Origin: Ignavibacteria bacterium RIFOXYC2_FULL_35_21 | GTDB lineage: Bacteria > Bacteroidota > Ignavibacteria > Kapaibacteriales > UBA2268 | Length of the DNA: 64,000 nucleotides | Direction of reading: 5' to 3' | Assembly (NCBI GenBank): GCA_001804705.1 | Contig: MHAY01000038.1 | Coordinates: 1,738-65,737, forward strand | Shown here: piece after piece, positions 1 through 64,000 of the stretch | Layout: each line of letters opens with the position of its first letter | How positions within the stretch are numbered: position 1 is the first letter of the stretch | The notes under the pieces: generated by a model | Seen by the model: only the letters and a program-made list of their open reading frames with translations | What the model was told of the DNA's origin: nothing | Database searches by the model: none | Program-made: the position numbers and the translations under genes

Positions 1-1
1 T

Positions 2-1351
2 ACTATAACCATTGTATCACCGATTCCTAATGGTCCGAGCGAAGCACTTGGAATTTTATCCGGTGATAAAATTGTAAAAATTGATAGTGTAAATGCTGTC
101 GGAATTTCCAGGGCTGATGTTCCAAAAAAATTAAAAGGCCCAAAAGGCACACAAGTCGCTGTGGATATTGTACGCAGCGGGTCAAAAGAAATACATCATT
201 TCGTGATTACCCGCGATAAAATTCCACTAATTAGTGTTTACGGCTCTTTCTTGATTGATGGCTCGGACATTGGTGTTGTTCAGGTAAACAGGTTTTCAGC
301 TACAACACACAAAGAAATGATGGAAGCCCTCTCAGACCTTAGGTCTAAAGGAATGAAGAAACTTGTATTAGACTTACGGGATAATCCCGGTGGCTACCTC
401 AATCAGGCATATTTAATGGCTGATGAATTTATTCAAGGCGGAGATACAATCGTTTATACAAAAGGCAGAAGGCCCGAGTTCGATGAGGTTTATATAGCGG
501 CAAGCGGTGGTGAATATGAAGATATTCCTCTTATTGTTTTAATAAGTGCAGGTTCTGCATCTGCAAGTGAAATCGTTTCAGGTGCCATCCAGGACCTCGA
601 CAGGGGGCTTGTTGTAGGAACAACATCATTCGGAAAGGGGCTCGTGCAAAGGCAATTCAAATCATTTGACGGCTCTGCTTACAGGCTGACAATTTCAAAA
701 TACTTTACTCCAACAGGCAGGTGTATTCAAAGGTCTTATGCAGATAAGGATGAATACAGGCATCTTGCCGGAAGGCTTGAACTTGAAGAAGGTTCTTATT
801 TAGACAATCCAATTAAAAAAATACATGGCCAGATTGCTAAAATGAATAAGGATAAAGACCCTGTTAAAGATAAGGATTATATTAAATTCGATTCATTACC
901 CATATACCATACTCAATTTAACAGATTGGTATTTGGCGGCGGCGGTATAACACCTGATTTTATAATTAAACCTGATACCATTAATAAAATGAGCAGGGAT
1001 ATAAGAAGTAAAAATATGTTTTTTGAATTTGCCAATAATTTCATTCATGGCAAAGGCAGTTATATAAAAGATAAGTATCAGATAAACTATCTTGATTATA
1101 TAAGGAATTTTGAAGTTAACGATGACATTATTAGTGATTTTAAAAAGCTTGCAGAAGCAAAAGGTGTTGTTTGGGATGATGACTTATACAAACAAGACCA
1201 GGATTTCATCAAGATTGCAATAAAAGCAACTGTTGCAAGGATATTATGGAATGACCACCGTTCTGCACAGATTTATGCGGCACTTGACAACCAGTTGTCA
1301 AAGGCTATTGAATTGTTTCCTGAAGCAGTAAAAATTACAAAATTACGATAA
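2..1351 (+). CDS. C-terminal processing (tail-specific) peptidase, family S41; 5'-partial, continues off the left edge
   Basis: Frame 2 is open from nt 2, so the track's M at 161 is an internal GTG codon. PDZ-like GILSGDKIVKIDS is followed by S41 motifs LDLRDNPGGYL, SAGSASASEIVSGA and TSFGKGLVQ. Confidence 0.9.
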   Translation, partial: TITIVSPIPNGPSEALGILSGDKIVKIDSVNAVGISRADVPKKLKGPKGTQVAVDIVRSGSKEIHHFVITRDKIPLISVYGSFLIDGSDIGVVQVNRFSATTHKEMMEALSDLRSKGMKKLVLDLRDNPGGYLNQAYLMADEFIQGGDTIVYTKGRRPEFDEVYIAASGGEYEDIPLIVLISAGSASASEIVSGAIQDLDRGLVVGTTSFGKGLVQRQFKSFDGSAYRLTISKYFTPTGRCIQRSYADKDEYRHLAGRLELEEGSYLDNPIKKIHGQIAKMNKDKDPVKDKDYIKFDSLPIYHTQFNRLVFGGGGITPDFIIKPDTINKMSRDIRSKNMFFEFANNFIHGKGSYIKDKYQINYLDYIRNFEVNDDIISDFKKLAEAKGVVWDDDLYKQDQDFIKIAIKATVARILWNDHRSAQIYAALDNQLSKAIELFPEAVKITKLR

Positions 1352-1372
1352 TGATAATATAGTAAAAAAAAA

Positions 1373-1400
1373 GCCCGTTAGAATTCACGGGCTTTTTTTT
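1373..1400. terminator. Bidirectional intrinsic terminator between convergent genes
   Basis: Hairpin gcccgt-tagaattc-acgggc with an A-run on the left and a T-run on the right. Confidence 0.7.
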
Positions 1401-1427
1401 CTTACTCTTTTAAATAAAAAAATCAAA

Positions 1428-2756
1428 TTACCTGACTATAAAAAAGTTGCCTCTGGATATTATCTTACCTGCATTTTGTATATTGTAAAAATAAGCACCT
1501 TTTGCGACATCGTGTAATTCAATTTGTAAAATTGATTCTGGCAAGATTAATTCAACCTCCTTTGAATATAGATTTTTACCGAGGAAATCAGTTATGAATA
1601 TTTTTGCTTTACCCAGAACATCTGAATTTAATTTAATTCTAAAATTTCCGTTTGATGGATTTGGATATAATGCAAAATCATCATCATTTGGAATTTCTTC
1701 TACAACGTCAGTTGTTGTGTCTTCTGAAATAAAAATCCTGCCATGAAAATCTGCTATTATTGCTCTGTCTTTCCTTATATAACATACATTCATTGTTGCA
1801 GGAATATCCTCAACAACGGTTTCACTCGAATCATAAAACCAGGACTTACCTCCATCATGTGTCCAGAAAATTGCACCAAATTGACCTACAACAATACCGC
1901 TATCCTTATTGTAAAAATCAAGTTTCTGCAAACCAAAAGAGCGATAGATAACTGTATCTAATACTTTTTCCCATGAACGGCCTCCATCAGTTGTTTTATA
2001 AACAAGCTCATATTGTTGTTGTCCATGCCCTGTACTTTTACCACCTACTTCATATCCAATTAAAGAGTCAACAAATTGAAGTGCTTGAGGAACTCTGTAA
2101 TCAGGATGTTCATATTCATCCCATGTTTTACCGCCATCATCAGAACGATAAAATCTTTCGTTAAAGTCAGGGCTACCGTCTATATCTCTGGTTAAAACAC
2201 AAATTGAATTTGGTGCCGCCATTTCAACATTAAATATAAGATCACCACCAGGATTAGAAATTGTATCCCATGTTTTAAATCCATCATGAGAAACGACTAA
2301 ATATTTTTGCGATATCATTACTCCATTAAATTCATCAAACATATCAACATCATAGAATCCATACCATGTATAAGGTATGTCAACTTTATATTCTTTCCAT
2401 GTAAAACCTCCATCAGTTGTTTTAAGAAAAGAACTTGAATCACAGCCAATTATACAAAAATCTCGTGTAGGATATGATATATCTTGAGGATAAGTTGGAA
2501 CTGGGTCAGCAAAAATTACTGAATCCCTATAAACATAGAACCATGTATTACCTCCATCGGTTGTTTTTACTATTGCTCGCCAAGGACCACTAATTTCAGA
2601 TAAAGCCATTGCATAAAAAGAATCTGGATTGTCTATTCCTAAAAAAAGTAAGGTATCGTCATCAAATACTTTATTCCAAATTATATTATTTGATTTACAA
2701 ATTAAACTTGTCGATATTATTGATAACAATATTATTAAATATTTCATAATAATCAT
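1428..2756 (-). CDS. BNR/Asp-box repeat beta-propeller protein with T9SS C-terminal sorting domain
   Basis: Signal peptide. Six SxDxGxTW-type boxes (TTDGGNTW, TTDGGFTW, SHDGFKTW, SDDGGKTW, TTDGGRSW, THDGGKSW). The C-terminus (LYPNPSNGNFRI...GAYFYNI) is typical of type A sorting domains. Confidence 0.8.
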   Translation of the reverse strand: MIIMKYLIILLSIISTSLICKSNNIIWNKVFDDDTLLFLGIDNPDSFYAMALSEISGPWRAIVKTTDGGNTWFYVYRDSVIFADPVPTYPQDISYPTRDFCIIGCDSSSFLKTTDGGFTWKEYKVDIPYTWYGFYDVDMFDEFNGVMISQKYLVVSHDGFKTWDTISNPGGDLIFNVEMAAPNSICVLTRDIDGSPDFNERFYRSDDGGKTWDEYEHPDYRVPQALQFVDSLIGYEVGGKSTGHGQQQYELVYKTTDGGRSWEKVLDTVIYRSFGLQKLDFYNKDSGIVVGQFGAIFWTHDGGKSWFYDSSETVVEDIPATMNVCYIRKDRAIIADFHGRIFISEDTTTDVVEEIPNDDDFALYPNPSNGNFRIKLNSDVLGKAKIFITDFLGKNLYSKEVELILPESILQIELHDVAKGAYFYNIQNAGKIISRGNFFIVR

Positions 2757-2778
2757 CTATTAATTTTTATTAAAAAAT

Positions 2779-2806
2779 ACAGGAAAGTCATCAATGACTT
2801 TCCTGT
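2779..2806 (-). terminator. Intrinsic terminator after the Cys-rich gene
   Basis: Perfect 12-bp stem acaggaaagtca/tgactttcctgt, followed on the minus strand by a U-rich tract. Confidence 0.65.
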
Positions 2807-2817
2807 ATGAATCTTTC

Positions 2818-5361
2818 TTATTCAACAATAAATTTACCATTGCCAATAAATTTACCATTACAATAAATCTTATAGACATACAAACCTTTATCAAGAAAAT
2901 GAGTATCAATCTTGAAATTATTTTTCTCACTTTTTGATAATTGTTCTACTGTGAGCCATTTTATACCATATACATCAGAAATATCCACCCGTATTTTGTT
3001 TCCACAATCAGATTTAACCGACAGATTTAAATTACCATCAAAATAATTTTTAGTAAAATTAATCAATTCTGTTGAATCTTCTACCGAGTTAATCGGTTCA
3101 TGAATCATCGGCATCATTGGAACAATACTGTAATATGAAAAATATATATAATTACACATATCATAACAAGTATTTGGTTCTGGAATATTAGGTGGTTCTG
3201 GATAAGGCTGACATGATACTTCTCCATAATATTCTGTTTCTCCTATAGGTTCAATCGTTATACTATCAAGTGGATATCTACACACTTTATATTTTTGATA
3301 ACAGCATGTGGATGGACATGACATTAACCAGCAAACATCTCCGGCTTGCCGCCAGCAGGAATGAATTGTAACTTGCCACTGGTAAGAACAACCTGTATCA
3401 AGTCTTGTAGGAAAGAATCCCATAGGATTATATGTAATTAATCCTTCTATTGCCTTTTGTATTGCTTCACCATCGTTTAAACAAGAACAATTTCCACCGC
3501 GGAAAATATTTATTATTTGAAATTCCTGTAATGAATCTAGACATGTACGATATATATAATGAATTCCTAACCAACAAGCACTATTTGAATCACATAAATG
3601 CATAAATCTAATATTCTGAAAATCTTCAGTCCATTCAACAAGGCAATCACCAGCACAGGGTTGAGGCAGGGAATCAATAACTAATGAATCACAGCTAACA
3701 ATCTTCATAATTGTGCAAGTCGAATCAACATCTTCATACCCTTTATACAAAGTTACAATAATTGTATCTATTATACCTGTACCGATACAATAAGAAAGCA
3801 AAGATATTTCATTTGAATCAATACTGCTGTTTATCCAACCATTCAGATATCCATTCTTTTTGCTTTCCACCGAATAATTATGGTAACAAGGAATTGAATC
3901 CCGATTAGTCCATTCCATAAATACACTACAGCCGCTGTCAGGGCAGGAAGGGTCTTTGATAACATTCACAGTAAGCCATTCATCATGATTCGGAGGACAA
4001 CATTCAATTGTATCACATGCAACACCTTTAGTAATTACACAGGCAGAATCGAGGTTTTCAAGCGAATCCTGAAGTAAGTAAACTTTAATTGTTCCAAATT
4101 CTCCTTTATCTAAGCAATATAGATATTCTGTCTCTACTTCGAGTGGAGGAGTTGTGTCGCCACGATTATCTTTCAAGACATAATATTTGTAACATGTGAT
4201 ATTTGAATCAATATCAAGATGAACAGATACAAGGCAACCACCATTGGTACATGTATCATCATTGACAACATCTACTGTCAGCCATCCATCTAAAAGTGCC
4301 GAATCACATTCGCAACAGGAAGATAAATCAATAGTGTTCGTGTACATTGTTTTACCTTCGACATAATATGATGGGTCGCAATTCGGTGTTCCGGGATGTA
4401 ATGAATCATCAATCAGCACCTTGTACATTACAAACTTATTACCATTAGACGGGCACATAGTATATTTCACAGTATCACTATAAGGACACATTAATGAATC
4501 TTCTTTTACATAGATTCCTGTCTCAGTATTATATTGTTGAAATACAATCCTTGGAGAAGGAGCATAGCAATAAGGATTATAAACGCTGATATTGACACAA
4601 CAGATGCTATCTACTTTTTGTGCTGTTACTTCTATTGAATCGCAGCAGTTTTCGAGCCATTCCTGGAATGGGAATTCGTCGCAATACCAGGTGCATAGCG
4701 GTGCTGATGTGTAACAAGTGTCCCGCAACGGCACTGACTCCTGAAATTTTCTAAAATCGTCATATTGATGATCACGATTAGTATGTGCCTGATATATACT
4801 CCTGCAGCAATTATCTGAACATACTGAATCATAATTTTGTATATTTCTGCATGCACCTTTTGTAAAAAGCCACAAATCATACCAGCCATATTGACCTGAT
4901 GTTAAACTATCAAGATTTAAAAAATCATGGTCATATAAAACACATGATGAATCAAATTTACAATCAACTAATTTTTGATAAAATAAATCTACTATTTTTA
5001 TTTTATCACAGCTTTCACAATCAGAACCGTTAGTTATCAGGATTGCTGAAATAAATACAGAGAAATGATCAGCTGTGGTTTGACCTTCAACCAGTGAATG
5101 ATGATGTGTATTCTCATAATAGATTATTTTAAAACAGCAATGAGAGGAATTTGGACATCCTATGTCGGAATTCAGCAATGAATCCATACACAGATTATAC
5201 TCTTTAGGGCCATCCCATACCGTATCACTTTGATTCATCCAAATACAAATTGGCACATCACAAGGAATAGCAAAATAATTTTCCCAATTAGTTTGAGAAA
5301 ACAGCGAATTGGGACAGATTGTAAATAATAGAATAACAATAAGTAAAAGTAAGTTTTTCAT
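2818..5361 (-). CDS. Very cysteine-rich secreted protein with tandem ~105-aa modules and a T9SS C-terminal domain (function unknown)
   Basis: I start it at MKNLLLLIVILLFTICPNSLFSQ (ATG 5361, preceded by agaggt) rather than the track's 5565. There are dozens of Cys in CC/CxC patterns. The repeated module is CC..D.WLTV.V..D..C...GC.V......D.I.CY..Y. The tail (GLYVYKIY...) is beta-rich. Confidence 0.75.
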   Translation of the reverse strand: MKNLLLLIVILLFTICPNSLFSQTNWENYFAIPCDVPICIWMNQSDTVWDGPKEYNLCMDSLLNSDIGCPNSSHCCFKIIYYENTHHHSLVEGQTTADHFSVFISAILITNGSDCESCDKIKIVDLFYQKLVDCKFDSSCVLYDHDFLNLDSLTSGQYGWYDLWLFTKGACRNIQNYDSVCSDNCCRSIYQAHTNRDHQYDDFRKFQESVPLRDTCYTSAPLCTWYCDEFPFQEWLENCCDSIEVTAQKVDSICCVNISVYNPYCYAPSPRIVFQQYNTETGIYVKEDSLMCPYSDTVKYTMCPSNGNKFVMYKVLIDDSLHPGTPNCDPSYYVEGKTMYTNTIDLSSCCECDSALLDGWLTVDVVNDDTCTNGGCLVSVHLDIDSNITCYKYYVLKDNRGDTTPPLEVETEYLYCLDKGEFGTIKVYLLQDSLENLDSACVITKGVACDTIECCPPNHDEWLTVNVIKDPSCPDSGCSVFMEWTNRDSIPCYHNYSVESKKNGYLNGWINSSIDSNEISLLSYCIGTGIIDTIIVTLYKGYEDVDSTCTIMKIVSCDSLVIDSLPQPCAGDCLVEWTEDFQNIRFMHLCDSNSACWLGIHYIYRTCLDSLQEFQIINIFRGGNCSCLNDGEAIQKAIEGLITYNPMGFFPTRLDTGCSYQWQVTIHSCWRQAGDVCWLMSCPSTCCYQKYKVCRYPLDSITIEPIGETEYYGEVSCQPYPEPPNIPEPNTCYDMCNYIYFSYYSIVPMMPMIHEPINSVEDSTELINFTKNYFDGNLNLSVKSDCGNKIRVDISDVYGIKWLTVEQLSKSEKNNFKIDTHFLDKGLYVYKIYCNGKFIGNGKFIVE

Positions 5362-5413
5362 AGCGCTACCTCTAAATTTGTTTAAAAAATAATGAATTAG
5401 TTTATTAATAAAA

Positions 5414-5439
5414 AAGGGCATTTCCACTTTAATGCCCTT
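5414..5439 (-). terminator. Intrinsic terminator inside the 5' leader of the Cys-rich gene
   Basis: Minus strand reads aagggcau-uaaagugga-augcccuu followed by UUUUUUAUU. It lies 50 nt upstream of the ATG at 5361. Confidence 0.6.
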
Positions 5440-5549
5440 CTTCGAGGTATCGCCAAACACCCACTCTGTAAAGCAAAAAGGAAAACGCCCCAGTCGGGGC
5501 GTGTCCTCTTGCGTTCTACAGAATTCTAAATTGGCGATTATCGAAGAAG
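5438..5549 (-). ncRNA. Unclassified rod-like structured RNA (candidate riboswitch-type leader or small RNA)
   Basis: Nested complementary segments about 90 nt apart: cuucuucga(uaa)ucgccaa / uuggcga(uacc)ucgaagaag, ucugua/uacaga, gcaagagga/uccuuuuugc, cgcccc-gacu-ggggcg. It abuts the terminator. Confidence 0.4.
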
Positions 5550-5819
5550 AACGAAGTAAGACCACGCTTACAAATATTTTTAGTCAGCTACTTGTTTATA
5601 GCTTAATTGAGCTCCTGAAATCTTAAAAAAGTTCATTACAATATTTAACCTATTATTTCCAAATACCACATTACTTATTTCCCCTATTCCCTGAAATGCG
5701 GAATCTATCTATTTTATTAGATTTTTCAAAGAAAAGTAATTCGGTATTATCTATTTTATTTCCAATAATTTATGTTATAATCAGTATTAAACTATATAAT
5801 TTTTTGTTTTAATGCAAAT

Positions 5820-6731
5820 TTATTTTTGAGTTTCTGTAAGTATTTCGACAAATGTTTTCTCAAGCTTATCCTTTATTTTTTCCATATACCACTGTGGTGT
5901 GCTTGTTGCACCTGTTATTCCAATACGTTCGATTCCATTAAACCAGTCCAGCACAATCTCTTCCATGTCCTCGATAAAATATGAATTTGGATTTGCTTTT
6001 TGACATATATGATAAAGACTTTTACCATTTGATGAATTTCTGCCTGCAACGAAAATAACTATGTCATTACTCCTTGCAAATTCCTGAAGCTTGTCCTCCC
6101 TGCCATAAACATATTTACAGAGTGTGTTTTTAGCAATAAATACTTCGTTAACTTCACCGCCATCAATGAAATCTTTTACTTTTTCTTCGAGGGCGTTCTT
6201 TATTTCGTTGAAAGCTTGCTTTTCCATGGTTGTTTGAGAAAAGAGCATTGTTTTACGGTTGAAGTCAACTTTCTCCAATGCTTCTTCGACAGATTTAATA
6301 ACAATACATTCGCCGTTGCATACACCGCTGATACCGATAACTTCGGCATGGTCTTTTTTACCGTAAACAACTATTTGGTAACCGCTGTCATAAGCCTTTT
6401 TTATACGGTTTTGAAGTGCCTGTACGAGTGGACAAGTTGCATCAACGACATTCAAGCCTAATTCATCGGCTAACTTGAATGTTGAAGGTGGTTCGCCATG
6501 AGCCCTTATAATTACTTTTGATTTTTCATTTGTTATATTTTTAAGCTCTGAGTGTGTAATGGTTTTTAAGCCTTTAGCCTCGAGTCTTTCAATCTCCCGC
6601 GGATTGTGTATGATGTCTCCAAGAACATAAACCTGCTCATCCGTTGAGTTCTGAAGAACCTCTTCTACTTTATCTATTGTTTTTACTACTCCCCAGCAGA
6701 AACCTGCCGAGTCATCTATTGATATTATCAT
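5820..6731 (-). CDS. ispH: 4-hydroxy-3-methylbut-2-enyl diphosphate reductase
   Basis: AGFCWGV, ATCPLV and NTLC cysteine motifs, typical length and domain order. Confidence 0.9.
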   Translation of the reverse strand: MIISIDDSAGFCWGVVKTIDKVEEVLQNSTDEQVYVLGDIIHNPREIERLEAKGLKTITHSELKNITNEKSKVIIRAHGEPPSTFKLADELGLNVVDATCPLVQALQNRIKKAYDSGYQIVVYGKKDHAEVIGISGVCNGECIVIKSVEEALEKVDFNRKTMLFSQTTMEKQAFNEIKNALEEKVKDFIDGGEVNEVFIAKNTLCKYVYGREDKLQEFARSNDIVIFVAGRNSSNGKSLYHICQKANPNSYFIEDMEEIVLDWFNGIERIGITGATSTPQWYMEKIKDKLEKTFVEILTETQK

Positions 6732-6827
6732 ATATTTTTTCCTGTTTATATTTTACGATTATAATATGTTAATCAATTATTTTATTTATCAAATTGCGTT
6801 TTGCATTTTGAATTATACATTCAAATT

Positions 6828-7427
6828 TTAGAGTTCGGCTTTCAACATTTTCATCCAGCCGTATGGGTCCCAGAAAAAACCTTTAATGACTTTACTCGGA
6901 TGTCTTTCCGATTTAATTTTTTGACTAATATAATTTTTTCCTTCGAGAACGTCAATTGTAATTGTGTAATCGGATAAATCATAAAAACAAATTTCAGGAA
7001 CTTTGTTTAACTTATAGACATCCCTTTTAATTGTAAAGTCGTAATTCTTGGTTGTGTCGGATACAATCTCAAAAATCAAATCCGGAACACCTTCAAATTC
7101 ATGATACCCAAACCTTCCACTGTTCTGATGGGAAACAAATACAATATCAGGCTCAAACTTTTGATTTTCACCAAACGAAATCAATAATCTCGAGCCTATT
7201 ACCTTCCCGAGTTCATATTTCTTAATATAATTGTACAATTGATTTACAATAATAATAAAACATTCTTCATGTTCTACTGTAGCAGAAGATTGAGCCATAA
7301 TCATACCTTCATAATACTCGGCTTTGATATTTTTTAACGAATAAAAATCTTCGAGACTGCCGCTTATATACATCAAAAAAGGACTTTTATAAGATAATTC
7401 CGGCATTATGTCAAGATATTTATTCAA
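6828..7427 (-). CDS. Uma2-family (DUF820) PD-(D/E)xK endonuclease-like protein
   Basis: EPDIVFV...GVPDLIFEIVSDTT..D...K pattern typical of the Uma2 family. The N-terminus is uncertain. Confidence 0.6.
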   Translation of the reverse strand: MNKYLDIMPELSYKSPFLMYISGSLEDFYSLKNIKAEYYEGMIMAQSSATVEHEECFIIIVNQLYNYIKKYELGKVIGSRLLISFGENQKFEPDIVFVSHQNSGRFGYHEFEGVPDLIFEIVSDTTKNYDFTIKRDVYKLNKVPEICFYDLSDYTITIDVLEGKNYISQKIKSERHPSKVIKGFFWDPYGWMKMLKAEL

Positions 7428-7720
7428 TATAAAATCAATAAATAGACGAAAATGAACTTGCTAAATTTAAGGGACGGTATAATAAGAAAAAATTTTAATA
7501 TTTTCTTGCTCTTTTCTAACTTATTGAAAAAAAATAGCACACTGAGGTTACAAACAAACCCCCAAATCGAAATTAATTTGCTAATTATTTATATTTTTTG
7601 TAAGTTTTGAAACTATAATAAAAGTAGCATTTTAATAATGTCTCCCTGAGCGAAGTCGAAGGGTTTGAATAATACAAGGCTGATGACTAAATATTATATT
7701 AGCTTCAAGCCATATTTATA

Positions 7721-7745
7721 ACCGGACATACCGGTTTTTATTTAC
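7721..7745 (+). terminator. Orphan plus-strand hairpin plus T-run upstream of sdhC
   Basis: aaccgg-acata-ccggtt followed by tttttattt. There is no plus-strand CDS upstream. Confidence 0.4.
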
Positions 7746-7746
7746 T

Positions 7747-7774
7747 TGACTCTTTTAATTAACTATATATTATT
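7747..7774 (+). promoter_or_regulatory. Possible sigma70-type promoter for sdhCAB
   Basis: TTGACT, 16 nt, TATTAT, about 20 nt before the sdhC ATG. Sequence resemblance only. Confidence 0.3.
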
Positions 7775-7795
7775 AACAATCAACAAATAGGATTT

Positions 7796-8647
7796 ATGAT
7801 ACTGATTAACTACCTAAAATCTACCATCCTTAGCAAATTTGTGATGGCGATAACGGGAGTTATTCTGGTTCTATTCGTCATTGGGCATTGTGTGGGAAAT
7901 TTGCAGGTTTTTCTTGGGAAAGATGCTTTCAACAGCTATGCATATTTTCTGCAGGAGCGTCTCGGAGAATTGCTATGGCTCATAAGAATTGGGCTTATTG
8001 CAGCGGCAGTTTTTCATATAATAACATCAGTATGGCTTAAGTTCCTGAATTGGGGAGCCAAACCTACCAAATATCAGGTTAAAAATTATGTAAAAGCACG
8101 GCTGACTTCAAGAACGATGATTTGGACCGGAATAATGATTTTTGCTTTTCTGACTTATCATATACTGCATTTTACAATGGGTGTGGTTCATCCTGAAGAT
8201 TACAACAAAACAGACTATTATGTTACCAATGCAGTTTCAGTCGATAAGGTTAATAATGGCACTCTGAACGATACCGAAGGGTCGGATGAATGTTGTGCCG
8301 AAGGTACTGCTACTAATGCAAAAGAAAGTATAATTAATTATAATGGCAGTATGTATAAAGTCGAAGGCGACGAACCAATCTTATCGGAAAGGCATGATGC
8401 TTATGCAATGGTAATAAGTGGTTTCCAAAAGCCGCTGGTTTCGATTCTTTATATAATAGGTGTCATTTTACTGGGATTTCATTTGAATCATGCTATTCAG
8501 AGTTCATTCCAGACTTTGGGATATAACAATCCTAAGTACTTTCCAAAAATAGTTGCCGGAAGCACTATTTTGTCAATTCTGATTGTTTTATGTTACATAG
8601 CTATACCGATTTCAATTCTGTTGGGGTTGGTGGGAGGAAGAGTATGA
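7796..8647 (+). CDS. sdhC: Succinate dehydrogenase/fumarate reductase cytochrome b subunit (b558 type) with an enlarged loop
   Basis: Multi-TM protein directly upstream of sdhA, with ATGA stop/start overlap. Conserved His in TM helices. About 50 aa longer than I expect for this family. Confidence 0.8.
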
Positions 8648-10557
8648 CATTAGATTCAAAAATTCCTTCAGGCCCACTAAAAGACAAGTGGGACAAGCAC
8701 AAATTTGAAATGAAGCTTGTCAATGCTGCTAATAAGAGAAAATACAAAGCAATCGTAGTCGGTACAGGCCTGGCTGGTGCTTCTGCCGCCGCATCCCTTG
8801 CAGAGCTTGGTTATGTTGTTGAAGCATTCACTTATAATGACAGTCCTCGCAGAGCGCACAGCATTGCCGCCCAGGGAGGCATAAATGCCGCAAAGAACTA
8901 TCCGAATGATGGAGACAGCATTTGGAGACTGTTCTACGATACTGTTAAAGGTGGAGATTTCCGTGCAAGAGAAGCTAATGTTTACAGACTTGCACAAGTA
9001 AGTAATAATATCATTGACCAATGTGTGGCTCAGGGAGTGCCGTTCGCCAGAGAATACGGCGGATTGCTCGACAACAGGTCATTCGGAGGAGCACAAGTAT
9101 CGAGAACATTTTATGCGAGAGGTCAAACGGGACAGCAATTATTGCTCGGTGCTTATTCTGCTTTAAGCCGAGCAATTGGAAAGAAACAGGTTACAATGCA
9201 CAATAGAAAAGAAATGCTCGACCTTGTCATAATTGATGGTAAGGCACGTGGTATTGTAACAAGAGATTTAGTTAACGGTAAGATAGAATCGTTTTGGGCT
9301 GATGCAGTCATAATCGCTACCGGTGGCTATGGTAATGTATTCTTCCTTTCGACAAATGCACAGGCGTGTAATGTAACTGCCACCTATAGGACATATAAAA
9401 AAGGGGCATTGTTTGCAAATCCTTGTTATACTCAGATTCACCCGACTTGTATTCCACTAAGTGGTGAACATCAATCGAAATTAACCTTGATGTCGGAATC
9501 TTTGAGAAATGACGGTAGAATTTGGGTGCCGAAAAATAAAGGTGATAAACGCAAACCAAATGAGATACCAGAAGAAGAAAGAGACTATTATCTCGAAAGA
9601 AAATATCCGAGTTTCGGAAATTTGGCACCCAGGGATATTTCTTCTCGTTCTGCAAAGGAAGTTTGCGATGAGGGCAGAGGTGTAAGTGCGACTGGTTTTG
9701 GAGTATATCTTGATTTTACTGATTCGATTAATAGACTAGGTAAAAAGGTAATCGAGGAAAGATATGGGAATCTTTTTGAGATGTATGAAAGAATTGTAGG
9801 AGAAGACCCATATAAAACCCCGATGATGATTTATCCAGCATCCCATTACACGATGGGTGGATTGTGGGTAGATTATAATTTGATGAGTACCATACCCGGA
9901 CTTCATATTCTCGGTGAAGCCAACTTTTCCGACCATGGGGCAAACAGGCTTGGAGCAAGTGCCCTTATGCAAGGACTTGCTGACGGTTACTTTGTTATAC
10001 CTTATACAATCGGAGATTACTTTGCGAGAAATAAATTCGATAAAGTCAGCATTGACCATCCCGAATTCAAGAAAACCGAATCTGAAGTAATTGAGAAGAC
10101 AAATAAGCTCCTTTCAATCAAAGGTAAAAAGACTCCGACAATGTTCCATCGCGAGCTTGGAAAAGTCTTGTGGGAATACTGCGGTATGGGAAGAAACGAA
10201 GCCGGATTGAAGAAAGCACTCGAGCTTGTTCCTAAGATTCGTGAAGAATTTTGGCAGAACCTGACAATTGTCGGCGAGAGTAATGATTTGAACATGTCTC
10301 TTGAAAAGGCGGGCAGAGTTGCTGACTTCCTTGAGTTTGCCGAGGTACTTTTGTGGGATGCTCTTGAAAGAGATGAATCCTGCGGGGCTCATTTCAGAGA
10401 GGAACATCAGTATCCGGATGGAGAAGCAAAACGGGATGATGAGCATTTTGCTCATGTAGCGGCGTGGGAATTTACGGGTGTCGGTAACAAACCTGTCAGG
10501 CATGTCGAGCCGCTTGTATTCGAGAATGTACAATTAGCCTTGAGGAGCTACAAATGA
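8644..10557 (+). CDS. sdhA: Succinate dehydrogenase/fumarate reductase flavoprotein subunit
   Basis: Start moved to MTLDSK (ATG 8644, overlapping the sdhC stop). FAD motif [27 protein letters not shown], and the HPT and HYTMGG motifs. Confidence 0.95.
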
Positions 10558-11309
10558 GATTAAAACTATTTATTTGGAGACAGAAAAATGCTCAGGATAA
10601 AGGGCACATGGAAAAATATCCGGTTGACGATGTACAAGAAGACATGTCTTTTCTTGAAATGCTTGATGTATTGAATGAAAAGTTGATTCTCGAAGGTAAA
10701 GAACCTGTAGCATTTGACCATGACTGCCGTGAAGGAATTTGCGGTGCTTGTTCGCTAACCATTAATGGTATTCCACACGGACATGAAAAAGGAACAACAA
10801 CTTGTCAACTTCACATGAGGAAATTTAAGGATGGTGATACTATCTATATCGAACCATTCAGGGCAAAGGCATTCCCTGTGATTAAAGACCTTGTCGTTGA
10901 CCGCAGTGCATTTGAAAGAATAATGCAGGCAGGGGGTTTCATAAGCGTAAACACAGGTAATGCAATAGAAGCTAATTCCCTTCCAATACCTAAAAAGAAT
11001 GCAGAATTAGCAATGGATGCCGCTCAGTGTATCGGCTGTGGTGCGTGTGTTGCAGCATGTCCTAATGCTGCGGCTATGTTGTTCGTATCGGCTAAGGTAA
11101 GCCAATTTGCATTACTGCCACAGGGACAACCTGAGAGAAAAAGACGCGTTCTAGCAATGGTAAATCAAATGGAAAAAGAAGGATTCGGTGCTTGCACTAA
11201 CTTTTATGAATGTGAAGCGGCATGCCCCAAACAGATTTCTGTTAGATTTATTGCTATGATGAACAGGGATTATCTATGTTCAAGAGTATCAGAGCCTGTT
11301 GAAGTATAA
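10554..11309 (+). CDS. sdhB: Succinate dehydrogenase/fumarate reductase iron-sulfur subunit
   Basis: CREGICGAC and [12 protein letters not shown]...CPK cluster motifs. ATGA overlap with sdhA. Confidence 0.95.
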
Positions 11310-11331
11310 GATGCTTTTTCAATAATCGTAA

Positions 11332-11367
11332 GCCACTGTATATTATGGATATGCAGTGGTTTTTTTT
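11332..11367 (+). terminator. Intrinsic terminator after sdhB
   Basis: gccactg...cagtggt hairpin followed by T8. Confidence 0.7.
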
Positions 11368-11432
11368 ATCTTGATATGAACTGAATTATTACGTAATTTT
11401 GAATAAAAATATGTACTAAGCTGATAATATCG

Positions 11433-11747
11433 TTGATGTTAAAAGATGTAAATAATATTGAGTTAGCACTTGAACCAACATTGTTTTGGGATGTTGATTT
11501 GAAAAAAATTGACTTTAACAAATATTCAAATCAGGTTATTAGTAAAGTGATAATGTATGGAAATCTTTCAGACTGGTTTGAAATAAAAAGGTATTATGGT
11601 TTGGATAAGATAAAAGAGGCCGCTCTTCAATTACGTTATCTCGATAAATTAACCTTAAATTTTTGTTCATGGTATTTCAACATTCCAAAGGAACAGTTCA
11701 GATGTTACAATACACAGCAATCAGTGAAGGAACACTGGGATTATTAA
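11433..11747 (+). CDS. Small protein paired with the AbiEii-type nucleotidyltransferase (putative antitoxin/partner)
   Basis: 104-aa ORF immediately upstream of, and overlapping, the NTase gene. No motif recognised. Confidence 0.5.
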   Translation: MMLKDVNNIELALEPTLFWDVDLKKIDFNKYSNQVISKVIMYGNLSDWFEIKRYYGLDKIKEAALQLRYLDKLTLNFCSWYFNIPKEQFRCYNTQQSVKEHWDY

Positions 11748-12334
11748 AACAGCTAATGTTTGAACCTGCCTTATCTGATTTTTATCTGGTAGGTGGGACA
11801 GCATTATCACTATGGTTAGGGCATAGAAAATCATTTGATATTGATATGTTCACGCAAAAGGAGTTTGATGCTGAACATTTGCGTTTTTCCCTTGAAGGTA
11901 TTTTGAACATGAAAGAAAAAAAACATCAAACTAATACATTAAGATTTAATGCGGAATTTCCTATGAGTTCTGATAATTGGATAAAAGTTGAATTGATAAG
12001 ATATAACTATCCCAATCTTTTGCCGATTGTTGAAGAAGATGGGATCAGGCTATTATCAATCGAAGATATAATTCCGATGAAATTATCTTCCATTGTCAAT
12101 CGTGGTGTAAAAAGGGATTTTTATGACATTTATTTTTTACTTGAAAAATTTTCAATTTTAGAAATGATGGAATTATATGATAAAAAGTTTCAGAAGAATA
12201 ATCATCTGCATGTACTGAAAAGCCTGACCTATTTTGATGATGCAGATACAGAAGATGAACCTGTTTTATTAAAAAAAACTGATTGGTTAAATGTGAAAAA
12301 TAGAATTATTGATTCCGTAAAAATATTGATATAG
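11702..12334 (+). CDS. Nucleotidyltransferase, AbiEii/AbiGii toxin-like family
   Basis: LVGGTALSLWLGHRKSFDIDMF (GG...S.DxD NTase core). Start placed at MLQYTAISEG (ATG 11702). Confidence 0.65.
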   Translation: MLQYTAISEGTLGLLKQLMFEPALSDFYLVGGTALSLWLGHRKSFDIDMFTQKEFDAEHLRFSLEGILNMKEKKHQTNTLRFNAEFPMSSDNWIKVELIRYNYPNLLPIVEEDGIRLLSIEDIIPMKLSSIVNRGVKRDFYDIYFLLEKFSILEMMELYDKKFQKNNHLHVLKSLTYFDDADTEDEPVLLKKTDWLNVKNRIIDSVKILI

Positions 12335-12339
12335 ATTTT

Positions 12340-12912
12340 TTATTTATTCTCTTCCTGTCTTTCACGGAATTTATATTCTCTCAAGATATTCAGCATATCT
12401 TCTTCCCAAGAGAGCTTTGGTGTTTCTACAATTCTTCCTATTTCCTCGCCTTCAACTTCCAAAACTAAAGTCGGGACTTTTTCAATTTTGTATTCTTTTG
12501 CTACACCGGAAGGTTCATCTTTCTGACGGTCAACTCCGTATAGGAAAATTTTATCGGGGAAAATTCCCGCACCGGTGATTAATTTATATATTTTCGGAAG
12601 TTCCGTTTCTGAATCACTGCACCAGGAGCCGGCAAATATTATGAAATCTACACCGTAGTTGGTTGACATATCGGAAATTTCATTTGCTCTTTTCATATTA
12701 GGCATATATGTCGGGGCACTATAACTTTCCCATCCTGCATCTTCCTGCCACTCTTCCCATGTTAAGTGGCCTACAATCATTGGTTTTCCGTTTTCATCAT
12801 ATTCAATCGAATACTTCGAACTCGAACATGAAACGATAATAATCGAAAAAAGTACCAGACAAAATAATTTGTATGTGTTATGAATAACTGATTTCATTTC
12901 TTTACTTCTCAT
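12340..12912 (-). CDS. Thioredoxin-fold lipoprotein (single-Cys WCSDS motif)
   Basis: Signal peptide with lipobox-like IIVSC. FAGSWCSDSETELPK replaces the usual WCxxC. Confidence 0.6.
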   Translation of the reverse strand: MRSKEMKSVIHNTYKLFCLVLFSIIIVSCSSSKYSIEYDENGKPMIVGHLTWEEWQEDAGWESYSAPTYMPNMKRANEISDMSTNYGVDFIIFAGSWCSDSETELPKIYKLITGAGIFPDKIFLYGVDRQKDEPSGVAKEYKIEKVPTLVLEVEGEEIGRIVETPKLSWEEDMLNILREYKFRERQEENK

Positions 12913-12960
12913 TTTATTTTTACTTATTAATTTCTACAACACTAAAAACAATATAATATT

Positions 12961-14283
12961 TTACTTTCCCGCTTTTCCTGTTAAATTATCCAATATTTGT
13001 GCCAGTTTTTTTGCAGCTTCCCTTCTTTCGTATGTTTTAATTAATTCTATGTTGGGAGAATAAGACCAATTCTTGCTTTTCCATTGTTTGTAATAATCTT
13101 TTATTATTTCTGAAATTCCATTAACATCGGATTGATGCGCGACTTTTCCGCTTTGTGTATCAAGCATAAGTTTGGCAATTGCACTATCCCTTGGTGCAAC
13201 TGCAATAATTGGTTTCATCACACCAATATATTCATAAACTTTACCCGGAACAATCTCCTCACTTTCTTTAGCTTCATCAACAACGAGAAGTAATGCATCT
13301 GATTGCAGCAATAATTTTATGCTTTCGGAATGAGGTATGTATGAAATTATTTCGATTGAATCTCTGAAAGAAGTATTTCTGAACATTTCCTCTACTTCAG
13401 CACCAAACCTGCCAACAAACCTGAGATGAAGTTCATCAGGCTTTATGATTCCTTCTTTAATTAATTTTTCAATTGCCTCAAAAAAGCTGGATGGATTTCT
13501 TCTGCCATACATAGAGCCGCTGTATGTAATAGTGAATTTATCATTCTCCTTTTTCTCGACTTTTGGAAAATCTGATGAATCAAATCCATTAGGTACATGG
13601 TAGAATTTATCTTTATTGAGTAAAGGATATTTTCCCATTGCATCTTTGATAATTCCTTCCCATGCACATTCGACAGCATCAGCTTCGGTAAAGACAGAAC
13701 ACTCCATTCTTATATCAAACAAGTCAGGAAGAAACCAACGTCTGGGTGCTGTGAGAAATCCTCTCCATGGGTCACGAAATCCCGCTATCCATGGGACATT
13801 ATACAATCGTTTAAATTTTCTTGCAATGAGAGAACAAGTATAAGGTGGTGAGGAACTATAAACAGCATCTATCTTGTATTCTTTCTGAATTTTTTTTATT
13901 GCTTTATTTGCCGTCAGACGCCAGGCTGTTCTTGCATCGGGAATGAAAAAAGTAGCACGAATAAATTCAGCTATTTTATCTTTGAAACTTAATTTCTGGC
14001 TTTCCTTTTTTATTACATTAACATCAATCGCCCCTTTTTTTCTACCTATAAAGAAACGATATAAGTCATAAGGTTCGTAGATATGAGTTCTCACAACAAT
14101 CGTTGATATAGGTACCTGCGATAATAAAGATTCATCAACAGCAGGAAATTGCCCGTTTGATACTGTCAGGACAATAGGCTGCCATCCAAACTCAGGCAGA
14201 TACTTCACATGCTTCAGCACACGCTGAACACCCGGACCACCCGAAGGAGGAAAATAATATGCTATGATTAATAGATTTTTCAT
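12961..14283 (-). CDS. Glycosyltransferase (GT-B, GT4-like)
   Basis: N-terminal YFPPSGGPGVQR and C-terminal E-x7-E-like EEIVPGKVYEY. Confidence 0.7.
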   Translation of the reverse strand: MKNLLIIAYYFPPSGGPGVQRVLKHVKYLPEFGWQPIVLTVSNGQFPAVDESLLSQVPISTIVVRTHIYEPYDLYRFFIGRKKGAIDVNVIKKESQKLSFKDKIAEFIRATFFIPDARTAWRLTANKAIKKIQKEYKIDAVYSSSPPYTCSLIARKFKRLYNVPWIAGFRDPWRGFLTAPRRWFLPDLFDIRMECSVFTEADAVECAWEGIIKDAMGKYPLLNKDKFYHVPNGFDSSDFPKVEKKENDKFTITYSGSMYGRRNPSSFFEAIEKLIKEGIIKPDELHLRFVGRFGAEVEEMFRNTSFRDSIEIISYIPHSESIKLLLQSDALLLVVDEAKESEEIVPGKVYEYIGVMKPIIAVAPRDSAIAKLMLDTQSGKVAHQSDVNGISEIIKDYYKQWKSKNWSYSPNIELIKTYERREAAKKLAQILDNLTGKAGK

Positions 14284-14310
14284 TCCTATTAATTATTTAT
14301 AATTCACGGT

Positions 14311-15753
14311 TCAATTTTTATTTCTCTTAGTATTTTTTATCTTTTTAATTGCTTTTTCACTTAAATAGTATTTCCCCGTTTTTAATGGTCCAATATATTC
14401 TATATACTCGATTTTCTTCAAAAAAGCCAAGTCAATGTCAATTGTTCTATCTGATACATCTATATTTTTAGCGAATTCTTCACCAGTTGTAAATTTATCA
14501 GTATAAATTGACTCGAGTATTTTAATTATTCTGTCTAATCTTTTACCTTTTAAAGCGAAATTTAAAGCGAAATTTAAAGCGAAATTTTTAGGGAAAATTT
14601 CGCTATAAAATTCTTTATTTTTTTCGATATTTATACTAACTATTCTTTTAAATATAACAGTAAAAAAATTATTATAATTGAATTCAGCTTTAGGGAGTTT
14701 CAGATTTTTTAGTGCCATTTGAATTCGATTGATACCTGTACCAAGCATTTCGATATACCCTGCTCTCAACATTAATGAAGCAAGTATTGGGTTTCGTGTT
14801 ACACTAATTCGTCCAAATTCAGATGGGTCTAAACCTTTTGGCAATCCCCCCGGATTTGTAATTACTAACCTATCATCAAATATTTCAATCTTAACATTCG
14901 CACCTTTTTCAAAATAATCTCTGTGAATAACAGAGTTAACAACTGCTTCACGAAGCGCTGTTTCAGGTATTTCAAGCGATTCTTCTCTTTGGATACTCTT
15001 AATTGTATAACTTAAATTTAAGTGTTTTTTAAGAAATGTGATTGAATCTTCAACGTTTGATATAATATCTGAATTAAAATCTTTTCTATCAAGTATATTT
15101 ACTTTTTCAATACCTTTATATAGAACACAGGTTACTTTTGATTGAATAATGAAATTTTCAGGATTTTTTGCAAAAAATAATATGCCTGCATTATTTAATG
15201 AATGCTTATTATTTTCTTGCTTTATTAAATCAAGATTTTTCAAAACATCAATAGCTTTATAACTTCTAGATATACCGCAAAGCTTTAAAAAATGAAAAAA
15301 AGAATTATTGTCAAAATCACTCTTAAAATTGAATTTATCGTTGAATAATTCATCAAATCTTATTTTACCTTCATTTTGTATAAAGGCAATTATATCATTC
15401 CTGTTCATCTTTTGAGAATTGGCTCCAACTCTTAGAAAGAAACCTTCGGAACAACGATATGGTTTATCTAATCCTTCTTTTATATTAATTATAACTATGT
15501 TTTGATATTTTTCAATCTGAATGTTAACAGGTGGGTCGCAATTATTAGCTATATCCTGAATTTGCGATTTAATTTTATTATTTAACTCATATCCTATTAT
15601 CTTTCCTTTATCATTGACACCAAGAAAAACTCTTCCTCCAGATGAATTAGCAAAGGCAACCAATTCTTTAGATAAATTTGAAAGAGACTCCTTAAACTCG
15701 ATTTTGTAGCCTTCACCTTCTTCGATAAAAATATTTAATTCGTTTACTGTCAT
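14311..15753 (-). CDS. AlbA_2 (Schlafen-like) plus HATPase_c_4 ATP-binding putative DNA-binding regulator with C-terminal wHTH
   Basis: EGEGYKIEFKESL...AFANSSGGRVFLGVND, then ALREAVVNSVIHRDY...ITNPGGLP. The C-terminal ~70 aa are HTH-like. Confidence 0.7.
   Translation of the reverse strand: MTVNELNIFIEEGEGYKIEFKESLSNLSKELVAFANSSGGRVFLGVNDKGKIIGYELNNKIKSQIQDIANNCDPPVNIQIEKYQNIVIINIKEGLDKPYRCSEGFFLRVGANSQKMNRNDIIAFIQNEGKIRFDELFNDKFNFKSDFDNNSFFHFLKLCGISRSYKAIDVLKNLDLIKQENNKHSLNNAGILFFAKNPENFIIQSKVTCVLYKGIEKVNILDRKDFNSDIISNVEDSITFLKKHLNLSYTIKSIQREESLEIPETALREAVVNSVIHRDYFEKGANVKIEIFDDRLVITNPGGLPKGLDPSEFGRISVTRNPILASLMLRAGYIEMLGTGINRIQMALKNLKLPKAEFNYNNFFTVIFKRIVSINIEKNKEFYSEIFPKNFALNFALNFALKGKRLDRIIKILESIYTDKFTTGEEFAKNIDVSDRTIDIDLAFLKKIEYIEYIGPLKTGKYYLSEKAIKKIKNTKRNKN
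14551..14586. repeat. In-frame 12-bp x3 tandem repeat (NFAL x3) inside the AlbA_2 gene
   Basis: taaagcgaaatt repeated three times exactly. Translates as FPKNFALNFALNFALKG. Confidence 0.9.
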
Positions 15754-15779
15754 TTTAAATTAATACTTCTTTTATACTT

Positions 15780-16214
15780 TCATACAATCTCAATACAATT
15801 CTGTGCTGTTGCTATTATTTCTTCAAGTTCTTTATTTTCGTTGCCTAATATTTTTACTATTCTTTCAGTTGAGATACATTTGATTTGATAGCAGTTCACT
15901 GCAATTTTTACATTCAATCCGTTTTGTTTATTTGGTACAAGTTTGTACAGCCACCAAATTTTATCAAAATCATTTTTCCATGTTGTGATAGGTGCAACTA
16001 TTTTTAAATCCAAACCCACAGCAAAATTGCCATTAATAATAATTGCAGGTCTGATTTTTTTTATATTCATGTTATTTTTATCACTCTTCGATAAACTCAG
16101 AGTGACGCCAGGGTTTGTCATACTGAGCCTGTCGAAGTATGACCCTCCAATTGTCGGATTGAAATCAATTAGACAAATATCTCCCTGCTTTACTTCGATA
16201 GACTTGGATTTCAT
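15780..16214 (-). CDS. PemK/MazF-fold toxin carrying a 21-codon in-frame repeat insertion
   Basis: KQGDICLIDFNPTIGG...KKIRPAIIINGN...VAPITT. 4-nt overlap with the upstream RHH gene. Confidence 0.7.
   Translation of the reverse strand: MKSKSIEVKQGDICLIDFNPTIGGSYFDRLSMTNPGVTLSLSKSDKNNMNIKKIRPAIIINGNFAVGLDLKIVAPITTWKNDFDKIWWLYKLVPNKQNGLNVKIAVNCYQIKCISTERIVKILGNENKELEEIIATAQNCIEIV
16081..16143. mobile_element. 63-bp double-hairpin repeat element inserted in frame in the toxin gene
   Basis: The reverse complement matches 62927..62989 perfectly over both arms (27+26 nt). Only the 10-nt spacer differs. Confidence 0.85.
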
Positions 16215-16495
16215 TCTATCCCATTGTCAATTTCATCAACTAATAAATCTTTTTTGTGTTTATTATAATAAGGCATTGATTCTTCTGTCATTTGTATTAA
16301 TAAAGAAGCCCTTATTTCCTTTGGTAATTTTCTCAGGTCTTTTGCACTCAGTTTTCTTGAATTTAGCTCTTTATTTACAAGTTCTTTTACAACTTGCGAT
16401 AAAGGTTTATTATCAATTGTAGATAATAAATTGAATTTATCTTTTTCCTCTTTAGTAACTCTAATCGCTATCATAGATGAATTTATAGTTTGCAT
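16211..16495 (-). CDS. Ribbon-helix-helix-type antitoxin candidate
   Basis: MQTINSSMIAIRVTKEEKDKF (beta strand plus helix start typical of RHH/CopG). ATGA overlap with the toxin. Start moved to ATG 16495. Confidence 0.55.
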   Translation of the reverse strand: MQTINSSMIAIRVTKEEKDKFNLLSTIDNKPLSQVVKELVNKELNSRKLSAKDLRKLPKEIRASLLIQMTEESMPYYNKHKKDLLVDEIDNGIE

Positions 16496-16715
16496 ATTTT
16501 CTCTTTTTGTATTTATGTATATACATATATACAAATATACAAAACTTCCAATTTCTAATTTTCAATTTTAATGAATTTTCAATGATAAAATTTACAAATA
16601 AATTTCGCTTCCCGATATAGTAAATGGGAAAAAGTCTTAAAGTTCATTTTTGTTTAAAAATTAAATATTAAAAAATTCCTTGAAAATTATAAATTGAAAA
16701 TTATAAATTCTTATT

Positions 16716-17801
16716 CTATCCGTGTCTCACATGCAAAATATCTCCATCCTTCACTAAGTACTCCTTGCCTTCGAGCCGAAATACGCCATGTTCCTTGCAC
16801 TTTGCAAATGTTTTGTATTTCATAAAATCTTCATAATGTGTTACTTCTGCCCTGATGAATTTATTGAAAAAGTCTGTGTGAATTGTTCCGGCGGCTACCT
16901 GTGCATTGTCTCCTTCATGAATTGTCCATGCACGGCATTCATCTTCACCTACCGTGAAAAAAGACTGCAACCCGAGCAATCTGTATGCACTGCGAATAAG
17001 CCTTGAAAGAGCAGACTCTTTAATACCGTATTCTTCCATAAACATTTTTTTCTCATCTTCTTCAAGAGAAACAAGTTCTCTTTCGATTTTCGCAAAGAAA
17101 GGTTCAATTCGGATTTTCTTACCCTTTATATTTTGTCTTAATTGTTCAATGATTCCATCAGCCAGTGAAATATCCTTTTCGTCGAAGTTAACTGCAATTA
17201 ATAGAGGCTTTGAAGTCAGTGGCTGATAATTCTTGAGTAATAAAATCTCATCATCGTGCATTTCTCTTTCTCTTAATGGAGTACCTTTTTCCAGAGTATC
17301 GTTCCATTTTTTCATGATTTCTTTTTCTTTTAAAGCCTGCTCCTTCGTTTTCTGTTTGCCCATCTCTCTTTCTAATTTTTCGAGACGTCCTTCGATGAAA
17401 GCAAGGTCGGCAAATAATAACTCATCTTCGAAAATTTTAATGTCTCTCAAAACATCAATACTGCCCTCGACGTGAGGTATGCTCTCGTCTTCAAAGGCTC
17501 TGACTACATGAATCAGTGCATCGTTGTTTCTTACTTTTGTCAGAAACGCTATGTTAAACATGGAGCCGGCTTTCTCGCCTTTCTGCACACCGACCAAATC
17601 AACGATTTCGATTGTTGCATTGACTTTCTTTTTCGGCTGAAATATTTCGGTTAGTGCATCTAATCTTTTATCCTGCACTTTGACGGTTGCAATGTTTATC
17701 TCTCTTTTTTGGAGAGCGTGCTGGTCGAACTGAGTTTCAGTCAAAGTCTGAAAGAAAGTTGTTTTGCCTGAATAGGGAAGTCCCACAATTGCTATTTGCA
17801 T
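16716..17801 (-). CDS. ychF: Redox-regulated ribosome-binding ATPase YchF
   Basis: IVGLPYSGKTTFF P-loop, TGS-like C-terminus, typical ~360 aa. Confidence 0.9.
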   Translation of the reverse strand: MQIAIVGLPYSGKTTFFQTLTETQFDQHALQKREINIATVKVQDKRLDALTEIFQPKKKVNATIEIVDLVGVQKGEKAGSMFNIAFLTKVRNNDALIHVVRAFEDESIPHVEGSIDVLRDIKIFEDELLFADLAFIEGRLEKLEREMGKQKTKEQALKEKEIMKKWNDTLEKGTPLREREMHDDEILLLKNYQPLTSKPLLIAVNFDEKDISLADGIIEQLRQNIKGKKIRIEPFFAKIERELVSLEEDEKKMFMEEYGIKESALSRLIRSAYRLLGLQSFFTVGEDECRAWTIHEGDNAQVAAGTIHTDFFNKFIRAEVTHYEDFMKYKTFAKCKEHGVFRLEGKEYLVKDGDILHVRHG

Positions 17802-17922
17802 GGTTAATAACCTTTATTGATTTATATTTTTCTAATATTTCAAAGTAAAACAATTCTCTTTTGATTGCAAAAGAATTTAATTAAATTTAGTTAACTATTT
17901 TAATTCTAATTAGAGTAATAAT

Positions 17923-18420
17923 ATGAAAAATACTATTTTTACATTTCTTTTTGTATTTTTTACATTTTTTAATCTATATTCATCAGAAAAAACCTATACT
18001 CATTCTATCAGTGTTTATACCGGTTCAGTTTTATGGTATCAAAAATCACCGACAAATTTATCGTTTGGTGTTAATTATGAATATCTACCATTTAATAAAA
18101 CTCCGCTTGGTGTTGGTTTATCAGGTGAGTATCGTGGTGGCAGCGATAGTTATGGTCTAATATCAATCCCTCTATATTATCATTTATTTGAAAACACAAA
18201 AATATGGCTTGCACCTTCGATTTTCATAGGTGATGATAAAACTAGTGAAACCTTAGACTATGTAGAACCTAGAAATGTAAAGGAACTATTTTTGATGAGG
18301 CTCGGTGTTAGTACAGGATTTAATATTGACTGGCTCTATATTTCACCAGTAATTAATATTGGGTTGCCGGTTGATAAAGTCCTTTTATTTGTTGGATTAA
18401 ATTTTGAAGTTAGAATATAA
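17923..18420 (+). CDS. Small signal-peptide protein, probable outer-membrane beta-barrel
   Basis: Signal peptide and alternating hydrophobic pattern. No family recognised. Confidence 0.4.
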   Translation: MKNTIFTFLFVFFTFFNLYSSEKTYTHSISVYTGSVLWYQKSPTNLSFGVNYEYLPFNKTPLGVGLSGEYRGGSDSYGLISIPLYYHLFENTKIWLAPSIFIGDDKTSETLDYVEPRNVKELFLMRLGVSTGFNIDWLYISPVINIGLPVDKVLLFVGLNFEVRI

Positions 18421-18497
18421 ATTAAATTTAGTAAAATGGTAAAAATATTTATAAATGTGTTGCAAAGCATATAATAAAATAAATTTTCGTAGAAAAT

Positions 18498-19790
18498 TTA
18501 ACCACCATTCTTAATTCGTAATTTGTAATTCGTAATTTTTTCTTCTTTTTTTATAATTGATTCTTTATAAATATCCAGTGCATTAGGAAATGGCGATAGA
18601 ACTCTCTCCAGAACTCCCTGAACAAACGAAATGGTGATTCCGTAGTTTGTTATGGGTATTCCAGCTTCCTTTGCCTTGTGAATGCGTACAAGCTTTTCAT
18701 TCCTTGTCAGCATACAGCCGCCGCAATGTATAATTAGCTTGTAATCTTTTAAATTTGAAGGATAATCTCTACCTACGGCATAATCAATCATTATATCCGA
18801 ACCTATGTATTTATTTAACCAGCGTGGGATTTTCACTCTGCCTATATCATCCTCGTTTGGGTGATGACTGCATGCCTCTGCAATTAATATTTTATCTCCT
18901 GCTTTTAGCTTATCAATTTCAGCAACTCCACGCGCTTCTTCAAGCAAATCACCTTTGAAGCGGGAAAACAGAATTGAAAATGTTGTGCATTTGACATCGG
19001 CAGGTGTTTCAGCTACCATTTTATGAACAACCTGGGAATCGCACACAACGAGTGCAGGTTTATGTGAAAGTGATTTCAAAGCTTTTGAGTATTCGGTTTC
19101 TTTAACAACAAGTGACATTGAATTATTATCGAGTAAATCACGAATTGCCTGCACTTGTGGCAGTATTATCCTTCCCTTAGGTGCTTCTTTATCAATCGGA
19201 ATAATAAGTATTGAAACACTTCCTTGTGGAACTAAATCACCAATCAATGGTAATGGATTTGTATATTCTGATGGCAGAATTTCAAGAAGCACACTTTTAA
19301 ATTCGTTGACATATTTATTTCGGTTTACTGGCTCAATACTTGAACATAGAATTATATTATTTGTTTTTGTTCTAAGTTGTAACAGGTAATTGTAAGTCGG
19401 TTCTTCGATGTCAATCTTGTTTACAACGATTATCAATGGGATTTCTGACTTTTTAGCTATGTCGGAAATATTTTCTTCAAAGTCAGTCCAGATGTTTGGT
19501 TCGGCAATTATTACGAAAATCTCAGCTCTGTCAACAATTTTCATGGTTCTTTCTATTCTGATGTCCGACAGCATTGATGTGTCATCGATACCGGCTGTGT
19601 CGAGGAAAGTAACAGGTCCTATGGGAAGCAGTTCCATTGATTTTTCAACAATGTCTGTAGTTGTGCCTGGGATAGGGGAGGTCAAAGCCACATCCTGGTT
19701 GGCAACCATATTCAGGAAACTGGACTTACCTGTATTCGTCCTGCCGAATAAAGCAATTTGCAGTCTCAGGGCTTTTGGTGTATTATTCAT
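18498..19790 (-). CDS. hydF: [FeFe]-hydrogenase maturation GTPase HydF
   Basis: GRTNTGKSS P-loop, DTAG, NKID, and C-terminal CSHH...HCGGC cluster motif. Confidence 0.8.
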   Translation of the reverse strand: MNNTPKALRLQIALFGRTNTGKSSFLNMVANQDVALTSPIPGTTTDIVEKSMELLPIGPVTFLDTAGIDDTSMLSDIRIERTMKIVDRAEIFVIIAEPNIWTDFEENISDIAKKSEIPLIIVVNKIDIEEPTYNYLLQLRTKTNNIILCSSIEPVNRNKYVNEFKSVLLEILPSEYTNPLPLIGDLVPQGSVSILIIPIDKEAPKGRIILPQVQAIRDLLDNNSMSLVVKETEYSKALKSLSHKPALVVCDSQVVHKMVAETPADVKCTTFSILFSRFKGDLLEEARGVAEIDKLKAGDKILIAEACSHHPNEDDIGRVKIPRWLNKYIGSDIMIDYAVGRDYPSNLKDYKLIIHCGGCMLTRNEKLVRIHKAKEAGIPITNYGITISFVQGVLERVLSPFPNALDIYKESIIKKEEKITNYKLRIKNGG

Positions 19791-19930
19791 ATAAAATTAA
19801 AATCAATAGGTAGTTACTGATATACTACTACCTAAATAGCTAATATAATAATACAAAATTAACCAAAAAGATTATGTGTACCTTTATGAATAGTAATGGT
19901 AATGACAAGCTAACCATGAAGAAAAGATAT

Positions 19931-19965
19931 AAAAAAGCGTCTTGACGAGAACAAAACGCTTTTTT
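19931..19965 (-). terminator. Intrinsic terminator after the small basic protein gene
   Basis: gcgtcttg-acgagaa-caaaacgc stem-loop flanked by A- and T-runs. Confidence 0.55.
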
Positions 19966-19967
19966 AA

Positions 19968-20063
19968 TTAACGATTTCTCTTTTTATGACGATTTTTCCT
20001 AAGTCTCTTTTTTCTTTTATGAGTAGCCATTTTATGGCGTTTTCTTTTTCTGCCACAGGGCAT
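19968..20063 (-). CDS. 31-aa highly basic peptide MPCGRKRKRHKMATHKRKKRLRKNRHKKRNR (bS22/AURKAIP1-COX24-like ribosome-associated family)
   Basis: Below the ORF-track size cut-off. GGAG lies 6 nt upstream of the ATG and a terminator lies downstream. The sequence resembles the small K/R-rich peptides of Bacteroidota that I recall being annotated this way. Confidence 0.6.
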   Translation of the reverse strand: MPCGRKRKRHKMATHKRKKRLRKNRHKKRNR

Positions 20064-20216
20064 AATGTCTCCAATTATGTTTTAAAAACTAATTTCATAA
20101 TATAACACTCTCAAAATAATCATTTTCGGATTATTAAAGAAAATGAATTTTCTATTCTTACTGTTGAGAAAATCAATATAGCAGCAAAATTTAAATAAAT
20201 TAAAATAATTAATCTA

Positions 20217-20516
20217 TCATTCGCTTGCTTTTGACTTCATAGTTTCATTTACTTTGTGTAGAAACTCAGGAGAAGGTTTGAAAACCGGAACAAATCTCTT
20301 TTCCAGCGGAACCAGGTCGCCTGTTTTTGGATTACGAGCCATTCTCGGCTTGCGGCTCTTGAATTTAAAAACACCAAAGCCACGTAATTCAATGCGCTTC
20401 CCTGTTGATATAGCCGATATGATGCTTGAAAAGACACCATCCACAACAGCCTTTGTCTCAATTTTAGTTAGCCCGGTCGCTTTTGCGATTTCGTCAACAA
20501 TATCTGCCTTAGTCAT
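20217..20516 (-). CDS. HU/IHF-family DNA-binding protein
   Basis: ELRGFGVFKFKSRKPRMARNPKTGDLV arm motif, 99 aa. Confidence 0.9.
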   Translation of the reverse strand: MTKADIVDEIAKATGLTKIETKAVVDGVFSSIISAISTGKRIELRGFGVFKFKSRKPRMARNPKTGDLVPLEKRFVPVFKPSPEFLHKVNETMKSKASE

Positions 20517-20722
20517 AATATACCTAAAAATTTAATTATGAAATACATACAATTATAAAAATAGTCAATTTCAAGGAGAACAAATTTATAAAAACAAAAT
20601 AAAAAACAAAAACTTTCGATAATAAATATATTGGAGTGCCAAAAAAATAAAAATTTGATTTTTTTGAAAATAACCTTAATCAAGGTATTTTTGTAGCTTG
20701 TTCAAATTGAAAATACTGCGGA

Positions 20723-21571
20723 GTGAATGTGAGCTGGGTTAAAGAACAGTCCCCGGAAGATAAAATAATTCAGGAAGAAATAATAAAAGAAGGTAATCTT
20801 CCGAGGCATATAGCGGTGATTATGGACGGCAATGGCAGATGGGCTATTGAACGTGGCCTAACCCGTACGGAGGGCCATCAGGAAGGGATTGAAAGCGTTA
20901 GAGATATTGTTAAAGCATCTTCTCAGATTGGTATTAAGTACTTAACTTTGTATGCATTTTCCATTGAAAATTGGAAAAGGCCTATTACCGAAGTTGGTGT
21001 TTTAATGAAATTATTAGAACATTATCTCAGGCAGGAACTTAATGAACTCCACGAAAACAATGTTAAACTCCAATCAATCGGCAAATCGAGTTCACTTCCG
21101 AAAGTTGTTCAAAAATTACTTCATGAGGCTAACGAAACTACTAAGGATAATACGGGACTGACATTGACTCTTGCCTTAAGCTATAGCGGCAGGTGGGATA
21201 TTGTCAGAGCCGTGCAAATGATAGCATTGGATGTCAGACGGGGTAAAGTATCCCCTGAGGATATTAATGAGGACCTATTTTCGTCTTATTTGCAGACAAC
21301 AGGAATGCCTTATCCCGATTTTCTCATCAGAACGAGTGGCGAGATGAGATTGAGTAATTTTCTTTTGTGGGAAATGGCTTACGGAGAAATGTATATTACT
21401 GATAAATACTGGCCCGAATTCAGGCGTAATGATTTATATGATGCACTTATTAATTTTATGAACAGGGAGCGGCGATTCGGGAAAACATCGGCTCAGGTTG
21501 CTTCCGAAAAAGACACTAAACAAAAAGACACTTATTTACAAAGGGTTGTTAATGCTATCAAAGGCAAGTAA
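20723..21571 (+). CDS. uppS: Isoprenyl transferase (undecaprenyl diphosphate synthase)
   Basis: HIAVIMDGNGRWA, FSIENWKRP, RTSGEMRLSNFLLWE. GTG start as given by the track. Confidence 0.9.
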   Translation: MNVSWVKEQSPEDKIIQEEIIKEGNLPRHIAVIMDGNGRWAIERGLTRTEGHQEGIESVRDIVKASSQIGIKYLTLYAFSIENWKRPITEVGVLMKLLEHYLRQELNELHENNVKLQSIGKSSSLPKVVQKLLHEANETTKDNTGLTLTLALSYSGRWDIVRAVQMIALDVRRGKVSPEDINEDLFSSYLQTTGMPYPDFLIRTSGEMRLSNFLLWEMAYGEMYITDKYWPEFRRNDLYDALINFMNRERRFGKTSAQVASEKDTKQKDTYLQRVVNAIKGK

Positions 21572-23897
21572 ATTCATAGCCATCGTTTTACTATTATTAC
21601 TCATTACTTCAACCGGTAATGCTCAGGCAGATAAATCCTATGTTATTGCAGGTATTCAGGTTGAGGGTAATAAGTTTGCCGATGAGCAAACTATTATCGC
21701 ATTGAGTGGATTAGTCCCACGTGATAGGGTTAAACTTCCTAATGATAATAAGTTTCAAATTGCAATGAAAAATTTATGGAACAGAAAACAATTTTCGGAT
21801 GTTGAAATAGTAATTGATAAAATCACACCACTCGGCATCTTTCTAACCATTAAAGTAAAGGAATACACAAGGTTAAGCGAAATTATCATTGAGGGTAATA
21901 AAGAGCTTACACGCGACGAGATTATCAAAGTAATCGGCAAGGTCAAGGGTGATGTTTTAACTCCTTATGAACTATATCTTGCCAGGCAAAGCATTAAGAA
22001 AAAATATACAGAAGAGGGTTTACTATTTGCTAAAGTTGAAGCAGAAATTGAACCTACAGACACAAGTTATTATTCAAAAATGATTATATCCGTTAATGAA
22101 GGGACTGAATTTTTCACCGGCTCGATTGAATTTGAGGGTAACAAGAATTTCAGCGATGCAGATTTAGCAAGCGAGTTTGATGATACACACACAAAAGAAT
22201 GGTGGCAGTTCTGGCGCTCCTCTAAATTCGATACAAAGGAATATGAGACAGATAAAGAATTGCTCAAGACTTTCTTTAGGAAGGAAGGATATATAGATGC
22301 TGAAATTCTTAAGGATACAATCATATATGATGAAAAAAAATCAGAATTGCATATCAAGCTTTGGATCGAAGAAGGTAAAAAATATTATATAAGAAATATT
22401 GAATTTGACGGTAATACTGTTTATCCTTCCCAACTTTTATTAGCAAGGCTTGATTTCAAAAAAGGGGATGTTTACGACCAGGATAAATTTGAAAAAAACC
22501 TGAATGGAAACGAAGACCAAACAGATGTGCTATCATTATATGCCGATAATGGTTATCTCTCGATTCGTTTCATTCCCGAAGAAGTAAGGATTAATCCCGA
22601 TTCCGTTGACATCAAAATAAAAGTTTACGAGAACCAAAGGCTGAAAATCCGGCGTGTTGAAATTGTGGGTAACAACAAAACAAAGGATAAAGTAATCAGG
22701 CGTGAATTATACACAAGGCCCGGAGACTATTTTGACAGGTCTGCCGTTATCCGAAGCGTCAGGGCATTAGGTGTAATGAATTATTTTAATCCTGAAGCAT
22801 TAAGGCCCGATGTTAGGCCTGTTGATGAAGGTAACATTGACTTGATTTACCGCGTTGAAGAAAAATCCAACGATATGGTAAATGCATCTATCGGGTTTGC
22901 AGGCTCCTTTGGACTTACAGGTTCTGTTGGGGTTACTTTTAATAATTTTTCTATTACCGAACCATTAAGCGGCGGCGGCGGTCAAATATTCAATATTCAG
23001 GCTGAGTTCGGACAAGCAAACAGGTATCAAACTTATGCTATCGGATTTACCGAGCCCTGGCTTTTTGATGAGCCAACAACTGTTGGCTTTAACTTATATT
23101 ACAGAGATATAAAATATTTCTATAATCAAAAATCAGTAGGTTTTGCAACTAACCTTGGCAGAAGATTCCGATGGCCCGATGATTATTTCAGAGGTGATTT
23201 GCGTTTACGCATTCAAAATAATGTTGCAGACAGTATTTATCTGACCAGGCCCGGATTAGAGGTTACACTGGGGCAGTCAATATCCCGTATCAGTTTGAAT
23301 CATCCTTTTTTCCCGACTTATGGCTCAAGATTTAGCTTTTCTACTGATTTTGCTATGGGTGCACTGGGGGTTGGAGCTATTGATTATCTGAAAAATGAAT
23401 TAAAGTTTGAAATGGTTCATCCACTGCTGAAGATAGATGATAATGACAGGATGGTGCTGTATTTAAGCACTAATTTAGGTTATATAACAGGTATAACAAA
23501 TGATACGACTTTCCCTCCGGTTGAACTTTACTATATGGGCGGCAGTGGATTATCCGGTTACTTTGGTACTATTCCCTTCAGAGGATATCCCGACAATTCA
23601 ATTGGGCCAAATTATGGCGGCAAAGTAATGGCAAAATATACGGCAGAACTCCGATTTGCATTGTCAATGAATCCAATGCCAGTTTATATTTATGGCTTTG
23701 CAGAAGCAGGAAATGTTTGGTATTCTCTAAAAGAAACCGACCCATTTAATCTTAAGCGTTCCGCAGGATTAGGCTTACAAATTAATCTCGCTCCTATCGG
23801 GATTATCGGATTCAGTTATGGTTATGGATTCGACCCTGCGGGTTTAACAGGAGAAAAGAGCGGGTGGAAATTCCTTTTCCATCTCGGACAGCAATAA
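21552..23897 (+). CDS. bamA: Outer membrane protein assembly factor BamA
   Basis: Signal peptide from MLSKASKF (ATG 21552), POTRA repeats, Omp85 barrel, sits in the uppS-bamA-skp context. Confidence 0.9.
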   Translation: MLSKASKFIAIVLLLLLITSTGNAQADKSYVIAGIQVEGNKFADEQTIIALSGLVPRDRVKLPNDNKFQIAMKNLWNRKQFSDVEIVIDKITPLGIFLTIKVKEYTRLSEIIIEGNKELTRDEIIKVIGKVKGDVLTPYELYLARQSIKKKYTEEGLLFAKVEAEIEPTDTSYYSKMIISVNEGTEFFTGSIEFEGNKNFSDADLASEFDDTHTKEWWQFWRSSKFDTKEYETDKELLKTFFRKEGYIDAEILKDTIIYDEKKSELHIKLWIEEGKKYYIRNIEFDGNTVYPSQLLLARLDFKKGDVYDQDKFEKNLNGNEDQTDVLSLYADNGYLSIRFIPEEVRINPDSVDIKIKVYENQRLKIRRVEIVGNNKTKDKVIRRELYTRPGDYFDRSAVIRSVRALGVMNYFNPEALRPDVRPVDEGNIDLIYRVEEKSNDMVNASIGFAGSFGLTGSVGVTFNNFSITEPLSGGGGQIFNIQAEFGQANRYQTYAIGFTEPWLFDEPTTVGFNLYYRDIKYFYNQKSVGFATNLGRRFRWPDDYFRGDLRLRIQNNVADSIYLTRPGLEVTLGQSISRISLNHPFFPTYGSRFSFSTDFAMGALGVGAIDYLKNELKFEMVHPLLKIDDNDRMVLYLSTNLGYITGITNDTTFPPVELYYMGGSGLSGYFGTIPFRGYPDNSIGPNYGGKVMAKYTAELRFALSMNPMPVYIYGFAEAGNVWYSLKETDPFNLKRSAGLGLQINLAPIGIIGFSYGYGFDPAGLTGEKSGWKFLFHLGQQ

Positions 23898-23956
23898 ATT
23901 CACAAATTGATAATGATAACAAAATCAAATAATAATTTTTTTAATAAGGAGATTTT

Positions 23957-24496
23957 ATGCGGAGATTAGTATTATTTAGCACATTAATAATTTTTCTTGT
24001 TCTGTTCAGCTTCCGGGCTTATTCGCAGAAAGGCGGTGTAAGCATAGGTGTTGTTGATATAGAGACAATAGTTAAATCCATGCCAGAAGCCGAAAGTGCA
24101 GACAAAATGATTAAAGATATTGGCTTAAAATATCGTGATTCGCTTCAGGCAATCGAAAAGGAATATGTAGCAAAGATGGAAGACTATGATAAGCAAAAAG
24201 GTATGATGACTCCCGAACAGCAAAAGAAAGAACAGGACAATCTAAAAGCAATTCAGGTCAGATACCAGCAGTTTCAGGAAGAAAAATTTGGTGTGCAGGG
24301 CGAAATTGCCCAAATGAGAGAAAAATTGTTAGAACCTATCAGAAGTAAAGTTAGGGCAGCAATTGAAACAGTCGCAAAAGAAGAAAAGCTGAATTTCGTC
24401 TTAGATAAAGGAAGTTCTGCTCTTCTGTATTCTGAAGATAAGTCTGACATTACCTTCAGAGTAATTGATAAGATTAAGAGAGGCGATAATAAATAA
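23957..24496 (+). CDS. skp: OmpH/Skp-family periplasmic chaperone
   Basis: Signal peptide, coiled-coil rich in K/E/Q, position after bamA. aaggag SD. Confidence 0.8.
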   Translation: MRRLVLFSTLIIFLVLFSFRAYSQKGGVSIGVVDIETIVKSMPEAESADKMIKDIGLKYRDSLQAIEKEYVAKMEDYDKQKGMMTPEQQKKEQDNLKAIQVRYQQFQEEKFGVQGEIAQMREKLLEPIRSKVRAAIETVAKEEKLNFVLDKGSSALLYSEDKSDITFRVIDKIKRGDNK

Positions 24497-24752
24497 AAAT
24501 TTTAAATTTTCAATTTTGAAATTTTCAATAATAAAATAGAAATGAGATTTAGGGCATTTCTCAATTTTTTGACTTTACAACTAAATATTATAGATTTAGT
24601 TGAAAATTTTTAAATTATTTATTAAAAATTCAATGGAAATTGAAAATTAGCAAATTGAAAATTTAATCTGCCTGATAATATTTTAAAATAAATGCAGGGG
24701 GCCTTTATTCAAACTTATTACTTGTTTAAGTTACATTTTTAATGGGTAATAT

Positions 24753-25484
24753 ATGAAAAACAAATTTTTCAGAGCCATGATTTACATGACAATGGTTATA
24801 TGTGCAGTATTAATTCCCCTGCAGTTGCACTCCCAGAAGGTTGCTTTTATAGCTTCTGACGTCATTCGTGAGAATTTTACAGAAGCAAAACAAGCTGACC
24901 AGAGAATCAAAACTATGGTTGAAGAGTGGAAAAGAGAACTCGAAACCATCGAAAAAAACATTGATATTCTCGAAACCGAAATCAAAAAAAACAGGCTTAT
25001 CTGGACTGACGAAGAAAAACTGGAAAAAGAGAAACAACTCGAGAACCTCAAAACCGAAAAGATGACTTATGCAAGGACAAAATTTGAAACTAACGGAGAA
25101 TACGACAAAGTCGTAAAGGACATTTTCAAACCAGTCCAGGAAAAAATTTATGCCGCAGTCCAGGAGGTTGCATACGAGGAAGGGTATGACATCATCTTTG
25201 ATAAAAGTGTACAGCCACTTCCTTACACAAACTTTAAATATGATTTGACTGTAAAAGTTCTTCGAAAACTTGGCGTTGATGTTGATGCACTCGAGAAAGA
25301 ACAGCAGGATAAAATCAATAAAGACCCCCGCAATCAGCAAAAGACTTCAAAAGAACCTCCTAAAAGAACAAAATCCCGCATTAATGAGGAGGAAACCCGT
25401 GAATTTGAGAGAGGCCCGGGGATTATTCAAGCACCTGCCTTAACACCCGATAGTTCTAATCAGGTGCCCAAAAAACCAAGATAA
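24753..25484 (+). CDS. Second OmpH/Skp-family chaperone with basic/proline C-terminal tail
   Basis: Same architecture as the preceding gene, plus a low-complexity tail. Confidence 0.7.
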   Translation: MKNKFFRAMIYMTMVICAVLIPLQLHSQKVAFIASDVIRENFTEAKQADQRIKTMVEEWKRELETIEKNIDILETEIKKNRLIWTDEEKLEKEKQLENLKTEKMTYARTKFETNGEYDKVVKDIFKPVQEKIYAAVQEVAYEEGYDIIFDKSVQPLPYTNFKYDLTVKVLRKLGVDVDALEKEQQDKINKDPRNQQKTSKEPPKRTKSRINEEETREFERGPGIIQAPALTPDSSNQVPKKPR

Positions 25485-25499
25485 TTATTATTTCCAAAA

Positions 25500-25576
25500 G
25501 TAGGGGAAGGTTCCAAACCTTCCCCCAATAATTATAATTGATAAAAAATAAAGAGAAGTTTCCAAACCTTCCCCTA
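25500..25576. repeat. REP-like palindromes, GGGAAGG/CCTTCCC family (one full copy, one half copy)
   Basis: gtaggggaaggttccaaaccttcccc and gtttccaaaccttcccctac. Confidence 0.8.
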
Positions 25577-25668
25577 CAAAAATTTCCTTCAATTAAAATT
25601 TTATTGCGTATTGAATACAAAAATTGATAATTTTGTTATTTATTGTTTACTAATGTTTTGGGGCACAA

Positions 25669-26733
25669 ATGTTTCAGATGAAACAACTCTCCTGCGAAGA
25701 GATTGCAAAGAACATCAGCGGCAAGCTTGTCGGCAGTATTGACCATGATATTACTGGTATGAACAGGATTGAATATGCACGCAAAGGCGAGCTCACCTTC
25801 CTGGCTAATCCCAAATTTGAGAAATATCTAAAAACAACAAATGCCTCGTGCATTATAATTCCCGAAACAGTAAAAGAAAAACCTGCGAAAGACAAAGCCT
25901 TTATTGTTGTCGGCGACCCTTACCATGAATTTGTCAAGCTTTTGAAAATGCTCGAATCGCAGAAAGAAAAAAAATCAGGTTATATTCATCCAACGGCAAT
26001 TATTGGAGAAGATGTCCAATTATCCAATAACACTTATATTGGGCCTTACTGCATTATTGGCGACAGGTGTAAAATTGGCGAATTTACTTACCTTCATCCG
26101 CGAGTTACAATTTGCGATGATGTCGAAATTGATGACGGCACAATCTTATATCCAAACGTTGTTTGTATAGATAACACAAGAATAGGAAAAAACTGCATTA
26201 TCCATGCAGGTGCTATTATCGGGGATGATGGCTTCGGTTATATCGAAAGAAATGACGGTTCTTATGAAAAAGTTCCCCAGATGGGCAATGTCGTTATCGG
26301 AAATAATGTCGAAATCGGCTCCAATACTACTATTGACAGGGCAATGATTGGAAGCACTGTAATCGAAGACGGATGTAAAATAGATAACCTTGTACAAATC
26401 GGCCATAACGTCGTTGTCGGCGAAAACACTGCAATGGCGGGCCAGGTAGGCGTTGCAGGGAGTTGTAAGGTTGGAAAACGCAACCGCTTTGGGGGACAGG
26501 TCGGGCTTGCCGGGCATCTCGAGACTGCCGATGATGTTATATTATTATCTCAATCGGGTGTTGCTAAAACTGTTCCCGAAAAAGGAGTGTATTTCGGTTC
26601 GCCGATTAAAGACAGGACAAAAGCTTTCAAGATTGAAACTGCTCTCCAGCAATTACCCGATGTGCTGAAAGATTTTTATAAGATTAAAAAAGTTGTAATT
26701 GAAAAACTCAACCTGAAAGATTTCACGGATTAA
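25669..26733 (+). CDS. lpxD: UDP-3-O-acylglucosamine N-acyltransferase
   Basis: LpxD N-domain plus left-handed hexapeptide repeats, ~350 aa, position after skp. Confidence 0.9.
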   Translation: MFQMKQLSCEEIAKNISGKLVGSIDHDITGMNRIEYARKGELTFLANPKFEKYLKTTNASCIIIPETVKEKPAKDKAFIVVGDPYHEFVKLLKMLESQKEKKSGYIHPTAIIGEDVQLSNNTYIGPYCIIGDRCKIGEFTYLHPRVTICDDVEIDDGTILYPNVVCIDNTRIGKNCIIHAGAIIGDDGFGYIERNDGSYEKVPQMGNVVIGNNVEIGSNTTIDRAMIGSTVIEDGCKIDNLVQIGHNVVVGENTAMAGQVGVAGSCKVGKRNRFGGQVGLAGHLETADDVILLSQSGVAKTVPEKGVYFGSPIKDRTKAFKIETALQQLPDVLKDFYKIKKVVIEKLNLKDFTD

Positions 26734-26740
26734 TTACTCT

Positions 26741-26909
26741 GTCATTCTGAGCGAAGCGAAGAATCTCTTCCCCCCTTATCAAAGGGGGATTCAGGGAGTT
26801 GTTTTCTTTTTCATTCCTAATTCGTAATTACCCGGTCATTCCGTGCTTGACACTGAATCCATAGCCAAAACCCACATCAAATTAATTCCCTTCCTCGAGG
26901 AAGGGCAAG
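26741..26909 (+). repeat. 3'-flank repeat module: 'gtcattctgagcgaagcgaagaatctc' unit plus two-hairpin unit
   Basis: An inverted counterpart lies at 28874..28978, directly after the pyk stop. Confidence 0.8.
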
Positions 26910-26926
26910 GGTAGGTGTATAAAACA

Positions 26927-27275
26927 AAAATCATCCCAATCACATAAATCACACAAATCACATTTCCGGCAATTTACATTTCTGTGTGAGATTAACCCCA
27001 TGCTTCAGCATGGGGGGACAAGAGACGAGACCCACAGACACACCCCACCACACTTTAAAAAGTGGGTTTAACAAAATCATCCCAATCACATAAATCACAC
27101 AAATCACAGTTCCGGCAATTTACGTTTCTGTGTGAGATTAACCCCATGCTTCAGCATGGGGGGACAAGAGACGAGACCCACAGACATACCACACCCCACT
27201 TTAAAAAGTGGGTTTAACAAAATCATCCCAATCACATAAATCACACAAATCACAATTCCGGCAACTTGCATCCTT
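26927..27275 (+). repeat. 146-bp tandem repeat, about 2.4 copies, each with conserved hairpins
   Basis: Units start at 26927, 27073 and 27219 and are near-identical. A related single copy lies at 37316..37425. Confidence 0.9.
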
Positions 27276-27575
27276 TGTGTTAAAAATTAGCTACTCCCCC
27301 TTTCCTATCTTCCATTTTGCATTTTGCATTCTACATTTTACATTATTTTAAAAACCATTTTAAAATAATTTTAAAACCGTTTTCTTTTTATATCAAACCA
27401 TCAACCTTATCTTTGTCCCGCGTGTTCTTTGATAAATTATGTCGGGCTGTATCAGCCGAAACCGGGATGCTCTGTCAATTTACTCAATGGGGATTTCTTT
27501 CTCACTTTACAAACTTTCAACTTTGTCATCTTCTTAAATCGCAAATCGTTAATCGTCAATCCTAATTGCTTAATT

Positions 27576-27755
27576 CTTGTCCCATTTTGTCACATCCAAT
27601 AGGACATCAATAGGACAAAATGAGACAAAACAGGACAAAACGAGACAAATATTCCATAATTGCAATATTGTAACTCCTTACAAATCAATTTTATTTCTTA
27701 ATAGCAATCCAAAAAATAAAAAAAACAGGACAAAACAGGACAAAACAGGACATTT
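27576..27755. repeat. Two arrays of 10-bp-phased (G)GACAAAA units
   Basis: 27611..27650 has four exact 10-nt phases and 27726..27755 has three. Inverted units lie at 27576..27594. Confidence 0.85.
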
Positions 27756-27851
27756 TCCAATTTTCCCACTTTACTAAAGGGGGATTCAGGGGGATTATTA
27801 AATCAATTTATCCACCATTCAAAATTCAAAACTCAAAATTTAAAATTGATT

Positions 27852-28013
27852 CAAACCTGCTCCGGATGCACAATTCTGCTCATTTTTGGCTACTTCTAAC
27901 CACTTTTCAATGAATTTATAGTGTATCTAATTTTTAAATTTAGAATTGAAAATTAAAAAAACAAAACTCTGTCAAAACTGCTCCGGATGCACAAATCTGC
28001 TCATTTTTGGCTA
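27852..28013 (+). repeat. 41-bp direct repeat pair (2 mismatches), 121 bp apart
   Basis: caaacctgctccggatgcacaattctgctcatttttggcta versus caaaactgctccggatgcacaaatctgctcatttttggcta. Confidence 0.9.
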
Positions 28014-28199
28014 TATATAACTAAAAAACCTCCCTTCACCCTTGGGAGAAAAGTCGTGGTTGAGGGATTTCATTAAGAATTTAGAATTGAAAATTTATTG
28101 AAAATTGAAAATTCTATACTAATAGTCAAAAGTCTAATTTAAAAGGTGACTGACGACTAAAGACTAACGACTAAAGACTAATAAAATGTTAATTGTGAA

Positions 28200-28345
28200 T
28201 TAAAGTTGATAAACTTTCAGCATATTATCGGGCATGATGCTTCCTGCAGACAGACCGGCAACGAATACGATGTAATCACCCGGTTTGATGTAATCAATAT
28301 TGAGCTTGTATTCACGTAGTTTGAAGAACTGTGATATTCATATTT
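28200..28345 (-). pseudogene. Orphan duplicate of the 3' end of pyk (last ~45 codons plus stop)
   Basis: In the pyk frame it reads ..FFKLREYKLNIDYIKPGDYIVFVAGLSAGSIMPDNMLKVYQL*, versus the authentic ..IFNKLREYLINLDYIKPGDYIVFVAGLSAGSIMPDNMLKVYQL*. Confidence 0.85.
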
Positions 28346-28515
28346 TGTTTGATTTGTGTAATTGATGTGAGAAAAATTCAATACATTCAATTTGCAGACT
28401 ATAGCGAAAATAAAATGAATTAATAATGCGGGTGACACGTCAACTTAAAATTAACACAGAAAATAGTCGAGAGGACAAAGAATGAATTTGACATTAATTA
28501 TTTAAAGGAGGCAAG

Positions 28516-28818
28516 ATGAAAAGTAATAATTACTCCGCTAATAAAACTGAATTTTCTTATATTATTGATGAGGCTGAACAGGAGTTATTTATATCAGAAT
28601 TGCAATATGGAATTGACATTCTAAGCAGCAAAGATGAAGTTGTTAAGATGAAAATTTATAAAAACCTGATAAGTGATTTGTCCAAAGCCAAAAGTAAACA
28701 ATCGTTATCTATTGAAAAGTCAGATATCATTGAAGTTCTTGAGAATTTCAGAACAGATTCAATTGAAAAAATTGCATTGAAAAAAAAGTTAATTGCACTT
28801 TTGCCTCAAGTAGATTGA
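28516..28818 (+). CDS. Hypothetical 100-aa protein
   Basis: Strong SD (aaaggagg) 7 nt before the ATG. No motif recognised. Confidence 0.5.
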   Translation: MKSNNYSANKTEFSYIIDEAEQELFISELQYGIDILSSKDEVVKMKIYKNLISDLSKAKSKQSLSIEKSDIIEVLENFRTDSIEKIALKKKLIALLPQVD

Positions 28819-28873
28819 AAGGGGTATAGGTTAATAGAGGAATAAATATGTTATGTTAATTTTTACACCTTTG

Positions 28874-28978
28874 CTGCCCTTCCTCAAGGAAGGTAATTTG
28901 ATGAGTTTTTAAGGCAATGGATTCTGCATCAAGTGCGGAATGACAGTGTGAGAGATGCTTCGATAGGCTCAGCATGAC
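28874..28978 (-). repeat. Inverted copy of the 3'-flank repeat module
   Basis: The reverse complement aligns with 26741..26767 plus 26835..26909 (roughly three quarters identical by eye), with compensatory stem changes. Confidence 0.8.
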
Positions 28979-28999
28979 ATTTTCATTAGTAATTAGTAA

Positions 29000-30490
29000 T
29001 TAAAGCTGATAAACTTTCAGCATATTGTCGGGCATGATGCTTCCTGCAGACAGACCGGCAACGAATACGATGTAATCACCGGGTTTGATATAATCAAGAT
29101 TGATTAAATATTCACGCAATTTATTAAATATATCTTCGGGAGTTATATCCGCAGGCACGAGCCGGGCTTCAATTCCCCATACAAAAGAATTAAGCCGACG
29201 CTGTGTGTGTGCAATTTCAGTCAGGGCAACTATAGGAATTTTGGGCCTGTACTTTGCAATATTTTTTGCAGTGAAACCCGAACTTGTGAGTGGTACAATC
29301 GCCGCCGCTTTGATTTGTTCGGCAATCACGCAGGATGCCCTTCCGAGAGCATCACCTACTTCTATTAGCTGCTGGGGTTCAAAATTTTGTACTCTTTCAA
29401 TATACGGGGGTTCGAAATTTTGAACCCCTACAACATTTGGTAGGCTTACGTTTTTATGGCTGATATCATATTTTTCTTCGATTACCCTGATGATTCTGTT
29501 CATATAATCAACTGCCTCGAAGGGATATTTGCCTGTGCTGGTTTCGCCGCTGAGCATAACGCAGTCGGTGCCGTCAAGCACGGCATTTGCAACATCGCTG
29601 GCTTCGGCTCTGGTCGGCCTTGGATTTTCAATCATTGACTCCAGCATCTGAGTTGCAATAATAACCGGTTTGCCATGATAGTTGCATTTTTTAATTATTT
29701 CTTTTTGAAGCACGGGAACGGTTTCGGCGGGGAGTTCCAAACCGAGGTCACCGCGAGCAACCATGATAGCATCTGATTCCATGATAATATCCTCGATGTC
29801 CTCATATCCTTCGTAACGCTCAATTTTCGAGATGACGGGAATCACTCTTCCGAAAATTTTCATTGCGGCTTTGAGCTCGATCACATCGGTTTCCGACCTG
29901 ACGAAAGAGAGACCAACGGCATCCACACCCTCATTCAAGCCGAATTTCAAATCGTCAATATCTTTTTCACTCATCGAAGGAGCCTTGCTGGAAACACCGG
30001 GAGCAATAATTCCTTTGTTATCTTTTAATGTTCCACCCTTGATGACCCTTGTGATAATGTCATTCTTCGTGATTTTTTCGATACTGAGAATAATATAGCC
30101 ATCGTCGAGAAGAATAGTGTTGCCGGGCTTTACCTCGTTGATTAAATCTTTATATGTTGTGCCGACTCTTTCAGAATTACCAAATGCTACATCTTCAACA
30201 GTGATTGTGAAAAGATTATCATCAGTAAGCTGTACAGAGCCGTTTTCAACTTTTCCCGTTCTGATTTTTGGTCCCTGAAGGTCTTGAAGTATAGCAACGG
30301 GCTTTCCTGTTGCATCGGAAGCGGCTCTAATATTTTTTATGGTTTGTGCATGATAGTCGTGAGTGCCGTGAGAAAAATTCAATCTTGCGGCATCCATCCC
30401 TGCATTTATTAATTTAATAAGGCTCTCGACAGAATCGGTGGAAGGACCTATCGTGCAAATTATTTTCGTTCTTCTTGGCAATGTGTTCAT
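29000..30490 (-). CDS. pyk: Pyruvate kinase carrying an in-frame REP-derived insertion
   Basis: RRTKIICTIGPST, MVARGDLG and other PK motifs. Full-length A, B and C domains. Confidence 0.95.
   Translation of the reverse strand: MNTLPRRTKIICTIGPSTDSVESLIKLINAGMDAARLNFSHGTHDYHAQTIKNIRAASDATGKPVAILQDLQGPKIRTGKVENGSVQLTDDNLFTITVEDVAFGNSERVGTTYKDLINEVKPGNTILLDDGYIILSIEKITKNDIITRVIKGGTLKDNKGIIAPGVSSKAPSMSEKDIDDLKFGLNEGVDAVGLSFVRSETDVIELKAAMKIFGRVIPVISKIERYEGYEDIEDIIMESDAIMVARGDLGLELPAETVPVLQKEIIKKCNYHGKPVIIATQMLESMIENPRPTRAEASDVANAVLDGTDCVMLSGETSTGKYPFEAVDYMNRIIRVIEEKYDISHKNVSLPNVVGVQNFEPPYIERVQNFEPQQLIEVGDALGRASCVIAEQIKAAAIVPLTSSGFTAKNIAKYRPKIPIVALTEIAHTQRRLNSFVWGIEARLVPADITPEDIFNKLREYLINLDYIKPGDYIVFVAGLSAGSIMPDNMLKVYQL
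29372..29433. repeat. REP-like palindrome (GGGGTTC/GAACCCC family, about 1.5 copies) inside the pyk reading frame
   Basis: ctggggttcaaaattttgtactctttcaatatacgggggttcgaaattttgaacccctacaac, translated as VVGVQNFEPPYIERVQNFEPQQ. Confidence 0.85.
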
Positions 30491-30701
30491 ATATTTTATA
30501 TTAAATAATTTTCAATTTTCAATTTTGCAATTTCCAAACAATATTACAATTATTAATGTTAAAATAGAAATGGACCTTATAACAATTTACCAATTAATTA
30601 ATTTGGGGAACAAATGTTAATAATGATTAAAAATTTGTCCATTGAAAATTCAATGAAAATTAAAAATTGGAAATTGAAAATTTTATTCATTTGTTATTTA
30701 A

Positions 30702-31415
30702 TTAAAAACTGATTATTGTATTATACACTTTTTCAAAATCGCTGAAGTTTGTGAATACGGCATCAGGACTGTAATCCGCCAATTGTTTTTCGGAATATAA
30801 TCCAGTAGCAACAGCAATTACGGGAATAATATTTGATTTTGCACATTCAATATCTTTTGGTGAATCACCGATAATGACTGAGTTAGCCGCTGAAAATTGT
30901 TTCCCATCGATATAATTATTTGCTCTTAGAATAGCAAGTTCGGGCAGTAGATTTCTATTATCAGATTCACACCCAAAAGCACCAAAGGGAAAATATTTAT
31001 CCAAATCAAAAACACTTAATTTAAGATAAGCATTATCTTTGAAATTTCCGGTTAACAATCCAAGATGAGTGTATTCATCATTATGCAGAAGTCCGATGAG
31101 TTCAGATATTCCAGGCAGCAGTTCGATGCAATCCGGATTGCTGATTTTCTGAAATTCGGTTAATAGTATTTTCCATGATTCAGGAATCAAGTCGTTTAGT
31201 TCATTTTCAGGAATATCAATTATAACTGCAATATCTTTGAGAATTTGTAAATCAGTCATTCCGGCAAAGCCGGGAAGTTGTGATGTTAAAATGTCTTTTT
31301 GGAATACTTTTTTGATAATTGAAATAAATACTTTTTTTGAAAAGTATTTTTTATAAATTAGAATAGTTCCATCAATATCAAACAAGACAAGCTGGTTTTT
31401 CCGTTTCAATTTCAT
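30702..31415 (-). CDS. HAD-superfamily hydrolase
   Basis: LVLFDIDGTIL (DxDxT) and a GDSPKD motif near the C-terminus. Confidence 0.75.
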   Translation of the reverse strand: MKLKRKNQLVLFDIDGTILIYKKYFSKKVFISIIKKVFQKDILTSQLPGFAGMTDLQILKDIAVIIDIPENELNDLIPESWKILLTEFQKISNPDCIELLPGISELIGLLHNDEYTHLGLLTGNFKDNAYLKLSVFDLDKYFPFGAFGCESDNRNLLPELAILRANNYIDGKQFSAANSVIIGDSPKDIECAKSNIIPVIAVATGLYSEKQLADYSPDAVFTNFSDFEKVYNTIISF

Positions 31416-31469
31416 AAAAACTTTCTCCCTTTGCTAACGGGAGGTAAAAGAATGATAATTCATTCGTAA

Positions 31470-31910
31470 TTAAAACGGAATATCATCTTCAGCAGCGGCT
31501 GCTGTTGTGTCAGAAAACGAAGCATCATCGAAAGTTTCCGGTTCCGGCGAAGCACTTTTCTGATAAGGTGTTCCTTCAACTTCCTTACTCAGCATAATCA
31601 TTGACCGGGCTTGAATCTCTGTCATATATCTTGTAATACCGTCTTTTTCGTAAGAACGGTGTTTAAGTTTACCTTCAACATATATTTTGCTACCCTTTTT
31701 TAAATATTTAGAAGCAAGATCAGCGAGTGAGTCCCAAAAGACAATTCTATGCCATTCGGTTGTTTCTTTGAATTCCCCGCTTTTATCTTTGTAACTATCA
31801 GTAGTTGCTAGACTAATTGTGCAAACAGAATTTCCCTGAGGTATTGACTTCATATCAGGGTCAGCTCCTAAATTTCCTATTAAAGTAACTCTATTCAAAC
31901 TTATTGCCAT
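31470..31910 (-). CDS. ssb: Single-stranded DNA-binding protein
   Basis: OB-fold N-domain (NRVTLIGNLGADP...TEWHRIV) and acidic tail ending DDIPF. Confidence 0.95.
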   Translation of the reverse strand: MAISLNRVTLIGNLGADPDMKSIPQGNSVCTISLATTDSYKDKSGEFKETTEWHRIVFWDSLADLASKYLKKGSKIYVEGKLKHRSYEKDGITRYMTEIQARSMIMLSKEVEGTPYQKSASPEPETFDDASFSDTTAAAAEDDIPF

Positions 31911-31992
31911 AATAACCCCAACGATAATTTGGAAAAAAATAAAACCTAAGTTATTAAAATTTCTTAATTAAACAAAGAAATTATTTTATAGT

Positions 31993-32802
31993 CTAATAAA
32001 CAACTTGAAAACCTACACCGTAATATGAATCATTTTCTGTATAAAACATGCCGTGAATACTTTTACCATTAAAATAATAGCCGCTAATCAAAATACCAAT
32101 TTCATTTGAGGTTACGAATTCAATGCCAGCCTGGGCTGAGTGGGTTCCGAAATATACATCATCAAAGCCTGATAATTTAAAATCATAACCGGCTAATACC
32201 TTGATATATTGGTTTATTTTATAATTAAAATCAAACCCTATTTGTGGTATTACCGGGTTAGTAATTTTCGGCTGTCTTGAAAAAACATAAGTTAATCCTG
32301 CATAGCATCTAAATTCATCAAAATTGATAGCTCCTGTAATCTCTGCAAATTCACGGCTGTAAACAAAGGGTTTCCGGTTTAATATTGTGTCGTGTGCCAA
32401 GCCATCAACTATGTGTGATGAGATATGTGCCAGTCTCAATCTTGCTGAATAATTCAATCCATTCAATTTACCTTTTGTCGTGCCATTTACACCGAAGAAA
32501 TAATCTGCTGTCTCAACCGGAAATTTCATATTGCCTTCGGACCTTAGCCTCGATAATGTGAAAAAGTCAGTACCGATGCGGGTTTTACTTTCTTCGCCCG
32601 AATCAAATTCAAATAAGTCAACAGTAGTACCAATATCAAGCCTTAATTTTTTTTCGGTCAATTGAAATACACATCCAATTCTTGGTTCGAGTATATTAGC
32701 AGTTAGTGGAGAGAACAAATGCCCATCCAAAGAAAAGGATTTATAAGATAATAAAATTAAGATTGTTAAAAATTTCAAAAAGTTAGAATTTAATTTTTTC
32801 AT
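31993..32802 (-). CDS. Hypothetical outer-membrane beta-barrel protein
   Basis: Start moved to MKKLNSNF (signal peptide). Alternating beta pattern, C-terminal ...GFQVVY. Confidence 0.5.
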   Translation of the reverse strand: MKKLNSNFLKFLTILILLSYKSFSLDGHLFSPLTANILEPRIGCVFQLTEKKLRLDIGTTVDLFEFDSGEESKTRIGTDFFTLSRLRSEGNMKFPVETADYFFGVNGTTKGKLNGLNYSARLRLAHISSHIVDGLAHDTILNRKPFVYSREFAEITGAINFDEFRCYAGLTYVFSRQPKITNPVIPQIGFDFNYKINQYIKVLAGYDFKLSGFDDVYFGTHSAQAGIEFVTSNEIGILISGYYFNGKSIHGMFYTENDSYYGVGFQVVY

Positions 32803-32897
32803 AAGACACATACCAGGCTCGATAAAAAAACCGAAAAACAAAATTAACAAATGTCTTGAAAGATTTGTTCTTCGGATTTTATTTAAATCAAAATTTT

Positions 32898-34379
32898 CTA
32901 ATAGGCGCCCTTACCTGAAAATACAACAGCAATGGTTCTTGCCAAGATATACAAGTCCAGGAACATAGACCAGTTGCGGATGTAGTAAACATCAATTATA
33001 TTTCTTTCTTCGAAGCTTGAAGCATTCCTATCGGTAACCTGCCAAAGTCCGCTGATTCCGGGCTTAACATTAAGGATCATCTCTTCATGCCCGTTCATTT
33101 TATATTTTTCCCAGGGCATGTATGCTCTTGGCCCAATGAGACTCATCTCGCCCTTAATAACATTGATAAATTGAGGCAGTTCATCGAGGCTGAATTTTCT
33201 GAGAAATTTTCCTACTCTTGTCATCCTTGGGTCATTTCTCAACTTATGATATACTTCATATTCACTTTTCAAATTATTGTCGTTTTTCAACAGATGGGAT
33301 AATCTGTCTTCAGCATCAATGTGCATTGTCCTGAATTTTACAATATCGAACCTTCCGTCGCCGATTCCCATTCTTTCCTGTCTGAATAGTACTTTACCTT
33401 TTGAATCAATCCATATCATTGCAGAAATAAAGAGGCAAATAGGTAATGCAATCATTCCGAGGCTTATAGATAAAATTAAATCGAAAGTTCTTTTCTTTAT
33501 CCTGGATGATTTTCTGAGAAGCCTTTGCTGTACTTCCAATCCAAGAATACCGCCCAAATCTCTTGTCGAAACCCAAAGGCTTGTTAATCCGAATAAGTCC
33601 GGGATAACCGTTGTCTGGCTAAAAAATTTAGAATATTTTTCAATAATTTCTTTTTGTCTGATTCTCGGAACTTTTGGCATAGCAATTATTGAATGGTCAA
33701 CGTTAAGCCTGTGAGCCAATTCGGGGATTGTTTCCAAGCCACCGATTACCGGAATTTTGTCGATATACCCCCATCTGTTAATATCATCATCGACGGCAAC
33801 GAGTGGCCTTAAGCCGATTTGCTTATGTTTCATCAAAGATTTTATTACCTTTTCTCCCGATTCACCTGCGCCAATAACCAAAACAGGAATACCCCACCAG
33901 GATTTTGACGAGCACATTTTTCTGATTGCAGACCTTCCGATAGGTACTAATGCCAGAGATAATAACCAGGAAAGAAGGAAGGCTATTCTGGAATACTCCC
34001 ATGAACCTTTTAGCAGGAAACTCATGGCGGCTACTATTGCATAGACAATTGTAATGCTGTATGTGAGGTTTTTTAATTCGTCTATGATGTCAATTCCGAA
34101 ACCGGGATATAAACCCCTGAAGTAGAAAGCAAGTGGAAAAAAGAGAATAATTATCGGTACTATGTTAACATAATATCCCAAATCAACTTCACCTGCCCAT
34201 ATTAAATCTCTCAGGAAAAGCGAAAGAAACATGGTTAAAGAAAGAACGATGATATCAACCAGAAAGAGAATTATGCCGGCTGAAAGCCTCCGGAAAAAGA
34301 TATTTCTCCTGTTTATAGGCTCTACCTTTGGTGCTGCAAGGAGCTTAGTCAGTTCCTTTAAATCGAGTGTTTCCATCAA
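32898..34379 (-). CDS. Polyprenyl-phosphate sugar phosphotransferase (WbaP/EpsB-like initiating transferase)
   Basis: N-terminal TM block, Rossmann-like middle, C-terminal DELPQFINVIKGEMSLIGPR. Confidence 0.85.
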   Translation of the reverse strand: MMETLDLKELTKLLAAPKVEPINRRNIFFRRLSAGIILFLVDIIVLSLTMFLSLFLRDLIWAGEVDLGYYVNIVPIIILFFPLAFYFRGLYPGFGIDIIDELKNLTYSITIVYAIVAAMSFLLKGSWEYSRIAFLLSWLLSLALVPIGRSAIRKMCSSKSWWGIPVLVIGAGESGEKVIKSLMKHKQIGLRPLVAVDDDINRWGYIDKIPVIGGLETIPELAHRLNVDHSIIAMPKVPRIRQKEIIEKYSKFFSQTTVIPDLFGLTSLWVSTRDLGGILGLEVQQRLLRKSSRIKKRTFDLILSISLGMIALPICLFISAMIWIDSKGKVLFRQERMGIGDGRFDIVKFRTMHIDAEDRLSHLLKNDNNLKSEYEVYHKLRNDPRMTRVGKFLRKFSLDELPQFINVIKGEMSLIGPRAYMPWEKYKMNGHEEMILNVKPGISGLWQVTDRNASSFEERNIIDVYYIRNWSMFLDLYILARTIAVVFSGKGAY

Positions 34380-34489
34380 TATTTTTCTTAATGTTCAACA
34401 AAATCCTGCAGTACCAATCCTCAAATAATATATCCTGAAATATGTAAATAAATTATTCCTCATGATATCATTTCTGCTTTTCCGTTGTT

Positions 34490-34517
34490 GCAGGGATTCA
34501 AAATTTTGAACCCCTAC
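34490..34517. repeat. REP-like palindrome, GGGGTTC family
   Basis: gcagggattcaaaattttgaacccctac. Confidence 0.8.
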
Positions 34518-34724
34518 AATAGCAAAAATACATGCCTAAACATTGCTTATGCAAAATCAAATGATATAAAGCCGAAAAAATTTATATATGATAAACCCTG
34601 TAATAATTTATGTTAATTGGTAGGAAATTAGGGCATTATTTATTTCATTAGTTAATAAATCGTTTTTTCAATTGCAAATATATAATCTTTTTTGAAAAAA
34701 CGAAAGAAAAAAATAAATATTGTT

Positions 34725-34752
34725 GTAGGGGTTCAAGATTTAGAACCCCTAC
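34725..34752. repeat. REP-like palindrome, GGGGTTC family, with both GTAG and CTAC feet
   Basis: gtaggggttcaagatttagaacccctac. Confidence 0.85.
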
Positions 34753-34782
34753 AATAATTGATTTTTATCCCCTTTTTCCTAC

Positions 34783-35562
34783 CTATCTATATATACCTCT
34801 CTGCGAAATTTCAATAAATTCAATACAATGCATCACTTCCGGTGATATGGTTTTTCTTTCCTTAAATTTCTTTATACCATCAGAATTATTAAAACCCGAG
34901 TGTATAAGGATTTTATAAAACTCATCAATTTCATTTATTAATTCATCTGAGAATCCTCGTCGTTTGAGCCCAATCTTGTTTATGCCATCCACCTTAGGTG
35001 GATTTGTACCAATAAGGGTGAACGGAGCCACATCTTTTGCAAGCTTTACGTCAGCTCCTATCATTGAATGCATTCCCACTCTGCAAAATTGATGTATCTT
35101 TACTGCACCTCCGATAAATGCCCAGTCTTCAACGTGTACATGGCCACCAAGCTGTGTTACATTTGCCATTATGACATTATTACCAACTTTACAATCATGT
35201 GCAATATGGCAGTAAGCCATAATAAAACAGTCAGTACCTACATTTGTTTCCATTGTTGATTTGGTGGCTCTATTGACAGTTACAAATTCTCTGAGGACTG
35301 TTCTGTCAGCAATAATTGCAAAGGTTTTTTCTCCGCCGAATTTCAAATCCTGTGGCTCTGTTGCAATGACAGTTCCGGTATAAATTTTACAATCTATTCC
35401 TATTCTTGCACCGTCGGCAATCACAACAGAGGAACGAATTTCTGTGTTGTCACCAATCTCTACATCGTCATGAATTATGGAATAAGGTCCTATTTTAACA
35501 TTCTCGCCAATTTTTGCTTTTTTTGATATAATAGCAGTTGGATGATGTAATACTTCACTCAT
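34783..35562 (-). CDS. lpxA: Acyl-ACP--UDP-N-acetylglucosamine O-acyltransferase
   Basis: Hexapeptide-repeat N-domain plus helical C-domain, 259 aa, adjacent to lpxC-fabZ. Confidence 0.9.
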   Translation of the reverse strand: MSEVLHHPTAIISKKAKIGENVKIGPYSIIHDDVEIGDNTEIRSSVVIADGARIGIDCKIYTGTVIATEPQDLKFGGEKTFAIIADRTVLREFVTVNRATKSTMETNVGTDCFIMAYCHIAHDCKVGNNVIMANVTQLGGHVHVEDWAFIGGAVKIHQFCRVGMHSMIGADVKLAKDVAPFTLIGTNPPKVDGINKIGLKRRGFSDELINEIDEFYKILIHSGFNNSDGIKKFKERKTISPEVMHCIEFIEISQRGIYR

Positions 35563-35595
35563 ATTTAATTTTCATTTGACATTATTCATTTTATT

Positions 35596-35619
35596 GGGCA
35601 GAAAATATTCTGCCCCTAC
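35596..35619. repeat. REP-like palindrome, GGGCAGAA/TTCTGCCC family
   Basis: gggcagaaaatattctgcccctac. Confidence 0.8.
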
Positions 35620-35714
35620 ACTATCATATATAAATTTTCAATTATCAATTTTCAATTTTTCTTTAATCATTTTATATTATATAACCATTTTCATTCGTAA
35701 TTCGTAATTCGTAA

Positions 35715-37112
35715 TTACTTATTTACAACTGCTGTTGATAATTCTGCTTCGGCAACGATCTGTCCGTTGACATAAGCCGTTCCTTTTAATGTATATGTAT
35801 TAAATTTTTTTCCTGTCATTTTTACTTTCATCACAAGCTGGTCGCCGGGTATAACAGGCTTTCTGAATTTTGCTTCCTTTATTCCCATAAAGAGGACAAG
35901 CTTATTCTTAAAATCATTCATTACTTTAAGAAGAAGCAAGCATCCTGTTTGTGCCATCGCTTCGCATATCAAAACTCCGGGCATTATAGGCTTTTCGGGG
36001 AAATGCCCCATAAAGTATGGTTCATTAACTGTTACGTTTTTGATTCCCACAACGCTGTTGTTTTCTGGATCATATTCAATCAGTTTGTCAATCATCAGGA
36101 AAGGATACCTATGGGGCATAATTTTTAGAAGGTCATAAATGTCAAAGGCAGCCTCAGATGAAACGTTAACCTTATGTTTGTTTAATTCCTGTTTCTTAAG
36201 GTATTCCTTTCTGATTTTCCTGGCAAATTCAATATTACTTGCATGCCCGGGCCTTGCCGCTAGAATTTGGGCTTTGAAAGGAACACCAACCAACGTTAAA
36301 TCTCCAAGCATATCGAGGACTTTATGCCTTGCAGGTTCATTTTTGAATCTAAGTTCTATATCATTCAAAATTCCTGTCGTTCCAAGCGAAGGTGTTTTTT
36401 TCAGGTTGAATTTATTCCACATTTTTTCCAGTTCTGCCTTAGTCATTTCTTTGTCAACAATCACAATCGCATTATCCAGGTTACCGCCTTTAATCAATCC
36501 CTGCTCGATTAACATTTGAATTTCTGCAAGAAAGCAAAATGTTCGTGCCGGTGCAAACTCCGTTACAAATTCCTTTTCCATGTTAAACAATCCCGAGTGC
36601 TGGCTCCCGAGGGCAGGATTATGATAATCTATCATAACTGTAACCCTGTAATCGTCTGTTGGAAGTGCCACTATGTCAACCTGCTTTTCCTCATTCGTAT
36701 AATGGATTGTTTCCTCAATCACAAAGTAATTTCTGTCTTCAGCCTGCTCCTCGAAACCTGCCTGGAGCAAAACATCAACATAAGGCAATGAACTACCGTC
36801 TCCCACCGGTGGTTCCAGTCCGGATAATTCAATCTTGCAGTTATCGAGCTTCAAGCCCGTAAGTGCCGCCAGCACATGCTCAACGGTATGTACGCGGAAA
36901 CCGTTCAAACCAAGAGTAGTACCTCTCGACAAATCAACTACGTAATCTACCAATGCAGGTATTTCAACAGGTTCCGCAAGGTCTGTTCTTATAAATCTGA
37001 ATCCGTAGTTTGCAGGTGCAGGGTGGAAAGTAATTGTAGTTGCTTGGCCGGTATGTAATCCGACACCCGAATAAGAAACTGATTTTTTTATAGTTCTTTG
37101 TTTATCTGCCAT
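35715..37112 (-). CDS. lpxC-fabZ: Bifunctional UDP-3-O-acyl-GlcNAc deacetylase / 3-hydroxyacyl-ACP dehydratase
   Basis: LpxC N-part (GVGLHTG, HTVEHVLAAL) fused to a FabZ hot-dog domain (LPHRYPFLMID...HFP..PIMPGVL). Confidence 0.95.
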   Translation of the reverse strand: MADKQRTIKKSVSYSGVGLHTGQATTITFHPAPANYGFRFIRTDLAEPVEIPALVDYVVDLSRGTTLGLNGFRVHTVEHVLAALTGLKLDNCKIELSGLEPPVGDGSSLPYVDVLLQAGFEEQAEDRNYFVIEETIHYTNEEKQVDIVALPTDDYRVTVMIDYHNPALGSQHSGLFNMEKEFVTEFAPARTFCFLAEIQMLIEQGLIKGGNLDNAIVIVDKEMTKAELEKMWNKFNLKKTPSLGTTGILNDIELRFKNEPARHKVLDMLGDLTLVGVPFKAQILAARPGHASNIEFARKIRKEYLKKQELNKHKVNVSSEAAFDIYDLLKIMPHRYPFLMIDKLIEYDPENNSVVGIKNVTVNEPYFMGHFPEKPIMPGVLICEAMAQTGCLLLLKVMNDFKNKLVLFMGIKEAKFRKPVIPGDQLVMKVKMTGKKFNTYTLKGTAYVNGQIVAEAELSTAVVNK

Positions 37113-37184
37113 TATTAAATTAATTACGAATTATGAATTACGAATTACGAATTAAAATACATTTTACAATTTATATTTTTATTT

Positions 37185-37208
37185 GGGCAGAAAATATTCT
37201 GCCCCTAC
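37185..37208. repeat. REP-like palindrome, GGGCAGAA family
   Basis: Identical to 35596..35619. Confidence 0.8.
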
Positions 37209-37315
37209 ATTTTTTTTCGATTTATCAGAAAATGAAATCTTCTAAACTAAGGAATTTATACGATTTGAAAAAAATTAATTTATGTCTATTTTTCAATAAA
37301 TGGCTCATAATCATT

Positions 37316-37425
37316 GAATTAACCCCATGCTTCAGCATGGGGGGCAACAAGAGACGAGACCCACAGCTTCGCCCAGCCCCCATCTTAAAAGATGGGGTTA
37401 ATCAAAATCATCATAATTACATTTA
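37316..37425 (+). repeat. Dispersed copy of the 146-bp repeat family
   Basis: attaaccccatgcttcagcatgggggg..agagacgagacccacag..ccccatcttaaaagatggggttaat..aaaatcatca. Confidence 0.8.
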
Positions 37426-37456
37426 TCACACTAAACAAAATTTCGACACAATTAAA

Positions 37457-37485
37457 TAAAAAAAACCCACGAATAATCGCGGGCT
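37457..37485 (-). terminator. Strand-specific intrinsic terminator after the FadL-like gene
   Basis: Minus strand reads gcccgcg-auuauu-cgugggu plus U8. Two pairs are G-U on the minus strand but A-C mismatches on the plus strand. Confidence 0.65.
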
Positions 37486-37510
37486 TTTTATTAATAAGGA
37501 AAAATTCTTT

Positions 37511-38752
37511 TTAATCAATTGTATAGCATAATCCAAGGCTGATAGCAATAATATTTGTATTATGTATGCCGCCATTGTTACGTGGTGGTTCGTTTGTATC
37601 CCAGGCAACATTTCTTTCTGTCCCCATAAGATATTCTGCACCAAAATCAATATTAAATTGGTCTGTCAATTTATAACTTGCTCCAATTGTGAATGTATTA
37701 TATGTTTGACTTGGGAACAAAATATTCAGAGTGTTATCAGGTGCCGGAGCAGGGTCATAATAATACCCCAACCTGATTGCAAATTCCCTGCTAAAATCAT
37801 ATTGAGCCCCGAATCTAATTTGCATAGCATCTTTCCAATCCAAATGCATTATTCTGTCTTTTCCAATTAATGAATTCCAAAGAGTATCTTTATAATCAGT
37901 AATCAATGAATCTTCTGTATTGCTCCACATACTGTTTTGAATATCGAAAGCTATTGTCAAATTTTCAATGGGGAAAAATGCAATACCACCACCAAACCAT
38001 ATGGGCCAGGCAACCTCTCTGCTGAAATCGGATTCAGGCTCACCAACAGCCTGCATCGCGGGATTTTTAGCGGTTCCTTCAAACTTAATATTATTTTCTG
38101 TTTTAAACGATAGTCCGATATTAAACAATTTATGAGGTTTTACCAACAAGCCAACACTTCCTCCAAAACCCATACCTGTACTTGTCTCATCATATTGTAA
38201 TGGGGCATATCTTTTCAAATCAAACATACCATAATGAATGTCTAATGAGGCTCCGACAGAAAACATATCATTTATCCTATAAGCGATAACAGGTGATATA
38301 TCAAATACTGCAATTTTTGTTTTCCACTCATAAGCAGTTCCTCCAGTTAGGTTTTTTAATTCATCACCATTCCATTCTGTTCCAAGCCCTGCAGGGACAT
38401 AAGCTCCTAAACCTACTACAAGGTCGCCTTTCATAAGCGGTATATATCCTGCAATATTAGGACTGATATAATGATTGGATTTTGATTTTGCATCAATTCC
38501 GTACGTTTCAAATTTGTATGTTGATGTAGGAATAACATCAGTAACAAAAGCGGCAATTTGAATTTTGTCTAAGTTAGTTACTCCTGCAGGATTCCAATAT
38601 ACTGCCGTGTAATCATCCGCCAATCCGATAAATGCTCCGCCCATACCGAGGGCTTTGGGTCCAATACTGTTAAGGCTTAAGCCGTTTCCTAAGGTTAGTG
38701 AAACTGCAGTTAAGAAAAAAACTGCGATTAAGCAGGTAATTTTAAATTTCAT
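37511..38752 (-). CDS. Outer membrane transport protein, OMPP1/FadL/TodX family
   Basis: Signal peptide, then SIGPKALGMGGAFIGLADDYTAVYWNPAG, typical of the family. About 410 aa barrel. Confidence 0.75.
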   Translation of the reverse strand: MKFKITCLIAVFFLTAVSLTLGNGLSLNSIGPKALGMGGAFIGLADDYTAVYWNPAGVTNLDKIQIAAFVTDVIPTSTYKFETYGIDAKSKSNHYISPNIAGYIPLMKGDLVVGLGAYVPAGLGTEWNGDELKNLTGGTAYEWKTKIAVFDISPVIAYRINDMFSVGASLDIHYGMFDLKRYAPLQYDETSTGMGFGGSVGLLVKPHKLFNIGLSFKTENNIKFEGTAKNPAMQAVGEPESDFSREVAWPIWFGGGIAFFPIENLTIAFDIQNSMWSNTEDSLITDYKDTLWNSLIGKDRIMHLDWKDAMQIRFGAQYDFSREFAIRLGYYYDPAPAPDNTLNILFPSQTYNTFTIGASYKLTDQFNIDFGAEYLMGTERNVAWDTNEPPRNNGGIHNTNIIAISLGLCYTID

Positions 38753-38803
38753 TTTACCTCCATTGATTTGTTAATAATGAATTGATTTTTTTTATTTTTT
38801 AGA

Positions 38804-38875
38804 GGGGTTCAAAATTTTGAACCCCAACTATTTATTTCCCGATTAACAAATGGACAGAAAATATTCTGTCCCTAC
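38804..38875. repeat. Two REP-like palindromes (GGGGTTC family and GGACAGAA variant)
   Basis: ggggttcaaaattttgaacccc and ggacagaaaatattctgtccctac. Confidence 0.8.
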
Positions 38876-38949
38876 GAATTGTAAAATATGAAAAAAAAAA
38901 TTATTAATACAAGAAAAATTGATTTTGGGGAGTGATTTTTATTCTTTTT

Positions 38950-39059
38950 GTAGGGATTCAAAATTTTGCATCCTTACACAACCGAAACGAAGGATTTTAT
39001 TTTTTCTCAGGGATTCAAAATTTTGCATCCTTACACAACCGAAACGAAGGGTTTAGATT
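38950..39059. repeat. 57-bp tandem duplication containing a degenerate REP
   Basis: (g)tagggattcaaaattttgcatccttacacaaccgaaacgaagg occurs twice. This accounts for the track ORF 38932..39129. Confidence 0.9.
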
Positions 39060-39086
39060 AATTTGTAATCTTTTTGTTGGTTATTT

Positions 39087-42000
39087 TTATCTCATAATAA
39101 CAAATTTACCAAACAGGGGGTCAACGTAGAATTCGGATTCGATGGTAATTCTGTAGAAGTACATACCGATTGGAAGTGAAGCACCGTTCTCATCTCTTGC
39201 TTCCCAATCAAATTCATTAGTGCCGATAAATATTTCTTTTTTGAACGAAGAAACTTTTTGACCGGAAACATTGTAAACGGAGATGTTGGCTGTTGAACCC
39301 TGGTGGGGAGCTTTGAAATAAAAACTAAATGATGTTGAATTTTCGAATGGATTAGGACTGTTCTTCACATTCTCAATAAATCCGTTTAATGAAACAAAAA
39401 CTGTTACCCTGCTTGTGTCTCTGTTGCCTGTGGCATCTGAAAACATGATAGTAATTATGTTTTCACCAATATCGAGTGAATCACTAATAAAGGACAGTTT
39501 TGCTTTCACAGGCCGGTCAGTACCCTTAGGGTCGAAAAAGTAATTATTTTCGGCTGTAGAATCTATATATTTAGCATTTATTCTCACTTGAATATCACCT
39601 TCATTAACAGGTTGAATCGAATTATCAAAAAGAGAAATTTCTACATTGGGTGTAATCGAAACATAATCACCGTTTTTAACTTTTATTCCGTCTAATTGCA
39701 GCTCAATTGTCGGTTTTATTTTATCTTCAATAATGTGGAGGATTCGTTTTTCGCTGTTATTAAATGTGTAAATGTCTTTTTGGCTGCTGTCTAATGATAA
39801 TGATGCAAGCAAATGAGTATTGGTTTCTAGTGATATTGTTTCAATATCAAATGATGTTTGTGATTCCTCATTCATCTGCAATTTGCCAATGTCTTTGGTG
39901 TCCGTTATTGGCGAATTGTTATCGGAATACAGAATTAAATCCATAGCAGATTTTTCGGATGCGATTCTATTGGAAATGTTTTTTATAACAAAATCGGTTG
40001 TAAAAAGTTCACCCCTCATAATTGAATCGGACTTAATGACACAATTATCTTTAACAAATGACAGCTCCGGAAGTGGATTGAAACAAGAAGAAAATGAAGT
40101 TATGTAACAGACAGAAGTATCATTGCTCCGCTCAAGGCCGGTTTCTACTTTTAAATAAGGATATTCATCGGCTCGAATTTCGGATAAATCAATGGATAAA
40201 GATGTATCGTTTTCTATAAGTTTGACAGAATCATTTTTATCGTAAGGCAGCCCAAAAACAATTATTTTATTTTTTGTGTTCACAGAATCAATCTTGCCTG
40301 TAAAAGATAAGTTCTTCCAATGCTTAGCCGGTCCTATGACAGGTGTTTTCAGATGTCCTTTTCTCAATTTTATTTCAATGTTTCCAGTGATTTGAGCAAC
40401 ATTTCCTTCGGTGTTGAGTGCCTCGGGAATTGAACCCACAGGCGAGCCTCTTCTGCCAAGCATAACAAATGAATTTGGGTCAGCACTGGTTTTAGCAGTT
40501 ATTGAATCTGCAAGTTTTGAGCCGTATTGCCTGAGATAATACCTTAATGAATCGAATGAACCAATACTCTTCGGATTGTATTTCAGGCTATCCCAAAAAA
40601 GCCTGAATGATGCACCGTAAGTAGCTATTAAAACATAATCGTTAGAGTCAACGGAATCTTTTAAAAATCTTACAAATTTAACTCCATTTAAGGTTTGGGA
40701 ATCACTCCATGTATCGAAATTACGTTTCATTTTGAAACTGCCGTCTATACCTGATGCAACAACAATGTAAAAACCTATAGGTGCCTGAGAACCTGTGTAA
40801 TCTTCAATATAAGGTTTATCATCCAATCTGATTTCAACTCCCCTAACAATTAAACCAGTGATACCATGAATACTGACAAGTTTAAAAGGTAAAAATTTTG
40901 TCTCAAATGTTATCCTCGATGTATCATCAATTGTAATTATGCTAAGGCTGTCGAGCTGCATAGTAGATAATTGTTCTTTTCCATGCATGATGTATTTTAC
41001 AAGCCCGCTATCCTTGGAAGAAGTTGTTGAAAATGGAATCCACAAAACTTTACTTTCTACCAAGCCGGTAGTACTTTTTTTATAGGCCACAAACCAGTAA
41101 GGCTGATTGTTTTCAAACCTCGACTGCGGTTTCCATTCGAGATGTGTCCCATAATCTGTAATTTCATCATCGAGTGAAGAATAAACAGGATCTGTCGTTA
41201 AATCTTTTTTGTCACGAATTTCGAAATTATATTTTATATTATTATTACATACAGGGTCAATCACTCTAAAAACAGGAACGGTGGCTTTCATATCCCAATA
41301 AGGTAAAGGCTCTAAGGGAACAAGCCCCTGTGAAAAGACTTCAAATGTTATAACAGCATAATTATTATCAGTGTTTGAATCTCTCAGCATATAATATGGG
41401 TCAATTTCCAAAGTAACCTTGTGTTTACCCGGCATTTCCCATACCGGAATTGTAAATTGAAACGGAGCTTCCATACAAATACCGGGTACAAAAATTACTA
41501 TTGTATCCCTGTAATTCTCAAATTCCCTTATTAAACGGAACTCAACCGAATCGTATTGACAATAGCCGCCATTATAAATGAAACCGGATATGGTAACAAG
41601 TGAATCGCTTTCTGTAATAACAGTCTCACCATTTTTATTTGTTAATTCAATTTCCTCGGGCACGGTATATAGGTCAGGTTGTGTTTTTATTTTCAATTTG
41701 ACCATGGGGTCGCCGAGCAGGGTAAATTGGTATATTGTTACTGTATCAATTCCCTTTGTCCATAACTGCGATTTACCATAATTTATTATTTCACCAATTT
41801 GCCTGATATTTAGAGTTGTATCGGCTAAACCATCAATCATGTTTGCCATTAAAACCTTGTCAGAGACGACTATACCTGCACTCGATGGCCCTCCAACGCC
41901 AATACTTGCACGATCAGGTTCCAGCAGATATTCTTCATTTCTGCAAATTAAATCGGGTTCGGAAAATGCTCCTGTATTACATCCGTAAGTAGTTAGAAAG

Positions 42001-44924
42001 TTATATTTTGGTTTATTATTCAGCCTGTCAGCATTCCATCCATCCATGTCAAATATGGTTGGTGAAGAATGTCCAAGGAAGCTAACCCAAATAGCACCAC
42101 TGTTTATTTTGGATATTATTTCAGGCCCTTCAGTTGCACTACCGGGTATGTCATCTGTTTTTTTAATAGTTATGGTATCGCCGCATAAATCGCGTTCGCG
42201 TAATGTAATATTATCAGAACAAAGAGTAACAAGGTCCCAAAACTCAAACCTTTCATTTGAATTCATACCTCCCGATAAGAACAAAAAATTTTTCATCCAG
42301 GGCCTTAACGGAATTGAATCATATTCTTTTATTTTTTGAATATATTTCAAACCTGTAGGATTATCCATAATAGGAATTCGTCCTATGATTATTTCGCTAA
42401 GAAAATCATCTCCGTCTAATCTGGTGTACCAATGGTCGCTAACGGGCCAGCCATAGCTGGGGACATAATCAATATATTTAGCATTAGGAGAAAGTTTTCT
42501 ATAATCCCAACACGCATCGCCTACGAGGGTTAAATATACGGGTGCGGGCCTATCCCATGTGAAATATGCTGTTTTAAGAAAGTCCTTGATAGCATGAGGT
42601 GTTTTAATGCCGTAGCTGAATTCTTTATATATATCATCAACGTCAACAACCATTGCTTTAATATTATGTGTCCTTTCCCTGTAATGAGCAAGGCTGTCGG
42701 CAGTCTCTCCGAATTTATTATGAGTTATAACAAGTAAATCAAAACGGTTTGTTGTGTCTCTAAGGTTTGTGGGTGTAACACTATAGATTGAAGCATGTTC
42801 GATTGAAGATTCATCTCTGCATAACAATTTGTAAGAAGAACCTTTTGGAAGTTTAATTTTGCCGGAATAAGATACACCATCTCCATGTTTTATGTATTCA
42901 TCAAGTTGGGCTGTACCACTTGTAATCCTTTTTTCGATTACCGAATTCAGATTTCCTTTTCTAACAACAAAAGCCCATGACTGGCCGGGAACTCTCGTAA
43001 CGATTTCTTTACTGCCAAGGTTTTGAATGATATTTCTTGTACTCAGTGGAAGTAATCCCTCTGAATTATTAGCTAAACAAATAATACTGCTGTCGGGAAT
43101 GTTTTGCAAATAATTATCAAGTTCGCTTTCAAAAACCGTAAAAAGTTTATATTCAGCTTTATAATCCGGGGAACGCAAAATTCCAACATGCATTCCTTGT
43201 CCAACAGAATCACAGAGAATTGAATCATTCATAACGATGCCCGATGATGGTTTCTTACCATTAACTATAGTAGCTCTTACTAACGAACCCCTTTCTGTTT
43301 CGGGTAATTGTATGATTTTTTTTGAAGAGTCAATTACATAAATGTATTGGGAATTGAAACTCTTGGTTTTAATCTCTGAATCGGAAATTAAATTGTTAAC
43401 TTCAAAATCTAATTTTCCATTGAAAGCATAAGGTTTTATCATTCCTTCAACATTGATATAATCTATCCAAACATCGTCGGGTTGCTGTATATTATTCTCT
43501 ATATCACGGGTAAAAAAAGATTTTAACATTATTTTATTAATGCCTGAATTCAATTTGCTTAGAGGATATGTTATAACTACAGTATCCGCCTTCCAGTGTT
43601 CTACCTGGTATGTGGCAATTGTATCATAGTTGATTATGCCTTTTAAGATATGAAAAGGTGTGCTCTTTAATTTTAGAAATTCTTTACTTTTTAAATAAAG
43701 TGTGAATTTTATTGAGTCAGAAGAATTTATATCTGAATTTAATAAAGTGGAATAAGTAAAAGTTTCCTTTTCATATGGATTTGCTAATTGATAATCCGGG
43801 AAAGGAGAAATGAAGTCCCAATACCATGCTTCTGCATCTACTGTTTCTGTTCCGATTTGAAAATCGAAATAACCCCTGTAATATATTTTATCATACTCGA
43901 TGTGATTATTTACTTTGATTTTTTCAATTGGTTCAAGTGGTTGAGTAATACCTTGGAACTGGCTTATTCTTATTCCTTCGTAGTTTTCATCATATACTAA
44001 GAAAAATACATTTTCATTTGAAAAGACATTAAACCATGTGGTGTCGCCGATGGGCCTTAACCCGATAAATAAAATTCTGTCATTTGCATCCAGAATCCCG
44101 TCAGTATCATTCATAAAATATATGGGCTTTTCTATTCCTTTATGTAAAAGATGCAGGTATTTTGTTTGTTTGCCCATGAATGAACTTCTATTCAAAGCAG
44201 AATCACTACCATTAATAAAAGCTATTCCGTCTTTTGTTGTGGTGATTTTTAAGTATGTTTTGTCGGGTGAATACCAATAATCCGAAGATAAAATTCTGTC
44301 AAAACTTTTTTTGTCTGATAATCTCTGCTGAAGATAATAATTCAGGTGTTTTTTATTTATTATTGATGCAAAAAAACTTTTTTCGGTTTCATTTAATTGT
44401 AGTTCGGAGAGGGGTATGGGTTTAGGGAGGTGAATTACTATTTCTACAGATTGAAGAGCTTTTATTTCCATGTTTTTGAAATCAAATTCAAATGGCTGTA
44501 TATTAAGTGAAGCAATAGGAACACCTCTTTGGATTCCCGAATTAACAATTCCTGTTGTAACAATAAGATTAGTTTCATTTAAAATGTCTAAATCTTTAAC
44601 TTCGATTTTTCCAATGCTGACTAATTTTTTTTGATTGATTGTTATATTTTCTGATGAAATCTGTAGAAGGGCTAAATTAAAATGCAATTCATCAAAATTA
44701 ATTTTGCCGTTTTTCTGAAAAATATTATTTGAATTATCAATCTTAAGAGAAATTCGATTATTATTATCGGCCTGATAATGTGTTTTGAGATGGTTGATTT
44801 TTATGATGATTTTATCGGTGTAGCACTCAGTTTCCAAAATATTTGCAAAAGAGTAAGCAAAATCAGGCACAATGAAAAAGCCTAAGGATAAAATAAAACT
44901 ATATAATATTTTTTTATCAATCAT
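39087..44924 (-). CDS. Giant peptidase C25 (gingipain-like) family protein with T9SS C-terminal sorting domain
   Basis: C25 core DLLVITHNKF...IYKEFSYG...LVGDACWDYR, candidate His/Cys dyad (SFLGHSSP, TTYGCNTGAF), tail NSPNPFENSTSFSF...GMYFYRI. Confidence 0.8.
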   Translation of the reverse strand: MIDKKILYSFILSLGFFIVPDFAYSFANILETECYTDKIIIKINHLKTHYQADNNNRISLKIDNSNNIFQKNGKINFDELHFNLALLQISSENITINQKKLVSIGKIEVKDLDILNETNLIVTTGIVNSGIQRGVPIASLNIQPFEFDFKNMEIKALQSVEIVIHLPKPIPLSELQLNETEKSFFASIINKKHLNYYLQQRLSDKKSFDRILSSDYWYSPDKTYLKITTTKDGIAFINGSDSALNRSSFMGKQTKYLHLLHKGIEKPIYFMNDTDGILDANDRILFIGLRPIGDTTWFNVFSNENVFFLVYDENYEGIRISQFQGITQPLEPIEKIKVNNHIEYDKIYYRGYFDFQIGTETVDAEAWYWDFISPFPDYQLANPYEKETFTYSTLLNSDINSSDSIKFTLYLKSKEFLKLKSTPFHILKGIINYDTIATYQVEHWKADTVVITYPLSKLNSGINKIMLKSFFTRDIENNIQQPDDVWIDYINVEGMIKPYAFNGKLDFEVNNLISDSEIKTKSFNSQYIYVIDSSKKIIQLPETERGSLVRATIVNGKKPSSGIVMNDSILCDSVGQGMHVGILRSPDYKAEYKLFTVFESELDNYLQNIPDSSIICLANNSEGLLPLSTRNIIQNLGSKEIVTRVPGQSWAFVVRKGNLNSVIEKRITSGTAQLDEYIKHGDGVSYSGKIKLPKGSSYKLLCRDESSIEHASIYSVTPTNLRDTTNRFDLLVITHNKFGETADSLAHYRERTHNIKAMVVDVDDIYKEFSYGIKTPHAIKDFLKTAYFTWDRPAPVYLTLVGDACWDYRKLSPNAKYIDYVPSYGWPVSDHWYTRLDGDDFLSEIIIGRIPIMDNPTGLKYIQKIKEYDSIPLRPWMKNFLFLSGGMNSNERFEFWDLVTLCSDNITLRERDLCGDTITIKKTDDIPGSATEGPEIISKINSGAIWVSFLGHSSPTIFDMDGWNADRLNNKPKYNFLTTYGCNTGAFSEPDLICRNEEYLLEPDRASIGVGGPSSAGIVVSDKVLMANMIDGLADTTLNIRQIGEIINYGKSQLWTKGIDTVTIYQFTLLGDPMVKLKIKTQPDLYTVPEEIELTNKNGETVITESDSLVTISGFIYNGGYCQYDSVEFRLIREFENYRDTIVIFVPGICMEAPFQFTIPVWEMPGKHKVTLEIDPYYMLRDSNTDNNYAVITFEVFSQGLVPLEPLPYWDMKATVPVFRVIDPVCNNNIKYNFEIRDKKDLTTDPVYSSLDDEITDYGTHLEWKPQSRFENNQPYWFVAYKKSTTGLVESKVLWIPFSTTSSKDSGLVKYIMHGKEQLSTMQLDSLSIITIDDTSRITFETKFLPFKLVSIHGITGLIVRGVEIRLDDKPYIEDYTGSQAPIGFYIVVASGIDGSFKMKRNFDTWSDSQTLNGVKFVRFLKDSVDSNDYVLIATYGASFRLFWDSLKYNPKSIGSFDSLRYYLRQYGSKLADSITAKTSADPNSFVMLGRRGSPVGSIPEALNTEGNVAQITGNIEIKLRKGHLKTPVIGPAKHWKNLSFTGKIDSVNTKNKIIVFGLPYDKNDSVKLIENDTSLSIDLSEIRADEYPYLKVETGLERSNDTSVCYITSFSSCFNPLPELSFVKDNCVIKSDSIMRGELFTTDFVIKNISNRIASEKSAMDLILYSDNNSPITDTKDIGKLQMNEESQTSFDIETISLETNTHLLASLSLDSSQKDIYTFNNSEKRILHIIEDKIKPTIELQLDGIKVKNGDYVSITPNVEISLFDNSIQPVNEGDIQVRINAKYIDSTAENNYFFDPKGTDRPVKAKLSFISDSLDIGENIITIMFSDATGNRDTSRVTVFVSLNGFIENVKNSPNPFENSTSFSFYFKAPHQGSTANISVYNVSGQKVSSFKKEIFIGTNEFDWEARDENGASLPIGMYFYRITIESEFYVDPLFGKFVIMR

Positions 44925-45012
44925 AAAAAATTAATCTCAAACAGAACATAATTATTTATTTAAGACTAATTATCTTTATAATCATTGTATATTCATATTA
45001 ATGAATAAAAAA

Positions 45013-45050
45013 AACCGCATAAACCTTGAGCTTATGCGGTTATTTTTTTT
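45013..45050. terminator. Bidirectional intrinsic terminator
   Basis: accgcataa...ttatgcggt flanked by A8 and T8. Confidence 0.7.
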
Positions 45051-45061
45051 AAAAGAGAAAA

Positions 45062-46399
45062 TTATTTTTTTTCGACAAAAGATTCTTTTATTCCAATCAT
45101 AATCTTCTTACTGATTTCTTCAGCAACAACTTTATGTACATTGGAATCGCTTGTCATATACTCCGAGATAGCTTTTTCTACTCTGGATTTAATAATTTCG
45201 GCTGTTTGTCCAACAAGTGCATTTGTGAGCTGATGTATGTCGTGGCTCTGGCCTTTCAATGTCTCAAGCTGACTTCTGTTTGCATCCTCCATCTTCTTCA
45301 ACATCCTGTCCATGCGCTCTTCTTCTTCGGTGTAGAACAGTGTAACTGCAAGAAGCACAAGCATTGAAAATTCAAGGAAGATAGCAAGTAAAATAAAAGA
45401 AGGCCTTGTCGGAGGAATAAACTTCAAACCTCTGATACCAATTGCTACGATAAGAAAAGCAGCACCGCCATAAGCCATACCAGTAACGTTATTTGAATAT
45501 TTCTCAGTAAAGTGGTGTGCCATGTAAACTCGTAATCCTTTTCCAAGAAGAAAATGATTTTTACGCCATATCAATCCATCTTTGGTGTCTTCAATCTCTT
45601 TAACCACAAAGTCGGAGAAGTATTCTTTTATTCTCCCATACGCCAATTCATTTCTATAATTAACAATATCTGTGGTTTCATTGAAAAAGTCTTCAAATTT
45701 TGCATGTTGCTTAGCAGTAGTTTCTTCGGTATAAGTTCGATCCCAAATAATCTTAAAAGCTCTTTCGATGTCACCCCAATCTCTTTCCCGAAGTTGGTCG
45801 TCAGGCATAATTAAAATATCTACTATATCATCTGTAAAACCTGTCTGGAGCCTTATCTTAGCTCTTGTATTATCCACCTGCCTGTCAAAAAGGATAGCAA
45901 GTAAGCCAAAATTATTGGGCAAGACAATCGTAACCAATGAGGCGCAAAGAAGCGCCAGAACCAAAGCAAGTATCCAAAATCCAACCCAGGGTTCAAGTAT
46001 AATTGGATTTTCACCTAAAAGTTCGGTTTTAGCATAGAACTCGGTTGGTGTTTTTACATAACCATGTTCAGCTTCATTCCGATGACTATAGGTAAAATCG
46101 AATATAAACTCTCTGTTTATATATTCTCTTTTAATTTCAAGATCTTTACCTTTGTATAAATATTCTTTATCTTTGGGTACTGAAGCCCACACCATTCCGT
46201 CGAATTTTACGAATCCGGTTTTGACTAATCTCTCTCCACTTGGTTTGAATAATGGTACAACAAAATTAGCAACTCCCCATGGAATGATTTTATAGAAGAT
46301 AAAAATATAAAATGCCACTACCAAAATAGTCCAAAGAAGGTAATGCTGAATTCCTGTGTGTGAGTTCTTTCCTGCTTGTGAATAGCCTGTTTTTGCCAT
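45062..46399 (-). CDS. Hypothetical polytopic membrane protein with C-terminal coiled coil
   Basis: Several hydrophobic helices and a charged helical tail. No family recognised. Confidence 0.5.
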   Translation of the reverse strand: MAKTGYSQAGKNSHTGIQHYLLWTILVVAFYIFIFYKIIPWGVANFVVPLFKPSGERLVKTGFVKFDGMVWASVPKDKEYLYKGKDLEIKREYINREFIFDFTYSHRNEAEHGYVKTPTEFYAKTELLGENPIILEPWVGFWILALVLALLCASLVTIVLPNNFGLLAILFDRQVDNTRAKIRLQTGFTDDIVDILIMPDDQLRERDWGDIERAFKIIWDRTYTEETTAKQHAKFEDFFNETTDIVNYRNELAYGRIKEYFSDFVVKEIEDTKDGLIWRKNHFLLGKGLRVYMAHHFTEKYSNNVTGMAYGGAAFLIVAIGIRGLKFIPPTRPSFILLAIFLEFSMLVLLAVTLFYTEEEERMDRMLKKMEDANRSQLETLKGQSHDIHQLTNALVGQTAEIIKSRVEKAISEYMTSDSNVHKVVAEEISKKIMIGIKESFVEKK

Positions 46400-46911
46400 A
46401 TTTAACTCATCTCCTGAATTTGTAATATAATTCTATTTTATTATCTTTTTAATAATGTTTTAATTATAATCTTTAAACTTACAAAAAAAGTTCAAAATAA
46501 TGCAAATATATATTGATGTAATAATATAAAAACTTGATTTTTTGTATATGAGCAAAAAAGCATACAAATAATATTTTCTTTAAGAACTCAATAAATATAA
46601 GAAACTTAATATAATATATAAATAAGAATATTCATATACTTTTTTTCATTTTTTTTTATCTTCTTTAAAATTCTTAATTTGCTTTAATGAGAAAGCGAAC
46701 TTTAATAGCAAATCTAATATTATCGGATAAAGGCACTATCCGCGGAGGAACTTTTATTTCGTGTCTTAAAGCCAAATCAAAACTCATCTATATTCTTTAT
46801 TTGACCGGCGAAATTCCCTGTTAAATTACTTAATAATCCTATGTTTTCCATCCATCGAGATGGAGTATTGTTCATTAAGTAAATATTAACATTACTAATA
46901 AAGGTGAAAAA

Positions 46912-48261
46912 ATGAAAAATCTACAATTCAAACCTAAATATGAAGTTGAGGCGGAATCTGTATTTCAGGAACTCAGAAAGCATATGCTTGTTGATGGATT
47001 CGATTTTGTTCTTGACTTAGGGAACAGCACAAATCCTTATTTCACTGATGCTATTTCCGGGAGAAAATTTAAGGACTTTTTTACTTGTTTCGCATCTTTG
47101 CCTCTTGGGCTGAATCACCCGAAAGTTCTGGATGAAAGTTTTTTAAATTACCTGACAGAAGTTGCGATTAATAAGCCATCAAATTCTGATTTATATACAT
47201 CCGAGATGGCTACGTTTGTTAAGACCTTCAGAAAAGTTGCCGCACCTGCGGGATTTGAACATTATTTTTTTATATCGGGCGGGGCTTTGGCGGTTGAGAA
47301 TGCACTGAAGACTGCTTTTGACTGGAAGGTGAGAAAAAATTTCAGGAAAGGATATCGTGAAGAAAAGGGGCATCAGGTGATTCACTTCAGGCAGGCATTT
47401 CATGGGAGAAGCGGCTATACTATGTCGCTTACAAACACAGAACCTGCAAAAACAATGTATTATCCTAAATTCAAATGGCCCAGGATTACTAATCCTAAAA
47501 TCGAGTTTCCTTTGGATGAGAAGAACCTCGAGAAGGTACTTAAACTTGAAGAAATTGCATTATATGAGATTAAACAGGCATTCCTGAATAATCCCGATGA
47601 CATAGCAGCAATCATAATCGAACCAATTCAGGGAGAAGGCGGAGACAATCATTTCCGTACTGAATTTCTGAAAAAACTGAAGGAGCTTGCAGTTGAAAAT
47701 GACGTTCTGCTGATATTTGATGAGGTACAGACGGGTGTAGGCATTACTGGTACTATGTGGGCATTCGAGCAGTTGGATGTTGTTCCCGATATTCTGGTTT
47801 TCGGAAAGAAAATGCAGATTTGCGGGATAGTTGCCGGGCCGAAAATTGATGAAATTCCCGATAATGTTTTCAAAGTATCGAGCAGAATCAATTCGACCTG
47901 GGGCGGAAGTCTTGTCGATATGGTACGAGCAGAAAGGTATCTGGAGATTATCGAGGAGGATAATCTTTTAGATAATGTTAAATCAACCGGGAAACTGCTT
48001 GAATCGAAGATTTCGGAATTAGTGAATAAGCACTATGAATATTTGTTTAATGCACGGGGCAGGGGGCTAATGTGTGCTTTTGACGTGGTGAATAGTGATT
48101 TAAGGAATAAATTTAAACAGAATTGTTTTAATGAAGGTTTACTGATTCTGCCATGCGGCGAGAAGTCAATTCGATTCAGGCCGCCGCTGAATTTAAACGA
48201 AGAACATTTGGAGGAAGGATTTTCAATTATTGAATCAGCAGCAGAACACACTTTTTGCTAA
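46912..48261 (+). CDS. lat: Class III aminotransferase, most like L-lysine 6-transaminase
   Basis: HMLVDGFDFVLDL...FASLPLGLNHP N-terminus and PLP-lysine context FGKKMQICG, as I recall for LAT. Confidence 0.7.
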   Translation: MKNLQFKPKYEVEAESVFQELRKHMLVDGFDFVLDLGNSTNPYFTDAISGRKFKDFFTCFASLPLGLNHPKVLDESFLNYLTEVAINKPSNSDLYTSEMATFVKTFRKVAAPAGFEHYFFISGGALAVENALKTAFDWKVRKNFRKGYREEKGHQVIHFRQAFHGRSGYTMSLTNTEPAKTMYYPKFKWPRITNPKIEFPLDEKNLEKVLKLEEIALYEIKQAFLNNPDDIAAIIIEPIQGEGGDNHFRTEFLKKLKELAVENDVLLIFDEVQTGVGITGTMWAFEQLDVVPDILVFGKKMQICGIVAGPKIDEIPDNVFKVSSRINSTWGGSLVDMVRAERYLEIIEEDNLLDNVKSTGKLLESKISELVNKHYEYLFNARGRGLMCAFDVVNSDLRNKFKQNCFNEGLLILPCGEKSIRFRPPLNLNEEHLEEGFSIIESAAEHTFC

Positions 48262-48463
48262 TCATAGAGAGCGAAAAAATCCCAAAATAAAATGAACAAG
48301 GAGATGAAATTTGACATGATTTGTTGAATTTATTCTCTTTGTTCAATCTTTATTTTTCCATTTCTTAAAAAGATTGGGTTTGAATCTGAAAACAATCCAA
48401 TAATACTTTATCATATTCGATTAATAATATTATAGAATAAACAGTAATCCTTAGCTAAATCAA

Positions 48464-51400
48464 ATGAAAAAGACTAAAATATTGTTTATATCATTTCTCA
48501 TTGCTATTATATTAGCTACTATTACAGATTGCTTATGTCAGTATCCTGATTGGGAGAACTTAACATCAAATTATGTTAATGCCGTTGTTGATGACGGAAC
48601 ATATATCTGGACTGGAGGCTGCGGAGTTGCGAGGATTAACAAACTTACCGGTGAAATTACTTATTATAATCATGCGAATTCGGGATTGGTGCATAATGAG
48701 GTGAAGTGCTTGGCTGTGGATTCGGGGGGTGTTTTATGGATAGGTATTTGGGGAGGAGGATTGGGAAGTTTTGACGGAAAGGATTGGAAAATATACGATA
48801 CAAAAAATTCGGGACTGCCTGATGATTATGTGCAAGCGATTTTGGTTGACAGTGGGGGGGTGATATGGATAGGAACATGGTACAGGGGTTTGGTGAGGTT
48901 TGACGGGACGAGCTGGAATGTTTTTAATACAGGTAATTCGGGACTGCCGGATAATGACATTACTTCGATTGCGGTTGACGGGTATGGGAATAAGTGGATA
49001 GGGACGAAGTACAATGGCGTTGTGAGGTATAATGGGACGAATTGGTTGGTTTATAAGGTTGGGACATCGGGAATGTCCAATAATTTTGTTAAGTGCGTGT
49101 GTGTTGATTTGTATGATAATGTGTGGATAGGCACTTGGGGTTCGGGATTGGTTAAATACACCGGCACAATGTGGTATGTATATGACATGGATAGGACGGG
49201 GATACCTGATGATTTTGTTAATACGGTGAATGTTGACAAAAGGGGTGATGTATGGGTAGGTACGGCAAACGGAGGAATGGCGAAGTATAATGGTATGTGG
49301 TGGGTTGTGTATCAGACTTTTAATTCAAGCCTGAAAGATAATAATATCACTTCGATATGTATTGACAGAAATGATTGTAAATGGATTGGGACGATGACGG
49401 GTGGTGTTACAAAGTTTGATGATGTAAAATGGACAAATTATACGACAGGTAATTCGGGATTACCGAATAATGTTGTGATTAAAGTGAATATTGACAAATC
49501 CCGGAATAAATGGATTTCAACGAGAATTGGCGGACTTGCAAAGTTCGACGGAACAAACTGGGAAGTGTATAACAAAACAAATTCGGGGATTCCGGATAAT
49601 GATGTTCAGGTATTGACGATTGATGATTCTGATGCTAAATGGATTGGGACGTATGGAGGAGGTTTTGCAAAATTTGCCGGAAATAGTTGGTTTGTTTATA
49701 ATACTTCAAACTCCCCTCTGCCGGATGACGAGGTGCAGGCGATTTTGGTTGACAGAATTGGTAATAAGTGGATAGGTACAACAGGGATGGGATTGGTGAA
49801 ATATGACGGGAGCAATTGGACATTATATAATACATCAAATTCGGGTTTGACTGATGACTGGATTCAGGCTATAGCTGTTGATTCGACTGATAATATCTGG
49901 ATAGGGACATGGTTTGGGGGATTGATAAAGTATGACGGTATTGACTGGACGGTGTTTAACTCGCTTAACTCGGGTTTGCCTGTAGATGAAATCCAATCAA
50001 TTGTTGTAGATGAAAATAATAATAAATGGATTGGCACTTTTGGAGGTGGAGTTGCCAAATTAGACAGTTCAGTATGGACTGTTTATAATACAACAAATTC
50101 GAGATTGCCGGATAACCATGTCGTGTGTATTACTATTGACAGCATTGGTAATAAATGGGTAGGAACAGCGAACGGTGGAATGGCATTTTTTAACGATAAG
50201 GGATGGATGCAGTTCAATTCTAAAAATTCTGGATTGCCGGACGATTATGTTACGGGCATTGCTGTCGATGAGAATGGATATGGCTGGATTGGCACACTGA
50301 GAGGGGGATTAGCACTGCTGAAGAAGGCTTTGAATTTTCCCGAAGAGATTGTATTTCAACTTAAAAGCAGTGATGATACTGTCTGTGCCGGGGAAAGTGT
50401 GAATTTGGGGATAGAAAAAATTATCAAGGGAGGAATCAAGCCATTTACATATTCATGGACACCGAAATTAAATATCATCGATTCATCGGTTGATTCTGTG
50501 CTAGAGGTGCAACCGAGTACATCGAGGACTTATACACTTAGGTTAATAGACTCAAATATTCCACAGGATACCGCTTATTCAAGTATATATATTCATGTTA
50601 ATCAATTACCTGCAAAGCCTGTAATAGCAGGCAGAAATGACACATTATTTTCAAGTTCTTCTTCAAAGTATCAATGGTACGTTGATAGTATGCTTATGAA
50701 TGGGGAGACGAAGCGGTACGTAATACCACCAAAGAATGGAATATATTTTGTTGAAATAACCGATTCAAACGGCTGTTCCTCCATGTCTGATTTATTTTCT
50801 TATTCTTTTAATTCATCAGCGACAATTACAGTAGCTGATTGTGAAGGTTCTATTGGAGATACCATTGATGTTAAAATCTTTTTATCGGGCAAACATGACC
50901 TTGAGTATTCTAGTTTAACAGGATTCTCAGGTGATTTGAATATGAACTATTCTTTACTCTATCCGGTTTCCGTTACATCTCGTGGGATTGTTAATGATGG
51001 AGAAAGAATAATATCATTGTTGATGCCGCTACCTTTAGATGGAGATTCAACATTAGCTTCAATGAAATTCCGGGTGATTTTAGGAAATGATACGGTATCG
51101 AATTTATCCTTATTTGATGTAAAAGGAATCGATGCTGATATTCCGATTGCTGTTAAAGATGGTATATTCAGATTAAAAGGGTATTGCAATGAAGGCGGGC
51201 CAAGGCTTGTAAACACTAATATTCCACTATCACTAAAAATTGTATCTGAAAATCCTGCTAGAGATGAAAGTAAGTTGGAGTTTTCTTTAATCGAAGAATC
51301 ATTTATTGAACTTTCATTATTCAATGTGAATGGCATAAAGGTTGAAACTTTTATTAGTGATTATTTTAAGCAGGGTAGATTCGCTAAAATAATAAATTTA

Positions 51401-51484
51401 AAAAATGTGTCATCAGGATTTTATTTAATTACTTTAAAAACACCAACTAGAACAATTTCGAAATGGCTGTGTGTGCTGAAATGA
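48464..51484 (+). CDS. Two-component-regulator-propeller (Reg_prop) repeat protein with Ig-like region and T9SS C-terminal domain
   Basis: About 13 repeats of W(I/V)GT..GGL.K(F/Y)DG..W.VYNT.NSGLPD..V..I.VD. Tail ..ENPA..SGFYLITL. Confidence 0.8.
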   Translation: MKKTKILFISFLIAIILATITDCLCQYPDWENLTSNYVNAVVDDGTYIWTGGCGVARINKLTGEITYYNHANSGLVHNEVKCLAVDSGGVLWIGIWGGGLGSFDGKDWKIYDTKNSGLPDDYVQAILVDSGGVIWIGTWYRGLVRFDGTSWNVFNTGNSGLPDNDITSIAVDGYGNKWIGTKYNGVVRYNGTNWLVYKVGTSGMSNNFVKCVCVDLYDNVWIGTWGSGLVKYTGTMWYVYDMDRTGIPDDFVNTVNVDKRGDVWVGTANGGMAKYNGMWWVVYQTFNSSLKDNNITSICIDRNDCKWIGTMTGGVTKFDDVKWTNYTTGNSGLPNNVVIKVNIDKSRNKWISTRIGGLAKFDGTNWEVYNKTNSGIPDNDVQVLTIDDSDAKWIGTYGGGFAKFAGNSWFVYNTSNSPLPDDEVQAILVDRIGNKWIGTTGMGLVKYDGSNWTLYNTSNSGLTDDWIQAIAVDSTDNIWIGTWFGGLIKYDGIDWTVFNSLNSGLPVDEIQSIVVDENNNKWIGTFGGGVAKLDSSVWTVYNTTNSRLPDNHVVCITIDSIGNKWVGTANGGMAFFNDKGWMQFNSKNSGLPDDYVTGIAVDENGYGWIGTLRGGLALLKKALNFPEEIVFQLKSSDDTVCAGESVNLGIEKIIKGGIKPFTYSWTPKLNIIDSSVDSVLEVQPSTSRTYTLRLIDSNIPQDTAYSSIYIHVNQLPAKPVIAGRNDTLFSSSSSKYQWYVDSMLMNGETKRYVIPPKNGIYFVEITDSNGCSSMSDLFSYSFNSSATITVADCEGSIGDTIDVKIFLSGKHDLEYSSLTGFSGDLNMNYSLLYPVSVTSRGIVNDGERIISLLMPLPLDGDSTLASMKFRVILGNDTVSNLSLFDVKGIDADIPIAVKDGIFRLKGYCNEGGPRLVNTNIPLSLKIVSENPARDESKLEFSLIEESFIELSLFNVNGIKVETFISDYFKQGRFAKIINLKNVSSGFYLITLKTPTRTISKWLCVLK

Positions 51485-51548
51485 CAGAGGCAAAATGTTA
51501 AAATTGCAGGGGCCAACAATGTTCTGTCCTTACATTATAATTATCTCA

Positions 51549-52328
51549 TTAATTTTTCATATATCTTTCTAAAAACTCCTTTGTAACAGGGTCATCAGAT
51601 TTATAAAACTCATCGGGTGTACCATCGAAATGAACTCTTCCCTCATCCAACATGGCAACGGTATGTGCAATTCTCAATACAGAGAACATATCATGTGTGA
51701 TTATTAATGAAGTAACATTCATTTTTTTTGTGAGTTCTGCTATAAGTTTATCAATCTGTTCTGATGTAACGGGGTCAAGTCCTGTCGTAGGTTCGTCATA
51801 TAAAATATAAGAAGGATTTCCAACCAAAGCACGAGCAACCCCGACTCTTTTCCTCATACCACCAGAAAGGTCGGATGGTTTCTTATTCTTTAGTATTTGC
51901 CATTCTTTTTTAAATTCCGATGTTTCCGGTTCGCCCCTTTCGGGAAGCAATCCTACTGATGAAATTACCCTGATAGCTTCTTCTTCAAGGTCTTTCATAT
52001 TTCTCAAGCCATGTTCGTATAATCCCACAACAATGTTCTCAAAAACATTGTATGAATCAAAAAGGGCAGAGCCCTGGAAAACGAATCCGATTTTCTGCCT
52101 GAAACCGAATAAATCCACTTTGGATAATTCTTCAATATTCTGCCCATCAACAAGAACTTTGCCTTTATCAGGGGCAAGCAAGCCAACAATATGTTTAATT
52201 AAAACACTTTTTCCGCAACCTGATTTTCCGATAATACACTTGGATTCACCGGTTGGTATAGTCAGGTTTACACCATTCAATACAGGCTTTTGGCCAAAAG
52301 ATTTATGCAGGCCTATTATTTCAATCAT
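51549..52328 (-). CDS. ABC transporter ATP-binding protein (MlaF/Mkl-like)
   Basis: Walker A GKSGCGKS, signature LSGGMRKRV, Walker B ILYDEPTTGLD. Confidence 0.85.
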   Translation of the reverse strand: MIEIIGLHKSFGQKPVLNGVNLTIPTGESKCIIGKSGCGKSVLIKHIVGLLAPDKGKVLVDGQNIEELSKVDLFGFRQKIGFVFQGSALFDSYNVFENIVVGLYEHGLRNMKDLEEEAIRVISSVGLLPERGEPETSEFKKEWQILKNKKPSDLSGGMRKRVGVARALVGNPSYILYDEPTTGLDPVTSEQIDKLIAELTKKMNVTSLIITHDMFSVLRIAHTVAMLDEGRVHFDGTPDEFYKSDDPVTKEFLERYMKN

Positions 52329-52366
52329 ATCAATCCTCTCTCCTATTCAATTCACGTTTTTTGGGT

Positions 52367-52435
52367 GAAGGTTAGGAACCTTCCCCTACTTTTTAACTAA
52401 TTTTTTATTGGGGAAGATTTAGAACCTTCCGCTAC
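52367..52435. repeat. Two REP-like palindromes, GGGAAGG family
   Basis: gaaggttaggaaccttcccctac and ggggaagatttagaaccttccgctac. The second overlaps the cca stop region. Confidence 0.8.
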
Positions 52436-53875
52436 TTTTAACCATTCATCTTTATGGTTTAAAAAATATTCTTTAGCCGCTTCATATTCGTTTGGTATTA
52501 ATCCATCGAGAATAGCTTCTTCAATAGCAGATTTGATAAAACCAACAGCAGGTGATGGTAGTAATTTACATAACACCATTATTTCTTCTCCACGAACGGG
52601 AGACTGAAATTCTCTTAATTTATCTTTCTCCTGAACATCGAGAACTTTTTTTGCAACTTGAACATAATTCTTCAAGTATTTTGCTGATAGTAAGGGATTT
52701 TTTGTAGTAATATCAGCCTTGCAAAGTACAAACAAATCTTCGAGAACTTCACCAGCCTGAAAAGCTAAACGCCTTACAGCAGAATCTGTAACACCATCAT
52801 CAACAAGAACCATAGGCCTTTGATGTAACCGAACAAGCTTTTCGACATAAGGTAAATGCTCCATTGGGAGTTTCATTCTTCTGAAAATCTGTGTCATTCT
52901 CCTTGCACCAAGTTCTTCATGCCCGTGGAATGTCCATCCTGTTCCGGGTATATATTTTTTTGTTACTGATTTTGCAATATCATGTGTCAGTGCGGCAAAG
53001 CGTAGCCAAGGATTTTTGGTTACTTCACAGATATTACCGAGTACCTGTAATGAATGTAGAAATACATCTTTATGTCCGTAAACCTTATCTTCTTCTTTAA
53101 TAAATTCAATGCCATTCAACCTGTGAAGTTCCGGGAATATGATTTTCAGAATACCGGTGTCATTCAGGATTTTTAAACCTGTACCAGGATTATCCGATGA
53201 GATAATTTTCATGAACTCATCAGTTATTCTTTCCTGCGATATAATTTTTATTCTTTCTGCAGTTGTTGATATACCTTTTAAAGTATCGGGGTGAATGTTA
53301 AAACCAAGCTGTGAGGCAAAACGTGCCGCCCTCATCATTCTCAATGGGTCGTCGGAAAAGGTGATTTCCGCATCAAGCGGAGTTCTTAGTATTTTGTCGT
53401 TTAAATCAGAAATTCCATTGAATAAATCAATCAGAGAACCATAAGATTTTTCGTTGACACTTGCCGCCATTGCATTGATTGTAAAATCCCTTCTTCTTAA
53501 ATCATCATCGAGTGTGCCTTCGGTTACTATAGGTTTTCTGGAATTTGGCTTGTATTCTTCTTTACGTGTTCCGACAAATTCGATTTTATGCTCACCAAGC
53601 GGAACGAGTGCAGTCCTGAATTTCTGATAAATTACAGCTTTCGATTTAAATTTTTTTGCAACTGATTCAGCAAACTCAATTGAATCGCCGACAACTGTAA
53701 AGTCGAAATCAATTCTTTCCCTTTTAAGAAAAGAATCACGGACATAGCCGCCGACAATGTATAGCTCAGCGCCCAACTGGTCGGCAATTCGACCAATTTG
53801 TTTAACGATTGGTTCGGTTATTTTTATTTTCTTTTTCTTTGTAATAGCAGTATTTTTTTTTGTTCCTTTATCCAC
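52397..53875 (-). CDS. cca: CCA-adding enzyme / poly(A) polymerase-family tRNA nucleotidyltransferase with HD domain
   Basis: GGYVRD, RDFTINA, and an HD region (HD..K). Confidence 0.8.
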   Translation of the reverse strand: MDKGTKKNTAITKKKKIKITEPIVKQIGRIADQLGAELYIVGGYVRDSFLKRERIDFDFTVVGDSIEFAESVAKKFKSKAVIYQKFRTALVPLGEHKIEFVGTRKEEYKPNSRKPIVTEGTLDDDLRRRDFTINAMAASVNEKSYGSLIDLFNGISDLNDKILRTPLDAEITFSDDPLRMMRAARFASQLGFNIHPDTLKGISTTAERIKIISQERITDEFMKIISSDNPGTGLKILNDTGILKIIFPELHRLNGIEFIKEEDKVYGHKDVFLHSLQVLGNICEVTKNPWLRFAALTHDIAKSVTKKYIPGTGWTFHGHEELGARRMTQIFRRMKLPMEHLPYVEKLVRLHQRPMVLVDDGVTDSAVRRLAFQAGEVLEDLFVLCKADITTKNPLLSAKYLKNYVQVAKKVLDVQEKDKLREFQSPVRGEEIMVLCKLLPSPAVGFIKSAIEEAILDGLIPNEYEAAKEYFLNHKDEWLKVAEGSKSSPIKN

Positions 53876-53896
53876 CCTGATTATTATTTCTCCTAA

Positions 53897-55405
53897 CTAA
53901 TCAATTATCATTGCCTGAAAGACGTATAACTCGGCTTTTGTTGATTTATAGGCATCCATCGGCAAGCGAGCCTTCCTGCAAAGATTCTCGAGAAGCTCTG
54001 TCCTGTTCCACTTTTGCTCGGGTGCAACCTGGGGAAGAAATAATGCTCCCGAATTTTCCATCCTAAGATAAACTCCATCTCTTCCGATTTCAATTTCTTC
54101 AGGATTTAGAATTTTTTTCATTCTCGACAGAATTGTTACTTCATATTCAAGCTTGTCGAGTTCTTTTTCACTAACAGGGCTGAACCTCGGGTCACGGCTT
54201 GCGGCAAGCCTTCCCGCTTCAATCACAGAATTAAGCAAAGATGATGTCGTAAATGTCTGTCCCATACACCCGCGGAGCATACCTTCTTCTTTCAAAGTAA
54301 CAAAAGCTGCATATTCATCGTTCAGCCTGTCTGAGAATTGTTTCTCATCAATATCAATCGAAGTATTTAGAACGGTTGACCTGACAGACTTCTTCGCATA
54401 ATCCATTATTACTTTTTTGTCTTTTTCATTCAATTCGGGAAGTATTTTCAATTGTCCGCTGTTGTCATTATACAATGCACCGCTGAAATAGCCCACCACT
54501 CTGGATGAATCAGTTGCCGTGTAAGGAGAAGTTGCGGATGTGGCATAAAGAAATGAATGTGCAGAATTAGCACCCAACTGCTCTGCCACACTCATAACAA
54601 CTGTTATCGGCGCTCCGCCGCAGGCTTCCCACTTATCCTGGTACAAATTCATTGCCATTTTGAAGTAATCCAATTTAGAGAATGCTTCAACAAGCGGCGA
54701 ATCAATTTTTTCAGCCTGCTTTTGATTGTGAAAATGAGATAAATCGGAACTTGCTACAAGCAATACTTTCCGGTTCAGCTTTTTCACTGACTTCACAATC
54801 GCTTTCACTAATTCATCCGTTGTCTCGAAATCCTGTGTACCCATAACAATCGGTACAATCGGTGTGCCTGATTGTACAATCTGCAGAAAAGGTATCTGCA
54901 CCTCGAGTGCGTGTTCAGACCTGCCTTCAGTCCAGCTATGTCCGTCCATTGAAAATTTAACATCAGGAAAAACAATCGCTATTTCCTTCGACAATTCAAG
55001 GTCAACTTTTGCTATTCCGAGGGGCGTAACATAAGCATCGCCTTTGAAAACCGAAGCACCTCGAAATGCTTTTGTGTGGCTCGGAGAAATGACAATCACA
55101 GCATCATATTTTCTGTCTTTCAGTTCACGGTATGCTTTGCCTGCAACCCAGCCGCTGTAAACATACCCGGCATGGGGAACAACAAGCCCGATAATATCTC
55201 CCTTGATTTCGAGCGGCTCATCCGGCGAGAGATATTCGTTAATCCACTTTTTAATAGTGTCAGCATTGGCAGGATAAAAAGCCCCCGCCACGGTCGGCGG
55301 ACGGTGCGTTACTTTGCTTAAGTCGGGGCTGTCCTGGCAGAATGTGTTGGATAGTGCAACCATAAGAATAATCATTCCAAGATATTTCATAAGAATTGTT
55401 CTCAT
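53897..55405 (-). CDS. Fusion of MEMO1-like (AmmeMemoRadiSam B) and AMMECR1 (AmmeMemoRadiSam A) domains, with an N-terminal signal-peptide-like segment
   Basis: VAGAFYP...VVPHAGYVYSG (Memo-like), then AAFVTLKEEGMLRGCMG (AMMECR1). Confidence 0.75.
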   Translation of the reverse strand: MRTILMKYLGMIILMVALSNTFCQDSPDLSKVTHRPPTVAGAFYPANADTIKKWINEYLSPDEPLEIKGDIIGLVVPHAGYVYSGWVAGKAYRELKDRKYDAVIVISPSHTKAFRGASVFKGDAYVTPLGIAKVDLELSKEIAIVFPDVKFSMDGHSWTEGRSEHALEVQIPFLQIVQSGTPIVPIVMGTQDFETTDELVKAIVKSVKKLNRKVLLVASSDLSHFHNQKQAEKIDSPLVEAFSKLDYFKMAMNLYQDKWEACGGAPITVVMSVAEQLGANSAHSFLYATSATSPYTATDSSRVVGYFSGALYNDNSGQLKILPELNEKDKKVIMDYAKKSVRSTVLNTSIDIDEKQFSDRLNDEYAAFVTLKEEGMLRGCMGQTFTTSSLLNSVIEAGRLAASRDPRFSPVSEKELDKLEYEVTILSRMKKILNPEEIEIGRDGVYLRMENSGALFLPQVAPEQKWNRTELLENLCRKARLPMDAYKSTKAELYVFQAMIID

Positions 55406-55644
55406 TTCTTATATAAAAAAGAGTACAAAATGAACATATTAAATTAATAAGATTTGGATTAATATCAATATTATTTGTTATTATTGAAAAATAAATTTTA
55501 TTTTGGGTGTAACATTTTCGGTATTTTTACTTTTTAGTGAATAATATTGATTTAGCAATTTTTTCTTAATTTAATAAATTGTTCTTTATTTTAATCAAAA
55601 AACTATAAGAATAAAAATGCTAAACATATTGGTAGGGTGAAAAT

Positions 55645-56703
55645 ATGTATAAAGATGAAATTCAGAGATTAATCGAAGAATCCCCATTGGATATCGACAT
55701 AGACATTATAATAACTGGACGTCCACCAACGATGGCCAATTCTGAATTTCTCACAAACAAAGAACAAGGAGACTGGGCTGAGCAAATAGTGTTTAGGGCA
55801 ATAAATGAATTTTCAAGAGACTATTTTGCGATAAAATACGGACGTTCCGAATCTTTGGCGGCAGGTGAGGATGGATTCACTGAGTTTTATCAAGAATATC
55901 AACGAGAACTTAATGCAATAGGAAAAAGACCAGATATTCTTATTTTTAAAATAAGCGATTTTCCTGATAAAAATGTTGATATTGAAAATGATGAATATGT
56001 CAGAAAAGCAGTTGCTGCATTGGAAGTAAGGTCAAGTTCATTTCTATCTGAAAAGTTTTCTGCATTTATGCGAGATCGACAACAACAGGCAATTCAAAAA
56101 TGTTCAGAAATTCGTGACGCAATAATAAGAAGTGAACTTGGTGACTTGTTGTTGCGAAAAAACGAATCTATTTTTAATTTAATTTCGAATGCTACAGATG
56201 AGACCTTCAGAAATCTGGACTTTCGGTGTCCTTCTTGGTCTTTAACACAAGAATTAAGAGACTTAACGATGCTATTGAAAGAACTGAAGGAAAATATTAA
56301 GGTATTACATAAACGTGATTACTTAAGTATTACACCAAAAATGGAAGACATTGCACTAGTTAATAGATGGATAAAGAATTTTAATGTTAAACATTTCTAT
56401 CTGCAGGTCTTTTTCGATAAGGCGTATGTAATATCCTTTAAAGATATACTAACATTTGTTTCAAATGATAACAATGAAGACAATAATTTTTCGATTGAAC
56501 AAGATGTAAAAAATCAGGGAAAGACTACCATAAAGATTAATGTTCAAATTGGTAAAGAAGTACTTGGTAGAATTGACATGCCTGTACATAATTCTGTGAT
56601 GAAAGAATTAGAAAGAGGACGTCTCTTATTTTATGTTAAATTTGTTGGTGGTAAAGGTTACCTTGATCATGAAATATTCATAAGGGACATTATAAATGCA
56701 TGA
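55645..56703 (+). CDS. Putative type II restriction endonuclease (PD-(D/E)xK-like)
   Basis: GDWAE...RPDILIF...ALEVRSS arrangement. Overlaps the downstream methyltransferase gene by 8 nt. Family not identified with certainty. Confidence 0.55.
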   Translation: MYKDEIQRLIEESPLDIDIDIIITGRPPTMANSEFLTNKEQGDWAEQIVFRAINEFSRDYFAIKYGRSESLAAGEDGFTEFYQEYQRELNAIGKRPDILIFKISDFPDKNVDIENDEYVRKAVAALEVRSSSFLSEKFSAFMRDRQQQAIQKCSEIRDAIIRSELGDLLLRKNESIFNLISNATDETFRNLDFRCPSWSLTQELRDLTMLLKELKENIKVLHKRDYLSITPKMEDIALVNRWIKNFNVKHFYLQVFFDKAYVISFKDILTFVSNDNNEDNNFSIEQDVKNQGKTTIKINVQIGKEVLGRIDMPVHNSVMKELERGRLLFYVKFVGGKGYLDHEIFIRDIINA

Positions 56704-58231
56704 ATCTACATACATTGATGAAATACCATTAAATCATAGAAAAGACTATGGTCAGTATTTTACTCCCCCCAATGTTGCACGAATAATGGCAAATTGGATT
56801 ATGAAACATAATCCTCAAACAATATTAGACCCTGCATTCGGTCTCGGCATTTTTTATGATGAAATAAAAAAGATAAATTCTTTAAATTATTCGAAATTTA
56901 TTGGATACGAAATTGATAGCAAAATCTTGACCTACATTGATTATAACAGTAATAAAAATATAACATTATTAAACAACGATTATTTAGAATCCGATATAGG
57001 TAAATTTGATGGAATAATCTGTAATCCTCCATATATGAGATTTCAAAAGTTCTTAAATCGCCATAATGTATTACCAATTATTGAACAAAAAATTGGGAAA
57101 AAGCTTGTAGGATATTCAAATATAGCATCTGTCTTTTTGGTCAAATCATTAAGTGAACTCAATAAAAATGGAAAACTAGCATATATAATGCCACTCGAAT
57201 TCTTTAATACTGGTTATGGCAAAGAAATTAAGAAAAGTTTACTTGAAAACCACCTCCTGAAACACATAATAATTTTTGAAAACGAAAAAGAAATATTTCC
57301 TGATGCTACAACTACTGTCTGCATCCTTCTTTGTTCAAATGATGATAAAAATGAAAATATAAAAATTACACTTGTTAAATCAGAAGAGGAGATTAATAAT
57401 AAACATGATGTTGATAATTTAAATTACTTTGAGATTAAGATAAATAATCTCCCCTTTAATAAAAAATGGTCACCTATATTTTTATCGTTTTTTTCAGAAC
57501 AGAAAATTCCAGAAGGTTTTACTAAAGTTAGTCTTTATGGTTCATTTAAACGAGGTATTGCAACAGGGGCAAACGATTTTTTTGCATTAACCAAGTCTGA
57601 TTTAATAAAATACAAAATAAGTAATAATAATATTTGTAAATGTATAACAAAAAGTTCGCAGCTAAAAAATCCAGTATTTACTGAGGATTATTTTCATGTC
57701 CTATACAATAATAATAAGCCTGTTTATTGTTTAGATATTAAAGACCATAATGAACAATCAATTATTGATTATTTGAAATTAGGAGTGAAACGAGGAGTGA
57801 ATACTCGTTATTTAACTAAAACGAGAAATCCTTGGTATAGGATCGAGAATAGAAAGCCAGCACCAATTTTATTTGGTGTATTTAGTCGGGGGCATCTAAA
57901 AGTAATAAGAAATTATTCAACTGCAATTAATTTCACCTGTTTTCATTCTTTTTATCCTAATTTTTTATTTGGTGGAAATGAGATTGATAAATTATTTGTT
58001 TATTTTTTAAGTGATATAGGACAAGCAATTATTAAATTAAATAAAAGAGTTTATGGAGAAAATTTAGATAAATTAGAACCTGGTGACCTAAATGATTGTT
58101 TTTGTCCTAACTTAAATCAATTTGCTTTGATTCGGCAGGAAGAAGCAGAAAAAGTCATAGAAATTGCTAAAACAAATCAAGAATTAGCAGTCAAAATGAG
58201 CAATGAACTTATAGAACGGATAATAAAGTAA
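56696..58231 (+). CDS. N6-adenine DNA methyltransferase (gamma class) with C-terminal target-recognition domain
   Basis: YGQYFTP, motif I ILDPAFGLGIF, motif IV CNPPYMRF. Confidence 0.85.
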   Translation: MHESTYIDEIPLNHRKDYGQYFTPPNVARIMANWIMKHNPQTILDPAFGLGIFYDEIKKINSLNYSKFIGYEIDSKILTYIDYNSNKNITLLNNDYLESDIGKFDGIICNPPYMRFQKFLNRHNVLPIIEQKIGKKLVGYSNIASVFLVKSLSELNKNGKLAYIMPLEFFNTGYGKEIKKSLLENHLLKHIIIFENEKEIFPDATTTVCILLCSNDDKNENIKITLVKSEEEINNKHDVDNLNYFEIKINNLPFNKKWSPIFLSFFSEQKIPEGFTKVSLYGSFKRGIATGANDFFALTKSDLIKYKISNNNICKCITKSSQLKNPVFTEDYFHVLYNNNKPVYCLDIKDHNEQSIIDYLKLGVKRGVNTRYLTKTRNPWYRIENRKPAPILFGVFSRGHLKVIRNYSTAINFTCFHSFYPNFLFGGNEIDKLFVYFLSDIGQAIIKLNKRVYGENLDKLEPGDLNDCFCPNLNQFALIRQEEAEKVIEIAKTNQELAVKMSNELIERIIK

Positions 58232-58275
58232 ACAAACAGTAATTGAAAAACCATATCTCCAGAAATTTGTTAAAC

Positions 58276-58404
58276 CTACAGCAAAACATATATGAGATTA
58301 ATTTTTGTTTTGCAATTATCTTTCCTCCATAAATTCTTAGCATCTTCGTAGGTTCCCCATGCTTTTTCCATCCTGTATTTTATTAGTTCTTTTGGGGATT
58401 TCAT
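58276..58404 (-). pseudogene. Truncated HEPN-domain gene (first 42 codons only)
   Basis: MKSPKELIKYRMEKAWGTYEDAKNLWRKDNCKTKINLIYVLL*. Starts 1 nt after the MNT stop. About 45 nt remain before the methyltransferase stop. Confidence 0.7.
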
Positions 58405-58405
58405 A

Positions 58406-58759
58406 CTATAATGCTACTCTTTCCTGTTGGACATTTATATGGAAAGGTGTTTGTCGTATTAATTTGTCTTTTTGCCAAAAATCTTTGTTTCTGATTATTG
58501 TATTAAAGATTATTCCTTTGTTTAATTCAATTTCATATAATTCATTGTTGAGTCTTTCTTTTCGAGGCCAGTCAACTTTTCCGTCAAGCAAAATGAGCAA
58601 ATCCCAATCCGAATTTCTTTTGTTTGTACCTCTTGCTCTCGAACCAAAAAGATATACTTCGGAACCAGGCTCAATCTTTGAAATCAGTTGTTTAATTTCA
58701 TTCTTTATTGCTTCATCCTTTGTTACAAATTTGACGTTATTTTTATTATTTTTCCTCAT
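58406..58759 (-). CDS. Minimal nucleotidyltransferase (MNT), partner of HEPN
   Basis: LFGSRARGTNKRNSDWDLLIL (GS...G...DxD). Confidence 0.8.
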   Translation of the reverse strand: MRKNNKNNVKFVTKDEAIKNEIKQLISKIEPGSEVYLFGSRARGTNKRNSDWDLLILLDGKVDWPRKERLNNELYEIELNKGIIFNTIIRNKDFWQKDKLIRQTPFHINVQQERVAL

Positions 58760-58871
58760 AATAAAATTTACGTTTCAGAGGATTTAATATTTTGAAAAAA
58801 TTGATAATTGATAATTTTTGCAAATTTAGAATAAAAAAATTTATTTTAAATTTTAAATTTCAAATTCAAAA

Positions 58872-59879
58872 TTATTCCTTGTAGTCTTCTACATCCTTAA
58901 CCTGTCTCAATCCGATGAATCCTTTGTCCTTGCGTTCAATGGCTTTCAGGGCTGAAGCATAAATCTCTTTCCATGTCAATCCGAATTTTACCATTAACTC
59001 TTCCGGTTCGCCGCTGCAACCGAATTTATCCCTCACACCAACAAATTCCATAGGGACAGGATAATTCTTCACAATAACTTCTGCGACTGCACCACCCAAG
59101 CCTCCATGAACCTGGTGTTCTTCGGCAGTAACGATACATCCGCAATCCCTTGCCGCATTGACTAATGTTTCAACGTCAATCGGCTTGATTGTATGATTGT
59201 TAATTACACGTGCATTGATTCCTTTTTTACTTAGTTCTTCTGCGGCGAGTAATGCTTCCCATACCAATAATCCGCATGCAACGATAGCTACATCTTTTCC
59301 TTCTCTCAGGATATTAGCTTTACCTATTTCAAATGGAGTTTCATCTGTAGTAAACATAGGAACTGCCGACCTGCCGAACCTGATGAAGCAGGGACCGAAT
59401 TTTTCACCGATTGCAATTGTAGCTTTTTTCGTTTCGAGATAATCGCAAGGTACAACAAGAGTCATATTCGGAAGAGTACGAACAAAAGAAATTTCCTCCA
59501 AAGCCTGATGTGTAGCACCGTCGGGACCAACTGTAATACCTGAATGACCGCCGCCGATTTTAACATTTACATCATTATATGCTATGGATATTCTTAGCTG
59601 GTCGGCATTTCGGAAAGCAGAGAATGCACTATAACTTGCAAAGAAAGCTATTTTTCCGGATAAGGCAAAACCCGCGGCAATTGTTGTTGCATTTTGCTCG
59701 GCGACACCTATCGAGAAAAATCTTTCAGGAAAACGTTCCTGGAAATAGGATGTCATCACAGAGCCTGTAATGTCTCCGCCAAGAACAATCACGTTATCAT
59801 ATTTTTCACCAAGCACAACAAGCCCTTCGCCGAATCCATGGCGTGTAGGTTTTTTTCCGAGAAGTTTTATTTCGTTCAT
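58872..59879 (-). CDS. Transketolase, C-terminal (pyrimidine-binding) subunit
   Basis: Start moved to MNEIKLLGKKPTRHGFGEG (ATG 59879). The track's upstream extension reads through a repeat. Confidence 0.9.
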   Translation of the reverse strand: MNEIKLLGKKPTRHGFGEGLVVLGEKYDNVIVLGGDITGSVMTSYFQERFPERFFSIGVAEQNATTIAAGFALSGKIAFFASYSAFSAFRNADQLRISIAYNDVNVKIGGGHSGITVGPDGATHQALEEISFVRTLPNMTLVVPCDYLETKKATIAIGEKFGPCFIRFGRSAVPMFTTDETPFEIGKANILREGKDVAIVACGLLVWEALLAAEELSKKGINARVINNHTIKPIDVETLVNAARDCGCIVTAEEHQVHGGLGGAVAEVIVKNYPVPMEFVGVRDKFGCSGEPEELMVKFGLTWKEIYASALKAIERKDKGFIGLRQVKDVEDYKE

Positions 59880-59913
59880 ATAATATAAAGTCCATTTGAT
59901 AATAAATAAATGA

Positions 59914-60052
59914 ATAGCCACTACTTTTAAGTAGTGGTGATAGTTCATTCTCACAAATAGGGATTGAACTCTGTAGAGACAGGTCTGAGACCTGTCTCTA
60001 CGTCGGAAATTTATGGCTATAAACCTCCACTATCTGAAGATAGTGGCTATTC
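59914..60052. repeat. Cluster of three palindromes, including a GTAG-AGACAGG family REP
   Basis: ccactacttttaagtagtgg, gtagagacaggtctgagacctgtctctac (59973..60001), ccactatctgaagatagtgg. Confidence 0.8.
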
Positions 60053-60133
60053 AAAAAGTATTTAAAGAACAAATCTAATTTATAATTTTTTATTTTCCAT
60101 CGCATCACCAGTAGTCATTAATTCAGTGAGACT

Positions 60134-60784
60134 TTAATTTTGTTTACTTTCTGTTTCTATCTTTTTCTTCGCTACGTCAATCAATTTATTCAAGTCAAAA
60201 AATTTGACAAATTCTTCAAATTCAGGTAATGTATTATTCCAACTCGAAATTTCAAATTTTAATATAAATCTATAACAATATAAGAAGCTTATTGCTCCGC
60301 TGTTTGATTTGTCGTGCCACATATTGTAACCTTCGCCACAGGGTAGATTATATTTGACCGTTGTTTTACCAAATTCCTTGGGAATAGTAATAAAATCACT
60401 CAGTTCGTCAGATGAAATATTATCATAAGAGCCATAATCAGTCAGGGTAATTGTAAAGAAAGTAGTTCTCGATAACTGATATTCAACAGAACAGGATATG
60501 ATTTGATTTAATTTCCCATTTCTTCTACCGGAAGAAGGTGGCGATGCTACCGCATTCAAAACAGAATCAGGAAAAAATTTAAGCAATTCTTCAACTTTGA
60601 ATGGAATTTTTGTTTGTATATTGATTGAACATTTTGTCGCTTTTTTTATATTTTTTTTCTTTATTGATTTTTTTATTGATTTTTCTTTGTTTGATTTTTT
60701 TTGAGAACCTAAAGAAAAAGAATTAGAAGTTCCAGCAAGAAACAAAGTAAAAATCAGGAATAAAATAAAAATTATCAACTTCAT
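60134..60784 (-). CDS. Hypothetical secreted protein with K-rich linker, inserted between the transketolase subunit genes
   Basis: Signal peptide and a low-complexity KKSIKKSIKKK segment. No family recognised. Confidence 0.5.
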   Translation of the reverse strand: MKLIIFILFLIFTLFLAGTSNSFSLGSQKKSNKEKSIKKSIKKKNIKKATKCSINIQTKIPFKVEELLKFFPDSVLNAVASPPSSGRRNGKLNQIISCSVEYQLSRTTFFTITLTDYGSYDNISSDELSDFITIPKEFGKTTVKYNLPCGEGYNMWHDKSNSGAISFLYCYRFILKFEISSWNNTLPEFEEFVKFFDLNKLIDVAKKKIETESKQN

Positions 60785-60803
60785 TTTTTCATCCTTATTG
60801 TAA

Positions 60804-61706
60804 TCACATCAATTCTTCAAGTGCGATTTTAGCTTGTTCTTCATTAGGCGGATTGCCGTGCCAAATATATTTGTCTTCCATGAAGGAGACTCCCTTGCCC
60901 ATTATTGTTTTGGCAATAATGACTGTCGGTTTTCCGATTTTCGATTCATTATTTGAAATAAATTTATTAAAAGCATTTATTATTTCAGTGTAATTATGCC
61001 CGTCAATATTAATCACATCGAACCTGAATGCTTCAAATTTTTTATCAACGGGATAAATACTCATTACATCTTTTACCCTTCCGTCAATCTGGCAGTCATT
61101 GTTATCGAGTATCCAGCAGAGATTATCGAGTTTATAATTACCGGCTGCCATTGCCGCTTCCCATACTACCCCTTCCTCGACTTCTCCGTCGCCTGTTAAG
61201 GCAAATACTCTTCGGTTATTTTTGTCAACAAGCTTATCGGACATTGCCATACCAACCGCAATGGAAATTCCCTGTCCGAGCGAACCCGTCGAGCTTTCGA
61301 TACCGGGTAGTTTCATATCAAATCCGGGATGCCCCTGTAGCCTGCTTCCGTATTTGCGTAAACGGTATAGTTCTTCGGTTGAATAATATCCTGCTCTTGC
61401 AAGTGTAGAGTATAAAACAGGACACAAATGCCCGGCACTTAATACAAATCTGTCTCTTTCGTTCCAATCCGGCTTCTTGGGATTATACTTCATTACTCCA
61501 CCGAAAAATAAAACGGAGAATATGTCGGATGTTCCTAATGTCCCACCGCTATGGCCGGATTTTGCTAAATATAGACTTTTGATTATATCCCTTCGAATTT
61601 CGAGAGCTATTTCAGAAAATTCTTCGGGTTTCCTTCTTTTATTGTCAAATGTTTTATCGGAAAAAGTAACTTCAAGAGCCATTACAGACACATTAAATAT
61701 TTTCAA
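60804..61706 (-). CDS. Transketolase, N-terminal (TPP-binding) subunit
   Basis: SGHSGGTLG, GSLGQG, GDGEVEEG motifs. The true start may be the internal MALEV. Confidence 0.9.
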   Translation of the reverse strand: MKIFNVSVMALEVTFSDKTFDNKRRKPEEFSEIALEIRRDIIKSLYLAKSGHSGGTLGTSDIFSVLFFGGVMKYNPKKPDWNERDRFVLSAGHLCPVLYSTLARAGYYSTEELYRLRKYGSRLQGHPGFDMKLPGIESSTGSLGQGISIAVGMAMSDKLVDKNNRRVFALTGDGEVEEGVVWEAAMAAGNYKLDNLCWILDNNDCQIDGRVKDVMSIYPVDKKFEAFRFDVINIDGHNYTEIINAFNKFISNNESKIGKPTVIIAKTIMGKGVSFMEDKYIWHGNPPNEEQAKIALEELM

Positions 61707-61855
61707 AAAATCAGTTAATAAATTTTTTCAAATTACAAAATTAAATAATTTTGGCATTAACGAAGAGTTAGTGAGTTATTAACAATTTCTGAACATTGGT
61801 GATATTTGGCAAATGAATTGTTCAAATTATATATTAAAAGTCAGGAGTTAAAAAG

Positions 61856-62182
61856 ATGAAAGTAAACAAACTTCCTTTATTTGTATTATCAATAGCAATA
61901 TTAATTTTTGATGCAGTAGCTTTAATTATATGGTTATCAAGCAGCCCAAATATATTTAATGATATCCGAATATTTTATTACAGTATATTGAGCAATATGT
62001 TTTCATTAGTTATTTTTGCCGACTTGATTGTGTTTTCAATTATTGCAATTATGTGGATGTATTTTGACAGCACAAGAAGAAAAATGAAATTTCATTATAG
62101 GATGATAATAATATTTTCGGCATTGATTATAGGTTCTCCTGTTTTACTTATGTATTTAGCTTGCGGGAAAAAAGATGAGTGA
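61856..62182 (+). CDS. Small 3-4 TM membrane protein
   Basis: SD aggag upstream. Overlaps the ubiE start by 8 nt. Confidence 0.5.
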   Translation: MKVNKLPLFVLSIAILIFDAVALIIWLSSSPNIFNDIRIFYYSILSNMFSLVIFADLIVFSIIAIMWMYFDSTRRKMKFHYRMIIIFSALIIGSPVLLMYLACGKKDE

Positions 62183-62864
62183 AGAAATAAAAAATATGTT
62201 TTCGGTTATAGCCAGGAAATATGATTTAATCAACGACGTTTTGTCCTTCGGTATTCACAGAAGATGGCGAAAAAACACTGTAAGATTAGCAGAAGTGAAA
62301 GAAGGAATGAGAATATTAGACATAGCCTGTGGTACCGGTGATTTGGCTTTTGAATTTAAAAAAGCAGTGGGCAAGGATGGAAATGTAATTGGAGTTGATT
62401 TCAGTGAAGGAATGCTCGAATTAGCGAGAATAAAAGCAGAGCAAAAAGGAATTAACGTTGAATTTATAAATGATGATGCTTTGAATTTACCTTATGAAAA
62501 TAATAGGTTCGACAGAGCATCAATTGCTTTTGGTATAAGAAATGTGGACGATATAATCACTTGTTTAAAGGAAATGGCTCGTGTTGTTAATCAGGAAGGA
62601 AAAGTTGTAGTACTTGAGTTCGGCACACCTACGGGTATTTTCAAATTTTTTTATAAATTATATTCAAAGTTCATTATACCTTTAATTGGTAAGTTAATCT
62701 CTTATGATATAAGTTCATATCATTATCTTGTGGACACTATTTCGAAATTTCCTTATGGAGAAAATTTTTTGGAATTAATGAGCGAAGCAAATGTATTTAC
62801 TGAGAGTAAATCTTATAAAATGACTTTTGGTATTGTTTATTTATATATTGGTATAGTTAAGTAA
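62175..62864 (+). CDS. ubiE: Demethylmenaquinone / ubiquinone-menaquinone C-methyltransferase
   Basis: FS.IARKYDLINDVLSFGIHRRWR and SAM motif LDIACGTGD. Confidence 0.9.
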   Translation: MSEEIKNMFSVIARKYDLINDVLSFGIHRRWRKNTVRLAEVKEGMRILDIACGTGDLAFEFKKAVGKDGNVIGVDFSEGMLELARIKAEQKGINVEFINDDALNLPYENNRFDRASIAFGIRNVDDIITCLKEMARVVNQEGKVVVLEFGTPTGIFKFFYKLYSKFIIPLIGKLISYDISSYHYLVDTISKFPYGENFLELMSEANVFTESKSYKMTFGIVYLYIGIVK

Positions 62865-63026
62865 ATTTAAAGGGTATTACTAAATTGGTACACAAACCAT
62901 TCAAAATGAAGTATAATCATATTAAAGTCATACTTCGACAGGCTCAGTATGACATTCAGTATTGTCACTCTGAGTTTATCGAAGAGTGATAAGAAAATGT
63001 ATATATTTTAGTAATACCATTTAAAG
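62865..63026. mobile_element. MITE-like element: 20-bp terminal inverted repeats around the 63-bp double-hairpin core
   Basis: atttaaagggtattactaaa versus the reverse complement of tttagtaataccatttaaag (18/20 match). Core at 62927..62989. Confidence 0.6.
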
Positions 63027-63100
63027 ATTATTTCAATGATTAGAGTAATATTATTATTTTTGAAATAAATGTTAAATGAATTTGAAGATATGAGGTAATT

Positions 63101-63553
63101 ATGAATAAAGAAACATTTAATGATGTAATTAAATTTGCAATAGCAAGAGAACTCGAAGCGGCTCAATTTTATAAAGATATGGCAAATAAAACTAAGTACG
63201 ATTCTAATATTTTTCTTTTTCTTGAACTCGAGAAAATGGAACTGGGTCACGCCAAAACACTTGAGAATTTTAAAAATGAAGGCTGGAGTAATCCTGAGAT
63301 ACCAAATATACCCGACTTGAAAATCAGCGATTACATGGAAACACCGGAAGTTAATGATGGTATGACATACCAGGATGCTATTGTTCTGGCTATGAAAAGA
63401 GAGAAGGCAGCAGCTAAATTATATACTGATTTGGCTAATGAATTTACGGATACCGATACTAAGAATTTATTTTTAAGACTTGCATCTGAAGAATCAAAAC
63501 ATAAACTTCAATTAGAAACTTTATATGATGCTGAGATTTTGACTGAGAATTGA
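63101..63553 (+). CDS. Ferritin-like / rubrerythrin-family diiron protein
   Basis: Two E...ExxH half-sites (ELEAAQFY..EKMELGHAK; REKAAAKLY..EESKHKL). Confidence 0.75.
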   Translation: MNKETFNDVIKFAIARELEAAQFYKDMANKTKYDSNIFLFLELEKMELGHAKTLENFKNEGWSNPEIPNIPDLKISDYMETPEVNDGMTYQDAIVLAMKREKAAAKLYTDLANEFTDTDTKNLFLRLASEESKHKLQLETLYDAEILTEN

Positions 63554-63570
63554 TAATTTACTCATAAACC

Positions 63571-63599
63571 GTAGAGACAGAACTAAGTTCTGTCTCTAC
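63571..63599. repeat. REP-like palindrome, GTAG-AGACAG family
   Basis: gtagagacagaactaagttctgtctctac. Confidence 0.85.
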
Positions 63600-63838
63600 A
63601 ATAAATTCACCCTTCCATAAAATAATTCGGATTAGAATATTACAAGTCTTTTTATTAGCTAAAACTAAATTAAATCTTTATATTAGTTGTGGTTACAGAA
63701 GTGTAAATTTGGCAAATTTTTCGTTCTCGGACTGTAATATTAGTGTTTCTTTTGTAAATTTGTAATCTTATTATGTGTGATTAAATCTTTAATACATATA
63801 TAAGAAAATTAATACAGTTTTATGATTAGGAGAATTAA

Positions 63839-64000
<162 letters not shown>

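Follow-up and report, generated by a model that had tools for sequence, protein, structure and literature searches.

Small GIY-YIG nucleases of the Ssn system cut single-stranded DNA (ssDNA) beside hairpin repeats, the NTS/SRM, which flank the gene of their own nuclease and occur in hundreds of copies, and these enzymes influence transformation (Chenal et al., 2025; PMC11893778). In Neisseria, 2% of the NTS repeats lie within genes (PMC11893778), and the NTS is the same repeat as the dRS3 or CGTC-1 repeat of Di Nocera et al. (2013; PMC3733652). The CGTC class of REPs, which includes RPE-4 and RPE-6 of Rickettsia as well as dRS3 of Neisseria, is one for which a dedicated transposase was not found; intragenic REP dimers encoding 20–30 aa were catalogued in several species, and many intragenic copies were argued to be neutral, as they are located in loops (PMC3733652). 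RPE-1 (Ogata et al., 2000) is a selfish palindrome that stands in frame and is translated within otherwise conserved proteins (PMC3184786, PMC3733652). Its length is given as about 105–146 bp (PMC3184786), and the passages on it in PMC3184786 and PMC3733652 describe it only for Rickettsia. Translated palindromes inside genes are a kind of event that is already documented (PMC3733652, PMC3184786, PMC11893778).

The DNA analyzed here is a stretch of 64,000 nt from Ignavibacteria bacterium RIFOXYC2_FULL_35_21 (contig MHAY01000038.1), referred to as the window throughout. It carries a doublet of hairpin units in frame within a PemK/MazF-family toxin gene, and in related loci units of the same type bracket a small GIY-YIG gene. 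A preliminary description of this DNA had regarded the Rickettsia palindromic elements as the sole precedent for such an insertion, a view that is superseded by the intragenic REP dimers, by the placement of RPE-4 and RPE-6 in the CGTC class (PMC3733652), and by the 2% of NTS repeats that lie within genes (PMC11893778).

A hairpin doublet inserted in a PemK/MazF toxin gene

The toxin gene, its upstream partner, and the parts of the inserted segment are located in the window as follows.

15780..16214, minus strand: intact, insertion-bearing ORF of a PemK/MazF-family toxin, 144 aa (Pfam, PDB profile, AF2, and Foldseek)
16211..16495, minus strand: upstream antitoxin-like gene, 94 aa (adjacent gene; orthologous loci keep the pairing)
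16081..16143, minus strand: two hairpin units head to head, 63 nt in all, with the translation (G)SYFDRLSMTNPGVTLSLSKS(D)
16117..16143, minus strand: left arm GTCATACTTCGACAGGCTCAGTATGAC, 8-bp stem, unit in CTCAG orientation
16107..16116, minus strand: spacer AAACCCTGGC, 10 nt, unlike that of the intergenic copy (copy comparison)
16081..16106, minus strand: right arm GTCACTCTGAGTTTATCGAAGAGTGA, 7-bp stem, unit in CTGAG orientation
16065..16079, minus strand: five codons, KNNMN, replacing the single conserved Glu codon GAA of the orthologues (empty-site comparison)

The element in the toxin gene has the order GTCATACTTCGACAGGCTCAGTATGAC-AAACCCTGGC-GTCACTCTGAGTTTATCGAAGAGTGA.

The toxin ORF matches Pfam PemK_toxin (PF02452) with an E-value of 3.7e-13 and 50.1 bits (gathering cut-off 23.1), and its PDB profile matches are MazF9 (E 1e-11), EndoA, and S. 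aureus MazF. Residues R55-P56 and P75-I-T77 (the P-x-T motif) are retained and align with MazF9. The ATG of the toxin lies over the stop codon of the upstream 94-aa ORF in an ATGA overlap, and this upstream gene is intact, with 84–87% identity to the orthologous genes. The PF02452 match and the overlap agree with the preliminary description, which had read the ORF as a PemK/MazF toxin coupled to an upstream antitoxin-like gene. It had further assigned the upstream gene to the RHH type, a class that is tentative, with a weak, sub-threshold Pfam match to DUF6290 (E 0.005) behind it. A search of solved structures by sequence found no relative of the upstream antitoxin.

Searching 5.8 billion proteins yielded 64 homologues of the toxin, most of them 115–122 aa long, and 60 were aligned. 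Residues 26–50 of the window toxin were absent from all 60 aligned homologues, the closest of which are 86–89% identical to it outside the gap. The empty site was also found at the DNA level in four close relatives (L007, L008, L177, and L178), which read ...GGN GAT GAA ATA AAA AAA ATC AGA at the position where the window reads GGA GG[G TCA ... AAG AGT] GAT AAA AAT AAC ATG AAT ATA AAA AAA ATC AGA (brackets around the element). The gene order antitoxin–toxin–(Schlafen-like gene)–glycosyltransferase is common to three of the four relatives, two of which have ychF upstream; the fourth is represented by a short contig. Compared with the orthologues, the gene has a net excess of 75 nt, equal to 25 codons, consisting of the 63-nt element and a net 12 nt, and the borders of the element are ambiguous by 2 nt because of a GA microhomology. 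These data uphold the earlier proposal of a repeat element inserted in frame (lacking in 60 of 60 homologues, with four empty sites) and correct its count of 21 extra codons to 25. The doubts raised along with that proposal, that homologues might share the extra residues or that the element might be unique to two loci with the ORF degraded, are answered by the homologues carrying those residues (0 of 60), by a repeat family that is widespread, and by an ORF that is intact.

A 63-nt insertion by itself would retain D-E-I-K-K-I-R-P. The further change that removed the Glu may be a second event, which would have followed once constraint on the loop had been relaxed. As a source of the extra 12 nt we considered the flank of the intergenic copy and rejected it: in 5000 shuffles, about one in two reached a score as high, so that the resemblance lacks significance. 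Six contigs, independently assembled from Rifle-type groundwater samples, carry identical toxin-antitoxin DNA, which rules out an assembly artefact; among the sampled contigs of this population, none had an empty allele. The GC content of the element is 0.48 vs 0.30 for the remainder of the toxin gene.

Further copies and single units of the repeat lie elsewhere in the window.

62927..62989, plus strand: intergenic doublet copy, 63 nt, with arms at 62927–62953 and 62964–62989
62873..63018, plus strand: larger repeat of about 147 nt that encloses the intergenic doublet, 88% identity to L148:3393-3538
26741..26767, plus strand: single unit GTCATTCTGAGCGAAGCGAAGAATCTC, 8 nt past the stop of an LpxD-like gene
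28952..28978, minus strand: single unit GTCATGCTGAGCCTATCGAAGCATCTC, 21 nt past the stop of a pyruvate kinase gene
28918..28945, minus strand: hairpin TGTCATTCCGCACTTGATGCAGAATCCA adjoining the single unit at 28952..28978, resembling the Neisseria NTS / CGTC-type REP by eye

The intergenic doublet lies upstream of a rubrerythrin gene, and 63 nt separate it from the stop codon of a UbiE-type methyltransferase gene that precedes it. An exact search of the window found each arm exactly twice, and no arm match occurred in shuffled sequences with up to 3 mismatches permitted. The toxin and intergenic copies are 63 nt each and have identical arms, the difference between them being confined to the 10-nt spacer, as the preliminary description had reported for both positions. 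The outer parts of the larger repeat carry the inverted 12-mers GGTATTACTAAA and TTTAGTAATACC. L148 was considered as an orthologue of the intergenic locus and rejected, as only about 147 nt are common and the flanks are unrelated. The hairpin at 28918..28945 was compared by eye with the NTS consensus of PMC11893778, and the published SRM pattern did not match it.

The repeat unit, its spread, and its GIY-YIG neighbours

Both arms of the doublet are inverted copies of one 27-nt unit, GTCA-NN-CTGAGCYTGTCGAAG-N'N', which can be spelled out as GTCA-NN-CTGAG-NNNN-TCGAAG-N'N'(-TGAC). Among 389 distinct units, the core CTGAGC[CT]TGTCGAAG is conserved, and the two pairs that flank it are Watson-Crick in 92–94% of cases and comprise all four pair types. 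Two covarying pairs with all pair types represented point to a stem under structural constraint. Folded as RNA, the doublet forms one long hairpin of −25.4 kcal/mol (z = −4.6), compared with −18.0 for two hairpins, and the minimum-energy fold of the doublet is a single hairpin in the range of −25.4 to −28.2 kcal/mol; as ssDNA, the one-hairpin and two-hairpin forms are nearly equal. The double hairpin proposed earlier thus holds in that both hairpins represent a single unit type in inverted orientation, and gives way, for RNA, to a preferred single long hairpin. The loop of each arm is 11 nt; a loop of 5 nt, we infer, would require the counting of tandem G-A pairs together with a G-C pair. The inner-facing tags are TGTCAT and CGTCAC for the copy in the toxin gene, and TGTCAT and TGTCAC for the intergenic one, so that CGTC occurs on one of the four window arms and TGTC on the other three; the alphaproteobacterial copies carry CGTC. 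No T-run follows the hairpin on either strand. An Rfam search of the whole window gave nothing at gathering thresholds, and a permissive scan gave only chance matches to C/D-box snoRNAs.

Two of the six frames of the doublet are free of stops, one on each strand, and both give peptides of the type xFD(K/R)L..T...V(T/I)LSLSK. With one stop-free frame per strand, the toxin frame stays open, and a spurious antisense ORF of 159 aa crosses the site.

Scanning for the doublet architecture with one genome per species identified at least 120 loci. Among the doublet loci listed, most are from Bacteroidota, and the other hosts are Eremiobacterota, Falkowbacteria, Alphaproteobacteria, Spirochaetota, Nitrospinales, Calditrichaceae, and Ignavibacteriaceae. 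The exact left-arm 27-mer was present in 46 metagenome stretches, in which the partner arms varied. The fetched loci contained 139 distinct doublets, of which 11 fall within an open frame that extends 25 codons or more to either side, and three of these 11 fall in Pfam-confirmed genes, two inside and the third after the domain: in TsaD of a Falkowbacteria genome, the doublet splits the Pfam match; in an IcmF-like fused mutase of a Bergeyella genome, it lies between the MeaB and mutase domains; and in a HEPN_Swt1 protein, it is placed after the domain. In-frame copies of the doublet are rare (about 2%) but recurrent, a share that agrees with the 2% reported for the Neisseria NTS (PMC11893778) and with intragenic REP dimers (PMC3733652). 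A protein-database search with a 42-aa concatenate of the translated repeat returned no candidates, and a search of the full-text literature with the core DNA sequence and typical repeat peptides found no relevant paper.

Clustering of the ORFs in the fetched loci revealed a recurrent GIY-YIG family of 92–110 aa (PF01541, E 1e-17 to 1e-19). Units bracket the GIY-YIG gene in 11 related loci, nine picked by their repeats and two by their protein; canonical units stand on both sides in 10 of them, and in the remaining one (L183) a canonical unit lies on the 3' side and a degenerate one on the 5' side. The nine repeat-picked loci usually have the arrangement doublet–gene–doublet, in some with the stop codon of the gene inside a unit, and in one locus (L139) the GIY-YIG gene lies between exactly both arms of the window element. 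Four genes were retrieved by way of the protein: those from a Bacteroidales genome and a Thiohalospira genome are accompanied by canonical units at or around them, and those from Christiangramia forsetii and a Peregrinibacteria genome by variant hairpins with the same general plan. The proteins carry a further trace of the repeat: among the 120 nearest GIY-YIG homologue clusters, 35 have an HTSTGSV-type tail at their end. The unit encodes this tail in its third frame, stopping at the TGA of TGAC, and seven further clusters end in other frames of the unit.

UPF0213 (1zg2, E 7e-16) is the nearest solved structure to these GIY-YIG proteins, and an NCBIfam search gave them no name. No GIY-YIG gene was found in the window, which spans a small part of the genome, and the context of P0066 gave no link of the L139-type nuclease to the source community. 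All-against-all ORF clustering of about 166 loci, in which Pfam annotation covered the GIY-YIG cluster only, contained no recurrent Y1-type (RAYT) cluster. The IS-like architecture suggests that the nuclease mobilises the repeats; we know of no Ssn-type nuclease that has been shown to do so. The published Ssn-motif pattern does not match this unit, and the nuclease link for this particular unit may be new.

The toxin fold, the loop glutamate, and rival explanations

We built an AF2 model of the toxin from a 61-sequence alignment. Its core is confident, with the mean pLDDT of 10-residue blocks mostly 82–93 from residue 51 on; the pLDDT falls below 50 only at residues 1–3 and 23–51, and strands are modelled at residues 12–17 and 54–65. 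The top 50 Foldseek matches in the PDB are all MazF-family toxins, with TM-scores by target of 0.67–0.79, led by MazF of S. aureus, M. tuberculosis, and B. subtilis (a family that includes EndoA/YdcE and MoxT). P-x-x-G-D-E-x4-R-P, the motif of the family, corresponds to P-A-R-G-S-E-x4-R-P in the aligned MazF9, which places the insert in the loop between strands 1 and 2, just ahead of the conserved Arg-Pro. In the model, the insert is predicted to be a disordered loop between these strands. Alignment and model thus bear out the earlier placement of the insertion in the loop after strand 1, adjoining the catalytic Arg. In solved MazF complexes, the strand 1–2 loop covers the RNA groove and contacts the antitoxin.

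The loop Glu, four residues before the Arg, is kept in 59 of 60 homologues and is absent from the window toxin, which has KNNMN instead, and the residues intervening between the Gly and the Arg increase from 6 to 31. In E. coli MazF, the E24A mutant is without RNase activity and retains MazE binding (PMC3924284), and the activity of MazF-Da requires G18, E20, R25, and P26 (PMC8634880). Given the loss of the conserved loop Glu, and the dependence of RNase activity in E. coli on the equivalent residue E24, the window toxin is probably inactive or weakened; by analogy with E24A, the folded toxin may still bind its antitoxin. E24A is inactive, folded, and antitoxin-binding, the very state that we predict here, and both proteins are without the loop Glu. 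They differ in that E24A is a laboratory point mutant, whereas the Glu loss of the window toxin comes with a natural 25-residue insertion.

Selection on the gene was gauged from substitutions. The dN/dS of the toxin against two orthologues is 0.08–0.10, compared with 0.06 between the orthologues, and lineage-specific amino-acid to synonymous changes number 9:11 in the window lineage vs 4:11 and 5:15 in the relatives, all of them small counts. Three of 46 near-invariant positions deviate in the window toxin, namely S104I and R112K besides the Glu, which is at the upper end of, but inside, the range among homologues at 55% identity or more. The deviation and substitution counts hint at relaxed constraint and are too small for a conclusion. 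The low dN/dS, the intact ORF and antitoxin, and length changes that keep the frame are also consistent with a functional toxin.

The explanation that we favour, with a probability of about 0.6, is that a nuclease-associated doublet inserted in the loop of a mazF/pemK-type toxin and is translated there, and that the toxin is most likely inactive or strongly weakened. A groundwater bacterium of the Bacteroidota/Ignavibacteria group acquired the doublet in its chromosomal toxin gene once its lineage had split from the relatives with the empty site, and this copy would have survived because it had a stop-free frame (two of six) and a multiple of three bases was added. It would be translated as a disordered 25-residue expansion of the strand 1–2 loop; the conserved Gly is thereby parted from the catalytic Arg-Pro, and the conserved loop Glu is removed. 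The toxin would still fold and possibly retain antitoxin binding, its activity being lost or much reduced. Among the outcomes proposed in the preliminary description (silencing, re-targeting, or de-regulation of the toxin), the loss of the Glu favours silencing or weakening, and nothing was found in support of re-targeting.

The main rival is a neutral insertion, in which the loop tolerates 25 extra residues and the toxin is an active RNase controlled by its antitoxin. The intact ORF and antitoxin, the low dN/dS, and the retained Arg55-Pro56 and P-x-T motif argue for it, as do a model in which the insert is a disordered surface loop on an intact core and the many intragenic REPs argued to be neutral in loops (PMC3733652). 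Yet a Glu found in 59 of 60 homologues is gone, the Gly-Arg spacing has grown from 6 to 31, and the equivalent E24A and E20 mutants are inactive (PMC3924284, PMC8634880), so that we regard a neutral insertion as rather unlikely. An adaptive role, in which the bigger loop alters RNA specificity or the response to the antitoxin and the toxin is re-targeted or de-regulated, would suit a loop that lies over the RNA groove and touches the antitoxin, and this is the sole allele seen in all sampled contigs. We consider it very improbable: the peptide is no more than the readout of the one open frame in a palindrome whose sequence is the same between genes, it is predicted to be disordered, no comparable insertion exists in any other of the 60 aligned homologues, and the copies of the family within coding sequences occur in unrelated proteins.

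The insert might also act as nucleic acid, a reading that is compatible with the other explanations. A hairpin about 70 nt into the toxin mRNA might reduce translation or stability relative to the antitoxin, or the two opposed units might be cleavage sites for a GIY-YIG nuclease on ssDNA. The predicted stability of the hairpin (−25 to −28 kcal/mol, z = −4.6) speaks for such an effect, as does the distal position of the toxin in a pair whose overlapping start and stop codons suggest translational coupling; in addition, Ssn enzymes cut ssDNA beside their motif and affect transformation (PMC11893778). Against it stand the lack of a T-run past the hairpin on either strand and the lack of a nuclease gene in the window, and we hold it to be improbable. 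That there was no insertion, the loop being ancestral and lost elsewhere or the contig an assembly chimera, is refuted: the segment is missing from 60 of 60 homologues, the four empty sites are clean, the arms of the segment are identical to those of an intergenic repeat, its GC content differs, and the same DNA recurs in six independent contigs.

Beyond the favoured explanation, we tentatively raise a broader possibility, namely that the UPF0213-like proteins form a second GIY-YIG clade, missed by the SRM pattern, with the GTCA-NN-CTGAGCYTGTCGAAG hairpins as its cognate repeats. Such a system might extend across phyla and still be seeding copies, including in-frame ones in the essential genes for TsaD and IcmF, and here it might have turned a MazF into a catalytically dead antitoxin binder that is kept by selection.

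Comparison with known repeat systems

As a natural example of a hairpin repeat that has colonised the active-site loop of a toxin, the locus is clean and comes with empty-site controls, and it bears on how hairpin repeats disarm or reshape toxin-antitoxin modules. Most worth following is the hairpin family itself, which is conserved across phyla and brackets UPF0213-like GIY-YIG genes outside the published motif. If these nucleases are Ssn-like, more pairs of site-specific ssDNA nuclease and motif would become known, and the long-unexplained CGTC-type REPs, together with some translated palindromes, would be tied to one enzyme class.

The resemblance to the Ssn/SRM system lies in the repeats and in their genes. 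SRM are hairpin repeats of 20–50 nt with a 5' HGTCWY tag and many copies, and the window units agree in length and tag; in related loci, units stand on either side of a small single-domain GIY-YIG gene. The stem and loop (core CTGAGCYTGTCGAAG) differ, however, and the published degenerate SRM search pattern, which found the NTS control, found none of the units here. The nucleases here, GIY-YIG by Pfam with UPF0213 proteins (cd10456) nearest among solved structures, are candidates for the Ssn clade (CDD cd10448).

Like the CGTC REPs, the units are short palindromes with stems of 8–9 bp (8 and 7 here), mostly occur as head-to-head dimers, and usually lie just downstream of genes; they likewise include in-frame intragenic dimers, and the tags of the window element face each other across the spacer. 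CGTC itself is found on one of the four window arms. In contrast to these REPs, the loop is 11 nt rather than 4–5 nt, and there is no clear 3-nt tail. With RPE-1 the element shares the character of a selfish palindrome that is in frame and translated, but it is 63 nt long, belongs to a cross-phylum family, and lies in the active-site loop of a toxin. Finally, the doublet resembles the REPIN-RAYT system (Bertels and Rainey, 2011; PMC3116915) as an inverted, REP-like pair whose members are separated by a short spacer and fold together into one long hairpin, and as a non-autonomous element linked to a nuclease or transposase gene that is itself flanked by the repeats; it differs in having the tag GTCA instead of GTAG and in its linked gene, which encodes a GIY-YIG nuclease and not a Y1 HUH transposase.

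Doublets read in frame and the toxin-antitoxin neighbourhood

Doublets of the same family as the 63-nt element within the toxin gene also occur in unrelated bacteria, where they form translated, in-frame parts of Pfam-confirmed genes at three loci (L-numbers denote loci fetched from other genomes or metagenomes), one of which encodes TsaD, a protein usually considered essential.

L030:601-658, in-frame doublet, TsaD
L026:5658-5711, in-frame doublet, IcmF-like
L100:7859-7916, in-frame doublet, HEPN_Swt1

In the window, two further reading frames accompany the toxin gene.

15943-16422 (+), 159-aa antisense ORF across the toxin and antitoxin genes
14311-15753 (-), 480-aa gene with Schlafen AlbA_2, HATPase_c_4 and HTH domains, between the toxin and glycosyltransferase genes

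On each strand the palindrome leaves a single frame without stop codons, which is why the antisense ORF is not interrupted at the element; this ORF almost certainly does not represent a gene. Among the close relatives of the toxin locus with an empty site, L007 carries a gene of like size at the position of the Schlafen gene, without recorded Pfam matches; L008 and L177 have no gene at this position, and AbiEii genes lie close by. The site beside the toxin-antitoxin pair looks like a variable spot, and possibly a defence-related one.

Longer repeats enclosing doublets

The intergenic doublet lies within a larger repeat of ~147 nt, which is 88% identical between two non-homologous loci.

Window 62873-63018, ~147-nt repeat enclosing the intergenic doublet
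L148:3393-3538, counterpart

Since inverted 12-mers (GGTATTACTAAA / TTTAGTAATACC) are found in its outer parts, the sequence suggests a MITE-like composite that would carry the doublet. Extra conserved flanks, some of them inverted repeats, also surround doublets in two genomes and are particular to each (nzgw116: L012, L028, L050, L054, L061, and L085; MFD03726: L011, L014, L027, L055, and L089); given these flanks, a universal core seems to have been extended into each genome's own longer composite element.

Nuclease genes bracketed by units and single units

Hairpin units of this family also stand on both sides of small GIY-YIG nuclease genes (92-110 aa).

L139:8700-9300, unit-bracketed GIY-YIG gene (also L019, L020, L059, L067, L110, L126, L155, L168, L179, and L183)

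Both arms of the window element are present, exact, at L139. The GIY-YIG stop codon falls within a unit in some bracketed loci, and a unit-encoded HTSTGSV-type C-terminal tail occurs in 35 of the nearest 120 GIY-YIG homologue clusters.

Single units follow two genes in the window.

26741-26767 (+), single unit, 8 nt past the stop codon of an LpxD-like gene
28952-28978 (-), single unit, 21 nt past the stop codon of the pyruvate kinase gene
28918-28945 (-), hairpin TGTCATTCCGCACTTGATGCAGAATCCA, after the pyruvate kinase-side unit

Compared by eye, the last hairpin is similar to NTS, the Neisseria hairpin repeat tied to the Ssn GIY-YIG nuclease.

Follow-up and report, generated by a model that had tools for sequence, protein, structure and literature searches.

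The 64-kb stretch of DNA analysed here (the window) carries a pyruvate kinase gene, pyk, at 29000..30490 on the minus strand, which encodes a product of 496 amino acids. Pfam assigns residues 6-327 of this product to the PK barrel domain (E 1e-123) and residues 380-493 to the PK_C domain (E 1e-24), and pyruvate kinases in the PDB are matched by sequence comparison at E 1e-120. The AlphaFold2 (AF2) model, calculated with a 64-sequence alignment, has a mean pLDDT of 89.5 and a pTM of 0.88 and is aligned by Foldseek with the M. tuberculosis and E. coli enzymes at TM scores of 0.87-0.92. The host gene is thus a pyruvate kinase by domain content (PK, PK_C) and by fold. The sole low-confidence segment of the predicted enzyme comprises residues 347-375 (codons at 29366..29452, minus strand; pLDDT < 50, unstructured), which are placed between the helix at the end of the barrel (residues 323-340) and the helix at the start of the C-terminal domain (residues 378-392). 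It is here that the initial annotation had located a REP-like palindrome translated in frame, in a linker that might tolerate extra residues. The Pfam domain borders and the AF2 model agree with this location, and the insert is predicted to form a disordered surface loop joining the barrel and C-terminal domains.

A tandem palindrome in the codons of the linker

The minus strand reads ..SLPNVVGVQNFEPPYIERVQNFEPQQLIEVGD.. in frame across the insert, exactly as quoted in the initial annotation. Protein alignments, and a DNA alignment with the insert-free loci L008 and L002 of related genomes, place the insert at residues 352-372 (NVVGVQNFEPPYIERVQNFEP), about 29375..29437 on the minus strand, and comparison with the nearest orthologue that has no insert gives it a size of 63 nt (21 amino acids). 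A proline codon repeated at both ends makes the junction uncertain by 2-3 nt. The repeat palindrome is GGGGTTCAAAATTTTGAACCCC, and instead of the 1.5 copies originally counted the insert holds two tandem units 33 nt apart, the second having lost its left arm. REP unit 1 (29407..29431, minus strand) retains the intact 22-nt palindrome GGGGTTCAAAATTTCGAACCCC without mismatches (core at 29407-29428; DNA hairpin −6.5 kcal/mol, z −2.7) and the 5′ GTAG foot, with the 3′ CTAC foot lost (CCGT). REP unit 2 (29374..29395, minus strand, 3 mismatches) is decayed: it keeps an intact loop and right arm (AAAATTTTGAACCCC), the left arm reads AGAGTAC instead of GGGGTTC, and the unit does not fold on itself (DNA fold −0.4 kcal/mol, z +0.4). 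The counterpart of unit 2 in the related locus L004 is a perfect GGGGTTCAAAATTTTGAACCCCTACAA, and the L004 dimer folds as DNA at −26.5 kcal/mol. As RNA, the insert region of the window folds at −23.7 kcal/mol (z −4.5). In a terminator and promoter scan, the pyk REP formed no terminator-like site on the coding strand and gave generic consensus matches only.

The pattern GGGGTTCRAAATTTYGAACCCC, with at most 3 mismatches, matches the window at 29407-29428 (0 mismatches), 29374-29395 (3 mismatches), 34493, 34728 and 38804, while 100 dinucleotide-preserving shuffles gave 0 matches against these 5; the pyk repeat thus belongs, as had been proposed, to the same family as the intergenic palindromes. 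In total there are seven REP copies in the window, two pyk units and five intergenic ones, against an expectation of zero, and seven in 21 kb of L004. The intergenic copies, to which no strand is assigned, are 28-40-nt palindromes with hairpins more stable than those of shuffled sequences. The copy at 34493..34514 has GCAG..CTAC feet and an orthologous copy in L004, and sits between a Bac_transf (sugar transferase) gene (32898-34379) and a hexapeptide-repeat acyltransferase gene (34783-35562), gene families that were taken from the syntenic loci. The copy at 34728..34749 carries both GTAG and CTAC feet (reading GTAG..CTAC over 34725-34752) within a 40-nt palindrome at 34719-34758 (−12.2 kcal/mol, z −6.6). 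It occupies a filled site, an insertion of ~34 nt that the alignment finds in the window and L004 only, the site being empty in L001 and L002. A perfect 22-nt core identified by pattern match and fold lies at 38804..38825, and two diverged tandem variants (GGGATTCAAAATTTTGCATCC), 57 nt apart (38953 and 39010), span 38953..39031.

Filled, half-filled and empty pyk alleles

Among the closest four orthologues, the one at 94% has the same 21-aa insert, those at 91% and 88% have none, and in the one at 87% a lone, degenerate copy of 30 nt is present; no homologue beyond these four has the insert. The earlier claim of a true insertion of about 20 residues therefore holds, with the length now 21 aa and the borders defined by the alignment that had been suggested as a check. 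The linker from Y341 to D380 measures 38 aa in the window gene versus 13-19 aa in 58 of the 64 homologues. At the DNA level, the window, L004 and L001 have a filled site and L008 and L002 an empty one; L004 carries two near-perfect REP units at its site. The insert allele P0001 was found in 7 contigs from at least four independent assemblies, and P0002 and P0004 are without the insert. Longer linkers (27-28 aa) also occur in three other homologues, P0013, P0033 and P0048; there the added residues show conservation at the protein level and include no REP peptide. A metagenome scan for further pyk orthologues yielded one locus only, L125, at 73% identity.

These alleles bear on the reading in which the likeness to the intergenic palindromes is coincidental or the residues belong to an ancestral linker. 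Nothing speaks for it, and we regard it as all but refuted, given the shuffling result above, two near-perfect REPs at the L004 site, and residues that are missing from all orthologues bar the three insert-bearing ones. Neither of the outcomes named in the initial annotation as speaking against an insertion, relatives with the same residues or a similarity at chance level, occurred.

The repeat lies in a conserved ORF whose frame is kept and is absent from orthologues, which makes the pyk insert an in-frame intragenic palindromic insertion. Compared with L004, pyk has a dN/dS of ~0.04, indicating strong purifying selection, and the frame is intact on both sides of the insert, as had been stated. 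Could the gene nevertheless be inactivated, or the insert untranslated, as a pseudogene, an assembly artefact, or a segment removed at the RNA or protein level? This is highly improbable. All that speaks for it is how odd it generally is to meet a strong palindrome in a conserved metabolic gene; against it stand the uninterrupted 496 codons, the selection that has acted since the split from the insert-bearing L004, the recovery of the same allele type in at least four independent assemblies, and the lack of any intein or intron signature, Pfam finding PK and PK_C only.

The insert differs from the rest of the gene in its mode of divergence. Without the insert, pyk gives dN 0.027 and dS 0.705, and the insert alone gives dN 0.212 and dS 0.349; 7 of the 21 insert residues differ, versus 4.4% elsewhere in pyk. 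Judged from this sequence comparison, amino-acid change in the insert is almost free, against strong constraint on the remainder of pyk. Synonymous divergence is lower inside the insert than in the rest of the gene, which, for a sample of 21 codons, hints at DNA-level constraint or gene conversion. This reduced synonymous divergence would also suit an insert that has acquired a function, either as an mRNA or DNA hairpin acting on translation, mRNA stability or co-translational folding, or as a VQNFEP loop that regulates or interacts. The strong folds of the window RNA and of the L004 dimer, the position exactly at the domain boundary, and retention across ~13% nucleotide divergence point the same way. 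We consider such a function very unlikely, however, since the loop diverges fast, insert-free close relatives function, and unrelated proteins share the peptide, as a passenger would lead one to expect. Furthermore, the hairpin is not conserved, since in the window pyk one of the palindrome arms is decayed.

A double-foot GTAG REP and its putative transposase

The element in pyk is a “double-foot” GTAG REP with the core GTAGGGGTTCAAAATTTTGAACCCCTAC, a type tied to subclass 2.4 tnpA_REP/RAYT genes, so that the earlier label “REP-like” was correct and can be sharpened. GTAG REPs are short (20-40 bp) self-complementary stem-loops, and the perfect palindrome of 22 nt at 29407-29428 falls in this range. 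Their feet (5′ GT[AG]G and 3′ C[TC]AC) are both present at 34725-34752; unit 1 in pyk keeps GTAG only, and unit 2 in L004 keeps CTAC. Mobility is indicated by filled versus empty orthologous sites, both at pyk and at the intergenic copy. Quentin 2018 (PMC6006769) described both the double-foot type and REPs lying in frame within tnpA_REP 2.4, and Di Nocera 2013 (PMC3733652) described intragenic GTAG REP dimers coding for 20-30 aa. The exact 22-mer, the exact 28-mer and the peptide VGAIHELPL had no match in the searched literature, and “pyruvate kinase” does not occur among the published intragenic REP cases in the supplements of PMC3733652.

Exact matches to the GTAG..CTAC 28-mer occur in at least 116 genome stretches spanning many phyla, and 79 exact copies were counted in other genomes; the genomes with identical copies bear the labels of about two dozen major bacterial groups. 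The palindrome is the same on both strands and has one stop-free frame of three, GTA GGG GTT CAA AAT TTT GAA CCC CTA, or VGVQNFEPL. Stop-free frames of at least 120 codons contain 26 of 133 copies of the 28-mer, and these are always read as VGVQNFEPL. Their in-frame hosts include RimO-like, RseP-like, GAF histidine kinase, radical-SAM, NuoN and M16 peptidase genes, together with nine RAYT-like genes.

The RAYT-like genes, found in other loci, carry the motifs NH[IFV]H, WQ and YIxNNP and, in an alignment and among 120 homologues, the features of subclass 2.4, with an in-frame REP located between HuH and Y. They match NCBIfam REP_Tyr_transpos at E 1e-12 to 1e-14, which is below the curated cut-off, and Pfam Y1_Tnp matches them weakly. 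In other genomes the identical 28-mer is located inside or adjoining subclass 2.4 genes. No tnpA_REP/RAYT gene was matched by tblastn in the 64-kb window or in the relatives' 2-21 kb loci (L001-L008), the queries being an approximate E. coli RayT sequence and the RAYT-like proteins recovered in other loci. For this reason the transposase link in the window genome is drawn by analogy, and we infer that a subclass 2.4 HUH tyrosine transposase (tnpA_REP/RAYT) that works on hairpins of single-stranded DNA may mobilise the REP in trans.

Several other element types were considered. A CRISPR array, a tRNA T-arm fragment and an intein or intron are ruled out by spacing, structure and domain content. 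A MITE was also rejected, as the whole unit is a single ~30-nt hairpin with no terminal inverted repeats around an internal region, and neither the pyk nor the intergenic sites show a target-site duplication beyond the ambiguous 2-3 nt.

Insertion history and comparison with known systems

Very probably, a non-autonomous mobile GTAG REP hairpin inserted in the linker codons of pyk, is now a tandem dimer, and is tolerated as a loop. A small DNA hairpin of this kind would have landed in the codons for the stretch between catalytic barrel and C-terminal domain, with an inserted unit of ~30-34 nt in the window lineage that has since become a 63-nt tandem dimer. Because the palindrome has a single stop-free frame, purifying selection on pyk would keep only insertions in that frame with a length divisible by three. 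Once translated, the insert would form a disordered surface loop of 21 residues that the enzyme tolerates and that drifts at the amino-acid level, probably without an adaptive role.

Possibly, although we lean against it, only one REP unit of the dimer inserted and the second is, instead of a further insertion, a local tandem duplication, by replication slippage, of the right half-REP with flanking codons. The period is exactly 33 nt, and the units share CAAAATTTYGAACCCC and the terminal AGTA (23/33 identity). A single 30-nt unit lies at the same junctions in L001, tandem arrays of half-REP plus flank exist in the intergenic DNA of the lineage (L004, four repeats), and comparable arrays are seen in tnpA_REP loops, for example NEPQR x10 in P0207. 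However, the second unit in L004 is a complete REP with a perfect left arm and a CTACAA foot, which duplication of a half-unit would not yield unless later conversion took place.

The insert-bearing pyk genes are not monophyletic (bootstrap 100% for window+P0001+P0002 and 92% for P0003+P0004), and the insertion history, as read from these sequences, is more than a simple single gain. It is rather doubtful that the REPs of window/L004 and of L001 are independent insertions at one hotspot, as opposed to having arisen once, with recombination or precise loss thereafter. In the gene tree for the sequence outside the linker, L001 does pair with the insert-free L002 and the window with the insert-free L008; the REP family is missing from L001 and L002 at syntenic intergenic sites, and other loops, such as that of tnpA_REP, clearly receive REPs repeatedly. 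The junctions of the window and L001 are nevertheless identical (left CCN AAT G.., right ..GAA CCY CAG CAG YTA ATA GAA GT), and within ~50 nt of the insert 7 of 9 quartet-informative sites group the window with L001, compared with 24 of 125 gene-wide. The shared junctions and flanking sites therefore favour one common source for a short tract, either through recombination or through ancestral polymorphism with loss.

A mobile REP tolerated in the linker agrees closely with the GTAG double-foot REPs of tnpA_REP (RAYT) subclass 2.4, or Bertels group 4 (PMC6006769, PMC3733652), in its short G-C-footed hairpin with 5′ GTAG and 3′ CTAC, in its dispersed and mostly intergenic copies with filled and empty orthologous sites, and in its in-frame copies in unrelated genes, where dimers give 20-30 aa. 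It differs from the published elements in that no cognate tnpA_REP gene was seen in the window, the host is an uncultured Ignavibacteriota/Bacteroidota-like bacterium of the FCB group, and the pyk target is not among the published cases checked (supplements of PMC3733652). In REPINs (Bertels and Rainey 2011, PMC3116915) two REP units likewise co-fold into one long hairpin, as in the L004 dimer. REPINs consist of two inverted one-foot REPs and a spacer and belong to group 2/3 RAYTs of Proteobacteria (PMC3116915), whereas each unit of the pyk element is itself a full palindrome, so that “tandem” and “inverted” are equivalent for the pyk units. Rickettsia palindromic elements (RPE; Ogata et al. 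2000, cited in PMC3733652) also place an in-frame palindrome in conserved genes, where it is translated into an added surface segment with function kept, as is probable for pyk. The pyk element behaves like an RPE but is not one, as sequence, unit length and host differ. RPE-1 is about 100-150 bp long. RPEs are restricted to Rickettsia and unrelated in sequence, whereas the pyk element has 28-34 nt and occurs in many phyla. Elhai and co-workers reportedly described, in 2008, small dispersed repeats of cyanobacteria (~20-30 nt) that are mobile and lie inside genes and other hairpins; size and intragenic siting are alike and the sequence families differ, which makes them a lead only. To our knowledge they have no established RAYT link.

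Since the literature already records GTAG REPs in frame within genes (PMC3733652, PMC6006769), the pyk insert is less unusual than first rated; it is a clean new example of a described phenomenon and reveals no new kind of system. It extends intragenic double-foot REPs to an uncultured lineage of the FCB group, and suggests that an enzyme of core metabolism can take in, at a domain linker, 21 residues specified by selfish DNA and stay under normal selection. The filled, half-filled and empty alleles provide a natural experiment on REP entry, on decay in coding DNA and on the origin of protein loops. For annotation, VGVQNFEPL, VGAENFLPL and VGAKNFSPL in unrelated proteins should be taken as REP footprints and not as homology. 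A further-reaching and, in our judgement, improbable reading is that the VGVQNFEPL palindrome is a “coding-compatible” mobile hairpin, its sequence shaped to survive in genes, and a general generator of surface loops. The points behind it are the invariant 28-mer, the single stop-free frame, carriage in its own transposase gene, and the presence of about one fifth of the sampled 28-mer copies in a long open frame. On the same reading, the REP-bearing tract of pyk may have passed between lineages by short-patch recombination, and the partly decayed arm may be the outcome of selection, in a gene of core metabolism, against strong hairpins or against sites of transposase cleavage. The tryptic peptides that would mark a translated pyk insert are NVSLPNVVGVQNFEPPYIER and VQNFEPQQLIEVGDALGR.

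An in-frame palindrome in the pyruvate kinase gene

The pyk gene (29000-30490, minus strand) is a single open reading frame encoding a 496-residue protein, whose E value against solved pyruvate kinases is about 1e-120 and which contains the Pfam domains PK barrel (residues 6-327) and PK_C (residues 380-493). Within it the minus strand reads ..CTA CCA AAT GTT GTA GGG GTT CAA AAT TTC GAA CCC CCG TAT ATT GAA AGA GTA CAA AAT TTT GAA CCC CAG CAG CTA.., giving ..LPNVVGVQNFEPPYIERVQNFEPQQL.. in translation, exactly the in-frame peptide and intact reading frame proposed in the initial annotation. A scan of the window for GGGGTTCRAAATTTYGAACCCC with up to three mismatches returned five matches, as against none in 100 dinucleotide-preserving shuffles, which bears out the suggested kinship of the pyk insert with the intergenic palindromes. 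Two of them are the pyk units, unit 1 at 29407 (0 mismatches) and unit 2 at 29374 (3 mismatches), and the other three lie at 34493, 34728 and 38804; two diverged tandem variants occur at 38953 and 39010. All copies outside pyk, as had been stated, are intergenic and fall within a conserved cluster of cell-envelope genes (LpxC/FabZ, acyltransferase, outer-membrane transporter and peptidase C25, families assigned from syntenic loci). Among all strong hairpins scanned for in the window, no further palindrome of a repeat family lay deep within a long ORF.

A protein search yielded four close orthologues, which were then aligned. P0001 (94% identical, 496 aa) carries the same 21-residue insert and P0003 (87%, 485 aa) a 10-residue one (..GTVVQNFEPQQ..). 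The insert is missing from P0002 (91% over aligned positions) and P0004 (88%), both of 475 aa, and in the protein alignment it is absent from all more distant proteins. The insertion of about 20 residues is thus a true one. The linker from Y341 to D380, measured across 64 homologues, is 13-19 residues long in 58 of them, 38 in the window protein and P0001, and 27 in P0003. At the DNA level, window pyk has 63 extra nucleotides relative to the insert-free loci L008 and L002. The P0001 locus (L004) has two near-perfect tandem units at this site, the second a perfect GGGGTTCAAAATTTTGAACCCCTACAA, and the P0003 locus (L001) a single degenerate 30-nt unit, ACAGTAGTTCAAAATTTTGAACCTCAGCAG. In the window, unit 1 still folds alone; unit 2, whose left arm is gone (AGAGTAC replaces GGGGTTC), does not, and the palindrome in pyk is decaying in this genome. 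The gene order SSB, HAD hydrolase, pyk is kept across the orthologue contigs. An assembly artefact as the source of the insert is excluded, since 7 contigs, from at least 4 independent assemblies, carry the P0001 allele.

The structure prediction suggested in the initial annotation was made with AlphaFold2 and a 64-sequence alignment (mean pLDDT 89.5, pTM 0.88), and TM is 0.87-0.92 when the model is superposed on the pyruvate kinases of M. tuberculosis and E. coli. Residues 347-375 are the only segment below pLDDT 50 and have no secondary structure, being flanked by the last helix of the barrel domain (323-340) and the first of the C domain (378-392). The insert is predicted to form a disordered loop in the A-C linker, and its proposed position between the two domains agrees with the Pfam borders (327/380) as well as with these helices.

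Selection was assessed between the window and L004, both insert-bearing. Outside the insert, dN is 0.027 and dS 0.705 (ratio about 0.04), so the enzyme has been under strong purifying selection since gaining the insert, and the host gene is still constrained; the 21 insert codons give dN 0.212 and dS 0.349, so at the protein level the loop is only weakly constrained. The lower dS of these codons, which rests on few sites, may reflect DNA-level constraint or gene conversion. The fold of the insert region as RNA (-23.7 kcal/mol, z -4.5) would suit an adaptive role such as an mRNA hairpin at the domain boundary, but the loop diverges rapidly, one palindrome arm has decayed and close relatives are insert-free, and we disfavour this explanation.

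Identity and spread of the element

The stem of the intergenic copies has GTAG directly on its 5' side and CTAC on its 3' side, as at 34725-34752 within a 40-nt palindrome. Such "double foot" REPs (5' GT[AG]G, 3' C[TC]AC) belong to tnpA_REP subclass 2.4 of Quentin et al. 2018, equivalent to Bertels group 4, with motifs NH[IFV]H, WQ and YIxNNP, and, uniquely to this subclass, the tnpA_REP genes themselves contain in-frame REPs, placed between HuH and Y (PMC6006769). In their catalogue of GTAG REPs, Di Nocera et al. 2013 list intragenic copies for several species, of which more than half are dimers or groups that encode 20-30 aa, and draw a parallel with Rickettsia RPEs (PMC3733652). The pyk insert resembles these published elements in being an in-frame dimer within a gene. 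It is a mobile GTAG double-foot REP dimer in the A-C linker, which sharpens the original interpretation, and in view of both reports a new instance of a phenomenon already on record; the exact 22-mer and "pyruvate kinase" were both absent from the searched text and supplements of the literature.

A genome scan using one genome per species found the exact 22-mer in at least 116 stretches, with about 0.1 expected by chance (our own estimate, uniform base composition). Among the matches listed, the genomes carry the labels of about two dozen major groups (phyla, candidate phyla and proteobacterial classes), including Ignavibacteria, Bacteroidota, Zixibacteria, KSB1, Chloroflexota, Planctomycetes, Nitrospirae, Deltaproteobacteria, Patescibacteria and Deinococcota, with several closed chromosomes. 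Nearly all listed copies have the GTAG/CTAC feet, extending the element to the 28-mer GTAGGGGTTCAAAATTTTGAACCCCTAC. Its sole stop-free frame is GTA GGG GTT CAA AAT TTT GAA CCC CTA, the other two hitting TAG or TGA; since the palindrome is identical on both strands, a surviving coding copy must read VGVQNFEPL, and pyk uses this frame.

Stop-free frames of at least 120 codons hold 26 of 133 REP copies in the fetched stretches, among the matches listed; some of these may be in spurious ORFs or may precede the actual start codon. Among them are a RimO-like gene (L028, net +4 aa relative to a Thermotoga structure), an RseP-like protease (L080, aligned to the PDZ ligand-binding motif, length unchanged), a GAF histidine kinase, a radical-SAM protein, NuoN, an M16 peptidase and nine RAYT-like genes. 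The unchanged length in the RseP-like protein and the gain of only about 4 aa in the RimO-like one indicate that some intragenic REPs replace residues and do not just add them.

In the RAYT-like genes the palindrome directly follows the HUH motif, in the layout MPNHxHGI..PVGVQNFEPLQ..IIPKSIGSI..WQRNYYEHIIR..YIxNNP. Their proteins score E 1e-12 to 1e-14 against the NCBIfam "REP-associated tyrosine transposase" model, which falls short of the curated cut-off, the domain being split by the insert. A database search gave at least 7,923 matches at E below 1e-10, and nearly all of the best 120, a list biased to the query's own peptide by a word-based pre-filter, have VGVQNFEPL or a sister peptide (VGAENFLPL, VGAKNFSPL, VGVENFQPL) in the HUH-side loop, in many cases as several or partial tandem copies. 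In the loci of the genome scan (L009-L124), the tnpA_REP proteins that bear GTAGGGGTTCAAAATTTTGAACCCCTAC are only about 50% identical to one another, so the DNA element is far more conserved than its carrier gene. We also noticed that 11 of 79 exact 28-mers have extra perfect flank palindromy of 8-18 nt, differing from copy to copy (L038, L043, L051, L063, L072, L093, L095 and others, mostly Saprospiraceae); the core appears either to occupy the tip of a hairpin that was already there or to have arisen together with an inverted duplication of the flank. The invariance of the 28-mer in many phyla, its frequent coding residence and this copy-specific flank palindromy are only partly covered by published descriptions and may deserve separate study.

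Mobility and insertion history

The Bac_transf-acyltransferase spacer is alignable across the window, L004, L001 and L002. A REP of about 34 nt (ATTGTAG..CTACAAT) fills it in the first two, and the site is cleanly empty in the last two; no other family member was found outside pyk in L001 (12 kb) or L002 (21 kb). By analogy with IS200/IS605-type HUH tyrosine transposases and from PMC6006769, a subclass 2.4 TnpA_REP would move REP copies in trans, acting on single-stranded hairpins, and selection on pyk would filter the insertions for the one open frame and a length divisible by three. Neither the 64-kb window nor the loci of the relatives yielded a transposase gene.

The gene tree built without the linker unites the window and P0001 with insert-free P0002 (bootstrap 100%) and P0003 with insert-free P0004 (92%), so that, on this phylogeny, the history of the insert is not a simple single gain. 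Independent insertions at a hotspot with convergent flank changes are possible, but both junctions are common to the window and L001, and in the ~50 nt on either side of the insert (window about 29320-29490) 7 of 9 informative quartet sites group these two, versus 24 of 125 gene-wide (signal 75:24:26; p about 2e-4, our own binomial estimate). This local conflict suggests that a short tract with the REP was exchanged by recombination. Most economical is a single origin of the REP-bearing tract, followed by short-patch recombination between lineages, or ancestral polymorphism with precise loss.

The second pyk unit could be a second REP insertion, as the complete REP forming the second unit of L004 would favour, or a slippage duplication, for which the exact 33-nt period between the units and tandem half-REP arrays elsewhere speak. 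A second, intergenic REP site in L004 (about 5770-5930) has grown to four tandem half-REP-plus-flank units, and the tnpA_REP loop of P0207 holds ten NEPQR repeats; REP halves are thus prone to local tandem amplification.

Other repeats in the window

The last ~35 codons and stop of pyk are present in a near-identical duplicate of ~110 nt (28190-28322 versus 28990-29122) 800 nt downstream, and a 100-aa ORF (28516-28818, plus strand) separates the two; the arrangement has the look of an insertion into the 3' end of pyk that brought along or restored the end of the gene. A second palindrome family, GGGCAGAAAATATTCTGCCCCTAC (35595-35619, 37184-37208 and 38851-38875), is nearly the DNA encoding VGAENFLPL, the sister peptide that other subclass 2.4 tnpA_REP genes have in the HUH-side loop, so the genome probably hosts at least two related REP families. 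Perfect double-foot 29-mers, GTAGAGACAG..CTGTCTCTAC, lie at 59973-60001 and 63571-63599, three copies of CCCCATGCTTCAGCATGGGG at 26996, 27142 and 37323, and two of GGGGAAGGTTCC..GGAACCTTCCCC at 25501 and 52364.

Non-coding DNA downstream of pyk (26927-27271) comprises about 2.4 tandem copies of a 146-nt unit, full at 26927 and 27073 with a 53-nt partial third at 27219, and a related fragment is found at 37318-37456. The arms of a 69-nt inverted repeat pair (16075-16143 and 62927-62995, 88% complementary) are 46.8 kb apart. At least 11 repeats of 129 nt (43 aa) at 48700-50250 lie inside a 1009-aa ORF (48455-51481), whose sequence is consistent with a repeat-domain protein.

Follow-up and report, generated by a model that had tools for sequence, protein, structure and literature searches.

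GTAG-tagged palindromes in an Ignavibacteria-like genome are probably double-foot REP elements of TnpA_REP/RAYT subclass 2.4

Short palindromes that begin with GTAG or end in CTAC are scattered over a 64-kb stretch of DNA (here referred to as the window) from an Ignavibacteria-like MAG. This raises the question of whether they are REP elements and which enzyme would recognize them. Based on the analysis described below we consider it likely, with a probability of about 0.8, that they are GTAG-tagged double-foot REP elements and the cognate substrates of TnpA_REP/RAYT subclass 2.4 (RAYT group 4).

Palindromes of the window and their foot

All 17 palindromes located by an earlier sequence-only reading of the window proved to be real and to lie at the coordinates given there, and a strict finder gave 12–17 copies per 64 kb. 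The REP density was approximately 2 per 10 kb in the window as well as in L222 and L227, compared to 0–0.5 in L226 and L224. The palindromes had been described as extragenic. This was confirmed for 14 of the 17 copies, whereas the copies at 29374–29431 are located within a pyruvate kinase gene and the copy at 52410–52435 within an ORF of the PolyA_pol family.

The GTAG/CTAC foot at the hairpins is not due to chance. On both strands of the window CCCCTAC was seen nine times compared to 1.93 expected occurrences, a number reached in none of 100 dinucleotide shuffles, and each of the nine was the end of a hairpin. Likewise, all eight CCCTAC motifs on the plus strand formed the 3' end of a hairpin. 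Among the 39 window hairpins with at least four G/C pairs the most frequent tetramer at the boundary was CTAC. GTAG or a one-base variant was present on at least one side of all 17 copies. Both feet were intact in only three of them (34725, 59973 and 63571), most others carried one foot, and several copies were decayed, e.g. those at 25554, 29374, 38950, 51506 and 52410.

The stems of the window families were 8–13 bp and the loops 2–4 nt in size. As single-stranded DNA the hairpins are predicted to be stable, with dG values from -5.8 to -13.5 kcal/mol for the seven hairpins that were folded. The z-scores ranged from -5 to -7 in six of these and reached -2.8 for the imperfect copy 34490. No part of the window scored above the gathering threshold of any Rfam family.

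Families and compensatory changes

A single template, GTAGGGG-NNN-AAAAT(T/A)TT-NNN-CCCCTAC, underlies both family 1 and family 2, and the base GTAGGGG/CCCCTAC is common to families 1–3. The stems, which had been regarded as unrelated, are therefore so only in part. Families 1–3 carry GGG/CCC at the stem base, whereas family 4 begins with GAGAC, so that the G-C rule for the stem base applies to it only partly.

The compensatory changes proposed for family 4 are real (GGTC/GACC versus GAAC/GTTC). Both copies of this family are perfect double-foot elements with no strand assigned: GTAGAGACAGGTCTGAGACCTGTCTCTAC at 59973..60001 (dG -13.5, z -6.5) and GTAGAGACAGAACTAAGTTCTGTCTCTAC at 63571..63599, which differs at two compensated stem positions and is located 18 nt past a rubrerythrin gene (dG -12.5, z -7.0). 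The type GTAGAGAC..GTCTCTAC of this family was also found in L039 and L070, and with an arm mismatch in L109 and L119. A compensatory pair was present in family 2 as well, where the copy at 38852 has GGACAG/CTGTCC, but its ortholog in L148 and the remaining copies of the family read GGGCAG/CTGCCC.

Gain and loss of copies among relatives

Presence and absence of copies at orthologous sites in syntenic relatives provide evidence of movement. Between an ompH-like gene and lpxD two copies of family 3 form a head-to-head dimer. The outer half, GTAGGGGAAGGTTCCAAACCTTCCCCCA at 25500..25527 (plus strand; dG -10.6, z -5.0), has its 5' GTAG foot on the plus strand and lost the 3' foot; it is missing from the orthologous spacer of L227/L228. 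In the other half, AGAAGTTTCCAAACCTTCCCCTAC at 25554..25577 (minus strand), the left arm is decayed and the foot reads GTAG on the minus strand. At this site L227/L228 carry the intact footless hairpin GGGGAAGGTTCAAAACCTTCCCC. Family 3 is also present on the minus strand as GAAGGTTAGGAACCTTCCCCTAC at 52367..52389, between an ABC-transporter ATPase gene and the gene of the PolyA_pol family, and with mismatches as GGGGAAGATTTAGAACCTTCCGCTAC at 52410..52435. In the PolyA_pol/HD ORF the latter supplies the final 12 codons (VAEGSKSSPIKN); the stop codon of this ORF is located at 52397–52399, and its gene call and Pfam matches were taken from L221.

The pyruvate kinase gene carries an insert of 21 codons in the linker that joins its A and C domains. 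It consists of two in-frame copies of family 1 on the minus strand, namely GGGGTTCAAAATTTTGTACTCT at 29374..29395, which has a decayed arm and encodes ..RVQNFEPQ.., and GGGGTTCGAAATTTTGAACCCCTAC at 29407..29431, which encodes ..VGVQNFEP... Two copies are found in the window and in the homolog P0121 (496 aa), one in the homolog P0123 (485 aa) and none in the homologs P0122 and P0124 (475 aa).

All copies of families 1 and 2 between the gene of a big secreted protein and the sugar-transferase gene are missing in L226 and L224. This includes the family 1 copy GCAGGGATTCAAAATTTTGAACCCCTAC at 34490..34517 (minus strand), located 111 nt upstream of the start of the sugar-transferase gene, in which one foot is decayed to GCAG and which has grown into a partial tandem array in L227. 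The same holds for the double-foot copy GTAGGGGTTCAAGATTTAGAACCCCTAC of family 1 at 34725..34752 (no strand assigned; dG -12.2, z -6.6), which follows the stop codon of lpxA at a distance of 30 nt. Its stem is lengthened to 16 bp by the flanks, and L227 has a variant of it. Family 2 is represented by GGGCAGAAAATATTCTGCCCCTAC at 35596..35619, a 5'-GTAG-hairpin on the minus strand between lpxC-fabZ and lpxA (dG -8.9, z -6.1), and by an identical copy at 37185..37208 (minus strand), which precedes the start of lpxC-fabZ by 73 nt. Both are missing from the same spacers in L226 and L224 and also in L227, whose pyruvate kinase is 94% identical. L227 in turn has a copy of its own, a perfect family 1 element in the omp-lpxC spacer, which is the spacer of the copy at 37185 but with the element at another position.

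The footless core GGGGTTCAAAATTTTGAACCCC of family 1 at 38804..38825 (no strand assigned) is absent from L226 and L224. The ortholog L148 has a shorter sequence instead and L227 a compensated variant, GTAGTGGTTC..GAACCACTAC. Next to it lies the family 2 copy with the compensatory pair change, GGACAGAAAATATTCTGTCCCTAC at 38852..38875 (minus strand). A tandem duplication of 57 bp follows on the plus strand, with the family 1-like GTAGGGATTCAAAATTTTGCATCCTTAC at 38950..38977 in unit 1 and TCAGGGATTCAAAATTTTGCATCCTTAC at 39007..39034 in unit 2; L148 carries a single decayed unit and L227 a single unit. A decayed family 2-like copy, GCAGGGGCCAACAATGTTCTGTCCTTAC at 51506..51533 (minus strand), is located between convergent genes.

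Since this lineage split from relatives with 84–94% identical pyruvate kinases, its copies have undergone gain, loss, duplication and compensatory change, in-frame insertion into the pyruvate kinase gene included. Compared with the empty site of L224, the filled site 34725 has the REP and a further 7 nt which resemble an inverted copy of the flank. Among 77 family 1 copies, complementary flank bases extended beyond the foot by at least three in 22 and by at least eight in 10 copies.

The same palindromes in other genomes and their link to RAYT genes

Other genomes were searched for family 1 with a pattern that did not include the foot, so that the foot could be scored without bias. The core turned up at more than 118 sites, spread over at least 20 phylum-level labels. 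In 120 copies from these genomes GTA preceded the core in 85–89% and TAC followed it in 83–91%. The 28-nt palindrome GTAGGGGTTCAAAATTTTGAACCCCTAC was identical under at least 20 phylum-level labels, the cultured Emticicia among them.

In 14 of 118 loci the family 1 core was located in, beside or at most 1 kb from a RAYT-like Y1 HUH gene or gene fragment. Inside such genes it is translated in frame as GVQNFEPL, and RAYT-like homologs contain the in-frame peptides VGVQNFEPL, VGAENFLPL and VGVENFQPL. The family 2 core likewise occurred in or beside RAYT genes (L147, L149, L169 and L186).

The RAYT-like ORFs (L119, L121, L065 and homologs) are 193–219 aa in size and carry the motifs NHVH, WQ and YIxNNP, in detail PNHVHGI, VWQRN(F/Y)YEHII and (E/A)YIxNNP, which fit the definition of subclass 2.4. 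They matched the NCBIfam profile NF047646 (REP_Tyr_transpos) with E-values of 1.7e-13 and 5.6e-14 and 51–52 bits, which is below the curated cut-off of 80. With Pfam Y1_Tnp these ORFs gave no match at E = 1e-3; a precomputed PF01797 assignment exists for a few homologs. In a PDB search with a RAYT-like protein the sole match was 4ER8, the E. coli TnpA_REP (E = 1e-4), and JGI labels homologs as 'REP element-mobilizing transposase RayT'. The weak profile scores fit a disruption of the match by in-frame insertions. On the basis of the motifs and the weak profile matches we assign the ORFs putatively to the TnpA_REP family.

The sequence-only reading, which had seen a REP/RAYT-like signature, was right in kind in view of the frequent feet, the RAYT link and the turnover among relatives. 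It had also noted no transposase in view, and indeed the 64-kb window, the 10 kb past its right end and the loci of the syntenic relatives yielded no RAYT gene. Two candidate RAYTs guessed for the window genome came from other organisms.

Comparison with known systems

The expectation that no such system had been described is not supported. Subclass 2.4, with double-foot REPs, was defined by Quentin et al. (2018, PMC6006769), and the window copies add to this described class. Its enzymes are about 194 aa in size and carry NH[IFV]H, WQ and YIxNNP motifs; the segment between HuH and Y contains variable in-frame insertions of REPs. Its REPs have a 5' GT[AG]G foot at 0–2 nt from the 5' base, a 3' C[TC]AC foot, three G-C pairs at the base of a fully paired stem of 7–20 nt and a loop of 2–5 nt, and occur in frame within the tnpA_REP gene as well; the subclass ranges over Bacteroidetes, Cyanobacteria and various phyla (PMC6006769). 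RAYT group 4 of Bertels et al. (2017, PMC5581495) is the same group and is common in Chlorobia.

The palindromes of our study share with this group both feet, the GGG stem base (families 1–3), loops of 2–4 nt and several REP families per genome. Also shared are the family 1 and 2 sequences in frame in RAYT genes, here of other genomes, and the scattered distribution over phyla including Bacteroidetes and Chlorobia. They differ in their host, since Ignavibacteria are named in neither of the two papers, in the lack of a cognate gene in the sampled 74 kb and in the GAGAC start of family 4. The parts of PMC6006769 and PMC5581495 available to us do not mention a 28-nt REP that is identical under at least 20 phylum labels.

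A terminal GTAG tag, a short stem-loop, compensatory sub-families, coexisting families, head-to-head dimers (25500/25554) and occasional in-frame genic copies are also features of the GTAG-tagged REP superfamily (Di Nocera et al. 2013, PMC3733652). There, however, the tag is unpaired and at one end, whereas in the full form here each end carries a tag, and both tags are paired. GTAG repeats were listed in Proteobacteria, Cyanobacteria, Chloroflexi and the PVC group, but only CGTC repeats in Bacteroidetes/Chlorobi (PMC3733652).

The REP/BIME elements of E. coli (RAYT group 2, subclass 2.2) are likewise intergenic and multi-copy with a GTAG foot 5' of the hairpin, and the RAYT-like ORFs are homologs of their Y1 HUH enzyme, TnpA_REP (4ER8). 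In contrast to the window copies they are rich in G+C, have a bulge and a single foot and are organized as BIMEs, and the E. coli RAYT has DHLH, WE and YIHYNP motifs with no REP within the gene. Pseudomonas REPINs (RAYT group 3) also combine inverted REPs into a longer hairpin and spread within the genome, but they are doublets of about 100 nt with a spacer, vertically inherited and species-specific. The 28-nt palindrome can be read as a spacerless doublet, and its sequence is common to many phyla. Hairpins on single-stranded DNA read by a Y1 HUH transposase, without the usual terminal inverted repeats, are found in IS200/IS605 elements (IS608) too. There, imperfect sub-terminal hairpins flank the transposase gene and move with it, whereas the window hairpins are dispersed alone.

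Proposed mechanism and alternative explanations

We know of no demonstration of transposition by any RAYT, and infer the mechanism by analogy with work on E. coli TnpA_REP and IS608. The elements would be non-autonomous palindromes of 24–29 nt that form a hairpin on single-stranded DNA, with GT[AG]G at its 5' base and often the complement C[TC]AC at its 3' base. The subclass 2.4 enzyme, a single-domain Y1 HUH protein akin to the IS200/IS605 transposases, would bind the hairpin and read the GTAG foot. Copies would then be spread or removed as the enzyme cuts and rejoins single-stranded DNA, a step that probably takes place at the replication fork. A rather doubtful extension is that the subclass 2.4 genes carry their in-frame REP as a built-in seed. 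If so, the transfer of one RAYT gene could be enough to start a REP population in whatever host receives it, which would explain the identical palindrome under so many phylum-level labels. As a further part of this doubtful extension, insertion may differ from the peel-and-paste of the IS608 type, either by copying the adjacent DNA as an inverted repeat or by aiming at the loops of hairpins; the long complementary flanks, which are specific to single copies, hint at this.

The missing gene and the many decayed copies would also be expected of orphan REPs, the RAYT having been lost, or never present and the copies received with transferred DNA, and the copies being inert relics changed by mutation, slippage and deletion. 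Genomes with REPs but without tnpA_REP were reported by Quentin et al. (PMC6006769), and partial tandem duplications at 38950–39059 and in L227 resemble slippage. However, the 74 kb amount to only about 2% of a genome of typical size, and the absence of the gene from them says little. Moreover, the window and L227 each have whole intact copies at sites where the other has none (35596 and 37185 versus the omp-lpxC copy), which points to recent insertion. We regard orphan REPs as unlikely, with a small but real chance. Immobile hairpins selected by the host as terminators, attenuators, mRNA-stabilizing stem-loops or sites of host proteins are improbable. Their advocates could cite the stems kept by compensatory changes, the location of most copies between co-directional genes near stops or starts, a T-rich tract 7 nt after copy 34725 and the effect of E. 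coli REPs on mRNA stability (cited in PMC3733652). On the other hand, the same spacers are empty in relatives of equal gene order, copies lie in frame within pyruvate kinase and RAYT genes, and one 28-nt sequence recurs under at least 20 phylum labels. Ordinary terminators of the window with A/T tracts (1365, 19930 and 45007) look different, and most tagged hairpins have no T run. Intrinsic terminators as such were rejected, the hairpins being followed by CTACAA, CTACAC, CTACGA etc. without a T run. Later use of some copies by the host, as terminators or mRNA stabilizers, is possible.

Spread by another machine, be it an IS200/IS605 TnpA, a YhgA-like (Rpn) nuclease or fold-back replication or repair driven by the hairpin, appears highly improbable. 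It could draw on the extra complementary flanks and the 7 nt at the filled site 34725, which peel-and-paste would not predict, and on L086, in which a YhgA-like Transposase_31 ORF is bracketed by two inverted family 1 copies. This is, however, a single case compared to the 14 RAYT cases among the 118 loci. In addition, the GTAG foot is the known recognition element of TnpA_REP (PMC3479197 and PMC8266576), and the published partner of double-foot REPs is subclass 2.4 (PMC6006769), the enzyme group we favor for the window. MITEs were rejected as well, since the whole element is a palindrome of 24–29 nt and no direct duplication separates filled from empty sites. Further palindrome families are present close outside the window, e.g. 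GTAGGGGCAATTCATGAATTGCCCCTAC in L222.

Footed palindromes of the window

The window had a G+C content of 35%, and its contig was also found in the MAG GCA_001802705.1 as well as in several assemblies made from the same groundwater samples. Among the genes are lpxD, lpxC-fabZ, lpxA, ompH-like genes and one for a FadL-type outer-membrane protein, and some gene products carry type IX secretion sorting tails. The closest homologues of the window proteins were labelled Ignavibacteriae, Bacteroidetes and Kapabacteria. Gene content and homologue labels jointly assign the window to the FCB group, near Ignavibacteria.

All GTAG/CTAC-footed palindromes that a sequence-only reading had sorted into four families were found in place; they are a real feature that stands well above chance expectation. 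The foot clearly exceeded base composition, with 9 CCCCTAC heptamers on both strands versus 1.93 expected; none of 100 shuffled sequences reached 9. All eight plus-strand CCCTAC hexamers were located at the 3' end of a hairpin, and CTAC was the commonest boundary tetramer among the 39 window hairpins with at least four G/C pairs. Seven representative copies folded as single-stranded DNA gave -5.8 to -13.5 kcal/mol, with z-scores of -5 to -7 in six of them and of -2.8 for the imperfect copy at 34490.

The compensatory changes noted between the family 4 copies are genuine, and a further pair was found in family 2, where the copy at 38852 reads GGACAG/CTGTCC and the others GGGCAG/CTGCCC. The stems had been regarded as unrelated across the four families. 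This does not apply to families 1 and 2, which follow one template, GTAGGGG-NNN-AAAAT(T/A)TT-NNN-CCCCTAC, nor fully to families 1-3, which have a common GTAGGGG/CCCCTAC base. Likewise, the copies are extragenic with the exceptions of 29374-29431, where two copies lie in frame within the pyruvate kinase gene, and 52410-52435, which forms the final 12 codons of a PolyA_pol-family ORF. For annotation, the 21 extra residues of this pyruvate kinase should be read as an inserted REP, the C-terminal tail of the PolyA_pol-family product as REP sequence, and short ORFs with GVQNFEPL-type peptides as translated palindromes.

Among the single-footed window copies, GTAG was on the minus strand in nine and on the plus strand in two. 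Since most adjoining genes are also encoded on the minus strand, effects of transcription and replication are inseparable here. The REP reading accounts for most of the conspicuous G+C-containing hairpins of the window. Two hairpins of another type, 59918-59937 (CCACTACTTTTAAGTAGTGG) and 60027-60046 (CCACTATCTGAAGATAGTGG), flank the family 4 copy 59973-60001, all three within one 250-bp spacer. Two more tagged palindromes (14466-14487 and 15559-15586) were located 4.5-5.5 kb past the right end of the window in L222, which extends it. They comprise GTAGGGGCAGAAAATTTTCTGCTCC and GTAGGGGCAATTCATGAATTGCCCCTAC, the latter representing a fifth family which also occurs in the relative L224.

Occurrence in other genomes and linkage to a RAYT-like protein

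A scan of one genome per species, with the foot omitted from the pattern, found the family 1 core at more than 118 places. The record titles carried at least 20 phylum-level labels, cultured Emticicia strains among them, even though some MAG labels may be wrong. GTA preceded the core in 85-89% and TAC followed it in 83-91% (120 copies among the matches listed). Because these flank most cores, the family 1 consensus is a 28-nt palindrome, GTAGGGGTTCAARATTTTGAACCCCTAC. In an equally foot-free metagenome scan, the family 2 core of the window was found in 92 stretches; a [C/G/T]TAC foot followed about 45% of these cores, and RAYT genes contained or adjoined the core in 4 of the stretches.

Clustering the ORFs of the family 1 loci yielded one recurrent protein, RSIRLxGYDYSQ..YFITICT..MPNHVHGI..[insert]..QKIIPxSIGSIIRGFKIGVTKW..WQRNYYEHIIR..YIxNNP. 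In 14 of 118 loci among the matches listed, the palindrome was found inside this RAYT-like ORF (translated as GVQNFEPL), abutting it or at most 1 kb away, compared with a roughly estimated chance expectation of 0.1 loci. The ORFs matched the NCBIfam model REP_Tyr_transpos with E values of about 1e-13, below its curated score, and had no Pfam match at 1e-3. The sole PDB match of the protein was E. coli TnpA_REP (4ER8). At least 7,999 database relatives were found at E <= 1e-10, several of them named RayT by JGI, and three hot spots of the relatives carried in-frame VGVQNFEPL, VGAENFLPL and VGVENFQPL peptides.

Some individual loci deserve mention. A RAYT pseudogene (L022, 2436-3053) with an internal stop and NQIH at the expected position of the HUH motif contained three different in-frame palindromes (GDENFQSL, GVQNFEPL and GVENFQPH). 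Subclass-2.4 RAYT genes were located between hsdS and hsdR in L147 (4984-5646) and in L229 (8001-8624; also in L230-L233), two related contexts of type I restriction-modification loci, and another one adjoined an Eco57I-like methylase and an AAA ATPase (L217, 6001-6573). In L086, inverted family 1 copies flanked a YhgA-like ORF (536-1545; Pfam Transposase_31) on both sides, and one of the two overlaps the start of the ORF.

In the genome studied here, tblastn detected no RAYT gene in the window or in its 10-kb extension (L221-L223; 74 kb in all), nor did it in the relatives. Two RAYT homologues proposed for this genome from their pattern of sources were discarded: P0032 stems from other samples and P0250 from another assembly, GCA_003141525.1. 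A homologue search with the family-2-flanked RAYT of L147 retrieved Bacteroidia-labelled relatives and none from Ignavibacteria.

Relation to known REP/RAYT systems

Work on REP/RAYT systems has, to our knowledge, been confined almost entirely to Proteobacteria. REPs with a GTAG tag have been described as a superfamily, and the survey of Di Nocera et al. 2013 (PMC3733652) lists none for Bacteroidetes or Chlorobi. TnpA_REP subclass 2.4 is characterised by the motifs NH[IFV]H, WQ and YIxNNP, a mean length of 194 aa 'double foot' REPs (5' GT[AG]G, 3' C[TC]AC) with three G-C pairs at the stem base and in-frame REP insertions within the tnpA_REP gene, and is distributed over Cyanobacteria, Bacteroidetes and scattered phyla (Quentin et al. 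2018, PMC6006769). Its proteins correspond to RAYT group 4; Bertels et al. 2017 (PMC5581495) report this group from 17 classes, and as common in Cyanobacteria, Chlorobia and Caldilineae. The RAYT-like ORFs and the palindromes matched all features of this subclass, with the G-C rule at the stem base followed in families 1-3 and partly in family 4.

The REP/RAYT assignment of the sequence-only reading is therefore right in kind, since the same palindrome sequences are physically linked to subclass-2.4 RAYT genes in other genomes. Its suggestion of a system not yet described is not supported: the GTAG palindrome system is already known (Quentin et al. 2018; Bertels et al. 2017), and it is the lineage studied here that is not yet named in that literature. 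No paper on REPs in Ignavibacteria was among those searched. The 18-nt REP-like motif of Caldithrix abyssi (PMC5317091), considered as an earlier description in a neighbouring phylum, is a different sequence, and an Rfam scan of the window gave no matches.

Judged from work on E. coli TnpA_REP and IS608, the enzyme would bind the folded single strand, read its GTAG foot, and cut and rejoin the DNA. The occurrence of one identical REP sequence across phyla bears on the question of vertical inheritance as domesticated elements versus continued horizontal spread of RAYT/REP pairs. We infer that this identity may reflect co-transfer with a RAYT gene carrying the REP in frame.

Gain and loss of copies among relatives

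Six other assemblies of the contig (L001-L006) were 99.6-100% identical to the window over the main alignments and, being nearly identical, were uninformative on gain and loss. More distant syntenic relatives demonstrated that copies have turned over recently in this lineage and have also been inserted in frame into coding sequence. The pyruvate kinase of the window and P0121 (94% identical) both have 496 aa, against 485 aa for P0123 and 475 aa for P0122 and P0124 (84-87% identical, BLASTP). As the length differs solely by one block in the A-C domain linker, encoding NVVGVQNFEPPYIERVQNFEPQQ, the genes carry two, one or no palindrome copies, which DNA alignment confirmed.

In the spacers between the genes for the large secreted protein and the sugar transferase, all window copies of families 1 and 2 were missing in the relatives L226 and L224. 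The closest relative, L227, had some of these copies in common with the window, one as the compensated variant GTAGTGGTTC..GAACCACTAC, and lacked the family 2 copies at 35596 and 37185. At a different position, its omp-lpxC spacer carried a perfect family 1 copy of its own, and the single window copy at 34490 corresponded to a partial tandem array. In L148 (77% identical DNA), the 38804 copy was replaced by a shorter, possibly decayed sequence and the 38852 copy was retained with a compensatory difference. The family 3 dimer 25500/25554 was represented by one footless hairpin in L227 and L228. Overall, about 2 copies per 10 kb were present in the window, its extension and L227, compared with 0-0.5 in L226 and L224.

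Readings of the palindromes as terminators, MITEs, CRISPR repeats or operators were rejected because of their architecture and these presence/absence data. This lineage and its syntenic relatives provide filled and empty sites in a clean natural series, with 0, 1 and 2 copies in one essential gene and with different sites filled between genomes whose pyruvate kinases are 94% identical. Such a series could serve to define junctions and rates of insertion in subclass 2.4, which has been little studied; for specialists, the pyruvate kinase series and the cross-phylum REP identity are the most worthwhile parts.

Flanks and insertion sites

Among the matches listed, 22 of 77 family 1 copies had at least 3 more complementary bases beyond the foot, and 10 had at least 8, versus about none by chance. 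These flanks were specific to each copy. The spacers of L224 and L226 were too diverged for exact insertion junctions or a target site, apart from one well-aligned filled/empty site, where the difference consisted of the REP plus 7 nt resembling an inverted copy of the flank. The extra pairing and the 7 nt suggest that either existing hairpin loops serve as insertion sites or the flank is copied in inverted orientation. In Saprospiraceae MAGs (L050, L058, L059, L074, L093, L094 and L106) and others, a family 1 copy was found at the tip of a much longer perfect palindrome, the outer 8-17 bp of which were unique to each copy.

Other repeats of the region

An element of about 90 bp (37316-37404) contains two hairpins between inverted ends, TTAACCCCAT...ATGGGGTTAA, and is missing from the corresponding spacer of L227, L226 and L224. 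By appearance it is a small MITE with no relation to the GTAG palindromes. Related tandem units of 146 bp at 26923-27264 vary in copy number among 99.9%-identical strains.

Runs of the heptamer TACGAAT were located directly 3' of the lpxC-fabZ stop (35686-35715) and, inverted, directly 5' of its start (37120-37155), with a short run after ssb (31416-31440). These were kept in all syntenic relatives (L224, L226 and L227). The lpxD-pyk spacer of the window (26734-28999), 2.2 kb long and rich in repeats, contains no convincing gene; in L227 (11492-15502) and L228 it harbours a HinfI-type restriction-modification pair. Within the window spacer, 28190-28303 duplicates 115 bp from the 3' end of pyk (28990-29103).
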